Source: Octopus vulgaris
Lineage: Eukaryota
Assembly (NCBI GenBank): GCA_951406725.2
Contig: OX597840.1
Location: 35,030,001 to 35,094,000, forward strand
DNA: 64,000 nucleotides
Direction of reading: 5' to 3'
The notes below the pieces were generated by a model, which did not search any database, was not told the origin of the DNA, and was given only the letters and a program-made list of their open reading frames with translations. This document shows, piece after piece, positions 1-64,000 of this stretch. The position numbers and the translations under genes are program-made. The stretch's first letter is position 1. Every line of letters begins with the position of its first letter.

Positions 1-9
1 TAACAAAAG

Positions 10-52
10 CCCTAACCCTAACCCTAACCCTAATCCCAACCCTAACCCTAAA
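10..52. repeat. Short interstitial telomere-like (CCCTAA)n tract
   Basis: About 7 units of CCCTAA with one degenerate unit (TCCCAA), followed by non-telomeric sequence. Confidence 0.8.
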
Positions 53-625
53 CACCGGGTGTACGTATTCTTTACTTTCGCCTCCTATGTCAATCTACGT
101 ACGCCGTGGTTTGCTGTTAAGAAATGAATACAGTACGAGCAAGTGCATTGCTTTGTCCAGGGTCTATGGTACTAATCCCTTGTACTACCTTTGTGGACCC
201 CAGCTTGGGAACCATTGTTCCTAGTGCATCACGATAAATTCCCCGGACTTATAGTCTCAAGTTCTAAAACTGATAAAGACGGTTACCCGGTTTCTATGGC
301 GTATAAGTGGCCGAGATCACATTCCTCTCGAACGGGATACCATCCCGTCTTAGGGTTAACCATTTACAGTCAAGTGGATTGATTTTGCAACATGAAACGA
401 AGTGCCTTGCTCAAGAACGCAATGCACTGTCTGCTCCAGGAATCGGAACATGATCTTGCGATCATGAGGGCACCAACCTAACGACCAGGCCATGCGGACA
501 ACTCGATTGCAAACCAACGGAGCAGACTGATGATCGAAAGAGAATTTAGGACATTTATTTCAAAATGCGGATTTTTGCCAATTTTTTTTTTGCAGATTCG
601 TATTCTCCGTAGCCAAAAACGTGGG

Positions 626-865
626 TTTACTTTTTACTCTTTTACTTGTTTCAGTCATTTGACTGCGGCCATGCTGGAGCACCGCCTTTAGTCGAGCAAA
701 TCGACCCCAGGACTTATTCTTTGTAAGCCTAGTACTTATTCTATCGGTGTCTTTTGCCGAACCGCTAAGTGACGGGGACCTAAACACACCAGCATCGGTT
801 GTCAAGCAATGCTAGAGGGACAAACACAGACACACAAACACACACACACATACATACATACATAC

Positions 866-931
<66 letters not shown>

Positions 932-1097
932 TATGACAGGCTTCTTTCAGTTTCTGTCTACCAAATCCACTCACAAGGCATTGGTCGGCCCGGGGCTATA
1001 GCAGAAGACACTTGCCCAAGATGCCACGCAGTGGGACTGAACCCGGAACCATGTGGTTGGTTAGCAAGCTACTTACCACGCAGCCACTCCTGCGCCT
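626..1097 (-). mobile_element. tRNA-derived SINE family A, full-length copy
   Basis: Minus strand begins AGGCGCAGGAGTGGCTGCGTGG (box A-like), then GGTTCAGTCCC (box B-like), TCTTGGGCAAGTG (CORE-like start), an internal (TA)n/(TG)n tract and a (GTAAAAGA)-type tail. The same sequence recurs more than 15 times in the window. Confidence 0.9.
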
Positions 1098-1723
1098 GTG
1101 TAGAAAAAAAAAGGTACTTTTTGGGGTGTACTAAATGATGTCTTGCCGAGATTTGGCTGCTGTTTCTAACCGATCGAGTGACCACACAAAGCTCCTTACG
1201 TTATGTGTACGTGTATTTTACCTGACTGACGCACGTACGTGTCTCGTTACTGTTTAGCCCCATATCAGCTCTAGCTAATAAATCTTAGCTCAGAGACATT
1301 CTACCCTTGACCACCCCGCTTTATTTTATACACAGTGCCCTTTGGACTACGTTGGAGGGAGTTTTCGCTGCAGTAACAAAACGTATTTAAAGCTGCCGTT
1401 TGGCCCGCATATCAACACTGCTCGAGTAGATCTATGTACGATCAGAGGCGTTCCAGTCGTGACCGTCCCGTCCTTTTCGGGGCACGTTAAGACTACATTA
1501 TCCAGCACGACCTTACCACTTTTTATAAGCGACAATCAATGGTTAAGGGTGTGATTCGAGGGAAATTTAGAGTTATTTCTAACGGTTCAAAATTTCTGTA
1601 AATGGGAGCAACTCTCACCGGTTCGTTTATTATACGAGAAGTGTAGTTGGTTAACCCCAAATCAGCCCTGATCGAACGTTCTTTCTTATTTATGAAATTC
1701 ATTTTTGCTGCGCTCATCCTGAA

Positions 1724-1943
1724 CCCTTTTGTTACTAACCCGGCCAAAACCGGCTCTGGCTCTGTGGTAAAATATCTTGTTTTCACAAGCTTTGAATTAA
1801 AATCTTCCACCAAACCATAGTCACAATTTATGTTCCTAACATTAGCTGAATGATAACTAAATTGTTTTACTAAATTCTTTCTTATATTTAAAATGATTGA
1901 AAGAAACACAGAGCATCTCAACAGAAATACAGTAATGAAAGGG
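1724..1943. mobile_element. piggyBac-like MITE
   Basis: Imperfect TIRs CCCTTTTGTTAC / GTAATGAAAGGG, flanked by TGAA (degenerate) and TTAA. Confidence 0.65.
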
Positions 1944-2184
1944 TTAAATCTTCGACTTTAAAATCTTGTCAGTTCTTCACTTATTTAAGACGCTGGGGTC
2001 CAATTGAATGAATATCTCTACTGCTATTTCTAGCAAAATGAGAATGGGTCAGAAGGGTTCCTTTAATTGGATTTTTACGCTGGGAGTGAAAATAACTTCA
2101 GGGAAAACTAAACAGTGGAAGAGGCCACCCTCATGAACGTGCTTCAGCCCTTAAATTCCTATTCTGTAAGGGGCCGGATCATAT

Positions 2185-2537
2185 AGGTGCAGGCGTGGCT
2201 GTGTGGTAAGGAGTTCGCTTACCAACCACATGGTTCCAGGTTCAGTCCCACTGAACTATAGTCTCGGGCCGACCAAAGCCTTGTGAGTGGATTTCGTAGA
2301 CGGAAACCGAAAGAAGCCCGTCGTATATATGTATATATATGTGTGTGTGTGTGTCTTTGTGTCTGTGTTTGTCCCCCATACTGCTTGACAACCGGTGTTG
2401 GAGTGTTTACGTCCCGTAACATAGCTGTTCGGCAAAAGTAAGTGATAGAATAAGTAGCAGACTCTAAAAAATAATTCTTCAAGGCATTGCCCCAGCATGG
2501 CCACAGTCAGATGACTGAAACAAGTAAAAGGTAAAAG
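2185..2537 (+). mobile_element. SINE family A copy (internally deleted)
   Basis: Matches the family A head, microsatellite and tail. Confidence 0.85.
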
Positions 2538-2734
2538 ATGACTCCTGGATACTCTTCAGCTGACACATCTGGTGCCAATGTCTGGGATCGAACCTTTTCT
2601 TGTTTGTACGTGTGTATGTCTTATGTGTATGTATGCATGTCTATGTATATTGGTGTTAATAAATCTGTGTCTGTACGTACTTACATACCGGCATGTCTTT
2701 TCGTATATGCGGGTACTACATCTCTCTATATAAG

Positions 2735-3700
2735 TATTTCTTTACTACCCACAAGGGGCTAAACACAGAGGGGACAAACAAGGACAGACATAGGTATTAA
2801 GTCGATTACATCGACCCCAGTGCGTAACTGGTACTTAATTTATCGACCCCGAAAGGATGAAAGGCAAAGTCGACCTCGGCGGAATTTGAACTCAGAACGT
2901 AAAGACGGACGAAATACCTATTTCTTTATTACCCACAAGGGGCTAAACACAGAGGGGACAAACAAGGACAGACATAGGTATTAAGTCGATTACATCGACC
3001 CCAGTGCGTAACTGGTACTTAATTTATCGATCCCCAAAGGATGAAAGGCAAAGTCGACCTCGGCGGAATTTGAACTCAGAACGTACCGGCCGACGAAATA
3101 CCTATTTCTTTATTACCCACAAGGGGCTAAACACAGAGGGGACAAACAAGGACAGACATAGGTATTAAGTCGATTACATCGACCCCAGTGCGTAACTGGT
3201 ACTTAATTTATCGACCCCGAAAGGATGAAAGGCAAAGTCGACCTCGGCGGAATTTGAACTCAGAACGTACCGACGGACGAAATACCTATTTCTTTATTAC
3301 CCACAAGGGGCTAAACACAGAGGGGACAAACAAGGACAGACATAGGTATTAAGTCGATTACATCGACCCCAGTGCGTAACTGGTACTTAATTTATCGATC
3401 CCGAAAGGATGAAAGGTCAAAGTCGACCTCGGCGGAATTTGAACTCAGAACGTACCGGCCGACGAAATACCTATTTCTTTTACCCACAAGGGGCTAAACA
3501 CAGAGGGGACAAACAAGGACAGACATAGGTATTAAGTCGATTATGTCGACCCCAGTGCGTAACTGGTACTTAATTTATCGACTCCGAAAGGATGAAAGGC
3601 AAAGACGACCTCGGCGGAATTTGAACTCACAACGTAGCGGCAGACGAAATACTGCTAAGCATTTCGCCCGGCGTGCTAACGTCTCCGCCAGCTCGCCGCC
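2735..3700 (-). mobile_element. SINE family B (Meta-domain-like): one tRNA-like head plus five tandem 184-bp bodies
   Basis: Units start (plus strand) at 2735, 2919, 3103, 3287 and 3472. A single head GGCGGCGAGCTGGCGG... begins at 3700 on the minus strand. The body has box B-like GAGTTCAAATTC and GCCTTTCATCCTTTCGGGGTCGATAAATTAAGTACCAG, which from memory resembles the MetaSINE central domain. Confidence 0.85.
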
Positions 3701-4273
3701 TTCACCCTCTATATATATGTGTGCGTGTCTGTACGGCTGTATGTGTCGTTATGTCTCTCTAATGCTCGCGTATATACGTCTGTATAAGAGTGTATGCGTG
3801 CGCGCGTGTCGGCATTTTAGAAGAGATTACCCGGAGTTATCTTCCCTTGCACAGATCCACAAAGCTTCAGACTTCGGAGAGTCAGAGGAGGAGGGGGGGA
3901 GAGCTCTTCTGTGAAATAAAACCTACTTCAGTATCGCTGTTTTCTCGTCTACACATTTATTAGACACATACATATATACAGACACATACATATATACACA
4001 TACATATATATATATATATACATATACACACACACATATATATTTATATATATAGACACACACACACACACATATTTCTGTCTAAATATGTATATATAGA
4101 CAGACACGAATATAGATTTATAAATTTTATACACACACACACACACATATATATATGTATGTATGTAAGTATATATATATATATATACATGTATGTATAA
4201 AGACATAAATGTTTGTTCGTCTAAAATTATTTATATCTATCGTTTAATTCTGTTACCTTTATAGAAAGATCGC

Positions 4274-4306
<33 letters not shown>

Positions 4307-4629
4307 CCACACACACACATACAAGCATATCACACACACACAAACACTCACATACAAGTACATCACGCACACACACATACAAGCAAATCAGGCACGCACA
4401 CACACATAAAAGCACATCACTCATATACACATACACACACACACACATATACACACAGGCACATCACGTACACACACAATTACACACACACTCACACTCA
4501 AGTATATCATACACACACACACATACAAGCACGCACACTAGCTCACAAGCACACGCACACACACATACGGCACATCACACACACGCACGCACACAGAAGC
4601 TCTCACACACACGCACACATCACTCACTC

Positions 4630-4785
4630 ACTTACTTACGCGCGCACACACCGAGTGTGTGTTAATCTATTTCCGTTGTCGTTCCGGCTGGCGGCGGCGG
4701 CGACAGAGGCGGCGGCCCCGGTCCTCCTCCTCCCCTCCTCCTCCTTCTTCTTCTTCTTCTTCGTTCACAGCTTTCATTTGTCGAT
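4630..4785 (+). promoter_or_regulatory. CpG-rich 5' UTR/promoter-proximal region of the ceramide synthase gene
   Basis: Locally CpG-rich (CGCGCGC, (GGC)n) sequence just upstream of the ATG. A pyrimidine tract ending in CAG at 4768-4770 could instead be an acceptor for an upstream non-coding exon. Confidence 0.45.
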
Positions 4786-4985
4786 ATGGAGACCGTCGAA
4801 GCCACTTCGTGGTGGCACACCATTCGTAGTAAATTCTGGAACGAGTGGTTCTGGTTACCCAGGCACCTGACATGGCAGGACTATCTGAACGAGAAGCAAG
4901 GGATGTACAAACCCCAAATCGAGGATCTACTCTGGGTGCCCGTCTTGGCCCTGGCTTTGTGTCTCACTAGAATACTTTTCGAAAG
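4786..4985 (+). CDS. CERS6: Ceramide synthase (CerS5/6-like, LAG1/LASS family), first coding exon
   Basis: Translation METVEATSWWHTIRSKFWNEWFWLPRHLTWQDYLNEKQGMYKPQIEDLLWVPVLALALCLTRILFER matches the CerS N-terminal pattern FWNExFWLPxxxTWxD...PQxEDL...RxxFER (human CerS6 FWNERFWLPHNVTWADL...PQAEDL...RLIFER). The exon ends at a canonical phase-2 donor AG|GTAAG (GT at 4986-4987). The symbol indicates the family; CerS5 versus CerS6 orthology cannot be resolved. Confidence 0.93.
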
Positions 4986-5157
4986 GTAAGAACCACTTCT
5001 CTCTCTCTCTGCTTTTTTTGGTGTTATGTGAAGAAAGGGGGCAAAAAAAAAGGGCCCTTCTTGCAATGACCATGGCAGGACATTATGTGTGGTTTATAAT
5101 ATTTTGTTGTTTGTCTCTGGGTCTATGTCTAAACTGACCTCTGATTTTGGATGTGTG

Positions 5158-5190
<33 letters not shown>

Positions 5191-5565
5191 GTGTGTGTGT
5201 AGGTGGGTGTCTGTATAGATATAGGTATGTATATATGTATATATATATATAGGTACCTCTGTGTTATATATAGGTGTGTGTGTGTATGTATATATATATA
5301 TATAATGTCTGGGTATTTAACTATATACCTGTCTATCTATATATCTGTCTATCTATATATATCTGTCTATATATCTATCTATCTAAATATCTATCTATAT
5401 ATCTATATATCTATCTATCTACATCTATATATCTGTCTATCTATCTACATCTATATATCTATCTATCTATCTATCTCACTCCTAACATGTTTTTCCCGGC
5501 GGTGCTCCAGTATGATCGCAGTCACATGGTTGAATCGTAAAAAAATATATATATATTATCCAACT

Positions 5566-5642
<77 letters not shown>

Positions 5643-5986
5643 TCATGGCTCGGCTTCACGAACGAAGATCAGGAAGGCATATATATATATATATACCTGT
5701 GTTTATATATCTTTGTATATATATATATATATATGTATGTGTATATATATACATACATATATGTGTGTATGTATCTATGTCTCACATTCGTTTAATGGTT
5801 AATTATAAAAATCGACAGATCCCCTCCCCCCAATCCATATTTCCAGGCCTTATGTCTGTCTATTAGCAGAAAAGGTTATATACATCTAGCTATATATAAT
5901 CTATCTATATACATGCTTACTTAAGTCACCGCATCGGAACCGCTTCAACAGATTTTTTTACCTACCTACATATATATACATACATA

Positions 5987-6047
<61 letters not shown>

Positions 6048-6254
6048 ATATATAGCTAACGCCCTTGTTTAGTGACGATGGGGGTGTGTAAGTCGACGGT
6101 GAAGGCCTAAAAATCCTCACAAGATATCATAAAACCGCACTGTAAAACCCAATTTCGTCCTCCCTCTTTCTATCTCAGTAAAAAAAGACCCCAGATATTC
6201 TATAACAGATCTCTATATACATCCATACTTAATTACCATCATGCGCACACATAT

Positions 6255-6269
6255 ATATACATGCGCATG

Positions 6270-6319
<50 letters not shown>

Positions 6320-7267
6320 GATGTATATATGTGTGTAGATGTATATATGTGTGTAGATGTATATATGTGTGTAGATGTATATATGTGTGTAGATGTATAT
6401 ATATACATATACATATATATGTAGATGTATATATATACATATACATATATATGTAGATGTATATATACATATACATATATATGTAGATGTATATATATAC
6501 ATATACATATATATGTAGATGTATATATATACATATATATGTAGATGTATATATATACATATACATATATATGTAGATGTATATATATACATATATATGT
6601 AGATGTATATATATACATATATATGTAGATGTATATATATACATATATATAGATGTATATATATATATATGTAGATGTATATATATACATATATATGTAG
6701 ATGTATATATATACATATATATGTAGATGTATATATATACATATATATGTAGATGTATATATATACATATATATGTAGATGTATATATATACATATATAT
6801 GTAGATGTATATATATACATATATATGTAGATGTATATATATACATATATATGTAGATGTATATATATACATATATATGTAGATGTATATATATACATAT
6901 ATATGTAGATGTATATATACATACATATGTAGATGTATATATACATATATATGTAGATGTATATATATACATATATATGTAGATGTATATATATACATAT
7001 GTAGATGTATATATATACATATGTAGATGTATATATATACATACATATGTAGATGTATATATATATACATATGTAGATGTATATATATATACATATGTAG
7101 ATGTATATATATATACATATGTAGATGTATATATATATACATATATATGTAGATGTATATATATATACATATATATGTAGATGTATGTATATATACATAT
7201 ATATGTAGATGTATATATATATACATATATATGTAGATGTATATATATATACATATATATGTAGATG

Positions 7268-7309
<42 letters not shown>

Positions 7310-8452
7310 GATGTATATATATATATATATATATAATATATATGTAGATGTATATATATATATATATATATACATATATATGTAGATGTATATATATATA
7401 TATATATATACATATATATGTAGATGTATATATATATATATACATATATATGTAGATGTATATATATATATATATACATATATATGTAGATGTATATATA
7501 TATATATATACATATATATGTAGATGTATATATATATATATATACATATATATGTAGATGTATATATATATATATGTACATATATATATATATATGTAGA
7601 TGTATATATATATACATATATATGTAGATGTATATATATATATACATATATATGTAGATGTATATATATATACATATATATGTAGTATATATATATATAT
7701 ACATATATGTAGATGTATATATATATATATATATATGTAGATGTATATATATATATATACATATATATGTAGATGTATATATATATACATATATATGTAT
7801 ATTATATATATATATATACATATATATGTAGATGTATATATATATACATATGTAGATGTATATATATATATATATATATGTAGATGTATATGTATATATA
7901 TATATATATATGTAGATTATATATATATATATACATATATATGTATGTATATGTATATATATATACATATATATGTATATGTATATGTATATATATATAC
8001 ATATATATGTAGATGTATATGTATATATATATACATATATATGTAGATGTATATGTATATATATACATATATATGTAGATGTATATATATATATATACAT
8101 ATATATGTATATGTATATATATATATACATATATATGTAGATGTATATATATATATACATATATATGTAGATGTATATATATATACATATATATGTAGAT
8201 GTATATATATATACATATATATGTAGATGTATATATATATATACATATATATGTAGATGTATATGTATATATATATACATATATATGTAGATGTATATGT
8301 AATATATATATATACATATATATGTAGATGTATATGTATATACATATATATGTAGATGTATATGTATATACATATATATGTAGATGTATATATATATATA
8401 TATATATACATATATATGTCGATGTATATATATATATATACATATATATGTA

Positions 8453-8498
<46 letters not shown>

Positions 8499-8580
8499 TA
8501 TATGTAGATACATACATACATACATATATATATGTATATATACATCTACATATATATGTATATATATATACATACATACA
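6255..8580. repeat. ~2.3 kb compound (TA)n satellite punctuated by TGTAGATG
   Basis: Recurring ~24-36 bp unit CATATATATGTAGATGTATATATATA with variable TA count. Confidence 0.95.
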
Positions 8581-8848
8581 CAGGAATATAAATGAATGTT
8601 TGTGCGTGTATTAGGCGTACACAATTGGTTGCTTGTGTTAAAAAGGGCGAATGACAGGCCTTCTTAAGACGCTTTTCTGCCTTGGGTTAAGTCATCGAGA
8701 AGAAGGGTTTTAATATTTTAATTGTTTTCCTTTACTTACTCTGTTCCTCCCCACCACACCTTGCGTGGTATTTTAAAGGCAGAATGCTCTTTATATTGCA
8801 CGTATGTGTGTGTCTGTCTGTCTGTCTGTCCCCACCTCTCTCTTTCTA

Positions 8849-8899
<51 letters not shown>

Positions 8900-10478
8900 T
8901 TAGGATAATGAGAATTATAGAAATTGTTATTACCACAGTTTTTTTACTGCTCTTTCTAGCACAAGGCTTTCCTATTTGGAAGCCTCTGAATGTGTTTTAA
9001 TATACACGATATTTTTATGTATGTGTATATATATATATATATGTATATATACACGCACGTGTGTGCATGTATGTGTGATTGCGTGTGCGAATGGTATGTG
9101 TGTGTATGTGTGGGGGACAATGTATGTATGTGCGTGTGTTAATGGTATGTGTGTGGGTGTATGTATATATATACATATATATGTTGTGGTTTTGTTTAAT
9201 TTTTAAATATATATATATATACATCTGTACATGTATATACATATGTGTGTATACATATATTCGTGTGTGTCTGTCTAGCATATGTGGTATGTATGCATGT
9301 ATATAGAACGTGACTGTAGTCCTAATTGCCTCTATATGCATTCTACACATCGCTAATTACCCTCTCTGTTCACTCCCACGTATGTGTAGAAATATTAAAC
9401 ACAAAATTTACAATCTTTCCAATTAAATATTTTGCAAACACGCTCCTATACAAAGAGTACATTTATTAAAATAAGATATCTTTATAAACACATATTTTCA
9501 CAAGAAAAATTTACACACACACATACCACGATCGTTCCTGAAGTCTTAAGAATTCGGTCTCTGTTTGGTAAACCTATTCCATCACCATCTCATCTCTAGT
9601 AGTTCCTTTGCTGCTTAATAATAATAATAATTCTTTTTACTGTAGACACAAAGCTTGAAATTTTAGAAGAGCAGGGCCTTGTCAATTACATCAACCCCTG
9701 TGCTCAACTGGTACTTGTTTTATCGGCCTCGAAAGGACGAAAGGCAAAGTCGACCTTGGTGGAATTTGAACTCGGTGCGTGAAGCCGGAACAAAGGCCGC
9801 TAAGCACATTTTCCATGTGGCTCGTTTCCAGACCAAAGTCTCATGCGCTAGGGTAATATATTTATGTCGGGGGTTACACTGAGGACCAATTTGGTTTTTT
9901 AGCCAGCCCCTTACTTACTGCTGTTAACCGTAAAATTTTCGGCACCTTCAAAAATACAGTCATTGATTCAAGCCGAACATGGAGGAATCTTCTCCATGCT
10001 AGCTCAAACTGCTAGAAATAGCAGCCTATCCATCCCCGCTCCAAATCCGTTTTGAACGAAAAGACGGACACATTAGATAAACGATGGCTGAAATATAAAG
10101 GCTAGATGGCCACGACTAGAACGTCTTTGTTCATTTGTCTACTACTGGATCAAAGCAAGATCTCTCTCTCTCCATTCATACATCCATATATTAATTTTGC
10201 TTTAGTGCAATCCATATAGCTTACATAAGTCTTGTTTCGCATGCTCACACCATTCATATCTATCCACACATTCTACTGTTTTAATTAAAATGTGGGAACG
10301 GGCATGGCTGGAACGCTTTTGATCACAGACTTGCTTTAGAGCTAACATGGGGTTATAAGCTGCATTAACCTTTCTCACGATCCTTTATGTGGATATTGAC
10401 AAAACTCCGAGCAGTAACAACGGGCACTATAAGCATTTGCACGTTCCTCTTGCATTGAGTTCTCCCCTCAAACGTGTG

Positions 10479-10536
<58 letters not shown>

Positions 10537-11039
10537 ATTTTCTACCCTTTCTTTGTATTTCTTACTGACTTCTATATTACACCCCTCTTTTTCTCTCTAG
10601 TCTCACTCGCAAGACACCGGCCATACTGGAGCACTGAACCCTAAACTCTTCAAAGGGGGGTTTGGTCGATCGCATCGACCCAGTGCGTCTTTGAACCTGG
10701 TTCCTCTTTTATCGATCGGTATTTGTCGAAGAACCGGTACATACGTACACACACACCATACATGTATGTATATATATGTATATATGTATGTATAGTGTGT
10801 CTGTTTTCGATTTTTCTTCCCATAATGACTTCTATTGTAGTCAGATAAGATCAAGACGTCAGTGTGACCGTGTAACAAAAAACGTTTCTTGTCTTTCGTA
10901 CACCATTGCTATAATATCCACCCACACCAACGAGAGAGAAAGAAGACACGAACAGACAAATACAAAGAGCTGGAAAGCAACCTTCTGTAATTTGGAATAG
11001 TCTAGTAGTAGTAGTAATAGCTGCTGTAGTAGCTGGATC

Positions 11040-11957
11040 TGTTACTAATTGCTATATCCCCCAAAGTCGGCCAGGATCGAGCAGGGCCTCTGATCAAATC
11101 CATTCCACCAGTCATTCTCTAGGACTAACCTGCATAATGTACATTATCTAACCCCCTTATTATTTGTTCCCCTTTCGCTTTTTCTCTCTCAGAGATTTCA
11201 GGGAGGTCGGACTACTATTTCCCTCTACTACTGTTGGACGTTGGATCGTCCACGGTTGGTGGATCAAAGCCATTCTATCAATTACCATCCTGTCTTTCTA
11301 GGACTGGCTGCATATCTTAATGTCCATTTTTTTCTGAGACTCCTTCATTCTCTCTCTCTCTATAATTTGAGGGATATTTGACTACTATTTCTCTCTACTA
11401 CTGTGGCCGCTGGATCGTCCACGGCTGGTGGATCAAAGCCATTCTATCAATTACCATCCTGTCTTTCTAGGACTGGCTGCATAGCTTAATGTCCATTTTT
11501 TTCTGAGACTCCTTCTTTTTTCTCTCTCTCTATAATTTGAGGGATATTTGACTGCTATTTCTCGCGTAATGCTGGCTTTTTGGTAGTTGAATGATTCACG
11601 TGTTTCTCATAGTAACAATTGTAGTAATGGCGATTATACCAAGTAGGAGTATCCTGTTTTGTTTAACCCAAGGTTGACTCCGATCCCCTAGACCTGTGAT
11701 CTAACACATCCTAGCCGGGAGCACCCTTTTTTCCCGTTTTTTTTTTTTTACTAGGCATATTATGCTCCGAATTATTGTGTCCTTGTATTATCTTTTGCTA
11801 AGATAGAGGGTGATTTGAGGGAAAATTGGACGCTATTTCTAACAGGCTCCCTCGTTGACTCACTCAGTCGACCCCTATCTCACTCCATGTCAGCATTGAT
11901 CCAGGAAATTTAGAATCAAAGGCGTTCCAATCATGACCATGCTGTATTTTCAAGACA

Positions 11958-12003
<46 letters not shown>

Positions 12004-13450
12004 TGCAATACACATGGTTTTTGATGATTTGGCTGCTATTTCCAGCAGGCTCCCTCCTTCGCTTTCGCTGGCATTGTTATCCCATAAGTCAGCAGCGATC
12101 TAGGAAATCTATAATCAAAAGCGTTCCATTTATGACTATCTCGTCTATTTTCAAGGGTGTATATCTCGAGTAATTCACATTATCCAACGTGTGATTTTGA
12201 GGGAGGCTTGGCTGCTATTTCTAGCATGTTCCCTCGTTGACTCGTAGGTTCCCTCGTAAGTCCAACCAGGCCATTACTGCTCCTGGAAGTCTAAACTCAA
12301 AGGCGTTCTCGCCATGACCATAACGTCTGTTTTCAAGACTATATATATATATATATATATATGCCAAGTACTGTATTATCCAACATGTGATTTTGAGGGA
12401 GATTTAGTTGCTATTTCCTGCGTTGACTCACTCTTGTATTTAGCCTTAGTCCCTCCCTCCAAACTTCACCCAACAGGTTGGCACTGATCCAGGAAATCTA
12501 TAACTAAAGGCGTTCCAGCTACGACTATCCCGTCTGTGATTTTTTTTATGGTGGGAAAGGGGTTTAGCTGTTGTTTCTAGCAGGCTTGGCATCAAGCACT
12601 ACATTATTATTCGATATTCATGTACGTATGTATTAATTATGTTCGACATTACTGACTCAGCGTGTGGTTTTTGAGGGAGATTTGACTGTTATTTCTAGCA
12701 GTTGGAACTGCCGTGTAGAAAGCCACGATGCTTCCCTGGCAAGCACTGCCTGTTACTCACGGCCTTTTTAATTATATACAATTTTATTTTCTATGCACAC
12801 ACACACACAGACTTGTTCACACGATACCCTATGAATCAGTATATATATACACACGTGCGTTTGCGTGTGAGATCATCTTCTTGTCGTTGTTGTTGCTTAG
12901 CCCTGGTCGAACCTAATTTAGGGAGATTTACGGGGATCGAACGTGTTCCAGCCGCGACCATCTCGGCTTTATTTCAAACATTATATCGCAAGGTCTTCTT
13001 GGTCAATGGCCTTCTTGTTCTGAAGACTGTTTCGTTTCGAGAATCGACGATCTGGTTGTTATTTCTACCATTCTGAGCGACTTCGTAGAGGCTTGTCCTA
13101 GCCTTTGACTGCATGGTGTGATTCAAAGGAGATTTGGCTGCTGTTTCTGCCGGGTCGAGCGAGAGGTAGCGTGGAGGCTAGTTTAGTCCCAGGTCGGCCT
13201 TCGTTGCTTCGGTTACGCACTGGGGTCGATGTAATCGATTTAATACCTATGTCTGTCCTTGTTTGTCCCCTCTGTGTTTAGCCCCTTGTGGGTAATAAAG
13301 AAATAGGTATATCAAAGGCTCTCACGCAATTTCTGCCTCAGGGGTCGTGTATCCAATGCCATCTTTTAAATACCGTGGGGTGATATTTGACTTCAAGGCG
13401 ATTCAGTTGCTATTTCTAGCATGTGGAGTGACCGCATTACCTGCTTTTAA
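11040..13450. repeat. Degenerate head-to-tail array of a ~170-200 bp dispersed repeat
   Basis: The motif pair ATCAAAGGC(G/A)TTCCA..TGACCATC and GAGGGAGATTTGGCTGCTATTTCTAGCA recurs about 10 times. The two units starting at 11210 and 11380 are near-identical. Dispersed copies also occur near 1140-1600, 10000-10160 (inverted) and 47030-47240. Confidence 0.7.
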
Positions 13451-13827
13451 ATATCTTTGGCCGATGCTGGGCTTACTAATTTCGAGTTGTAGGTGCGGGA
13501 ACTTTATAAAAAAATAAAAAATAAAGAAAAACGAAGCCGGCCCAACGAAATAGAGATAAAGTATAAAGTTACACAGATAATAATTGAGAAGAAATCTTAT
13601 CGGGTGTCGCGGGGTGGAACTTCGTAATATCATCGTGCACAAATCTGTCTGTCTGTCTGCTTTTATGCCCGCGTGTGTGTGTGTGCATCCATGCATGTGT
13701 GCACACATACATGCAATTCATCACGTGTCACGAAGCTTTTCTTTGTATGTTGGGGTCTATTCTGTCCGGAGGGGAGATGTGTGATCACAGCCCCACTGCG
13801 GCCATACCCGTACTGACTATACTACTT

Positions 13828-14253
13828 GTCTGTCCTTGTTTGTCCCCTCTATGTTTGGCCCCCCTTGTGGGTAGTAAAGAAATAGGTATTTCGTCTGCCG
13901 TTACGTTCTGAGTTCAAACTCCGCCGAGGTCGACTTTGCCTTTCATCCTTTCGGGGGTAGATTAAATAAAAGTACCAGTTTCGCACTGGAGTCGATGTAA
14001 TCGGCTTAATCCCTTTGTCTGTCCTTGTTTGTCCCCTCTGTGTTTAGCCCCTTGTGGGTAGTAAATAAATAGGGAATAGGTATTTCGTCTGCCGTTACGT
14101 TCTGAGTTCAAACTCCGCCGAGGCCGACTTTGCCTTTCATCCTTTCGGGGTAGATTAAATAAAAGTACCAGTTTCGCACTGGGGTCGATGTAATCGACTT
14201 AATCCCTTTGTTTGTCCTTTCTATGTTTAGCCCCTTGTTGGCAATAAAGAAAT
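13828..14253 (+). mobile_element. SINE family B headless body multimer
   Basis: A partial body plus two full bodies, joined by GAAATA|GGTATTTCGTC-type junctions near 13884 and 14078. Confidence 0.85.
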
Positions 14254-14830
14254 ATATACTACTTGGAGCAGTGTACATCAAGGCCATAGCTATCAAACGT
14301 CGGTGCTTTTTAGAAGGTTTGCTGCTGTTTCCGGCAGGTTCAACGACCTCATAGAGGCTTCTTTTGTTGTCTCCTCTATGTAAAGTAAAGCTGCTAAGCC
14401 CGCCTTACTCCTAGCTTACTCACCCTTGATTTAAAAACACGTGTGACACTATTACATAGCGAGTACCTTATGTTGTACGTATGTGTGTTTGTTTGTGTCA
14501 CGTCGCTCCAGTTCCACTCAGCTGTAGAAATGAGATTCGACGTCAGCGGTGCCAAGTTGTATCGGCCTTTGTTTCTTTACCCTTCGAATAACATCGGTGG
14601 CGTGGAGATGTTGTTAGGCTGGTATGCATGGGTGACCGCTGGTCTTCCATGAACAACCTTGCCTGTACTTGTTGCCTCGGAGGGGAAACCCTCTAGGTGC
14701 AATCCCATGGTCATTTTTGACCAATGGAGGGTCCACAAAAATATGTGGATATATATATATGTCAGTATGCCATTTATGTGTTTATATATGTATGTATACA
14801 CACACACATATACACATATATATATGTATA

Positions 14831-15334
14831 CAGGGTGATTCCAAAGTCGCCATACATAGGAACAATTTATCTTTTTTATTTTTATTTAACAGGCGCAGGA
14901 GTGGCTGTGTGGTAAGTAGCTTGCTTACCAACCACATGGTTCCGGGTTCAGTCCCACTGCGTGGCATCTTGGGCAAGTGTCTTCTACTATAGCCCCGGGC
15001 CGACCAATGCCTTGTGAGTGGATTTGGTAAACGGAAACTGAAAGAAGCCCGTCGTATATATTTGTGTGTATATATATATGTGTGTGTATATGTTTGTGTG
15101 TCTGTTTGTCCCCCCAACATTGCTTGACAACCGATGCTGGTGTGTTTACGTCCCCGTTACTTAGCGGTTCGACAAAAGAGACCGATAGAATAAGTCCTGG
15201 GGTCGATTTGCTCGACTAAAGGTGGTGCTCCAGCATGGCCACAGTCAAATGACTGAAACAAGTAAAAGAGTAAACTGTCACTTATAAAATAAAAAAAAAA
15301 ATTTCCGTTGTATGGAGACTTTTGAATCACCCTA
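14831..15334. mobile_element. Tc1/mariner-type MITE with a nested SINE A (14891-15272, +)
   Basis: TIRs CAGGGTGATTCCAAAGTCGCCATAC / GTATGGAGACTTTTGAATCACCCT in a TA context, with the SINE inserted in the AT-rich middle. Confidence 0.75.
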
Positions 15335-15546
15335 TATATAAATATATATATATATATGTATATGTACATATACAGGTCGTTGTCGACTTATGACTGGTCA
15401 ACTTTGCAATGATTTGCGCACCAGCTCATGGCAGCTATAATAAATAGCCCAGTTGAATCTAATGAGTTTAATTTCTTAGAAATTAACCCTCTGCTTCCTA
15501 GGTTTGGTTATCGATCACCACTGTAGTTATCTCTTTATGTCTGTGC

Positions 15547-15584
<38 letters not shown>

Positions 15585-15704
15585 AAAAGCAATAAAGATT
15601 CAAGTTAATTTAAATGAATTTACTTGAATATGGTACCTAACTTAGATGCACCAAAACAAAAACTATACTGATTTAACAATACAGTAATGTGGGGTGATTA
15701 TAAT

Positions 15705-15835
15705 CGAGAAAGAAGCAACAAGAATGGATAGGTTTTTAGTACAATCGTTTCATACAAGGACAGGCTTTATTAAAAGTTGTCCTTGTATGAAACGATTGTA
15801 CTAAAAACCTATCCATTCTTGTTGCTTCTTTCTCG
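15705..15835. repeat. Perfect 58-bp inverted repeat (fold-back) with 15-nt spacer
   Basis: 15705-15762 is the exact reverse complement of 15778-15835. The surrounding element is homologous in reverse to 21620-21765. Confidence 0.95.
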
Positions 15836-15929
15836 CGTATATATATATATATATATTTTTGTTGATCTAAGTGGTGAGGCAGAAATGGATGTCTGCTTAG
15901 TATGACTTTGAAGTATTGAATAGTACAGA

Positions 15930-16250
15930 CTTAAAGCTACACAAGGAGCACTCCGTCGGTTACGACGACGAGGGTCCCAGCTGATACAATCAACGGAACA
16001 GCTTGCTTGTGAAATTAACATGCAAGTGGCTGAGTATTCCACAGACACGTGTACCCGTAATGTAGTTCTCAGGGAGATTCAGCGTGACACAGAGTGTGAC
16101 AAGGCCGGCCCTTTGAAATACAGGTACAACTCAGTTTTGCCAGCTGAGTGGACTGGAGCAACGTGAAATAAAGTGTCTTGCTCAAGGACACGCTTCACCA
16201 GGAATTGAACTCACAATCTTACGATCATGAGCCGAATGCTCTAACCATGT
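15930..16250 (-). mobile_element. tRNA-derived SINE (further family)
   Basis: Minus-strand box B-like GAGTTCAATTCC followed by GTGTCCTTGAGCAAGACACTT and GCTCCAGTCCACTCAGCTGGCAAAA, shared with the 19760-20024 element. Confidence 0.7.
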
Positions 16251-17598
16251 TCACATACATACGCACACATATATAACCTTAATCTTGGCCTTAAGCTGAA
16301 TAGTAAACCTTGTATTACTGAAGCAGTGTCATAATTTTTATTGTCCATGTTCCATGCTGGTATGGATTGGACATTTTGATAGAATCTGGTGGGTCAAAGA
16401 CTGCATTGTATTTGATGGTTTCCATGGCTAAATGCTCAACCTGATATTAACCATTTTACAGCATGTTCTGGGTGATTTTTCTTTTTCATGCCACTTAACA
16501 CTAATGCGGTTGCTATGCTGCATGCAAGACTGCAAACCCTGAGGAGGCAAGTTTATAATTGGAGATGAGGGGTTAAATTATGAGAGAAGGGGGCCAGGGT
16601 AGAACAGGCTTCTGGGTGTAGAGGAAGTTACATGGCAAGGAACAGTTTTGAAGAGAGGAAGCGGGTGTCATTGGGTGGAGCTGAAAAGAGATAACGATAG
16701 TGGTAATGAGGTGTCTGGGTGTCCCTTCAAAGCATAAGGTGAATACGAGTGGGGCCGAGGGTGGGTGGGAGGTGGAAAGGAGAATTGGAGAATGATGGAG
16801 GGGAGGGAGGTGACAGCTGTAAAGATTGGGCAGGGTTGAAAGGGTGGATGTAGTGAGTAGTGAATGATCAATGATGCCCCTGAGGTGGTGGGGTGGGGTG
16901 TGAACGTAGGTGATGAATTACAGGGCCAGCAGCAGAATGGGAACGATGATAGAGTAGACAGGAGAAGTACCAGAGAGAGAGAGGAGAGGAGGCAGGTATG
17001 TGATTGGGTAGGTTGCAGGAGTGTCTGCGTGTGTGCATGGTGGGGGTGGGGGTAGGCCTAGAACCTGAGGAGAATGAGAAATGTAGGGTAATAGAAGGGG
17101 AGATTACATTTTTTCCTTGTGTTTGTATGCACAAACATGTATTCAGTTTCACTTCCCACCTCGCACACACACATACACACACACAAAAGCTAACCCCTTA
17201 AGGAGGATGATACTCTGTTCTTCTCATAGAGAACTTCTTTTCCTTGTGTGTGTATGCACAGGCATAAATTCACTCACGCATACTCACATGCATCCCTCAG
17301 ATATTCTGAAAATATTTCCAGTCAAAGCCCAAATCCCCAGTGAGTCACGGAAGGACGACTTCAAAACAGCTGACAATGAAGCAGAGGCTGAGGTAGTCGC
17401 AGGAATTTTTGTGGTGTGCATCCAAAGTTAGAGTTGTTTGCAGTTATGATCAATACAGGTCACAGGGTTATGAACTATGGAGTACATTTTCAGGCTAGGG
17501 CACTGCCTTGAATGGTTTAGCCAGACAACATTGCCCCTGGATACTTTTTTTTTTGTTTTTTTAAGTCTGGCATTTAAGTTGGTTTCTTTTGTTGAAAC

Positions 17599-18297
17599 CA
17601 GGATTGTGGAGTCAGAGTCGTAGAGTTGGAGTCAGAAGCAATTAATGGGTAGCTGGAGTCAGTAAAACTATACCAGCTCTGACTCACAATTCTTTAATAT
17701 AAACCGGTTATAACATATAGGCCGACTCAAAGTACAAGAGTATTCATATGCTTTGTGATATATATATATACTCTCTTTACTCTTTCACTTGTTTCAGTCA
17801 TTTGGCTGCGGCCATGCTGGAGCACCGCCTTTAATCGAGCAACTCGACCCCGGGACTTATTCTTTTGTAAGCCCAGTACTTATTCTATCGGTCTCTTTTG
17901 CTGAACCACTAAGTGACGGGGACATAAACAAACCAGCATCGGTTGTCAAGCAATGCTAGGGGGACAAACACACAAACACACACACACATATATATATATA
18001 TACACATATATACGATGTGCTTCTTTCAGTTTCCGTCTACCAAATCCACTCACAAGGCTTTGATTGTCTCGAGGCTTATAGTAGAAGACACTTGCCCAAG
18101 GTGCCACGCAGTGGGACTGAATCCGGAACCATGTGGTTGGTAAACAAGCTACTTACCACACAGCCACTCCTAGGGATGTATAGATCACAATCACTTAATT
18201 ACATAAACAGGAGTCGGATCCAGAGTCAGGGGTGCGAATAGTACAGGAGTCGGAGTTAGTTGGAGTCGAAGATTTTTGTTTTCACTTTACAGCCCAG
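17599..18297. mobile_element. hAT-like MITE with GGAGTC subterminal repeats, carrying a nested SINE A (17772-18171, -)
   Basis: Exact 8-bp TSD GTTGAAAC at 17591-17598 and 18298-18305. The ends CAGGATTGT / ACAGCCCAG are imperfect TIRs, and GGAGTC is repeated near both ends. Confidence 0.75.
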
Positions 18298-19759
18298 GTT
18301 GAAACGCTAAGTTTTGGGGATATAAACAAACCAACTTTGGTTGTGAGGCAGAGGGAGTGTGGTGCAACAAACATAGAAAAGCATACACACACATGCATGA
18401 CACAACTTGGATTTGAACACTCGCTACATTACATCTACGATGGACTCACCTGTCAAAGACCTATGAGCGCTCAGCCGTTGCCAAATCAGCTCATGCCCTC
18501 CATCAAATCGATGTTGTCTTAAAAGGTGTCACAGTGTGCCATGCGTCAGATGCCAAAGTGATTGCAGAGCAACGCGAGATGAAGTGTTTTGCTCAAGAGC
18601 ACAATGCACCCCCCAGTTTAGGAATTGAAACCACAATATTGTGATTGCGAGTACAACACCCTTACCACTAGATAAGGGTGTTGTATTTTCATCCTTTCAT
18701 CCTTTCGGGGTCGATAAATTAAGTACCAGTTACGCACTGGGATCGATATAATTGACTTAATCCGTTTGTCTGTCCTTGTTTGTCCCCTCTGTGTTTAGCC
18801 CCTTGTGGGTAGTAAAGAAACAGATATATGAACAACTGGGACCCTCTCTCAATTTCTTCCTCAAGCCATCCCCCACCTCCATCTCTCTATCACCAACCCT
18901 TCCATCAACCCCTTAACCGCAGTCTTCTGCTAGTCTAATTAAATGGGAACAGTACTGCATAGTTTATCATCTTTTCCGCTGATACCAGTTATCTTACCCT
19001 TGATATCCACCCCTCGTTCTTAATCCCGTCTTCTTCCACTCACATTGAACTCCCTTCTCTGCCAGCAAATTATCTCTCCTTCTTCACCACCACCACCACC
19101 ACACATATCTCCCACTCTCCTGATGCCCTTCTGTGTCTGCCACTCCCCTGACACCCTTCCGTTCTACCCACCCACATATCTCTCTCTCTCTCTCTCTCTC
19201 TTGTTTTTCCCCTGCTCTGCTCTGTCTCTATTTCTGTTCTGCCTCTTTCCACCCCTTTTCTCTGCTGTCGGTCGTTATCTAGTCTCCCTTACTTCCTACC
19301 CCTGTCTACCATTCACAACATCCACCCCTCAACTCTACCCCATCTGTGCAGCAGTAATTCTCAGCCAAGGTGCATTTGGTCCCAGCGGGTTCCGTAAAAG
19401 ATTTAGTTACTTGTTAAAATATATTCTTTTATTTGTTTCAGTCATTTGACTGCAGCCATGCTGGAGCACTGCCTTTAGTCAAAGAAATCACCCTAGTACT
19501 TATTCCATCGGTCTCTTTTGCCGAACTGGTAAGTTACGGGAACCTAAATACACCAGACACACACACATACTGCAGCCTTCTTTCAGTTTCCGTCTACCAA
19601 ATCCACTCACAAGGCTTTGGTTTGCCTGAGGCTATGGTAGAATACACTTGCCCAAGGTGCCATGCAGTGGGACTGAACCTGGAACCATGTGGTTGGGAAG
19701 CAAAATCATCTTACTACACAGCCATGCCTGTGCAATAAATTGGTTACAATTCTGCAATA

Positions 19760-20024
19760 AAAAAAATAATAAATGCGCCCTTTTAAAGCCTAGCTAGGCT
19801 CATGGGCCCGGTTTCCTAGTTTCTATGGCAAATGTGTTCCCCCCAGCTGGACAGGACGCCAGTCCATCACAGCGTTATTCATTTTTGCCAGCTGAGTGGA
19901 CTGGAGCAACGTGAAATGAAGTGTTTTGCTCAAGGACACAACGCGTAACCCGGTCGAGGAATCGAAACCACATTCTTACGATCATGGTACTGACACCCTA
20001 ACCACTAAGCCACGCGCCTCCACA
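19760..20024 (-). mobile_element. tRNA-derived SINE family C (CORE-like plus V-domain-like)
   Basis: Box A TGGCTTAGTGG, box B GTTTCGATTCC, GTCCTTGAGCAAAACACTT, and GCTGTGATGGACTGGCGTCCTGTCCAG. The 14-bp TSD ACAATTCT(G/A)CAATA lies at 19746-19759 and 20025-20038. Confidence 0.85.
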
Positions 20025-20986
20025 ACAATTCTACAATACTCAAAATATTTTAGCATTTTTAAAAAATCCAAATCCAAATAGCATTTAATCATAAAAATAT
20101 AAGACAATTTCTTAGACCTCAAAGGGCTGTGGAGGGTCCAAGAGAATAAAATGGTAATCGAAGGGGTCTACAGGTAAAAAAAATGGCTGAGAATCTCTGC
20201 TTTACAGTCATCACCTTCTCCTTTGTACCTTCCCTCTAATGTATATTTGTCATTTATCAGCGCAGGAGTGGCTGTGTGTTAAGTAGCTTGCTTACCAACC
20301 ACATGGTTCTGGGTTCAGTCCCACTGAGTGGCATCTTGAGCAAGTGACTTCTACTATAGCCTCCATAGAACCCATACCACAGCCGGCAATGGAACCAGGT
20401 ACAGCTCTCGGCCCTACCAGCTCCAAGATGCCACATACAAAGCATCTGGTCCACTCTGTAAAGTGGTTGGCATTAGGAAGGGCATCCAACCATAGAACCC
20501 ATGCCAAAGCAAACAATAGAGCTTGATGTGGCCTTCAAACTCATAAGATCCTGTCAAACCCTCAGCCCATGGTAGTATGGAAGATGGACATTAGAAGATG
20601 TCATCCCAGAACTAGAGAAGGGCTGAGGTGACAGTGATTCACAAGAGCAGACGAAGATGCGATTCTGGTAATTCTGAACCAGAAAGTTTAACAATGTTTT
20701 AGTGATAACTAATCGAAGCAGATGAACCGTGTGTCAACAGATTAATGGATTCTCTCGTTACTTCAACAAAGGGGACTTCAGCAGGGCCCAGTGACACAGT
20801 GGAGGGCTGTAGAAAGCAGCCATCACCCTGTGGTTGTCTGTGTGTGCAGGGTCAAGCTAGAAACTTCCAGCAGCATCCTCTACCTGTCCTCATTGCCCCT
20901 TTCTCTATTATCTCTGAACTTAAGAAGGAAGTCTAGTGCAACAAGTACTACTAGCCCATACACACACACACCCACACACACACACA

Positions 20987-21430
20987 CATCATCATCATCA
21001 TCGTTTAACGTCCGTTTTCCATGCTGTCATGGGTTGGACAGTTTGACTGGGGTCTGGGAAGCCAGGAGGCTGCACCAGGCCCAGTCTGATCTGGCAATGT
21101 TTCTACAGCTGGATGCCCTTCCTAACGCCAACCACTCCGCGAGTGTAGTGGGTGCTTTTTACATGCCACCGGCACAGGTGCCAGGCGAGGCTGGCAACGG
21201 CCACGATCGGTTGGTGCTTTTTACGTGCCACCAGCACTGGTATCACAACTACAATTTCCATTGATTTTTGATCGATTTTGATTTTCACTTGCCTCAACAG
21301 GTCTTTGCAAGCAGAGTTTTGTGTCCCAAGAAGGAAAGGTATGCATGAGTGGACTGGCTACATCCTAGGTAAAGGCCACGGGTTATGGTCTCACTTGTCC
21401 TGCCGGGTCTTCTCACACACAGCATACTTC
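20987..21430 (-). mobile_element. RTE-type non-autonomous retroelement with (GAT)n tail (family D)
   Basis: The minus strand has GTGGTTGGCGTTAGGAAGGGCATCCAGCTGTAGAAA and ends GGACGTTAAAC(GAT)n. Further copies lie at about 29289-29740, 32333-32447, 40810-41089, 50073-50310, 54165-54376 and 63411-63632. The RTE link is inferred from the tail and motif. Confidence 0.75.
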
Positions 21431-21763
21431 CAGCACACACACACACACACACATATATATAATCATCATCATCATCATCATCATTTAGCATCTGTTTTCT
21501 ATGCTGGTATGGGTTAGACAGTTTAACTAGGACTGGTAATCCAGAGAACCACACTACGCTCCAGTCTGATTTGGCTTGGTTTCTATGGCTGGATATCCTT
21601 CATATATATAATGATGTAGTACGAAACGATCGTACCAAATTACCGGAGTCATTCTTGTTGCTTATTTTGATTATAATCACCCCACGGATTTTTATGGATA
21701 ACACCATACAGAATTCTGGTGCATCTAAATTAAGTACCATATTCATTTGAATCTAAATTTTTG

Positions 21764-21813
<50 letters not shown>

Positions 21814-21815
<2 letters not shown>

Positions 21816-21905
21816 TTATTTTATAGAAGGAGTTTACAGGACTAGAACTGTTTCATTCAAATGAAACAGTTCTAGTCCTGTAGAAGCTCCTTCTATAAAA
21901 TAAAT
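21814..21905. repeat. Near-perfect ~44-bp-arm palindrome embedded in (TA)n
   Basis: TTTTATAGAAGGAG..TACAGGACTAGAACTGTTTCATT-CA-AATGAAACAGTTCTAGTCCTGTA..CTCCTTCTATAAAA. Confidence 0.9.
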
Positions 21906-21967
21906 TAATTTACTCTATGTATTGAGTACCTTATTTACTGTGGTTAACCCCGACTCAACCCGGGACC

Positions 21968-22018
<51 letters not shown>

Positions 22019-22396
22019 CGTGAGCGACTAGGCTATCAGATGTTGTTACACATCGCTGGTCACAGTGCGCTTCGCATTGTTTTAGCCTTCAAATGACGCC
22101 ACCCCGCTGGCTAAGCAGCTGGCCAACAGAAGGAAGAGTGAGAGAAAGTTGTGGCGAAAGAAACTTTCTAAGCTTAATAAAAAGCGGAACACGCAAATCC
22201 CTAGGGACTTGTTTAAAGTGGTATAATCGCTACTATGGGACCATTCACGTTGTTGGGAACAGCTGATAGCAACAGTTGGTGCAAGTACACCACACGTGTG
22301 ATGAACAGCGGACCTAAACACGATAGCCATTGACCCTCACGAGCTCCTCTGCCCATACATGGGGCGCGAGGGGTTGTAATAATAGTCAAACCAAAC

Positions 22397-22512
22397 TTAG
22401 AAAAACTGAAGAACCGCTGCAATAGTCTGCGAGCGGAATATGTTGCTTAAAAATCATAATTAATTAATTGATCCGCTTGGATTTTCTTTAACCAGGAACT
22501 TTTCAGTTCCCC
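22397..22512 (+). mobile_element. mariner 3' end remnant
   Basis: Encodes LEKLKNRCNSLRAEYVA* (a mariner transposase C-terminal pattern), followed by TIR-like CCAGGAACTTTTCAG. Homologous to the reverse of 53765-53972. Confidence 0.6.
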
Positions 22513-22616
22513 ACCGCGTGAAAAACCGGTGTCGTTTTAAAAAGCGTAACCGCTTTTTAAAAAGTGTTGTTAAATTGCATAAATTTAATTTAAATCAATT
22601 ATAATTATCAGACAGA

Positions 22617-22647
<31 letters not shown>

Positions 22648-22713
22648 CACTGGTATTGATGTGATTGACTAAACTACGAAGAACAGTTACTGAACCAGTA
22701 TGTAGAAATTGTA

Positions 22714-23035
22714 GGTACTAATTAAGAAGAGTGGTACCGGTGCGCGCACTCGCGTTAGCTAGTCGTGACTAGTCGATCCTACAACGACTACCTAGTAAAG
22801 TAAATAAAACAAAATAAATAATTTTTTCACACAAAGTAAATGATTTTTTTTAAACTAAGAAAATAAAACACAAAAACACAAAATAAATAATTTTTTAAAA
22901 ACAAAATAAAATACAAAAACACAGTAAATCTTTTAAACAAATTATATAAAACACAAAAGCACAAAGTAAGGATCGACTAGTCACGACTAGATAGCGCAAG
23001 TGCGCGCACCGGGACCACTCTTCTTAAATAGTACC
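22714..23035. mobile_element. Mutator/MULE-like MITE
   Basis: 67-bp TIRs (22714-22780 and 22969-23035, about 5 mismatches) begin GGTACTA. An exact 9-bp TSD GAAATTGTA lies at 22705-22713 and 23036-23044. Confidence 0.88.
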
Positions 23036-24391
23036 GAAATTGTATACACACTCATTCACACACAATTTTAGTTTATATTTATATATTTTAATTTTAGTTT
23101 ATATTTTTGTCCCTTTTTTGCTGCTGCCAGGAATGGTTTAGTAATTAAACTTTAGTTGAACAGATCAACCTGAAGCAATGATGGGTGCAAACACGAACAC
23201 ATTGAGATATATATACATGTCTGTCTGTCTGTCCATCCAAACGCGCGCACTTCTACCAAACCCATTCGCAAGGCTTTGGTCGGCCCCGGGGGCAATTCTG
23301 CAGAAGACGCCCTGCAGTGGCATTGAATCAAAGACAAAGCATGTGTTATGAAGTAAGCGCTTTCTTCCCACACAACTGCGCCCGCGCTTTTTTCTTTGCC
23401 CGTTTCTTTTCTTTCTTGCTACTTGGGGGCAATGTCACGATTCAGCATCGTTTTCTTTTTCTTTGATTAATATTTTTTCCCCCTCTTGAGTACATCCGTC
23501 GACTGCATTCCATTGTTTTATTATCGGTTCCAGCCAGAGGTTGCGACCATGCTGGGGGAAAAACCGTCATTACTGTATCTGTTTCTTTACTACCCACAAG
23601 GGGCTAAACACAGAGGGGACAAACAAGGACAAAGGGATTAAGTCGATTACATCGACCTCAGTGTGTAACTGGTACTTAATTTATCGACCTCGAAACGATA
23701 ACCGGCAAAGTCGACCTCGGCGGAATTTGAACTCAGAATGTAACGGCAGACGAAATACCTATTTCTTTACTACCCACAAGGGGCTAAACAAGGACAGACA
23801 TAGGTATTAAGTCGATTACATGGGCCCCAGTGCGTAACTGGTACTTATTTTGGTCATACAGAGGGCCTAAGATCAAAAGCATTCCAGAAATGACTGTGTG
23901 GTAAGAAGTGTGCTTCCAAAGCACATGGTTCCGGGTTCAGTCTCGTTGCGTGACATTTTGGGGAAGTTTTCTGCTATAACAAAACATTGAGCAGATTTGA
24001 TAGACGGAAACTGAACGAAACCCGTCGTATATATATAATATATATATATATACACACACATACTATCGTAGCTAGGGGAGGGCGGTACTTTGAAAGGGAC
24101 ATCACTTTTGGGTCTGCTGTAGCCGATGATTTTTGTGGGGACCGGGACCGGCATACGGAAGGGTCGACCTGGGCGGCACACACCCTAGCTACGCTAGTTT
24201 ATATATGTATATATATTTATATATATCGCATTCTGACTTTGTTTATATATATATATATATTTATATATATACATGCACACACACACGTAAACCTCGAACA
24301 ATGAGAATAAGTGCTTCAACCACAGCATTGGTGGATAAAGAATACTTTTATTTGTAGATTAAACCTACCATATATATATATATATATATAC

Positions 24392-24605
24392 TGTTGTGTC
24401 TGGGGAGAGTCATTTTCATTTTGTGCCTTATAATGTAACACACTCACCGGTAAATTTTTCACTTATTTATTTTCCTAAGATTTTCGTTGCGTCCTGCAAC
24501 CTTTTTAATAGTCAAGACTATTATAAGACACACCCAGACAACAGAATATGCTTCAACACACGAACTCACATAAAGAATCTTGCAAACCAAATCCAAAGAC
24601 GAAAT
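24392..24605. mobile_element. Penelope-like terminal-repeat remnant with fold-back, flanked by (TA)n
   Basis: Homologous to 61800-62367. It carries a hammerhead-like motif on the minus strand at 24475-24513 and an inversion centre TAATAGTC-AA-GACTATTA. Confidence 0.55.
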
Positions 24606-24612
24606 ATATATA

Positions 24613-24648
<36 letters not shown>

Positions 24649-26836
24649 GTACAAAGGGAGATAGGGGTTATGAGTGTAACCCACTATGGGATGTCATTTA
24701 TCCAATATACTGCCAGTAACGTACCCAAAAAGGCTAATACATAAATGCTAAGAATTGCAATGCAATTAATTCATTTATTGTATTATATGTATATATATAT
24801 ATATATATGTATGTATATTTGTGACCACCACTCAACCGGTCATGGTTTGTTTACGTCCCCGTAACTCATCGGTTCGGTAGAGACCTATAGAATAAGTACC
24901 AGAACTCAACGGATACTTGGGTCGGTTTCTTTCGAATAATACCATTCAAGGCAAGTGTCCCCCACCACAGCCTCCAGACTAAAGGCTTAAAACTAGTAAA
25001 TGAAAGATAATTTAGAAGATCTCATTTTTTTCCAAGAATTGGGTAACGTAACCTGGAATGCAGTTACCCAACGTATCAAAAAAAACAAAACAAGACAAAA
25101 CAAAAACGCAAAACAAAGGGCGATGTGGATTGAGGGAGGACGGGTTGCTATTTCTAGGTTCCGAACACTTTAGGACCCGAGCGCCCGCGTGCATGCGCAC
25201 TGCTGTTGAGCGCTAAGTGCGCACACGAAGTGCGCCTGCGCTGCCCGTGCCGAGGCCACACCCACTCCTGGTCCCGCCAGGGTAGAAACGGCGGCTTTTC
25301 AGTATGAATGTAATCGTGGTGATAAAAAGCCGGGGGTCTCCGGAGACATTGGTGGTGGCGGCGGTGGGGGAGACGGTGGTGCTGGTGGTGGTGGTAGTAG
25401 TAGTAGCGGTGCGAGTTGTAGTAGTCGTAGTATTAGTAGTAGTGTGAGCACCAAAGTTCTTAACAGCATTTACAGTTGGGTGTGGTATGTGTGTTTGCGT
25501 GTGTGTGTGTGTGTATGCACGTATGTGCGCGTGTGTGTATGTATGTATTTGCGTGTATGTACGTGTATGTGTATGTATTTGCGCGTGTGTACGTGTATGT
25601 GTATATGCACGTATGTGTATGTATTTGTGTGTACTTGCGTGTATGTACGTGTGTGTGTGTGTGTGTGTCTGTGCTTATATATATATATATATATGCATGT
25701 CTGTGTGTATACATGCCTGTGTGTGTGTATGCTCGTATGTGCGCGCGCGCGTGTGTGTATGTATTTGCGTGTATGTACGTGTGTTTGTGTGTGTGTTTGC
25801 GTGTATGTGTGTGCTTACAAATATGTATACATGCCTGCATGTGCGCGTGTGTATGTGTGTGTAAGTGTCTATGCTTGTATTCGCGTATATATACATATAT
25901 ATACGTACGTACGTCTGTGTGTGTGTGTATTCCTTCATCTCCACAAATGGGATAACGCTCGCTACCACACCCGTACCTCCATCTAATAATCACATGGATT
26001 GTGGAAAACGAAGTAGAGAAAAAAAGAGAGACAGACAGACAGAGTGAGAGAGAGAGAGAGAGAGAGAGATAGATAGAGAGATAGAGATGCCAGGGGAATG
26101 GGGGTGGGTGGGACGAGAGAGGAAGAAAGAAAGAGGCGGGGTGGCGGGGGTGAGCGCGGCAGAGAAGTATGCCAGATAATAACGATGCTGATGATGATGC
26201 TGATGATGATGATTTTTAGAGAGAGGAAGCTAACCAGCCGACATTCTATCTAAGCATGAGGGCGGGGTCGGGGGGTGGGCGTGGGGTGGGGGTGAACATT
26301 TTTACAGACAAATGTTACTATGGTTTCAGTGAAAAAATCCTCCACCACCACTACCACCACCACCACCACCGCCGTCGCATATTGCTATTTTGTTTGTTTT
26401 TTAGAAATTTTTTTTCTAACCAGCTGGGTGGGAGTGGAGAGGACCCGGGGGAGAGGGGTGTGAAGCCGAGGGGTAGGACGACTAGTTTTACTATATATAT
26501 ATATATATGTTTTTTTTTAAGACCATTATTTGCATCGTTTTTAAAAGGTTACATGTCCTTTTCTTTCGTTTAACATCCTTCTGCAATTCCTGCTGTCGCT
26601 CGCTCCCCCTCCCCCGGCCCCGCCACCCGAGTCCTACCCCCCACCCCCGCCATCTCATTCCTCCTCCTCCTCCTCCTTGTTCCCTTTTTGATCTGCTATG
26701 TGAAGTGATATTGTTGGATAGTTCATTGTTGAAACATTCTCTTCCAGATGCTCTTGGAGTTTTCTTTTCCTTTCATAATCATCATCATCATCATATATTT
26801 ATCAGTATATATATATTAACCACAGCTATAACTACG

Positions 26837-26885
<49 letters not shown>

Positions 26886-26888
<3 letters not shown>

Positions 26889-27264
26889 GCAGTATCGCCC
26901 GGCATTGCTCGGGTATGTTTCGACCTTTTAAAATTAGAATTTTTGAAAAGTAATAAATTCTGCATTATGTAGCTTGTTATTCTCTTTAAGTGAACATTTT
27001 TCTGGTTGAAATACACCGAAAAATGGCGACACAGCGGTCAAAAATATCGTAAAAAATAAGGATTTTCATAGAAAAAAAAAGCACCTTTTTGATGTAAATA
27101 ATTTTTGGTGTTAACATGGTCCAATTTGAATTTTTTCTTCTGCGGAAGGAAGAGCAAGCCTTCTTCTATCATACTCTCAATTTTGGTCAACTTGCACCGC
27201 AGGGTCTCGGAGGAGATAGTGTTAGTTGAAGTCTACCAAAACTGCCATACACAGACAACTTCAG

Positions 27265-27270
<6 letters not shown>
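26886..27270 (-). mobile_element. Non-autonomous Helitron-like element
   Basis: Shares its terminus GCAGTATCGCCCGGC..TGCTCGGG (3' hairpin) with 45297. A plus-strand 3' fragment ending CTAG|T lies at 47527-47664. Confidence 0.7.
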
Positions 27271-27300
<30 letters not shown>

Positions 27301-27635
27301 TTTTACTTGTTTCAGCCATTTGACTGCAGCCATGCTGGAGCACTGCCTTTAGCCAAACAAATTGACTCCAATTCAGGTCACTGTCTGGAATCAAACTCGG
27401 AATCTTGGGGTTAGTAGCCTGCGCTCTTAACCGCTATGCCATATGCCCGTGGCATATGAAATAAATTGTTCTGCTCAAAGACACGTGCTGCCAGAATTGA
27501 ATTTGTGATGTTATGGTTCTGAGCCAAATAATTTAACCATCACTGAACATAAAAACAAAAAGAAATGAATGAGAACAGCAAAGTCTGCAATATTCCTGGT
27601 AAGGTTAAACACCAGGATGCGATATTAGTGCTTGT

Positions 27636-27915
27636 GGAGGCACATGACCTAGTGGTTAGTACAGCAGACTTGCAGTCGAGGGATCACGGGTTCGAATCTC
27701 AGACTAGGCGATGTGTGTGTTTATGAGCGAAACACCAAAGCTCCACGCGGCTCTGGCAGAAGGTAATGGCGAACTTCTGCTGACTCTTTCGCCACAACTT
27801 TCTCTCACTCTTTCCTCCTGCATCTTGCAGCTCACCTGCGACGGACCGGCGTCCCATCCAGGTGAGGAACCTATACGCCAAGGAAACTGGGAAACCGGCC
27901 CTTATGAGCCAGGCA
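27636..27915 (+). mobile_element. tRNA-derived SINE related to family C
   Basis: TGACCTAGTGG box A, GGTTCGAATCTC box B, CTGCGACGGACCGGCGTCCCATCCAG, and a GGAAACCGGCCC..TGAGCC 3' part. Confidence 0.8.
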
Positions 27916-27920
27916 CATGC

Positions 27921-27973
<53 letters not shown>

Positions 27974-28109
27974 TGCTCCACCACCGTACATATCTCTATG
28001 AGATATTTAGAAATTTAATATTTCTGATTTTGGTGATCAGTGAATAAACTTCACTGAAAATATATATATATTTACGAAGTCTAGACAAATATCTTCAGCT
28101 AGCAGGCCT

Positions 28110-28148
28110 CTGATGATGGGCAAGACCCAGAAACATGCATGTCTCTAG
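28110..28148 (+). ncRNA. Type I hammerhead ribozyme motif, copy 1 (5' strand of stem I missing)
   Basis: CTGATGA-TGGG-CAAGA-CCCA-GAAA-CATGCATG-TC|TCTAG. The core is intact, stem II has 4 bp, stem III is palindromic, and the predicted cleavage is after 28143. Confidence 0.7.
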
Positions 28149-28226
28149 ATGCAAGCCTAGCGGTTGGGGGTGTTTGTCTCCCCTTCGTAAATATATAAGG
28201 ACACTCTAGAGACATGCCTTGCTACA

Positions 28227-28270
28227 CTAGACTGATGATGGGCAAGACCCTGAAACATGCATGTCTCTAG
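28227..28270 (+). ncRNA. Type I hammerhead ribozyme motif, copy 2
   Basis: CTAGA-CTGATGA-TGGG-CAAGA-CCCT-GAAA-CATGCATG-TC|TCTAG. Stem I is CTAGA/TCTAG, the core is intact with a GUC site (cleavage after 28265), and there is a U-U mismatch at the base of stem II. Confidence 0.75.
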
Positions 28271-28924
28271 ATGCAGGCCTAGCTGTTGGGGGTGTTTGTC
28301 TCCCCTTCGTAAATATATAAGGACGCAGGAAATGTGTCAAGGCCGACAGGAAGCGTCAATGCTTCCTAGGGCTAAACAGCGGTGGTGTAATTTCCTTTAC
28401 GGGACTGTCATGTTAAGTTGACAGTATACAACCACTCTCTCTCTATATATATATTGTATGAATTCTGCATACACTAACAGATTTCCATATGTACATCAAG
28501 TAAAAGGAGTATTCCTGCTGTATAATGTATGATAGCCAATGAATGTAGAGGAGCTTTGAAATGCACATTACAATTATTACCCAGATGGCATTATATACAT
28601 GTGTGTGTGTGTGTCTGATGGGTACTTCCACATGGTTTCCATTTGCCAAACTGTCTCACAAGATTTTGGTTGGCTCAGGGTTATAGCAGAAAGCACTTCC
28701 TCAATATGCCATGCAGTGGGACTGAACCCTGAAACCGTGCATTTGCTTCAGCTACTGGTGGCTGCAAAACGAGTTACCTTACTACACAACCGTGTAGTGA
28801 CAATCCAGGTGAGATATATTCTGGGTCATGCACGATGTTTATAAACATTTTCAGCTAGTGTCTAGTTAACTATTTACTCTGCCAGCAATAGGATCTCTCG
28901 ACTGACCTTCGGAAATGATATATT

Positions 28925-29999
28925 GGTATTTTACTGTCATTTCATTGTAGTCACATACATTCTGTGGTGACCATCCCTACCTAAAAGCAGCATGGACTGT
29001 TGGAGACTTTGAATTAACCAGATATTAACATTTACTCTCTTACTTATTTTTACTTGTTTCAGTCATTTGACTGCAGCCGTGCTGGAGCACCGCCTTTAGT
29101 CGATCAAATCGACCCCGGGACTTATTCTTTGTAAGTCCAGTACTTACTCTATCGGTCTCTTTTTGCCGAACCGCTAAGTAACGGGGACATAAACACACCA
29201 GCATTGGTTGTCAAGCAATGCTAGAGGACAAACACAGACACACAAACACACACATGCATATATATATATATATATATATACATATGCATCATCATCATCA
29301 TCATCGTTTAACGTCCGTTCTCCATGCTAGCATGGGTTGGACGGTTCGACCGGGGATCTGGGAAGCCAGAAGGCCGCACCAGGCTCCAGTCTTATCTGGC
29401 AATGTTTCTACAGCTGGATGCCCTTCCTAACGCCAACCACTCCGTGAGTGTAGTGGGTGGTTTTTACGTGCCACCTGCACAGGTGCCAGGCGAGGCTGGC
29501 AACGGTCACGGTCGGATTGGTTATTTTATGTGCCATCGGCATGGAAGCCAGTCGAGGCGGCGCTGGCATCGGCCACGAGTCGGATAGTGCTTTTTACGTA
29601 CCACCAGACCAGGGATCCTGGCTGGTTCAATTCGATTTCGATTTCGCTTGCCCCAACATGTCTTCGCAAGCAAAGTGGGTTGGCATGGGTGCCTGTCGTA
29701 CGGTCGGATTGGTGTATTTTACGTGCCACCGGCACGGGATGGGCTTCTTTCAGTTTCCATCTACCAAATCCACTCACAAGGCATTGGTCGGCCCGAGGCT
29801 ATAGTAGAAGACACTTGCCCAAGGTGCCACGCAGTGGGACTGAACCCGGAACCATGTGGCTGGTTAGCAAGCTACTTACCACACAGCCACGGTATTTTGC
29901 TGTCATTTCATAGTAGTCACATACATTCTGTGGTGACCATCCCTACCTAAAAGCAGCATGGACTGTTGGGGACTTTGAATTAATCAGATATTAAAATTT
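28925..29999 (-). mobile_element. SINE A (29034-29890) with nested family D element, flanked by a 109-bp direct duplication
   Basis: 28925-29033 and 29891-29999 differ at about 5 positions and directly abut the SINE tail and head. Confidence 0.85.
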
Positions 30000-30158
30000 G
30001 TATGATTTAAGTAAAGCACTGCTCTACCTTTGCCGTTCACCTCCACCCACCGACGTTTCGTTGATAAGTATAAAGATTGCTTGTAATTAATCTGGTTTTT
30101 ATTTAGTTTTTTAAAAACAGTTTTTCTTTTTCATGCACCTGACACCATTAGTAACATA

Positions 30159-30199
<41 letters not shown>

Positions 30200-30357
30200 C
30201 CTCAAAGGTTCAGCTAGTATGTACCGATTGTATGTTGGTATGTAGTGATGTTTGCTGTGTTACTGTCGAGTGTCGTGTATGCTGGGTGTGCATGTATATG
30301 CATGCATGCACACATATATTCAGTTACTAACCTCACAACTACATTTATACCAACAGT

Positions 30358-30520
30358 CGCAGGAGTGGCTGTGTGGTAAGTAGCTTGCTTACCAACCACA
30401 TGGTTCCGGGTTCAGTCCCACTGCGTGGCATCTTGGGCAAGTGTCTTCAACTATAGCCTCGGGCCGACCAAAGCCTTGTGAGTGTATTTGGTAGACGGAA
30501 ACTGAAAGAAGCCCGTCGTA

Positions 30521-30567
<47 letters not shown>

Positions 30568-31007
30568 GTATGTGCGTGTTTGTCCCCCTAGCATTGCTTG
30601 ACAACCGATGCTGGTGTGTTTATGTCCCCGTCACTTAGCGGTTCGGCAAAAGAGACCGCCTTTAATCGAGCAACTCAACCCCGGGACTTATTCTTTTGTA
30701 AGCCCAGTACTTATTCTATCGGTCACTTTTGCCGAACTGCTAAGTAACGGGGACGTAAACACACCAGCATTGGTTGTCAAGCAATGCTAGGGGGACAAAC
30801 ACAAACACACAAATACACATACGCATATATGTATACATATATACGACGAGCTTCTTTCAGTTTCCGTCTACCAAATCCACTCACAAGGCTTTGGTCGGCC
30901 CAAGGCTATAGTAGAAGACACTTGCCCAAGATGCCACGCAGTGGGACTGAACCCAGAACCATGTGGTTGGTTAGCAAGCTACTTACCACACAGCCACTCC
31001 TACGCCT
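30358..31007. mobile_element. Two SINE A copies fused tail-to-tail in inverted orientation
   Basis: The plus copy 30358-30657 joins the minus copy (ending 31007) at the shared ACCG microhomology (GAGACCG/ACCGCCTTT). Confidence 0.85.
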
Positions 31008-33449
31008 ATTTTAATTTAATTAATTTTGTCAAGCTCCCTTTTCAGTTTCTAAGATAGAAATTTAAATGTAATAAAGGGTTTTAAAAGAAATCCAAAGTGC
31101 TTACGTGATAACTCTAAACCTGCTTTTGGGCCACCCTGTATATATTTTGTTACCTATACCTATTAAATCATGACTAACCCAGGCTCTGAACTAGGTGTGA
31201 CCTGAGATTTTTTTTTTCTGTAGTTACATTCAAGTTGTCTGCAAGGTACTATTGTATAAGATGGCCACTCCCCTATGCTGTCTTACATGTTTATTTGTAG
31301 AAGCCATGGTTAGCTTTACAGGTGCAGGAGTGACTAAGTGAATGAGGTACTGGATGATTTATTGCTTAGTTTAGTCTTTATCATCGCCATCTTCATTTAA
31401 CATCCACTTTTCTATGCTTGCATTGGGCAGATGGAACTTTGGTTGGGGCAGGTTCTTTTTGCGGCTGGATGCCCTTCCTGTTGCTAACCCTTGATGGTGT
31501 CACTTGTTTGCAACCATGAGGTCAAGAGAAGGGCACGTGTGCACACGCACATACATATACATACGTTTATCTGTGTGCACACACACACACACACAGTGTG
31601 GGTCACAAGTCACACACAAAATAAGTTCATTACCTCAGAATTGTCAGAGACCTCCTTCATTTTTTTTCTAAAATCGAAATCATCATCGTTTAGCGTCCGC
31701 TTTCCAAGCTAGCATGGGTTGGACAGTTCAACTGGGGTCCCGGAAGCCAGAAGGCTCCACCGTCCAACCCATGCTAGCATGGAAAGCGGACGTTAAACGA
31801 TGATGATGATGATGATGTAACCTGAATACCATTCTGCCAGTTCTTCTGTACCAATGATGGTGTTTGTCTAGAATTGCTGTGTACGCATTTTATTCTGATC
31901 TCACCTGGTGCATTACCTTTAAGTACCTTTTACTACTAAATCTTGATATATTAAATATAAGCTCATGGCTTAGTGGTTAGGGTGTTGCACTCCTGATTGT
32001 GAGATCGTGGGTTCGATTCCCAGGCCAGGCGTTGTGTTGTGTTCTTGAGCAAAGCACTTCATTTCACGTTGCTCTGCGATCGTTGCGTCATCTGACATGT
32101 GGCACATGGTGCACCTGTACAGGTAATGCTGATTGGATGGCGGAACTGAGCTTATGTGTACACAAACGTTTGATCACCATAAGCAAATCATCTGTGTGGT
32201 TGTTTGGCAAGAAATTGCCGACCCCTCATATGTCATCTAATGATGGGAGGGTCTGTATGTATACAGGCAGATCAAAAATAAAAAATAATTGGGAAGAAAC
32301 CATAAAAATCAATTAGATGTGCACAGCGAATATCGCCAGATCAGACTGGAGCCTGGTGCAGCCTCCTGGCTTCCCAGACCCCGGTCGAACCGTCCAACCC
32401 ATGCCAGCATGGAAAGCAGACGTTCAATGATGATGATGATGATGATGACTCTCAGTAAAAGATTTAGATGAAAAAATAGGAGTGGAAATGACATTTCGGG
32501 CATGGCTCTTCATCGGAAAGAGGAAGAAGTCCTGAGAGAAGGAAAAGGTGGAAGGAACGGATAGTCCAACAGATGCATTAGTACATATATATATGTGTGT
32601 GTGTGTGTGTGTGTCCTGTAGGCATAAGGCCTGAAATTTTGCAGGGAGGGTCTAGTCGGTTATATTGGCCCCCAGTGCCTGACTGGTACTTGTTTTATTA
32701 ACCGAGGAGGGATAAGAGGCAAAGTTGATCTTGGCAGGATTTGAACTTGGGAAGTAAAGATCCGAAAGAGATGCCGGTCAGCATTTTGACCAATGTGTTA
32801 ATGCTCTAATTTTGTGGGGAGGGGTTCAGTCAATTACATTGATCCCAGTACGCAACCGGTACATATTACCTTGACCCCTGAAAAGATGAAAGGTGAAGTG
32901 TACTTTGGTGGAATTTGAACTCACAATGCAAGGACAGACAGAATGCCGCTAAGCAATTTGCCTGGTGGTCTAACGAGGCTGCCAGCTCATTGTCTTCGCT
33001 GCCTTAATGATAATAATTATGATAATTAGTAATAGTAAATAATGTTGTAAATAAATAATAAATAAATAAATAAGATGTAATTAATAAAATAAGCATAAAT
33101 ATCAGAATTTCTGGAAAGAATAATTTATTTGCCACCACAGAAATAGCGTTTGGCGGAGAAATAGATATCCTGAGATCATCTGGAAACATTCCATGGGAGA
33201 GATTAGTATCTTGATGCAGGGGAGATTTATCTCGGCTTTTTGATACCATGGCAACAGAATTAAGTATAGGATCTTTTCTCTTTTTTTTTTTTTTGCTCTT
33301 ATGCTTTAAAAAGTCAATTACTATATTAGCCATGAGGCTGAGAAAAAGAGGGGACGATACGAGGACAGATAAAACAAACATTGGGGTCAGGGGATCGAAT
33401 GAGACGAAATGTATGAATAAATAATTAAAATATATGCAATTAAATGAGA

Positions 33450-33770
33450 AGTTAAGTTAAGTTAATTATTTGGCTCAAAAAGCAAAAAGCAAGGCCATGT
33501 AGGGGGACATGGAGTTATGTACAGGGTGGTGTTCATGCAAAGAGTTCAGGCCATTTCTAGTCAAGTGAGACTTTGAACCGAGCGGTCGTCACCATCTTCA
33601 CTGTCTCGTCCGGCAGCTTATTCCACGGATCCGCAACCCGGACGGAGAAAGCCCCTCTCCTTCGATTGAGATGAAATCGTCGCAGATAGAGCTTTTCGGA
33701 GTGACCCCCGCAGCCAACGCTCTGGAGCAGGAGTGAAGAACAGCTCTTTCGAGAGGTTACACTTTCCGCT
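33450..33770 (-). mobile_element. CR1-type LINE 3' fragment
   Basis: With a frameshift, the minus strand encodes LFFTPAPERWLRGHSEKLYLRRFHLNRRRGAFSVRVADPWNKLPDETV...FKVSLD. This fits the CR1 ORF2 C-terminal RGH..KL...FS.RV...WN.LP...FK..LD motif, followed by a (TTAAC)n tail. Confidence 0.85.
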
Positions 33771-33869
33771 TTTTACAAAAAATGAAGTGGAGGACAGGGT
33801 TGACCCCACAAACCACATACTCATTCTGAGGACGTTGCTTTGTCCTTTTTTGGTTCTCGTTTAGACAGG

Positions 33870-33940
33870 TACTTTCAATCGCAACATATTTGCTACAGAC
33901 TTCCATCTTTTGCAAAACACATTTTGCGACAGACATACTT
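33870..33940 (-). mobile_element. Possible L1/Tx1-type ORF2 C-terminus remnant
   Basis: Encodes CLSQNVFCKRWKSVANMLRLKVPV* (F..RW motif). An A-tract at ~33281-33294 (minus strand) may be its tail, with the CR1 piece inserted in its 3' UTR. Confidence 0.35.
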
Positions 33941-34279
33941 TAAAAAGTCGTAGGTTTAATGATTACGGCTGATAAGTCTTGAACGCAAAGAACTGAAGCA
34001 AGCCTCCGAGGGGATGGCCACCGCAGTTGAAACCAGTTCGATGTGGCTATGGTCAATAAGAGACCGCAAGTGGAAACCTTCTGCTGGTAAAGACCAGTTT
34101 GGTCCTCACTGCTCCAGTCATACAGGCTAAGGGGTGAAATGCTTGTGACTCTGAGGTACCGGCTGATGATGGGGAAAGGTTTAAAACATTGTGACGGATT
34201 TAGTAGAGCTTGCAAAACCTCTAAGTAGCTGCTGTAGTTTCTGTGTGGGGCAAAGCATTCTGATGTTTATTTTACCTGT

Positions 34280-34313
<34 letters not shown>

Positions 34314-34428
34314 ACACACACACATTAATGTTTGTTTTTATGTTCAGTTGTCAAAACAGTTTTACATTAATCTTGCATATTTTTACATACTTTTGTAGAG
34401 TACAAATTTATTATTCTTAAACAATCAC

Positions 34429-34808
34429 AGACGCAGGAGTGGCTGCGTGGTTAGTAGCTTGCTTACCAACCACATGGTTCCGGGTTCAGTCCCACTGCAT
34501 GGCACCTTGGGCAAGTGTCTTCTACTTTAGCCTCGGGCCGACCAAAGCCTTGTGAGTGGATTTGGTAGTTGGAAACTGAAAGAAGCCCGTCGTAAATATG
34601 TATATATGTGTGTGTGTCTGTTTGTCCCACCAACATCGCTTGACAACCAATGCTGGTGTGTTTACGTCCCCGTAACTTAGTGGTTCAGCAAAAGAGACCT
34701 ATAGAATAAGTACTAGGCTTACAAAGAATAAGTCCTGGGATTGATTTGTTCCACTAAAGGCAGTGCTCCAGCATGGCCGCAGTCTAAGGACTGAAACAAG
34801 TAAAAGAA
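34429..34808 (+). mobile_element. SINE family A full-length copy
   Basis: Head, body and tail match the family. Confidence 0.9.
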
Positions 34809-35289
34809 TATGTTGTTGGTAGTGATTTTGAAGTTTTGGCCAGTTAAGCCATCGTTGGACTGCATACATACACTAAAATATCGAACAGTGGTGGACAAAT
34901 AGTCTTTATTTATGGGTTAACAAGGCAACCAATGGTTTCATGCTGAGAGGAATCACTCAATTATCAAATCTCTCACATGGAATGTTGGTACTCATTTCCA
35001 TCTTGGAGATATATGAAGTAGAAAATTGGATTCAGAGAATCAGGCAGAACTCACAGTAAGCACTCTCGCAAGGGACTGGCTATCAGTTTACACAGTAATT
35101 AAATGTAGAATGTATGTATATAATTTGGAATGTTGAAATTAATGCTATCACATGCATAAGATTATGAAACCGTTATTATCATATGGAATTAATAAATCTG
35201 TCTTCACCTCACTGAATTCTTTGGAGCAGATTTCTCTGGTTGGATGCTCTTTCTGTAGCCAACACTTACTTCCAATTAAATGTAGGCAA

Positions 35290-36807
35290 ATAGCTTACAT
35301 GTGATATTGGCAGTACCCCAGGGTGGTATTTGTCATGGAGGATGGGAGTTAGATGAGTAGCTGACATGTGACCAGAATTGTACTTTAGTCATGGAGGACA
35401 GAGACTTGACATGCTGACATGGAGCTTGGAGGTTTGACATGTGCCCCAGGATGGTACTTTAGTCATAGAGGACAGAGGCTCGACATGCTGACATGGAGCT
35501 TGGAGGTTTGACATGTGCCCCAGGATGGTACTTTAGTCATGGAGGACAGATGCTGACATGGAGCTTGGAGGTTTGACATGTGCCCCAGGATGGTACTTTA
35601 GTCATGGATGACAGAGACCAGACATGTTTAACTTACATGTAGGATGGGGGTTTGATATGTGCCCCAGGATGATACTTCCGTCATGGAGGATGGAGGTTAG
35701 ATGAGAAGCTGAATGTAAGGACAGACGGAATGCCGCTAAGCAATTTTCTTGGTGTGCTACATGAGGGTGTACTTTACTCATGGAGGACAGAGGTTAGACA
35801 AGTAGCTTACATGTGTCCCAGGATGGTACTTTACTCATGGAGGACAGAGGTTGGACAAGTAGCTCACATGTGCCCCAGGATGGTACTTTACTCATGGAGG
35901 ACAGGTTAGACAAGTAGACAGAGGTTTACATGTGCATCCCAGGATGGTACTTTACTCATGGAGGACAGAGGTTAGACAAGTAGCTTACATGTGTCCCAGG
36001 ATGGTACTTTACTCATGGAGGACAGAGGTTGGACAAGTAGCTCACATGTGCCCCAGGATGGTACTTTACTCATGGAGGACAGGTTAGACAAGTAGCTTAC
36101 ATGTGCCCCAGGATGGTACTTTACTCATGGAGGACAGAGGTTAGACAAGTAGCTTACATGTGTCCCAGGATGGTACTTTACTCATGGAGGACAGAGGTTA
36201 GACAAGTAGCTTACATGTGTCCCAGGATGGTACTTTACTCATGGAGGACAGAGGTTAGACAAGTCGCTTACATGTGCCCCAGGATGGTACTTTACTCATG
36301 GAGGACAGAGGTTAGACAAGTAACTTACATGTGCCCCAGGATGGTACTTTACTCATGGAGGACAGAGGTTAGACAACTAGCTTACATGTGTCCCAGGATG
36401 GTACTTTACTCATGGAGGACAGAGGTTAGACAAGTTGCTTACATGTGCCCCAGGATGGTACTTTACTCATGGAGGACAGAGGTTAGACAAGTCGCTTACA
36501 TGTGCCCCAGGATGGTACTTTACTCATGGAGGACAGAGGTTAGACAAGTTGCTTACATGTGCCCCAGGATGGTACTTTACTCATGGAGGACAGAGGTTAG
36601 ACAAGTCGCTTACATGTGCCCCAGGATGGTACTTTACTCATGGAGGACAGAGGTTAGACAAGTCGCTTACATGTGCCCCAGGATGGTACTTTACTCATGG
36701 AGGACAGAGGTTAGACAAGTCGCTTACATGTGCCCCAGGATGGTACTTTACTCATGGAGGACAGAGGTTGGACAAGTAGCTCACATGTGCCCCAGGATGG
36801 TACTTTA
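35290..36807. repeat. 57-bp minisatellite
   Basis: Unit ATGTGCCCCAGGATGGTACTTTACTCATGGAGGACAGAGGTTAGACAAGTAGCTTAC, about 18 homogeneous copies from ~35770, preceded by degenerate copies. Confidence 0.95.
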
Positions 36808-37811
36808 GCGAAGGAATTTAACAGAGTATCTTCTATGTGACATTGTCAACACCCCAGGATGTCTACAATATATTCTTTCATCTTTCCCCCTCATTCCTTT
36901 TCCCCCCCGTTTCATTCCCCACTTACAGTACTTGTTTTTTGTTTTTTTAAATTTTTTTTATGTTTCATTCTTTCCTTTTCTTTCATTTCATTGTTTGGTT
37001 TTCTTTCAGTCAATTTGTGGCTGCATTCATTCCCTCTTTCGTTCGTTCGTTCGTTCCTTTCATTCCTCAGTATTTTTTTTCTTCTCTTTTTGTTTTTCTT
37101 GTTTTTCCTCCTCCTCCCCCTCTCCCTTCCTCCTCCTCCTCCTCTTCCCCCCCCGCTTCATAATTCATCAACCATTCTCTCTCATTTTCTCTTTCTCATT
37201 GTTTTATCTCATCCTTTATTCACCAGCCTCCTTTTTTTAACCCCCCCTCTTACCCCTCTACCACCACCACCATCGCCGCCGCCACCGCCACCACCACCAC
37301 CACCTTCCTCCCCACCAATCTAGTACCTCTCCCACCGCTTTGCTCGTCCACCTCCACCATCATCTCTAACCTCTACCCCTCCCACCGTCTCCCATCATCA
37401 ACCTCACCTCTCACCACCACCACCACCAACCTCTCCCCGCCGCTCTCTCTCCCCCCTCCCCACCACCACCACCACCACGCGCATGCATCATTCGCGCGCG
37501 CCCGCGCACTCATGCTTTATTCATCATCATCGTCTCCCCCCCCCCGTTCATCTTCCTAGATTCCTCGCCCACCTCTCCTCCTCTTCCTCGAGGTCTGTCC
37601 TCATTGGACTGTTGCACTGCCTGTTTAAGCTATATGGATTATGGGAGGGAGGGGGAGAGGGGGGAGAGAGGATGTGTGAGGGTGGTGGTGGTGGTGTGTG
37701 TGTGGGGGGAGGAGGCGTTGTAGCAGCCATGCTGGGAAGGTTGGCTTCAAAGATATCATAATGTTAGCAAAGTTATCTAATGTGTGTATGCATGCATGTG
37801 TGTATGGATTG

Positions 37812-37848
<37 letters not shown>

Positions 37849-38832
37849 TATATGTATGTGTATGTATTTGTGTGTGTGTAGATGTGCGTGTGTGTCTATA
37901 TGTATGTATGTGTGTGTGTATGTATTGTGTGTATATATGTATGTATGTGTATGAGTATGTGTGTATGTGTATATGTGTGTATATATGTGTATGAGTATGT
38001 GTGTATATGTATGATCTCGTGTGTGTGTGTGTGTCTATATGTATGTGTGCATTTGTGTGTGTATGTATTGTGTGTGTATATGTGTCCGTTTATGTGTGTG
38101 TGTATTGTGTGTATATGTATATGTGTGTATGTGTATATATGTATGTGTCTGTGTATGTGTGTGTATTTGTGTGTGCTTGTATTGTGTGTGTGTATGTGTG
38201 TATATGTATATAAATATGTATTGTATGAATGTGTGTACACACACACACACACACACACACACACTCGTGCAAGTCCTTTTGTTTCCATGGCATAATTATC
38301 TTTGACTTCAGAACATTTTCCTCTTTCACCCATTCCACTCTTTCTTACAACTTGGAATATTTTGTGGCACAGACTCTCAATGTTGGTTCCACACACTGAA
38401 GAAGAAAGCCCTTCAATGAAAACGGCCATCATGGGCCCCTCTTTCAGACCCTGCACTTACTTAGCTTTCATAGCAAATTAATAAATTGTTTTATTCTTTT
38501 TTTGTTTTATATTTTGAGACGATTTACAATTTATTCAATATTCCGGGACTTTCAGATAGATCAAAGGGAATCGAATATGCCATCGATCTTGTGATCTATG
38601 CACTCATGTATATGAAAAATAATTATTGGTGTTAGGTGTGGCTGTGCGGTAAGCAGTTTGCTTCCAGACCACATGGTTCTGGGTTCAGTCCCACTGTGTG
38701 GCACCTTGGGTCGATCAAAGCCTTGTAAGTGAATTTGGTAGATAGAAACTGAAGGAAGTCCATTATATCACACACTCACATACACATCTGTCTGTCTGTT
38801 TGTCTGTCAATCTATACATACAGCCATATATG

Positions 38833-38877
<45 letters not shown>

Positions 38878-38986
38878 GGTTCAGTCCCACTGCAAGGCAC
38901 CTTGGGCAAGTGTCCTCTACCATAGCCTTAGGCTGACCAAAGCTTTGTGAGTGGATTTGGTAGACAGAAACTGAAAGAAGCCTGTC

Positions 38987-39029
<43 letters not shown>

Positions 39030-39211
39030 TGTATATCGTTGGCGATTTTCTTTCTTCCCTTCTTTGAACTTTTTCTATATTTCTGATGAAGAGTTCCGCT
39101 CAAAACATGAAATCCTCTTTCTTTTCTTTCCTTTCCTGTGCGTCCAATAACACTGTACTCGTTCCAATTCCTCGTGTTGTTGTTTTTTCTTGCTTGTTCA
39201 TATTTGGATTG

Positions 39212-39243
<32 letters not shown>

Positions 39244-39465
39244 AGTAACGTATATGTGTATGTTTGTGTGTCTGTGTTTGTCCCTCCACCATCGCTTGAC
39301 AACCGATGCTGGTGTGTTTACGTCCCTGTAACTTAGCGGTTCGGCAAGAGAAAACTGATAGAATAAGTACTGGGCTTACAAAGAATAAGTCCTGTGGTTG
39401 ATTTGTTCGACTAAGAGACAGTGCTCCAGCATGGCCGCAGTCAAATGACTGAAACAAATAAAAGA

Positions 39466-39518
<53 letters not shown>

Positions 39519-39928
39519 CGACCAACACAAATGTGTGTGTGTGTCTATGTGTCTGTATTTGTCCCCCACCATCACCGTTTGACAACCAGTGTTGGTGTGT
39601 TTACATCCCTGTAACTTAGCAGTTCAGCAAACGACACCAATAAACTAAGTACCAGGCTTAAAAGAACAGCAAGTATTGGGGTTTTATTCGATTGTCTAAA
39701 AATTCTTCAAGGCAGTGCTCCAGCATGGCCACAATCTAATGATTGAAACAAATAACAAATAACGGGGATCTGGGAAGCCAGAAGGAGCCTGGTGCAGCCT
39801 CCTGGCTTCCCAGATCCCCGGTCGAACCGTCCAACCATTGCTAGCATGGAGAACGGATGTTAAACGATGATGATGATGATACTCAATAATGTATGATAAT
39901 GTAATATTTATATTCAGGCTCCATCCCT

Positions 39929-40200
39929 TTAGAAGTAATCCCCTTTGGAGAATGTGTTCCGATCCCCTAAGTGCCTTCCACTCCTTGAAAGCACTAGAAA
40001 GCCCTCTTCCCAAATGTTATCTAATATCACTGGCAATTCTGGTTGGGCTTCAGATACTGTGCTGAAGGGGTTCCTCTTTGGTTTCACTTTGGAGAAAGAT
40101 GGTAAATTCCCAGGGGTATAGACTGAGTGAATAGGGAGAGGATAGGAAACAATTCCCGTTTTGTTCCTTGTCAAAGACTTTGCAGGAATGCAGCAACGCT
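39929..40200 (-). pseudogene. Decayed mariner transposase C-terminal fragment
   Basis: Across frames it reads ...LPSFSKVKPKRNPFSTVSEAQ...LDNI.EE / SSAFKEWK / SKGDYF. This resembles the mariner end LFPKLK...F.T..E.Q...AF..WK.RW..C....GDYFE. Confidence 0.6.
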
Positions 40201-42213
40201 TATTCAGATTTCCCAGAGAATCTCCAGACAAGCTCTGTAACTGATTCCAATCACTTGAGAGATTTGGCTTCTTGTCTGTCAATGGTCTTCATGCAAGAAT
40301 TCACAATTTTTTTCCACATTTTCCCTACCACGTGCTGGTGTGAATAGGTGCAGGATTAGCTGTTCAGTTAAGAAAACTGTTTCGCAGCCACATGGTTTCA
40401 GGTTCTGTCCTATTGCATAGCATTTTGGGCAAGCGTTGTTCCCCTATAACCTTGGGCTGACCAAAGCCTTGTGAGTGGATTTCGTTGGTGGAAACTGTAA
40501 AGAAGCCTGTTGTGTTTGTGTGTTTCTCCTTGTCTCGACATCATCATCATTGTTTAATGTCCGCCTTCCATGCTGGCATGGGGTTGGATGGTTTGACAGG
40601 AGCCAGCCAGGCAGAAGCTGGCACCAGACTTCTGTGTCTGTTTTTGGTAATATTTTTATGGCTGGATGCCCTTCCTAATACCAACCATCCAGCAGAATGG
40701 ACTGAGTGCTTTTTATGTGGCACAAGCACAAGCGAGGTCAGTTTTGGCATGGTTTTTACAGCTGGATTCCCTTCCAAATGCCAACCAGTTTACAGTGTGG
40801 CCTTGACTTGCCAGCGCCACCTTGACTGGCTTCCGTGCTGGTGGAATGTAAAAAGCACCAACTGTTCGTGTCCGTTGCCAGCCTCCACTGGCACCTGTGC
40901 CGGTGGCACATAAAAAGCATCCACTACACTCACGGAGTGGTTAGTGTTAGGAAGGGCATCCAGCTGTAGAAACACTGCCAGATCAGACTGGAGCCTGGTG
41001 CAGCCTCCTGGCTTCCCAGACCCCAGTTGAACCGTCCAACCCATGCTAGTGTGGAAAGCGGACGTTAAACGATGATGATGATGATGATGAGTATTACTCT
41101 CGTTGCCATTCTTTTCTAATCTTTCATGAAAACATGTCTGGCCATAGGAAAATACAACCTTTGCTGGAAACAGGTGAGGGTTAGTGACAGGAAGGGTATC
41201 CAGCTGTAGAGATTTTGCCTCAAAGAATTCCATCTGCCGCCCCTCCCCCATACAAGAATGAAAGCAAGGGAGTCTGATTTTAGTACCAGGGTGGGACAAC
41301 TCCAGACATGTTTCAGCCTTATTCATTCTCTTCGGTGAAGTGTAATTTTCACTTCTGGCCTAATGCACAGCCTCCTCACCACTGCCACACACGCATGTAT
41401 GTATTCACATCCAGTTTGTTGATAGTGACTTTGCTGTTTTGGTTTTACGCAGACTGCACCCCTGGTTATCTCTCCACTCCTCACCCACACGGTTCTTCTC
41501 TTATATCCACTTCCACTGTTGCCAGTGATGTAATATTTAAAAGACAGCATCCACAGACTCTCTTCACGTAGTTATCCCCCCCCCCCCACCATCTCAACCA
41601 TCTATTCTCAGGGTTACCTTAAAAGCACTGGCTGAACACTCTCACCTCCCCTCTCTCAGGCTGTCTCTCCCATTCTTTCTTTCTTCCTCTCTCCTCCCCT
41701 CCCTTCTCGCCCTCTTATCAGTCTTGCTCTTTCTCTCCCTCCCACTCTTTCTCTCCCTCTCACTCTTTCTCTCTCCTTCCCATTCTGTCTTCTCTCTCTT
41801 TGTTTCTCTTCCTCTCTCTTTGCCTCTTCTCACTCTCTCTCTCTCCCCCTCTTTTCATCTTCCCCCTCTACCTTTCTTCCTCCCTCTCCCTCCCACTCTT
41901 TCCCTCCCCCTCCCACTCTTTCTCTCTCTCTCTCTCTCGCTCTCCTTCCCACTCTGTCTCCCCTCCTTTTACCCCCCCCTACCTTTCTTCCTCTCTGCCT
42001 GCCCCAAGCATTGGGTCAGTTCTGAAATGTCAGTAATCTCTTCTCACCATAGCATTATGAACTTAACCAAATTCACAAAACTTTACTTGTGCGCTTGGGT
42101 GTGTGCATGCGTAAGACTGTGTGTTAGTATACGTGTGTGTGTGTACATCTATGTATGGGTGTGTATATGTGCATATATATTCGTTTATGCATGTGTATAG
42201 GTGTGTCTGTATG

Positions 42214-42254
<41 letters not shown>

Positions 42255-42550
42255 GTATATATAACTCCAAGAAAGTTAGGGGTTGTGGGTCCAACCCACT
42301 AAGGGATAATATCTATCCAATATACTGCTGGTAGAATACCCAATTATTAGTACAGAAGTGTTTTTTATTGCATTGCAATTACATTGGTATTTTCTGAGAT
42401 TTTGGGGGACTTGGTATTTTAAGAAACCTCAAATTGACCCTTTTTTGTTACCAGATCTATTTTGAAATATGCTGCTTTTGTTTTATTTAATTTTGAAAAT
42501 AAGGAGTTCATTTTAAAATAGTGAATTTTCATCATAGAATGAAGAGTAAT

Positions 42551-42742
42551 ACTCTTTACTCTTTTACTTGCTTCCGTCAATTGACTGCGGCCATGCTGGA
42601 GCACCACCTTTAATCGAGCAACTCGACCCTGGGACTTATTCTTTGTAAGCCCAGTACTTATTCTATCGGTCTCTTTTGCCGAACCGCTAAGTGACGGGGA
42701 CATAAACACACCAGCATCGGTTGTCAAGCGATGTTGGGGAGA

Positions 42743-42782
<40 letters not shown>

Positions 42783-42963
42783 CACACACACATATACGAC
42801 GGGCTTCTTTCAGTTTCCGTCTACCAAATCCACTCACAAGGCTTTGGTCGGCCTGAGGCTATAGTAGAAAACACACTTGCCAAAGGTGCCACGCACTGGG
42901 ACTGAACCCGGAACCTTTGTGGTTGGTAAGCAAGCTACTTACCACACAGCCACTCCTGTGCCT
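42551..42963 (-). mobile_element. SINE family A full-length copy
   Basis: Matches the family on the minus strand. Confidence 0.9.
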
Positions 42964-43419
42964 ACTGTTAGGGATTTTCATATCAAGGGGGTTCAAACTG
43001 AAAATAAACAGGGATAGAAGACTGATCAAATTCCCTCCATTCAAACTCTTTCTTTCTTTTTCTGTACCAAAGGGATACCGAAACGATGTAATATAATTTT
43101 ATTTTGAAATCTTGGTAATTATTTCACAACCCTGAGAACCTGAGAGATCCATGTTTTAAGTTATATAATTGAGAACTTAGCAGGAGGGGGAACTGCGTCG
43201 CCTAGTTGACCCTGTTCTTTTGAAGACTATCTGAGGACTTAGTTGTGCATTTCTGAAAGCATCAGGTCATAATAGTAATAATAGTAATAATAATAATAAT
43301 AATAATAGGGTAATATTCTAAAGAGGTGTTGTCTTTTGGTGTGTAGTAAAGGATGAGAAAGGTTGTTGATATTTAAGAAAAAAGGAGTGTACCTAAAATA
43401 GTGTCTTAAAAACTATGTA

Positions 43420-43569
43420 TAAGTGTGTGTGTGTATGTATATATATATATATGTATATGTGTGTGTGTGTATGTATATATATGTATCTGTGTGTGTGTGT
43501 GTGTATGTATGTGTGTGTGTGTGTATGTATATGTATATGTGTGTGTGTGTGTATATATATATATGTATA

Positions 43570-43608
<39 letters not shown>

Positions 43609-43793
43609 GTATGTGTGTATATATATGTGTGTGTGTGTGTGTGTATGTATATATATGTATATGTGTGTGTATGTATGTGTGTGTGTGTGTGTGTATATAT
43701 GTGTGTGTGTGTGTGTATGTATATGTGTGTGTGTGTGTGTGTATGTATATATATGTATATGTGTGTGTGTGTATATATATATATATATGTATA

Positions 43794-43830
<37 letters not shown>

Positions 43831-43849
43831 CTGTATGTGTGTATATATA

Positions 43850-43890
<41 letters not shown>

Positions 43891-44112
43891 CTGTATGTGT
43901 GTATATATATGTGTGTGTGTGTGTGTATATATATGTGTGTGTGTGTGTGTGTGTATATATATGTGTGTGTGTGTGTGTGTATATATATGTGTGTGTGTGT
44001 GTGTATATATATATGTGTGTGTGTGTGTGTATATATATATGTGTATCTCTGTGTGTATGTATGTATATATTTGTGTGTGTGTGTGTATGTGTGTATCTGT
44101 GTGTGTGTATAT
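43420..44112. repeat. Compound (TG)n/(TA)n microsatellite
   Basis: Alternating TG and TA tracts, which generate the spurious ORFs here. Confidence 0.95.
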
Positions 44113-44274
44113 CTGAAGCAGACTGGTTGCTAAGGCATGCTACTTTCCTTCCCCACACAACAACCTTTCCCTTTCCTCACTTTTTCACATGTCCTGATGA
44201 AGGGGTCATAGCCCTAGTTTTGCTTTCCCATTCATAGTTTACATCTTTAATTTGTCTGGCCTTATCCAACAAGT

Positions 44275-44318
<44 letters not shown>

Positions 44319-44342
44319 TCCTCCTACCATTGCTTAATAACT

Positions 44343-44450
44343 GAGCTCAGCATGGACGGAAACCACACGTCGAGCAAAAGGGCAAAAAGCTTGCTTGCTC
44401 TCGATTTTCAGTACGAATACGGACCGCGAAAGCGTGGCCCATCGATCCTT
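44343..44450 (+). pseudogene. 28S rRNA fragment (LSU domain V region) inside a SINE A copy
   Basis: GAGCTCAG..GGAC.GAAACC...GAGCAAAAGGGCAAAAAGCTTGCTTG.TCT.GATTTTCAGTACGAATAC.GACCG.GAAAGCG.GGCC....GATCCTT closely follows the conserved eukaryotic 28S sequence. Confidence 0.9.
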
Positions 44451-44603
44451 TCCTAACGGTTTGGCAAAAGAGACCGACAGAATAAGCACTAGGCTTACAA
44501 AGAATAAGTCCTGGGGGTTGATTTGCTCGACTAAAGGCGGTGCTCCAGCACGGCCGCAGTCAAAACGACTGAAACAGATAAAAGAAAAAAAAAGGAAGAA
44601 AAT

Positions 44604-44766
44604 AGGCGCAGGAGTGGCTGTGTGGTAAGTAGCTTGCTTACCAACCACATGGTTCCGGGTTCAGTCCCACTGTGTGGCACCTTGGGCAAGTGTCTTCTAC
44701 TATAGCCCCGGGCTGACCAATGCCTTGTGAGTGGATTTGGTAGATGGAAACTGAAAGAAGCCTGTC

Positions 44767-44801
<35 letters not shown>

Positions 44802-45032
44802 TGTGTGTGTGTATGTTTGTGTGTCTGTGTTTGTCCCCCTAGCATTGCTTGACAACCAATGCTGGTGTGTTTACATCCCCGTTACTTACCGGTTCAGCAA
44901 AAGAGACCGATAGAATAAGTACTAGGCTTACAAAGAATAAGTCCCGGGGTCGATTTGCTCGACTAAAGGTGGTGCTCCAGCATGGCCGCAGTCAAATGAC
45001 TGAAACAAGTAAAAGAGTAAGAGAGTAAGAGT
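44604..45032 (+). mobile_element. SINE family A full-length copy
   Basis: Matches the family. It lies directly downstream of the 28S-containing copy. Confidence 0.9.
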
Positions 45033-45296
45033 AAAATAATAAAAGAATAGTATTTTGCAGCGAGAATATATTTTAAGCAAATTAACGTGTTGAAATATTA
45101 AATATGGGCATGGCATTGCACTCCTCACAATTCCTGCTAACGGCCATTGTGTGGTAACTGGAAAGCCTTTGAATTTGTGTATGCGTGAGTGTGTGTGTGT
45201 GTGTGTGTTTGTTTGTGTGAGTGTGTGTGTGTTTGTTGTAAGCTGATGAATAATTAAGCAAAGTATTTGATGACACCGAATATATTTATTTATGTA

Positions 45297-45681
45297 CTAG
45301 CAGTATCGCCCGGCGTTGCACAGGTTTGTAAGGGAAATAACTATAAAGCATTTTTAGAGAGTTATAGCCAAAAAATAGCAAAAAAATGGAAAAAAAATTA
45401 TGGTAAATTTTTTTTTGAGAGTTAAAAAGGTCGAGTTGCGTCCCCTAGACAGTCTGTGGTTTGTGTTTCTGATTCTCGACCCCATGTCGAATTTAACGAT
45501 TTTTTTCAGAACTGGGGGAACTTTTCAAAATTTTCGCTGCGTTAGTTTTGAATTATGACATTGGGCTATGTGTGTGTCAAGTTTCATCAGAATCGGTTGA
45601 AAGCAGTGGTCAGGGTGAGGGTACAACCAAACAGACACACAGAAACACACACAGACAAACTGCCGTTTATATATAGAGAGA
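45297..45681 (-). mobile_element. Non-autonomous Helitron
   Basis: The minus strand reads A|TC...CCGGGCGATACTGCTAG|T: 5' TC, 3' CTAG, a subterminal GC-rich imperfect hairpin, an AT target and no TSD. Confidence 0.8.
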
Positions 45682-46023
45682 TTACTGCTAGATATATTAG
45701 ACATTTCCATCAAGAATTATTTTCTCGCTTTGCACGAGCGATAATGAAAATATCGATTACTTTTTTAGCAGTCAAACATAAGGCCACGGTTCTTGTTCGG
45801 GAATTGCATATCCAGCTGGTGGTGGTGGTGGCGGCGGCGGCGGTGGTGGTGGTTGTAGGGTGTGTGCGAGAGGTTTCTGGTTGATTGCTTCCATTTCTGT
45901 TCTCTGTTAGTCACCGTTTTCTCATCTGATCTCTTCCATTCTGAAACTCTCTGTAGAGACACAAAAAAGTTCACGCAGGCACACAGGCACGGCTGTGTGA
46001 CTAAGCTCACTTTACAAACCTGT

Positions 46024-46073
<50 letters not shown>

Positions 46074-46097
46074 CGCAGGAGGTGTATATATATATAT

Positions 46098-46857
46098 AGG
46101 CGCAGGAGTGGCTGTGTGGTAAGTAGCTTGTTTACCAATCACATGGTTCCGGGTTCAGTCCCAATGCGTGGCACCTTGGGCAAGTGTCTTCTACTATGGC
46201 CTCGGGTCGACCAAAGCCTTGTGAGTGGATTTGGTAGACGGAAACTGAAAAGAAGCCTGTCGTATATATGTATATATATATATATATATATGTGCGTGTG
46301 TGTGTTTGTATGTCTGTGTTTGTCCTCCTAGCATTGCTTGACAACCGATGCTGGTGTGTTTATGTCCCCGTTACTTAGCGGTTCGGCAAAAGAGACTGAT
46401 AGAATAAGTACTGGGCTTACAAAAGAATAAGTCCCAGGGTCGAGTTGCTCGATTAAAGGCGGTGCTCCAGCGTGGCCGCAGTCAAATGACTGAAACAAGT
46501 AAAAGAGTAAAAAGAGTATATATCATCATCATCTTTGTAAGCCCAGTACTTATTCTATCGGTCTCTTTTGCCGAACCGCTAAGTTACGGTGACGTAAACA
46601 CACCAGCATCAGTTGTCAAGTGATGTTGGTTGTACAAACACACACACACAAACATATACACACACACACACACATATATACATATATATACAACGGGCTT
46701 CTTTCAGTTTCCGTCTACCAAATCCACTCACAAGGCTTTGGTTGGTCCAAGGCTATAGTAGAAGACACTTGCCCAAGGTGCCATGCTGTGGGACTGAACC
46801 CGGAACTTTGTGGTTGGCAAACAAGCTACTTACCACTCACGGCCACTCCTATGCCTA
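46098..46857. mobile_element. Inverted tail-to-tail pair of SINE A copies
   Basis: Plus copy at 46098-46516 and minus copy at ~46532-46857. Confidence 0.85.
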
Positions 46858-47864
46858 TAGGCCACTCCTCCACCTACAATGTAAATAAACATTGCATTTG
46901 ACAGGTTAATCCGAAAGCTAAAGGGTTAAATCAATCCTTTCTCACCTTTAAATTTCTTGCTGTAATATCAATGCTACTACGAAACAGCTGTTGTCATTTT
47001 TGTTTTTATTGTTAAATACCAGGTCAGTGCAAATCGAACAGACTTATAATCAAAGGCATTTCCAGCTGTGACCATCCTGTCTTCTACTCAGACATCATAG
47101 TGTATCTAGGACTACATAAGCAAATGTGTGGATTGTTTTATTTTAAAGAAAAAAAATTTTAAGATTGTGTCAGTAGGGTGAGGCGTGAGGGAGTTTTGGT
47201 ATCTATTTCTAGCTAGGTGAGCTGCCACATAGAGGCTACTTTATATTGCTGCTGCTGCTGCTACTACTATTTACTACAGCTGTGAACCAAACCACTACCA
47301 TGACCACCCCCACTACTACTACTACTGCTGCTGTGACCCACCACCACCACTACTACTACTACTACTAGTCTGAAACCCACCACCATTACTACTACTACTA
47401 CAGGTCTGAAACCCACCATCACCACTACTACTATTACTACTGTTGCTGCGGTGAATCAGCCTTCTGCTATTACTACTACTACCACTAGTACAGCAGCTTC
47501 TACTACTACTACTACTACTAGTACAGCTATGTCACCATTTTTCGGTGTATTTCAACCAGAAAAATGTTCTCTTAAAGAGAATAACAAGCTACATAATGCA
47601 AAATTTTTACTTTTCAAAAATTCCAATTCTAAAGGGTCGAAACAAACCCGAGCTATACTGCTAGTTCTATAATAAATATATATAAAGCCATCAGCACACT
47701 CTGTTAAGTGGTGGGCATCAGGAAGGGCATCCATCCTTGGAAACCATACTACAAGAGACAGTTGGAGTCTGGACATCTCTCGGGTAGCCAGCTTCATGTC
47801 GGACTGTCCAACCCATACAAGCATCGAAAATGGACATTAAATGATGATATACATAAATATATAT

Positions 47865-48222
47865 ATGATGGACTCACTTGTCAGTTTTGACATGTGAAGC
47901 TCCGATAACCGACACATTCTTCGTCAACCACAATGCTTATGTCAAACGTGTCATTCGCGCCTGCCAACAATTTGCAGAAAAGCCTGCAGATGTTGCCAGT
48001 ACGAGTAAGGACTACGGGGTCAGTGCAGACAGTATATTTGCAGCTGTTTCTCTCCTTCGCCTCGTACCCCCTTAACCTGTGTTGGTCACGAGTTGAAGCG
48101 AGGTTTCTTACACCATTTTGACGTGGTGGTGATGACCTCCATTTTGTTCTTCTCAAGGCTGTTTGCTCAAAAGTGTTGCGAGCTACGTTGATTGTTGAGA
48201 AGTCAATCTTCAGCTTGTCCTT
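47865..48222 (-). mobile_element. RTE-clade LINE 3' coding remnant
   Basis: Encodes [30 protein letters not shown]...GVRNL...ICRLFCK. This fits the RTE ORF end KD.LK......WE..A.DR..WR.....G...C..C. Confidence 0.65.
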
Positions 48223-48529
48223 ATACCTGTGTGTATGTGTGCATACTTACATGCATATATACATATATATATATATATGTATATATATATGTATGTATAT
48301 ATGTATGTATGTATATATGTATGTATGTATATATGTATGTATGTATATATGTTTGTATATATATATGTATGTATATATATATGTATTTATATATATATAT
48401 GCATATAGACATGTTTGTTGTGCAAGATTTTCTATGTGAAGTTGTGTGTTGAAACAGATATTGTTTTATTTCGGAATGGTCATTTTGCCAGTTTAGCCAA
48501 TAAAAACACATATTTTATTATGTTTTCAG

Positions 48530-48565
<36 letters not shown>

Positions 48566-48720
48566 TAGTATTGTTGTTATACATACATACATACAATCAT
48601 ATGTAATAATAATAATAATAATAATATGATAATAATAATAAGTGGATGTAAACATATGAACAAAATAAGAATAAACAAAAACAAATTACATGAACATATA
48701 TAAACAGAAGTTTATATATA

Positions 48721-48776
<56 letters not shown>

Positions 48777-49128
48777 GAAAAACATTTGTTCGGCTTCCAT
48801 AAGTATATGCTAAGAAAGATACGATGATGATGATGATATAATTGAAAAAATTGTTATAGGTACAAAGTAAACAAGAAAAAAATGGAGAAAATATGTTATC
48901 AAAACTAAAATCAGAATTGAATTAAATTGAATTCAATTTTGATTTTAACGTATTTTCTCCATTTTTATACTTGCTTATGGTATCTTCTTCATACCTATAA
49001 CGAGTTTTTCCAATTGTTATTTTCTTATTCTTAATACTTGTTCTGCCTGATTTTTATAAATTTTTTTATTGGAAATTATTTTTTTCTCTCTTTTTGGATC
49101 CTTCAAAAAGTTTGAATTGTTCATTATC

Positions 49129-49187
<59 letters not shown>

Positions 49188-49198
49188 TATATATATAT

Positions 49199-49446
49199 AT
49201 TCAAACACATAAGAGATACCCCCAGGAAATAGGCTATCTGCCTCACTAGAAAGAGCAGTTAAACTCCAAGCCACTAATTGTTGTAATTCTGAAAGTGATT
49301 GACCTTGCAGGGTCTAGGATTATTAAGGTAAAAGTTTTTATTTTTCAATCACTTTTGAAATTACAACAATTAGTGGCTTGGAGTTTAACTGCTCTTTCTA
49401 GTGAGTCAGATATCCTATTTCCTGGGTATCTCTTATGTGTTTGAAT
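49199..49446. repeat. Long inverted repeat (~103-bp arms, ~42-nt spacer) next to (TA)n
   Basis: 49199-49302 is the reverse complement of 49345-49446 with few mismatches. Confidence 0.9.
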
Positions 49447-49557
49447 GTACACTGTGTTCTTCTCTGAATAATGTATAGTCTATGGACTAAATTGTTTCCT
49501 TTTCACTAGACCACTGGTAACTAAGAAGTTTTCGATGAATATTCTTGCTACCCTAAG

Positions 49558-49605
<48 letters not shown>

Positions 49606-51111
49606 TGCTTCATCTTGATAGTTGTCCCATCATGCAGCACAAGCCCACCCTTGATGAGCCCTAAAATGACTTTCAAGACCTGCTGCTGACTGACAGGGTT
49701 TAAAACACAAGTGACATATATTTTTCAAGTTTTTTCCACATCTTTGCCCTTTGGAATCTGATTCCGAAAGAATGTTTTTGTGAACTAAGCATATGTCTTA
49801 AGTCCAGATATTGTCTTACAAGTTTCATGACATATGACACGAGTCATGAGAGGTGGTTTGGGGGAGGGGTTTCACGATCGTCTTCTATCTGGGTATCGTT
49901 ATTTAAATGACTGTGGAACAAAATTATGTAATGACCTTCATTAGCTTGCAGCCGTTTCTGTGCCCAAATTAGGTTAGACATTGTCATTTTTAGCCAGGTG
50001 CTGGCTGGTGAGCGAGCAGAGTTGTTAGCATATCAGACAAAATGCTTAGCAGTATTTTTTGAAGCTTTACATTCATCATCATCATCATCATCATCATTTA
50101 GCGTCCACTTTCCATGCTGGCATGGGTTGGACGGTTCAACTGGGGTCTGTGAAGCCAGAAGGCTGCATCAGGCCCAGTCTGATCTGGCAGTGTTTCTACG
50201 GCTGGATGCCCTTCCTAATGCCGACCACTCGGTGAGTGTAGTGGGTGCTTTTTAGGTGCCAGACGGAGCTGGCAAACGGCCACGGATGGATGGTGTTTTT
50301 TACGTGCCACCTAAATTCCTTTAGGGGTTGATAAAATAAGTACCAGTTGAGTACCGGGGTCAATATAATTGACTTCCTTGTTCCCTCAAAATTGCTGGCC
50401 CTGTGCCAAAAATTAAAATTTTCTATTGTCCTACAAGGTACTGGGTGACCCTGTTGGTGTCACATAAAAGCAGTGGCGCTGGTGCCATGTGAAAAGCATT
50501 AAGAAGGGCATTCAGTTGTAGAAACAAAGTCAAAAAAGGGATTTTATCTTGGTATGGCTCCCAGCTTTGCCAGCTCCTGTCAAACTATCCAACCCATGCC
50601 AGCTTGAAAAGCAGATTTCAAATTATGATATTGATGATGATGATGATGGTTGCAGGAGATAGAAGAATCCGGACAGAGTGGGTAACAAAGCATGCCTTGC
50701 ACTATTTTGTTTCAATTCTACTTTCTGAGTTCAAATCCTGTTGAAGTCAACTTCGCCTTTCATCCTACTGGGGTCGATAAAATAAAACTACCAACCAAGT
50801 ACTGGAGCTGATGGGATTAACTAAATCCTTTTCCCCCTAAAATTCCTAGCCTTGTAACCAAAGTTTTGAAACCTTTAAGACAGCAATTTTGCTGGAATCA
50901 TTATGTGAAGTGCCATTGTGTTCTTTGAAGCCTAAGTACAATGTACTTGGTTGAACTTTGAATTTCAAACTCCTAGGATTGATAAAACAAAGTACCATTG
51001 AAATACCGGATGGTTGATATAATCAGCATTAGCCTTTAATCCCTGCTAAAATTCTTGTCTGTCAGAAAATGAAATGATTCAATTTTGGTTGTTTGCTACA
51101 AAAGGGTTTTA

Positions 51112-51510
51112 AGGTGCAGGAATGGCTGTGTGGTGTCAGTAGCTTGCTTACCAACCACATGGTTCCGGGTTCAGTCCCACTGCGTGGCACCTTGGGCAAG
51201 TGTCTTCTGCTATAGCCTCGGGCCGACCAAAGCCTTGTGAGTGGATTTGGTAGATGGAAACTGAAAAGAAGCCTGCCATGTATATGTGTGTGTGTGTGTG
51301 TTTATGTGTTTGTGTTTGTCCCCCCAACATCGCTTGATAACCAATGCTGGTGTGTTTACGTCTCCGTCACTTAGCGGTTCAGCAAAAGAGACCGATAGAA
51401 TAAGTACTAGGCTTACAAAGAATAAGTCCTGGGGTTGATTTGCTCGACTAAAGGCGGTGCTCCAGCATGGCCACAGTCAAATGACTGAAACAAGTAAAAG
51501 AGTAAAAGAG
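51112..51510 (+). mobile_element. SINE family A full-length copy
   Basis: Matches the family. Confidence 0.9.
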
Positions 51511-52319
51511 ATAATGCAAAGATTTCGTGCTGGAGTTTCTGTGTGATTCTTGTTTTTCCTTAGTCTCACTTCAAGACGGTTCCGAACAATAGATCTAAGC
51601 ACTTTTTAATTCTTTAACATTCAGATTACTCTGGTAACAGAGAGCCAGGCCTCCTGTAGGAATTTCAACCGTCTTTCATGGTCTGCTACCACAACAGCTC
51701 CTTTATAGGATCCAGTTAGCTCAAGACATCATCAGGAGGAACCACGTCTGGTTTCGGCCCCTACTCCTCTACTGTTTTGACGTGGCAGAGCCCCCCCTCT
51801 TTTGGAGGTGTCTTCAGCTCTGGTGTTGGGTGCGTGTCTTCTGTCTTCTGTTCCCTGGCCTCTTCGATGTAGCGTCAATGAGTGTCAGCGGGCGACTGAC
51901 TGACTTGTCAAATTTTTTCCCTTTAAATACCTGCTGCTAGGCTCCAGCAGGCATCCCCAGCAAGTTGTCACATGGCACTGTCTCAACTTTAACTGGCCAA
52001 TGAAGGCGAGTAGTCTTAGCCCATGCATTCTCTAAACGATACAGTCACCTGTCAATCAGTGAGGCTACTTCAGTGTCAGCTTGTCTCACCCAGTGATGTT
52101 ATTTTCCTACCGGCATGTTATGACTTACAAGCCATTTTCGGTCTTCCCGCTTCAGCCATATATAGAAGCTGGCTTTTTTGACCACCTCCTTTACTCTCCT
52201 TATTAGTCTTCTCAGCTCCGAGCTAGAAAAAAACAAATCTTCTTTTGAATAATGTTGTCATTTTTCTTTCAATGAAGCCTCTAGCCCCCACAGCCAGGTG
52301 GAGGCTAGGGGCTTCATTA

Positions 52320-52703
52320 TCTTACATATAAAAATCTCCCTGTATCATGTCTTACATACAAAAATCTCCCTGTATCATGTCTTACATATAAAAATCTCCC
52401 TGTATCATGTCTTACATATAAAAATCTCCCTGTATCATGTCTTACATACAAAAATCTCCCTGTATCATGTCTTACATATAAAAATCTCCCTGTATCATGT
52501 CTTACATATAAAAATCTCCCTGTATCATGTCTTACATATAAAAATCTCCCTGTATCATGTCTTACATATAAAAATCTCCCTGTATCATGTCTTACATATA
52601 AAAATCTCCCTGTATCATGTCTTACATATAAAAATCTCCCTGTATCATGTCTTACATATAAAAATCTCCCTGTATCATGTCTTACATATAAAAATCTCCC
52701 TGT
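52320..52703. repeat. 30-bp minisatellite, ~12.8 copies
   Basis: Unit CTTACATATAAAAATCTCCCTGTATCATGT. Only units 2 and 5 differ (T>C). Confidence 0.97.
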
Positions 52704-53072
52704 GCGTTCCACCCCATTTCTCTCACCGCCAACGCTTAAGTAAGCAAAAATTAGACAAAAATAGTGACATACAAATCTACTTAAAAGCCATCGACTGCTC
52801 GGTGGACCATGAATATACCAAATTTGAAATATTCGTAGAAAATACTGCTGTGCCGTAGAACACTCCCTGGTGGCCCACCTGTTGCCAACCCATATTGTAT
52901 ATGGCTTATATTGAGTACAAAGAGCATGTTTATTTGAGTTGTGCTGTTGAACTGAGAGTACTTTGGATAGGTTGTGACCCGGGTGGTACATTTATCTTGT
53001 CATGTGTGTAATATTTTGAGCTTTGATATGGCTTTTTGCTTTCATTCATTTCTGTTTTAATAATACGTTCTT

Positions 53073-53425
53073 TTATTACCTCCGCCTTAGCGTAGGCAGA
53101 GGTATTGTTTTTAGTTGTATTTGTTTGTTTGTCCGTGGACAAGATATCTCAAGAACTGCAGGATGGATTCAGATGAAACTTTCAGGGATGTTCGGCCTCA
53201 TGACTGGCATGACCTAATTAGATTTTGGGATTGATCTGGTACCGGACAAGGATTCTGGATTATTTTTCCTGTTTTTTTTTACTTAATTTTTGAGAGCAGT
53301 TGTTTGCGAGAGCAGTCAAGTTTATTTCAGATATTCTCATTTTAAAAATCATCTCTGGCTAATTGTTGAGAGGACATTGGTGTTGCCTTGGCAGAGGTTT
53401 GCGCTCTCTGAGTGCTCCTTACTAT
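53073..53425 (+). mobile_element. Helentron-associated (HINE/DINE-1-like) non-autonomous element
   Basis: Subterminal inverted repeats ACCTCCGCC / GGCAGAGGT, a short (TTTG)n tract near the 5' end, a 3' hairpin GCGCTCTCTGAGTGC, and a T-rich target. Confidence 0.7.
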
Positions 53426-53764
53426 TACTATTATTATTATTATTTAAGGCAGCGAGCTGGCAGGATCATTAGCATGCCGGGTGAAATGCTTAGCGGTATT
53501 TCATCCGTTTTCATGTTCTGAGTTCAAATTCTGCCGAGGTTGACTTTGCCTTTCATCCTTACCGGGATCAATAAAATTAGTACCAGTTATGCACTGGGGT
53601 CGATGTAATCGACTTGTCTCCTTCCACCAAATTTCAGGCCTTGTGCCTGTAATAGAAAGCATTATTATTATTATGCCAGTGAACTGGCAGAATCATTAGC
53701 ATGCTCCGAAAGGATGAAAAGCAAAGTTGACCTCAGTGGAATTTGAACTTGGAGCATAAAGACA

Positions 53765-53972
53765 GATGAAAAGTTCCTGGCTTTGCATAAGAGAAATTAC
53801 AGGAGGGTCAGTTAATTATGATTTTACTCAACATATTCCCCTCTCAGATTCACATGCTTATTGCAGCAGTCTTTCAGTTTTCCTAAGCCCTGTAAAAGAA
53901 CTCAGATGGTTCGGCCTCCAACCAGGCCTTTCATGACACCCTTAAAGCCAGGAACACTACAGTATCCCTTGT
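53765..53972 (-). mobile_element. mariner-derived MITE
   Basis: TIR cores GTTCCTGGCTTT / AAAGCCAGGAAC. The minus strand retains a transposase-end-like NLRGEYVE*. Confidence 0.7.
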
Positions 53973-55199
53973 GCGTGTGTGAGTGTGTGTATTCTAAATG
54001 AAATCTGGATTTACTTGTCATACATGAAGTATTACCTGGGATATTTCTTTTACTTATTGGTGTCTAATTGTTGAATATAATTAACCAAATTTATTTAACC
54101 CTGATATAGATATCTGCCGAGATTTTTTAATCTTTTTCACTTCAAAATAAAAAAGATTTTTTTTGTGGCAGTTGCCAGTACCACCTGACTGGCCCTCATG
54201 CCGGTGGCATGTAAAAGCGCCCACTACACTCTCGGAATGGTTAGCATTAGGAAGGGCATCCAGCTGTAGAAACTCTGCCAGATCAAGATTGGAGCCTGGT
54301 GCAGCCATCTGGTTCGCCTCAGTCAAATTGTCCAACCCATGCCAGCATGGAAAGCAGATGTTAAACGATGATGATGACCTCTTTCAGTTTCTGTCTACCA
54401 AATCCACTCACAAGGCTTTGGTCGGCCCGAAACTATAGCAGAAGACACATGCCCAAGGTACCATGCAGTGGATCAGAACCTAGGACCTCATGGTTGGGAA
54501 GCAAGCTTCTTACCGCACAGTCACAAACAAACCGAAAACTGGATAGTTGTCGCATATCTGGGAAGCCTTTGGTCATAGGCCAACCAGATCAAAGGCGACC
54601 TGGTGCTAAATAACAACAACAACAATCAGCAGATAGGAGAAGGCACTTTACCGTTTCTGTCACTCCATTGTCTGACATGTTATCACAGACACACACTAGT
54701 ATTTAGTCTTTACTATTCAATCAGGTAATTACAAATGGACTATTAACCTCACCTGATGATTTCAGGTGTCTTCTTTCTTTTCTCTCCTTTTCTTCCTTTT
54801 CTTCCTTTTCTTTGCTCTTTTTTTTTTTCTTTTTTCATTATGTTACTGACCTACAAAAATAGTTTCCAATTATCAGAAATATTGGAATTATCAAAAAGTA
54901 CTAATTAGAAGAAGTGTAATTTTGTGTAGACTTTTAACGATGGGTGATTTCTTTTTTTGTTTCGTTTTTTTTTCTCCCTATCTTATTCTTTTTCTTAGCG
55001 CCACCTACATCCACCCCCCCCACTATCACATACATCCACTCCACCACTATCAGACACATATAGTCTTATACACACACACACACGCACGCACACACACAGT
55101 TGTCTACACAAATACACATCTTACAGTCATTTATGTACTTACAATCCTCCACTCACCATAATTGTCTTACACTCACTGACTACGCTCACACTCAGACCT

Positions 55200-55745
55200 G
55201 CACTCACTCATCACACTGAAGTTCAGTTGTTACTGACTCTCCAGACCTGTACTCAGCCCTACATCCACCCTCCAGACACACACACTATGTAACCCCAGTA
55301 CTCCAGACTCACAGTCTATCCTGCACTCACACACCACACACTCTGTTCTCAGACCTTCTCATACTCTAGACTTGCACTCAGCTATGCACTCACTCTCCAG
55401 AGCTGCACTCAACTATACACTCACTCTCCAGACCTGCACTCTGCCATACAATCACTCTCTAGACCTGCACTCTGTTATACACTCAGTCTCCAGACCCACA
55501 CTCTCTTATACACTCACTCTCCAAACCTGCACTCTCTTATATACTCACTCTCCAGACTCGCACACAGCTATATATACACTCACTCTCCAGAGCTACATTC
55601 AACTATACACTCTTCTCTCCATACCTGCACTCAACTATACACTCTTCTCTCCAGAACTGCACTCAGCTATACACTCATACTTCAGACCTGCACTCATATA
55701 CTTGCTCTCCTGATCTGCACTCAGGCATGACCCGCAACCATCCAG
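55200..55745. repeat. Degenerate ~31-bp minisatellite
   Basis: Recurring CACTCACTCTCCAGACCTGCACTC.GCTATA. Confidence 0.8.
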
Positions 55746-55996
55746 ACTCAGTTTCTCACAAACAATTAATGAGAAATAACTCAAATTACCAAAGTCACTT
55801 TCTCTAATTAGTCAGCCTTCATTTGAAACAAGGATGTAACGAGACGGCCTACATGTCTCACTCAAAATTCATTAATATATATATATCTCCCCTTCTTCCT
55901 CGCTCTCCTGTGTGATCCCTCTGTCCGGCATTCACCATGATAGATCGCTAGCCACTAAGCCTTTTTTTATTTTCTCACTCTGTTTATTTCTGTGTT

Positions 55997-56034
55997 TCTT
56001 TCTGATGAAGAGCATAGGCTCAAAACATAAAAGA
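55997..56034 (+). ncRNA. Degenerate minimal hammerhead motif (second family)
   Basis: TCTTT-CTGATGA-A-GAGC-ATAG-GCTC-AAAACATA-AAAGA. The two core defects are CG>CA changes relative to the intact half-copy GCTCGAAACGTAAAAGA at 57310-57326. Confidence 0.55.
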
Positions 56035-57971
56035 CTTTCTCACTTCCCGAGTGTTAAACCAATACATCTGTTTGTTGTTTACACACCCGTCTTCGTCTTT
56101 TTTTTTTTGCAAATTCTCACTATATATATATGGCACATGGCCTAGTTGTTAGGATGTTGCACACAACATGGCAAGATTAGGGTTTCAATTCCTGGACTGG
56201 GCAGTGAGCTCTGTTCTTGAGCAAATCACTTCATCTCCTGTTTTTCTACGCTCACCTTGACACCTGACATGTGATACATCGTGCACCTGTCCAAGCAACA
56301 TCGATTTGATGGACAGGTGTGCACTAATGCACAGCATGTTGGATCATTATAAACAAATCCTTTGTGCAGGGTGTTCAGTAAAAAAAAAACTGATCATTGT
56401 CTTTGCTGGGAGAGTCCATTGTGTGTGTGTGTGGGTGTATAGGCATGGCTGTGTGGTAAGAAGTTTGCTTCTCAACCACATGGTTTTGGGTTCAGTCCCA
56501 CTGTGTGGCACCTTGGGCAAGTGTCTTTAGTCTCAGACCAATCAAAGCCTTATGAGTGGACTTGATTGATGGAAATTGAAAGAAGCATGTTGTACGTGCT
56601 GTTGGCGATTCCTTTTCCTTCTTTGGACTTTACCCTTTCTCCTTTCCGACAGAGAGCTATGCTCAAAACGTCAAAAATTCTTTCTTTCAACTGAACGTCA
56701 GACAAGTACATTCCTTGCACACATCATATAAAACTTCTTTTACTCTTAGCATTTTTGAGAAAGACTTATATTTAGGAAGTTATTTCACATTAAAGTTGTC
56801 GTATTTCAGTAATTTCAACCAATCAATGACGTGTATTCAGCTGAACAAAATTACTGCCGTTGTATGTCAAGAACATCTATCGTCAGTGTATTTTTCGTTT
56901 GTCACTGTAATTGTTGATTTTATTGCTCATTTATTTAAATTGATTATATATTTCTAAAGCCTGGTATGTATACCATCAGACTCTTTTGCTGAGCCACCAA
57001 GTTACAAGGTGTAAAGACACCAACATTGGTTGTCAAGCAGTGGTGGAGGCCAAACCCACACACAGACACACACACGAAGCAAAGCAGGCCTTGTTGTCCC
57101 CTCAAGAAAACATGTACTAAATGATCCACAAGCACTCAGGGACACTGAGTCCTCAACCTGTTCTGTTTACCAAAAGGTTTGCAAGGCACCTGCATGCCCT
57201 AAGACACTTTTCTGTCCATAGAACATGTCTAATGCTTAATTTTACTAAACCTCATTTGTCACACACACACACACACACTCACACACACATATATATATAT
57301 ATATATAAGGCTCGAAACGTAAAAGACTTGTTTTATTTATATTCCTGAGCGCCATACTAATACAATTGTTTGTTTGTACTCCACCTGCCTTCGTCTTTTG
57401 TTTATTTTCATAAAGCTTCCTGTTATATATATATACATACATATATATATAAATGAAAGACATGTATATGCATGTGTGTGTATATTTGTTTGTCTTCTCA
57501 CGCTGCTTGACAACCAGTGTTGATTTATATCCCTGTGACCTAGTGGTTTGGCAACGGAGATCAATAGAAATAGAACCAGGCTTTTTTTAAAAAAAAAAAA
57601 GAAAGAAAGAAAAGAAAAGGAAAAGAAGTACTGGAGTCAGTTTGCTCGATTGAGCTCGTCAAGGCACTGCTCCAGAATGGGCTTAGTTCATTAACGAACA
57701 AAAATATGAAAGATGTAGGAAGTGAGAAGTTAACGAGCTTTTCTCAATTAATTTGTGGAATTCAGACCGTAGAGACTTGCCCCTTTTGGTTTTGGAAGGA
57801 GGGGAATTTAATTTTAAAAAATTTATTTTGAAAGAAATGTTATCCTCTGAACCTGGAACCATGTGGTTGGTAAGCAAGCTACTTACCACACAGCCACTCC
57901 AGTGCCAATGGATTGAGTATTCTTTTTAATTTTTTTTTTTTCTGACAGTCAACACTAAACAATATATGTTT

Positions 57972-58440
57972 AGGCGGCGACCTGGCAGAAACGTTAGCAA
58001 GCCGGGTGAAATGCTTAGTGGTATTTCGTCTGCCGTTACGTTCTGAGTTCAAATTCCGCTGAGGTCGACTTTGCCTTTCATCCTTTCGGGGTCGATTAAA
58101 TAAGTACCAGTTACGCACTGGAGTCGATGTAATCAACTTAATCCCTTTGTTTGTCCCCTTTATGTTTAGCCCCTTGTGGGTAGTAAAAACTTAATCCGTT
58201 TGTCTGTCCTTGTTTGTCCCCTCAGTGTTTGGCCCCTTATGGGTAGTAAAGAAATAGGTATTTCGTCTTTCGTTGTGATCTGAGTTCAAATTCCGCCGAG
58301 TCAACTTTGCCTTTCACCTTTTCGGGGTCGATTAAATAAGTACCAGTTACGCACTGGGATTGATGTAATCGACTTAATCCGTTTGTCTGTCCTTGTTTGT
58401 CCTCTCTATGTTTAGCCCCTTGTGGGTAGTAAAGAAATAA
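57972..58440 (+). mobile_element. SINE family B head plus multimerised body
   Basis: Head GGCGGCGACCTGGCAGAAACG, then body, a partial repeat, the junction GAAATA|GGTATTTCGTC near 58256, and a second body. Confidence 0.85.
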
Positions 58441-58817
58441 ATATATGTTTACCTATCCCTCCATCCGCCTCTCATCCTGATCATCTTCCTCATCATTTAA
58501 CATCCGTTTTCCGTGTTGGCATGGATTGGACAGTTCGACAGCATCTGGCAGGTCTCAGAAGATTGTATCGAGCCCTGCTGTCAGCTTTGGCATGGTTTCT
58601 ACAGCCAGATGCCCTTCCTAACCCCAACCACTTTACAGAGTGTACTGGGGATGTTTTTTTGTGTGGCACCAGCACCAGTGAGGTCCCCGAATAACCTGCA
58701 AGACACAACCCCTCAACTGAGTGGTGTTCACAGATAAGTGGGTTGAGGGTTTGAGATGATCTGATGAAACCCAGGGCTGCATTGGGCTCCATCACTTACT
58801 CTCATAGTCATATATAC

Positions 58818-60390
58818 ATCTCTCTCTCTCTCTTTTTCTCTCTGTCTCTGTCTCTTTCTCTCTCTTTTTCTCCCTCTCTCTCTTTCTCTCTGTCTCTTTC
58901 TCTCTCTCTTTTTCTCCCTCTCTCTCTTTCTCTCACTCTTTCTTTTTCTCACCCTCTTTCTCTCTTTCTCTTTCTCACCCTCTTTCTCTCTTTCTCTTTC
59001 TCACCCTCTTTCTCTCTTTCTCTTTCTCACCCTCTTTCTCTCTCTTTGTCTCTCTCTCTTTTCTCCTACTCTCTCTTTTTCTCCCACCTATCTCTCACAC
59101 TCACACACTCTTTCTCTGTCTGTCTGTCTGTCTCTCTCACACTCACACACTCTTTCTCTGTCTGTCTGTCTCTCTCTCTCACACTCACACACTCTTTCTC
59201 TGTCTGTCTGTCTCTCTCTCTCACACTCACACACTCTTTCTCTGTCTGTCTGTCTCTCTCTCTCACACTCACACACTCTTTCTCTCTGTCTGTCTCTCTC
59301 TCACACTCACACACTCTTTCTCTGTCTGTCTGTCTCTCTCTCTCACACTCACACACTCTTTCTCTGTCTGTCTGTCTCTCTCTCTCACACTCACACACTC
59401 TTTCTCTGTCTGTCTGTCTCTCTCTCTCACACTCACACACTCTTTCTCTGTCTGTCTGTCTCTCTCTCACACTCACACACTCTTTCTCTGTCTGTCTGTC
59501 TCTCTCTCTCACACTCACACACTCTTTCTCTGTCTGTCTGTCTCTCTCTCTCACACTCACACACTCTTTCTCTGTCTGTCTGTCTCTCTCTCTCACACAC
59601 ACACACTCTCTCTCTTTCTCTCTCTCACTCACTCACACAGTCTCGTATATCATGCCCATACACACACTGTATTACTATATCACTCTCACTCCCTGTCCTA
59701 CATACACCACTCACTCACCCTCACCCCCACTCTCTTCCTCCCACCTGCACACTGTCCCACATATGTCACTCACCCTCACAGTCTGAACACTGCACTTTTC
59801 ACCCACCCACCCAGCCACACACGCATGCATTCTGATAGATAACACACACACACACGCATGCACTCGCACAGTTTAACATACATCACTCCCCCCTCACCTA
59901 GTCCTACATCACTCACTCATCTACACGCCCACTCATTCTCGCACAAACATCTCCACTCTATATCACTCACTCACCCACATGCTCTGTCTCTCATCACTCA
60001 CTCACTCACACACTCACTCACTCACTCACTCAATCACACTCTCACACTCATTCATTCACTTATGCACTCACTCACTTATGCACTCACTCACTCACTCATT
60101 CACTTACTCACTCACATGCTCACTCACTCACTCACACACTCACTCACTATCACTCACTCACTCACTCACACACACACTCACTCACTCACTCACTCACACA
60201 CTCACTCACTCACTCACTCACTCACACACTCACTCACTCACTCACTCACACACACACTCGTTCACACTCACTCATTCACTCACTCATTCACTCACTCATT
60301 CACACACTCGCTCACTCTCACTCACTCACTCACTCACTCACTCACTCACTCACTCACTCACTCACTCACTCACTCACTCACTCATTCACT
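58818..60390. repeat. (CT)n tract, ~40-bp CT/CA compound minisatellite and (TCAC)n microsatellite
   Basis: Unit TCACACTCACACACTCTTTCTCTGTCTGTCTGTCTCTCTC at ~59090-59600, and (TCAC)n at ~59990-60390. Confidence 0.9.
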
Positions 60391-61856
60391 TATACTCTAT
60401 CCTACGTTTTCAAAACTTAATTATTACAAATTTAACAGAATCTTAGTTCTAAGATTCTACTTTGCCCCCCCCCCCCAATATATCATTGCTAATCACAAAT
60501 AACCCCATAGCACAGACACTCACAGCTCCACTCCTGCTCACACTCATAATACCCACCTGTTTGCGTGCGTGAGTGTGAGTGTGAGTGAAGTGTCCTGTAG
60601 AACAGATTGCCTTTCTCCTATTTAGGTTAATGAACCAGGCTTCTTAGCCTGTCCTGATTGGACATGTTAATTACATACATTGATGAATTTAGTCGTTAGC
60701 CAGCTGGAGAGGAAGCGAGCGAGTGGCGGTGAGAGTAGGAGCAGTGGGGGAGGGGTAGGTGGGTGTGGTGGGGGGTTGGGGGGGGTCGGGGTGGCGAATT
60801 TACTAAGCATCTGTTACCCAACTCGTCATCCACCAACCACAGAAAAAAAGAATAGAAACGGCATTGCTAAAAATATCAACAAATGGCATCGATGTTTTAT
60901 TTTGCCTTTGTCGGACGACGACCACAAAAACAGTCCAAAATCGGAAACAAACAAACAAACAGACAACAAAACCAAAAAAAAAAAAACAACAAAAATCGTT
61001 AATAAAAAAAACAACAACAAAAAAAACAATCGTTAACAACAAAAATAAAAGGAAAGAAAAAAAAGATTCGTTTTACAAAAGATCTGAACATGGAGAAGAA
61101 GTGGGATAGATTAGGGGTGGAGTTTGGAGTGGTGGGGTGGAAAAGCATTTAATCAATTAATCCATAAATAGCATGAAATATAATTTATTACTATTATTAT
61201 TATTATTATTATTATTATTGTTATTATTATTATTAAAATGCTTGGCAGTATTTCGCCTGTCTTTACATTTTGAGTTCAAATTCTGCCGGGGTCGACTTTG
61301 CCGTTTATCCTTTCGGGGTCGTTAAAATAAGTACTAGTAACACACTGGGGGTTAATGTAATCGACTTCCCCACTCTCCTTAGATTGCTGGTCTTGTGTCG
61401 AAATTTACGTTCTGAGTTAAAATCCTGCTGAGGTCAACTTTCCCTTTCATCCCTTTGGGGTCAATAAAATAAGTACCAGAGATGTAATCGATTTAGTTCC
61501 CCGACCCCATATGCTGGCCTTGTACCGAAATTTGAAACTGTTATCGAGTTCAAATCCTGCTGAGGTCAACTTTGCCCTTCATCCCTTTGGGGTCAATAAA
61601 ATAAGTATCAGAGATGTCATCGACTTAGTCCCCCACCACCCCAATTGCTGGCCTTGTGCCGAAATTTGAAACTGTTATCGAGTTCAAATTCTGCTGAGGT
61701 CAACTTTGCTTTTCATCTTTTGGGGTCGATGTAGTAAGTTTAATCCCATCCCTCAAAATTTCAGGCCTTGTACCCTTAGTAAAAAGGATTATTATTATTT
61801 TTCGTTTTTGAATTTGGTTTGCAAGATTCTTTATATGAGTTTGTGTATTGAAGTAT

Positions 61857-62367
61857 ATTCTGTTGTGTCTGGGGAGAGTCATTCTCTTTTAGTGCTTTAT
61901 TATTTAACACTCACCGGTAAAATTTCCACTTTTTTCTTATTTTTATTTTCCTAAAATTTTCATTGTGTCTTGCAACCTTTTCAATAGTCTTTTCAAGAGT
62001 CTTGACTCTTGTAAAGGTTGCAAGACGCAACGAAAATTTTTAGGGAAATAAAAATAAGAAATAAGTGGAAATTTTACCGATGAGTGTGGCAGAAACGTTA
62101 GCATGCTGGGCGAAATACGTAGCCGTATTTCGTCTGCCGTTATGTTCTGAGTTCAAATTGCGCCGAGGTCGACTTAACCTTTCATCCTTTCGGGGTCGAT
62201 TAAATAAGTACCAGTTACACATTGGGTTGATATAATTGACTTAATCCGTTTGTCTGTCCTTGTTTGTCCCCTCTATGTTTAGCCCCTTGTGGGTGTAATA
62301 AAGAAATAGAGTGTGTTACGTAATAAGGCACAAAAAGAGAATGACTCTCCCCAGACACAACAGAATT
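61857..62367. mobile_element. Penelope-like fold-back remnant, right arm interrupted by SINE B (62088-62308)
   Basis: The left arm 61857-61989 is the reverse complement of 62004-62087 plus 62309-62367. The SINE B is flanked by TSD GAGTGT. Hammerhead-like motifs sit at the inner end of both arms. Confidence 0.7.
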
Positions 62368-64000
62368 ATTATTATTATTTTGTTGTTACAGCATTCATGT
62401 CTCTCTTCATTGCGGGATCTGCTCCATTCTTGCATATTGATGGCACCAAGATGTTACACCCTTTCGTGTCTGGTCTGGCAGCAGCTGCTCATCATGGCCA
62501 TTAGCCACATGCTGCTGCTGCTGCTAATAATAATTATAATAATAATAATAATAATAATAATAATTTCTTTATTGCTCACAGGCTAAATATAGAGGGGACA
62601 AACAAGGACAGATAAATGGATTAAGTTGATTACATCGACCCCAGTGCATAACTGGTACTTGTTTAATGGACCCCGAAAGGATGAAAGGCAAAGTCGACCT
62701 CGGCGGAATTTGAACTCAGAATGTAACGGCAGATGAAAAACAACTAGGTAGTTTGCCTGGCGTGCTAATGATTCTGCCAGCTCACTGCCTTAATAATAAT
62801 AATGATAATAATAATAATAATAAATGCCCTGATGCAGTACCAGGCAGTGGTTCTCGTGGCTTCTGATCTTAACTGATTGGAAGTGTTATCATGTACATTG
62901 TTTTGTCTTGGTATAAAAGATGGGCCACAGCAAATATTCTGCTCAATACCACAGATTTGCTTGTCAGTTGTTTGACCGTAACCAGTTGAGCATGTCCCTT
63001 AGTGGCTGACGATATGTGCATCTCTGATCACGAGCAGAAGTAGTAGGGGAGCATCATAGCCATGTGTTGAGAGGGATTCTTTGGGGTTTGAATAATTCAC
63101 CTCTGGAAACATGGGTGTTTCGTTCAACATCCTTAAACAACCCTTATTCAGGGACCTTTTGAGCGGGATGGGTTACTCGATCTGAAGAAAATTCTAACTG
63201 GGCCCCACCTGCAAGGTCATGTGCAGTTTATTTTGACATGAGATCACCATGTCATGCACATATATATCATTGCTAATCATAAATAACACCTATTGTGAAA
63301 TGTCCAACTTGCAGCTATTTAAGGTAAGACTTGGAACAGCTTGTATAAAACAAAGCAACAACACAAATAATAATGATAATAATAATAATAATGATAACAA
63401 TAATAATAATCATCATCATCACCATCGTTTAACATCCACTTTCCCTGCTAGCATGGGTTGGATGATTTGACTGAGGGCTGGCAACCAGATGGCTGCACCA
63501 GGTTCCTATCTGATCTGGCAGAGTTTCTACAGCTGGATGCCCTTCCTAATGCCAACCACTCCGAGAGTGTAGTGGGTGCTTTTACATGCCATTGGCACGA
63601 GGGCCAGTCTGGCGGCACTGGCAACGGCTACGCTTATCTTGATATAAGATCACCACTTTTCTACTATAGGCACAAGGCCTGAAATTTGAGGGAGGAGTTA
63701 GTGAATTACATTGAGCCCCCAGTGCATAACTGGTGCTCATTTTATCAACCCCAAAAGGAAGAAAGACAAAGTTGACCCTGACAGACTTTGAACCCAGATT
63801 GTAAAGATGGGCGAAATGCCGCTAAGCATTTTGTTTGGCATGCTAATGATTCTGCCAGGTGGCCACCTTACATATATTGCTTTCAAATTTTGGCACAAGG
63901 CTAGCAATTTTGGGGTAGAAGGGCAAGTTGATTACATCAACCCCTGTGTTTAACCGGTACTTATTTTATCGACCCTGAAAGGATGAAAGATAAAGCATTG

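What the first reader, a model, noticed from the sequence alone, without database searches (positions are those of the whole stretch)
2735..3700. SINE body multimerised through one recurrent junction at the loop of an anticodon-position hairpin: possible circular or processed RNA intermediate
Seen: one tRNA-like head followed by five 184-bp bodies. The same junction (sense AAGAAATA|GGTATTTCGTC) recurs at separate loci (~13884, ~23760, ~58256; variants at ~13304 and ~14078). A TSD-bounded monomer at 62088-62308 shows the element ends at GAAATA with no tail. The unit starts at the 3' edge of the loop of the hairpin GGGCGAAATGC-TTAGC(A/G)-GTATTTCGTCT between box A and box B. The RNA 3' end GAAAUA is complementary to the UAUUUC two bases into the unit. 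Inference: loop cleavage (tRNA-half-like) plus end pairing could give a 184-nt circle or a precise RT template jump, producing multimeric insertions without a ribozyme. A simpler alternative is a multimeric master copy plus unequal crossover.
Basis: partly seen in the sequence, partly recalled or inferred. Interest (0 to 1): 0.7.

Follow-up and report, generated by a model that had tools for sequence, protein, structure and literature searches.

The report
Self-joining SINE that builds tandem chains
A very common short jumping element in this animal genome sits as one head plus several 184-base bodies, likely because its RNA runs on into five to seven letters that also occur inside its own head, so copies get joined to older copies at that one spot and then grow by ordinary DNA duplication; we found no sign of the proposed RNA circle.

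Summary
Observation confirmed: one head plus five ~184-bp bodies. The exact junction (J1) occurs 28,268 times genome-wide, 28% of 101,064 tail ends. The circle/loop-cleavage reading fails its DNA predictions: dimer units are unrelated (35 of 44 share no rare variant), free 5' ends do not pile up at the loop (1 of 42), there is no hammerhead core, and a tail variant with the same GAAATA end mostly joins elsewhere (odds ratio 275). Target-site duplications begin with GG(TAT) after one tail variant and with A after the other, so priming likely uses an RNA overhang running past GAAATA. That overhang matches the head at position 49: two clear nested insertions sit there, and old, mutually unrelated bodies end many chains, so J1 was re-made many times. 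The unit has no T4 terminator. A dimer 64 kb away, with its own target duplication, shares this array's rare unit-1 and unit-2 variants. Long arrays are near-identical hybrids of first and last unit, i.e. local duplication. The tail matches an L1/Tx1-like LINE end. Similar arrays are published for clams and reptiles, and this scan noted the family before at other places in this genome. RNA template switching remains a live rival.

The parts
3653..3701 (-). Single tRNA-like head (consensus positions 1-49) with A-box-like motif at 3690-3680
   Evidence: box named by eye and a regex; ARAGORN and Rfam find no tRNA
3642..3669 (-). Hairpin between the boxes; its 3' arm begins with the (G)GTATTT landing site (positions 49-55)
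3616..3628 (-). B-box-like motif, present in every unit
   Evidence: by eye, the strict regex did not match it
3472..3652 (-). Unit 1 body plus tail A; shares rare variants 119A and 157C with unit 1 of sibling L164
3287..3471 (-). Unit 2; shares rare 60G and 65G with unit 4 and with unit 2 of sibling L164
3103..3286 (-). Unit 3 (5' part like unit 5, 65G like units 2 and 4)
2919..3102 (-). Unit 4 (1 substitution from unit 2: two-unit higher-order repeat)
2735..2918 (-). Unit 5, terminal; carries 62T/64T typical of B-type bodies; ends GAAATA
2735..2780 (-). LINE-derived end of tail A (present in each unit), similar to the 3' end of an L1/Tx1-like LINE
3461..3479 (-). Junction J1, first of four (others at 3276-3294, 3092-3110, 2908-2926)
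3707..3715 (-). Candidate 5' target duplication TATATAGAG (weak)
2724..2732 (-). Candidate 3' target duplication TATATAGAG (weak)
13826..14254 (+). 5'-truncated trimer with target duplication TATACTACTT; second junction has a short extra repeat; last unit has the CAAT tail
13212..13309 (+). 5'-truncated monomer ending with a GGTAT run-on into flank (not a junction)
23576..23851 (-). 5'-truncated dimer with J1
57972..58439 (+). Head-bearing dimer with J1, an internal tail duplication and target duplication AATATATGTTTA
62088..62309 (+). Monomer with 7-bp target duplication

Best explanation
This is a SINE whose copies sit as one head plus several bodies joined at one fixed base, likely because its RNA runs past the tail into GGUAU(UU), pairs with matching target DNA to prime copying, and so lands at the same letters inside older copies, after which the composites are likely transcribed through, copied as multimers and lengthened by local DNA duplication. 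Steps: (1) Shown: target duplications start with the letters that follow the tail in multimers, GG(TAT) for TART tails and A(GA) for CAAT tails; pairing to an RNA overhang is the inferred cause. (2) Shown at two loci: young copies inserted at position 49 of older copies, with the host head and a duplication still in place. (3) Inferred: Pol III starting at the new head reads through, as the unit has no T4 run, giving head-body-J1-body RNA, which an L1/Tx1-like LINE inserts as a unit or primes at any internal tail; one sibling pair shows position-specific inheritance. (4) Pattern shown, mechanism inferred: slippage or unequal exchange between homologous bodies lengthens arrays out of register with J1. 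No RNA cleavage, circle or ribozyme is needed.
For: TSD start tracks the tail variant: GG 30 vs A 5 for TART, GG 5 vs A 20 for CAAT, p=5e-7; GG 30/58 against 3.8% background, GGTAT 16/58 against 0.07%. Genome-wide tail-by-junction counts 28,268/275 vs 498/1,330, odds ratio 275. Nested insertions at 49 in old tail-C hosts: L012 and C1:4,056,043; L170 is a complex third case. Tail-B ends make their own rare junctions at microhomology sites: 38 of 54 at position 16-17 and about 22 of 60 loci at 49-54 with varying offsets, counted by eye. No T4 in the consensus or the array. 28 of 53 multimers are TSD-bounded, monomers 31 of 48, control 5 of 1,500. Heads of A..B composites are A-type and young: 62T 6/42 vs 18/21 in B monomers; divergence 6.6% vs 6.3% (A) and 11.6% (B). 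L164, with its own 19-bp TSD, shares 157C (2/284 units) in unit 1 and 60G/65G in unit 2. Neighbour divergence falls with array length, 9.8% (n=3), 5.5% (n=4-5), 0.5% (n>=6); internal units match the last unit 5' and the first unit 3' in 20 of 27 arrays, p=0.02. Tail shared with APE/RT/zf-RVT LINE ends, best PDB match human L1 ORF2p E 1e-42.
Against: Only 2 of 91 head+J1 elements (plus one the filter missed) keep a host head, so few visible founders must explain many composites. No sibling clusters among 41 composite B bodies implies more than about 300 founders if equally active, which fits direct, one-off events at least as well. TSD age of A..B composites lies between A and B monomers, 5.8% vs 4.3% and 7.2% on few sites: inconclusive. 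The stricter polarity test on derived alleles has only 6 informative arrays (5 of 6, p=0.22); the pooled p=6e-5 is not independent. Pairing is not detectable beyond GGTATTT: the eighth base is C in 8 of 50 true ends, background 14%, so the length of the RNA overhang is unknown. The LINE copies found end in TATC repeats and match only ~45 nt of the tail; partnership is inferred. Transcription by Pol III was not shown.
Confidence: 0.55

Rival explanations
1. RT template switching between RNAs: copying starts on one SINE RNA, reaches positions 55-49, and the new cDNA end pairs with the GGUAUUU 3' end of a second SINE RNA, so multimers are stitched from different RNAs at insertion, without cleavage.
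For: Explains unrelated units, all-A young heads, star-like B bodies, B sequence reaching to within 13 nt of J1 (62T 29/42), B bodies in composites a little younger than B monomers (CpG change 12.8% vs 19.4%, p=0.006), and the tail-junction linkage. LINE RTs are reported to jump between templates (PMC6895275, passages).
Against: No pile-up of free truncations at 49 (1 of 42). Second units are not a random draw from monomers: CAAT tail 22/44 vs 34/141, p=0.002; 62T64T 9/44 vs 7/141, p=0.004. Sibling L164 needs an inherited multimer. True nested DNA insertions exist.
Confidence: 0.22
2. Seamless self-insertion: each J1 is a direct insertion at position 49 of a genomic copy, and the 5' join is made by homology so that only one head remains.
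For: Terminal B bodies are older than the A unit before them (6.5% vs 4.6%, paired p=0.001, no correlation) and unrelated to each other; CAAT last units are also older than their first units (0.052 vs 0.035, p=0.017). Nested cases show the site is used.
Against: Host alleles should survive in the head or in the duplicated 50-64 stretch. They do not: 62T64T in unit 1 is 2/20 when unit 2 has it and 4/52 when not; head age is A-like from position 2 on. TART-ended multimers have equal-aged first and last units.
Confidence: 0.13
3. One ancestral multimeric master plus unequal crossover explains everything; J1 arose once.
For: One junction position in 146 of 157 junctions, invariant G; strong tail-junction linkage; cis expansion.
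Against: B bodies after J1 are as diverse as free B monomers (pairwise 13.7% vs 13.1%) and form no clade (19 changes, shuffled mean 19.6), while their A parts are young; de novo J1 at nested loci.
Confidence: 0.06
4. One reading: the RNA is cut in the hairpin loop and its ends pair to form a 184-nt circle that is copied round and round.
For: The junction lies at the 3' edge of the loop, and the unit's ends pair in the predicted fold. About 22 of 60 tail-B junction loci also fall at 49-54. 9 of 44 dimers share a rare variant.
Against: Unrelated dimer units; no free 5' ends at 49; G independent of the head's loop base; same end joins position 16 in CAAT tails; hybrids out of register; unit fold z +0.41; no hammerhead core or Rfam ribozyme.
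Confidence: 0.04

Closest known systems
TSD1-(SINE)n-TSD1 arrays of the blood clam Scapharca broughtonii (PMC11481361; passages and section 15 read)
   Same: One SINE with a full tRNA head followed by units truncated at the same head position, inside one target duplication, 4-15 units; mollusc.
   Different: There about 3% of copies are tandem and the first and inner units have cut tails; here 28% of tail ends are junctions, every A unit keeps a full tail, and the target duplication itself starts with the junction letters. No overhang mechanism appears in the parts read.
SINE-derived satellites (sSat) of squamates (PMC10702118; first part, passages and Discussion read)
   Same: Tandem parts of a SINE with a longer terminal unit; homogeneity rises with unit number; di- and trimeric higher-order patterns. 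The same paper cites jerboa Dip SINE multimers (nearly half of copies, up to eight).
   Different: sSats are treated as DNA-level satellites; here short multimers are dispersed, TSD-bounded and appear to retrotranspose as multimers.
Complex (dimeric/trimeric) SINEs such as Alu, Urop, Tu II/III (PMC13023118, PMC3531059; passages read)
   Same: Fused units under one 5' Pol III promoter, amplified as a whole.
   Different: Those have a fixed unit number from one fusion; here the number varies and the join was re-made many times.
SINEU-3 with Tx1-Mar of crocodilians (PMC4494074; passages read)
   Same: A SINE moved by a Tx1-type LINE that lands in a repeat and stacks in tandem.
   Different: There 90% of copies sit in the target and tandem copies sandwich a TSD; here most copies land in unique DNA starting GG(TAT), the repeat target is the family's own head, and the preference follows the RNA's tail variant.
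Non-LTR retrozymes (PMC7229834 passages; 10.64898/2026.07.22.740005 abstract)
   Same: 150-450-bp tandem units, dimers to long multimers.
   Different: They carry a type I hammerhead and make circular RNA; no hammerhead core here, a Pol III-type head, a LINE-derived tail and TSDs.
Octopus OR1/OR2/OK SINEs (Ohshima and Okada 1994; seen only as citations in PMC4758252 and PMC4824008)
   Same: Likely the same or a related tRNA-derived family; this lead is recalled, not tested.
   Different: No consensus could be retrieved, so identity is untested.

Membership tests
tRNA-derived SINE | Short, interspersed, at least 100 copies | tested here: met
   232-bp monomer; 101,064 exact tail ends, 41,090 exact head hairpins
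tRNA-derived SINE | Target-site duplications | tested here: met
   31 of 48 monomers, 28 of 53 multimers, control 5 of 1,500
tRNA-derived SINE | At least 60% identity to a tRNA; A and B boxes | tested here: inconclusive
   A-box regex hit at 12; B-box-like motif by eye only; ARAGORN and Rfam found no tRNA; no tRNA alignment made
tRNA-derived SINE | 3' region shared with a partner LINE | tested here: met
   ~45 nt aligned with 8 LINE-type ends; ORFs with Exo_endo_phos, RVT_1, zf-RVT upstream at two loci
tRNA-derived SINE | Pol III transcription | not testable with these tools
   Only assembled contigs of guessed RNA runs were available
Non-LTR retrozyme | Type I hammerhead ribozyme in each unit | tested here: not met
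   No CTGANGA on either strand of a unit dimer; no Rfam ribozyme at E<=5
Non-LTR retrozyme | Circular RNA of unit length | not testable with these tools
   J1 exists in DNA, so junction contigs cannot show a circle; DNA predictions of circle copying fail
SINE-derived satellite (sSat) | Tandem SINE part with a longer terminal unit | tested here: met
SINE-derived satellite (sSat) | Homogeneity rises with unit number | tested here: met
   9.8%, 5.5%, 0.5% for n=3, 4-5, >=6 (only 3 arrays with n>=6)
SINE-derived satellite (sSat) | Subtelomeric enrichment | not tested
   No genome-wide positions available
Clam TSD1-(SINE)n-TSD1 arrays | Full head first, same head truncation in later units, one TSD pair | tested here: met
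Clam TSD1-(SINE)n-TSD1 arrays | First and inner units have a truncated tail, last unit complete | tested here: not met
   Inner A units carry the full tail; the last may carry a different tail
Target-specific Tx1-mobilised SINE (SINEU-3 type) | Most copies flanked by the target repeat | tested here: not met
   2 of 91 head+J1 elements plus one missed keep a host head; terminal ends lie in unique DNA
Octopus OR1/OR2 CORE-SINE | Identity to published consensus and CORE domain | not testable with these tools
   Supplements unreadable or without the sequences

The most novel reading that the evidence does not exclude
A self-propagating junction at the RNA level: the SINE RNA's 3' overhang steers the reverse transcriptase onto the same seven letters inside other family RNAs, so different SINE transcripts are stitched into concatemers during insertion thousands of times, with each tail variant choosing its own landing site. 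This would be a natural, genome-scale readout of RNA-guided priming and template switching by an L1/Tx1-type enzyme. The ribozyme-free 184-nt circle is not formally excluded, but I give it about 0.04.
Probability: 0.22. Interest if true: 0.62.

Novelty: new variant of a known kind. Interest (0 to 1): 0.42.

Why it matters
One-head, many-body SINE arrays are described in clams and reptiles without a tested origin. Here the family has tens of thousands of junctions, two tail variants with different landing letters, and visible founder-like nested insertions. That gives a testable route from a dispersed retroposon to tandem repeats, and large-scale evidence that 5-7 bases beyond the LINE-derived tail bias target choice. 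It also warns that junction-spanning RNA reads from this family will mimic circular RNA, and that repeat libraries will split the family. It is not a new ribozyme-free circular RNA system on present evidence.

Tried and rejected
Rfam at E<=5 over 2600-3800: only a chance mir-297 hit. ARAGORN: none. Read laying on the array: the two raw DNA runs gave 2 and 47 reads, the contig runs were swamped by paralogues; unit-number polymorphism could not be tested. One contig of organism B covers the 3' flank and 25 bp of the array with no difference, which suggests a shared insertion and no more. Read laying on the monomer: J1 is present in contigs of two guessed-RNA runs, but J1 exists in DNA, so this says nothing about circles or ends. 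Test of whether the overhang ends at UUU or runs on: 88 of the 100 listed matches examined (10 not fetched, 2 overlapping dropped), 50 true ends, eighth base at background; inconclusive. Head-versus-body age correlation per element had no power (rho 0.1 even in monomers). My first idea, that the 65G variant arose in place, was rejected when sibling L164 carried it. My single-master reading was lowered. Naming the family failed: supplements unreadable or without sequences, the octopus genome paper is not held; supplements I could not see may describe these multimers. Nine literature searches found no paper on multimers of this SINE in octopus; subscription papers are not covered. Earlier-findings search by sequence was empty.

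Full report
1. Observation. The array is real: period 184, five copies, 96% matches, read on the minus strand as one head (3701-3653) and five bodies. The junction J1 occurs 7 times in the window and never in 100 shuffles. The window lies in a 2.8-Gb animal genome. That it is an octopus is inferred from recall and from earlier scan notes, not tested. Exact-pattern counts genome-wide: 101,064 tail ends, 41,090 head hairpins, 28,268 J1.

2. Sample. I parsed about 1.5 Mb. Of this, 664 kb are blocks on C5, C10, C15, C20 and C27 (including the window) chosen without regard to junctions; the C1 blocks were chosen as junction-rich, and the small loci were chosen by pattern. Thirteen overlapping loci were dropped and a few more later. 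Fractions from the pooled set are therefore not genome rates. Positions refer to a 232-bp consensus.

3. Anatomy. The family has a head, a shared body (49-167) and alternative tails: A (this array), B and an older C. The last ~45 nt of tail A align with the 3' ends of a LINE with endonuclease, RT and zf-RVT domains, best solved match human L1 ORF2p; I call it L1/Tx1-like by inference. Of 263 complete tail-A ends, 146 continue at position 49 (4 with a short extra repeat), 11 at position 16 (J2), 106 go into flank, and no other junction was seen. The unit has no T4 run, so Pol III read-through is allowed (established terminator rule, from my knowledge).

4. The RNA runs past GAAATA. At terminal ends the target duplication itself begins with the junction letters: TART tails GG 30, A 5 of 58; CAAT tails GG 5, A 20 of 30; p=5e-7. 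GGTAT follows 16 of 58 ends against 0.07% background. An endonuclease cannot see a tail variant, so the simplest cause is pairing of an RNA overhang with the primer. Pairing is not detectable beyond seven bases. The same linkage holds for junctions genome-wide: TART 28,268 J1 and 275 J2; CAAT 498 J1 and 1,330 J2. Tail B, with 5,611 exact ends, joins the exact loop-edge 10-mer only 4 times; its rare junctions follow its own microhomologies, 38 of 54 at 16-17 and about 22 of 60 loci at 49-54 with varying offsets (by eye).

5. Tests of the circle. Dimer units are unrelated: median 10.4% versus 10.5% permuted; 35 of 44 share no rare variant, 9 do. Free 5' truncations are scattered, 1 of 42 at 45-55. 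The junction G does not follow the head's loop base. The unit folds like its shuffles. No hammerhead core or Rfam ribozyme. RNA data could not test it.

6. How J1 arises. Two young A copies sit at position 49 of old tail-C copies with host head and duplication intact (L012; C1:4,056,043); L170 is a complex third. These are rare: 2 of 91 by filter. In A..B composites the head and first 64 nt are A-type and young, while the terminal B body is B-type from position 62, older than the unit before it (6.5% vs 4.6%), as diverse as free B copies, and without clades or sibling pairs among 41 (bootstrap not settled). So J1 is not one old event; it was re-made many times by homology. Whether by nested insertion plus read-through, by template switching between RNAs, or by seamless insertion is not settled. 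The absence of host alleles argues against the last, TSD ages are inconclusive, and the lack of siblings counts against my preferred route.

7. Multimers are copied as multimers. 28 of 53 are TSD-bounded. The rare unit-2 motif of this array occurs 4 times in the genome, three here and once 64 kb away. That locus, L164, is a dimer with different flanks and a 19-bp TSD starting GGT; its unit 1 shares 119A and 157C and its unit 2 shares 60G and 65G with this array. Its head differs at five sites, which I cannot explain fully.

8. Growth in place. Neighbour divergence drops from 9.8% (trimers) to 0.5% (n>=6, three arrays), and internal units match the last unit at 5' sites and the first at 3' sites in 20 of 27 arrays; the stricter test is 5 of 6. 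In this array units 2 and 4 differ by one substitution and units 3 and 5 by three, while 4 and 5 differ by seven: a two-unit duplication. DNA exchange and RT slippage on a multimeric RNA give the same pattern; I could not separate them.

9. Comparison. The architecture matches clam TSD1-(SINE)n-TSD1 arrays and squamate sSats; it works partly like complex SINEs and Tx1-targeted SINEU-3, and is not a retrozyme. Nine searches found no paper on this family's multimers. Earlier scan notes on the same genome offered the doubled-source, seamless-insertion and run-on readings; they prompted and are not independent support.

10. Verdict. Real and abundant; a new variant of known SINE multimers with an unusually clear overhang signal; circle unlikely. 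Interest 0.42.

Noticed in passing
L164 = G000:C27:35,097,467 (64 kb from the array): The only other carrier of the array's rare unit-2 motif lies 64 kb away on the same contig, which hints at local hopping or a nearby source copy.
   Followed up: partly
L160:387-3864 and L119-L120 (C1:2.93 Mb; C10:20.09 Mb): L1/Tx1-like LINE copies whose 3' ends match tail A and run into TATC-type microsatellites; several lie clustered on C10. ORF2 is interrupted in the copies seen.
   Followed up: partly
window 61236-61739 (+): Older tail-C copy with a 132-bp, 2.6-copy tandem joined at the B box (position ~75), a different junction from J1.
   Followed up: no
window 11210-11563: 169-bp two-copy tandem unrelated to the SINE by BLAST; its minus strand has a GAAATAG motif at the unit edge, probably by chance.
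   Followed up: no
window 10-51: Seven CCCTAA telomere-type repeats at an interstitial position, 5 Mb from the contig end.
   Followed up: no
window 35362-36807 and 52320-52703: Homogeneous minisatellites: 57 bp x18 with 65/74-bp relatives, and 30 bp x13.
   Followed up: no
window 62563-62791 and 53446-53680; C27 neighbours: Family copies (tails A and B/C) flanked on both sides by TAA/ATT microsatellites, suggesting a second partner LINE that targets TAA repeats.
   Followed up: no
L227 = G000:C24:32,712,9xx; G000:C5:48,225,5xx; G000:C1:15,779,653: Independent tail-B tandem arrays with their own junctions (positions 49 and 51, and a 101-bp period x7), showing that any junction can seed an array.
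   Followed up: partly
window 25210-25983 (+): 258-codon open frame with Gly/Ser-rich stretch in GC-rich DNA; possibly an exon, not examined.
   Followed up: no
runs X23, X24: Raw DNA runs with the same species label lay almost no reads on this very abundant SINE; the label or library is doubtful. X24 shows a short ~70-bp unit with an internal deletion.
   Followed up: no
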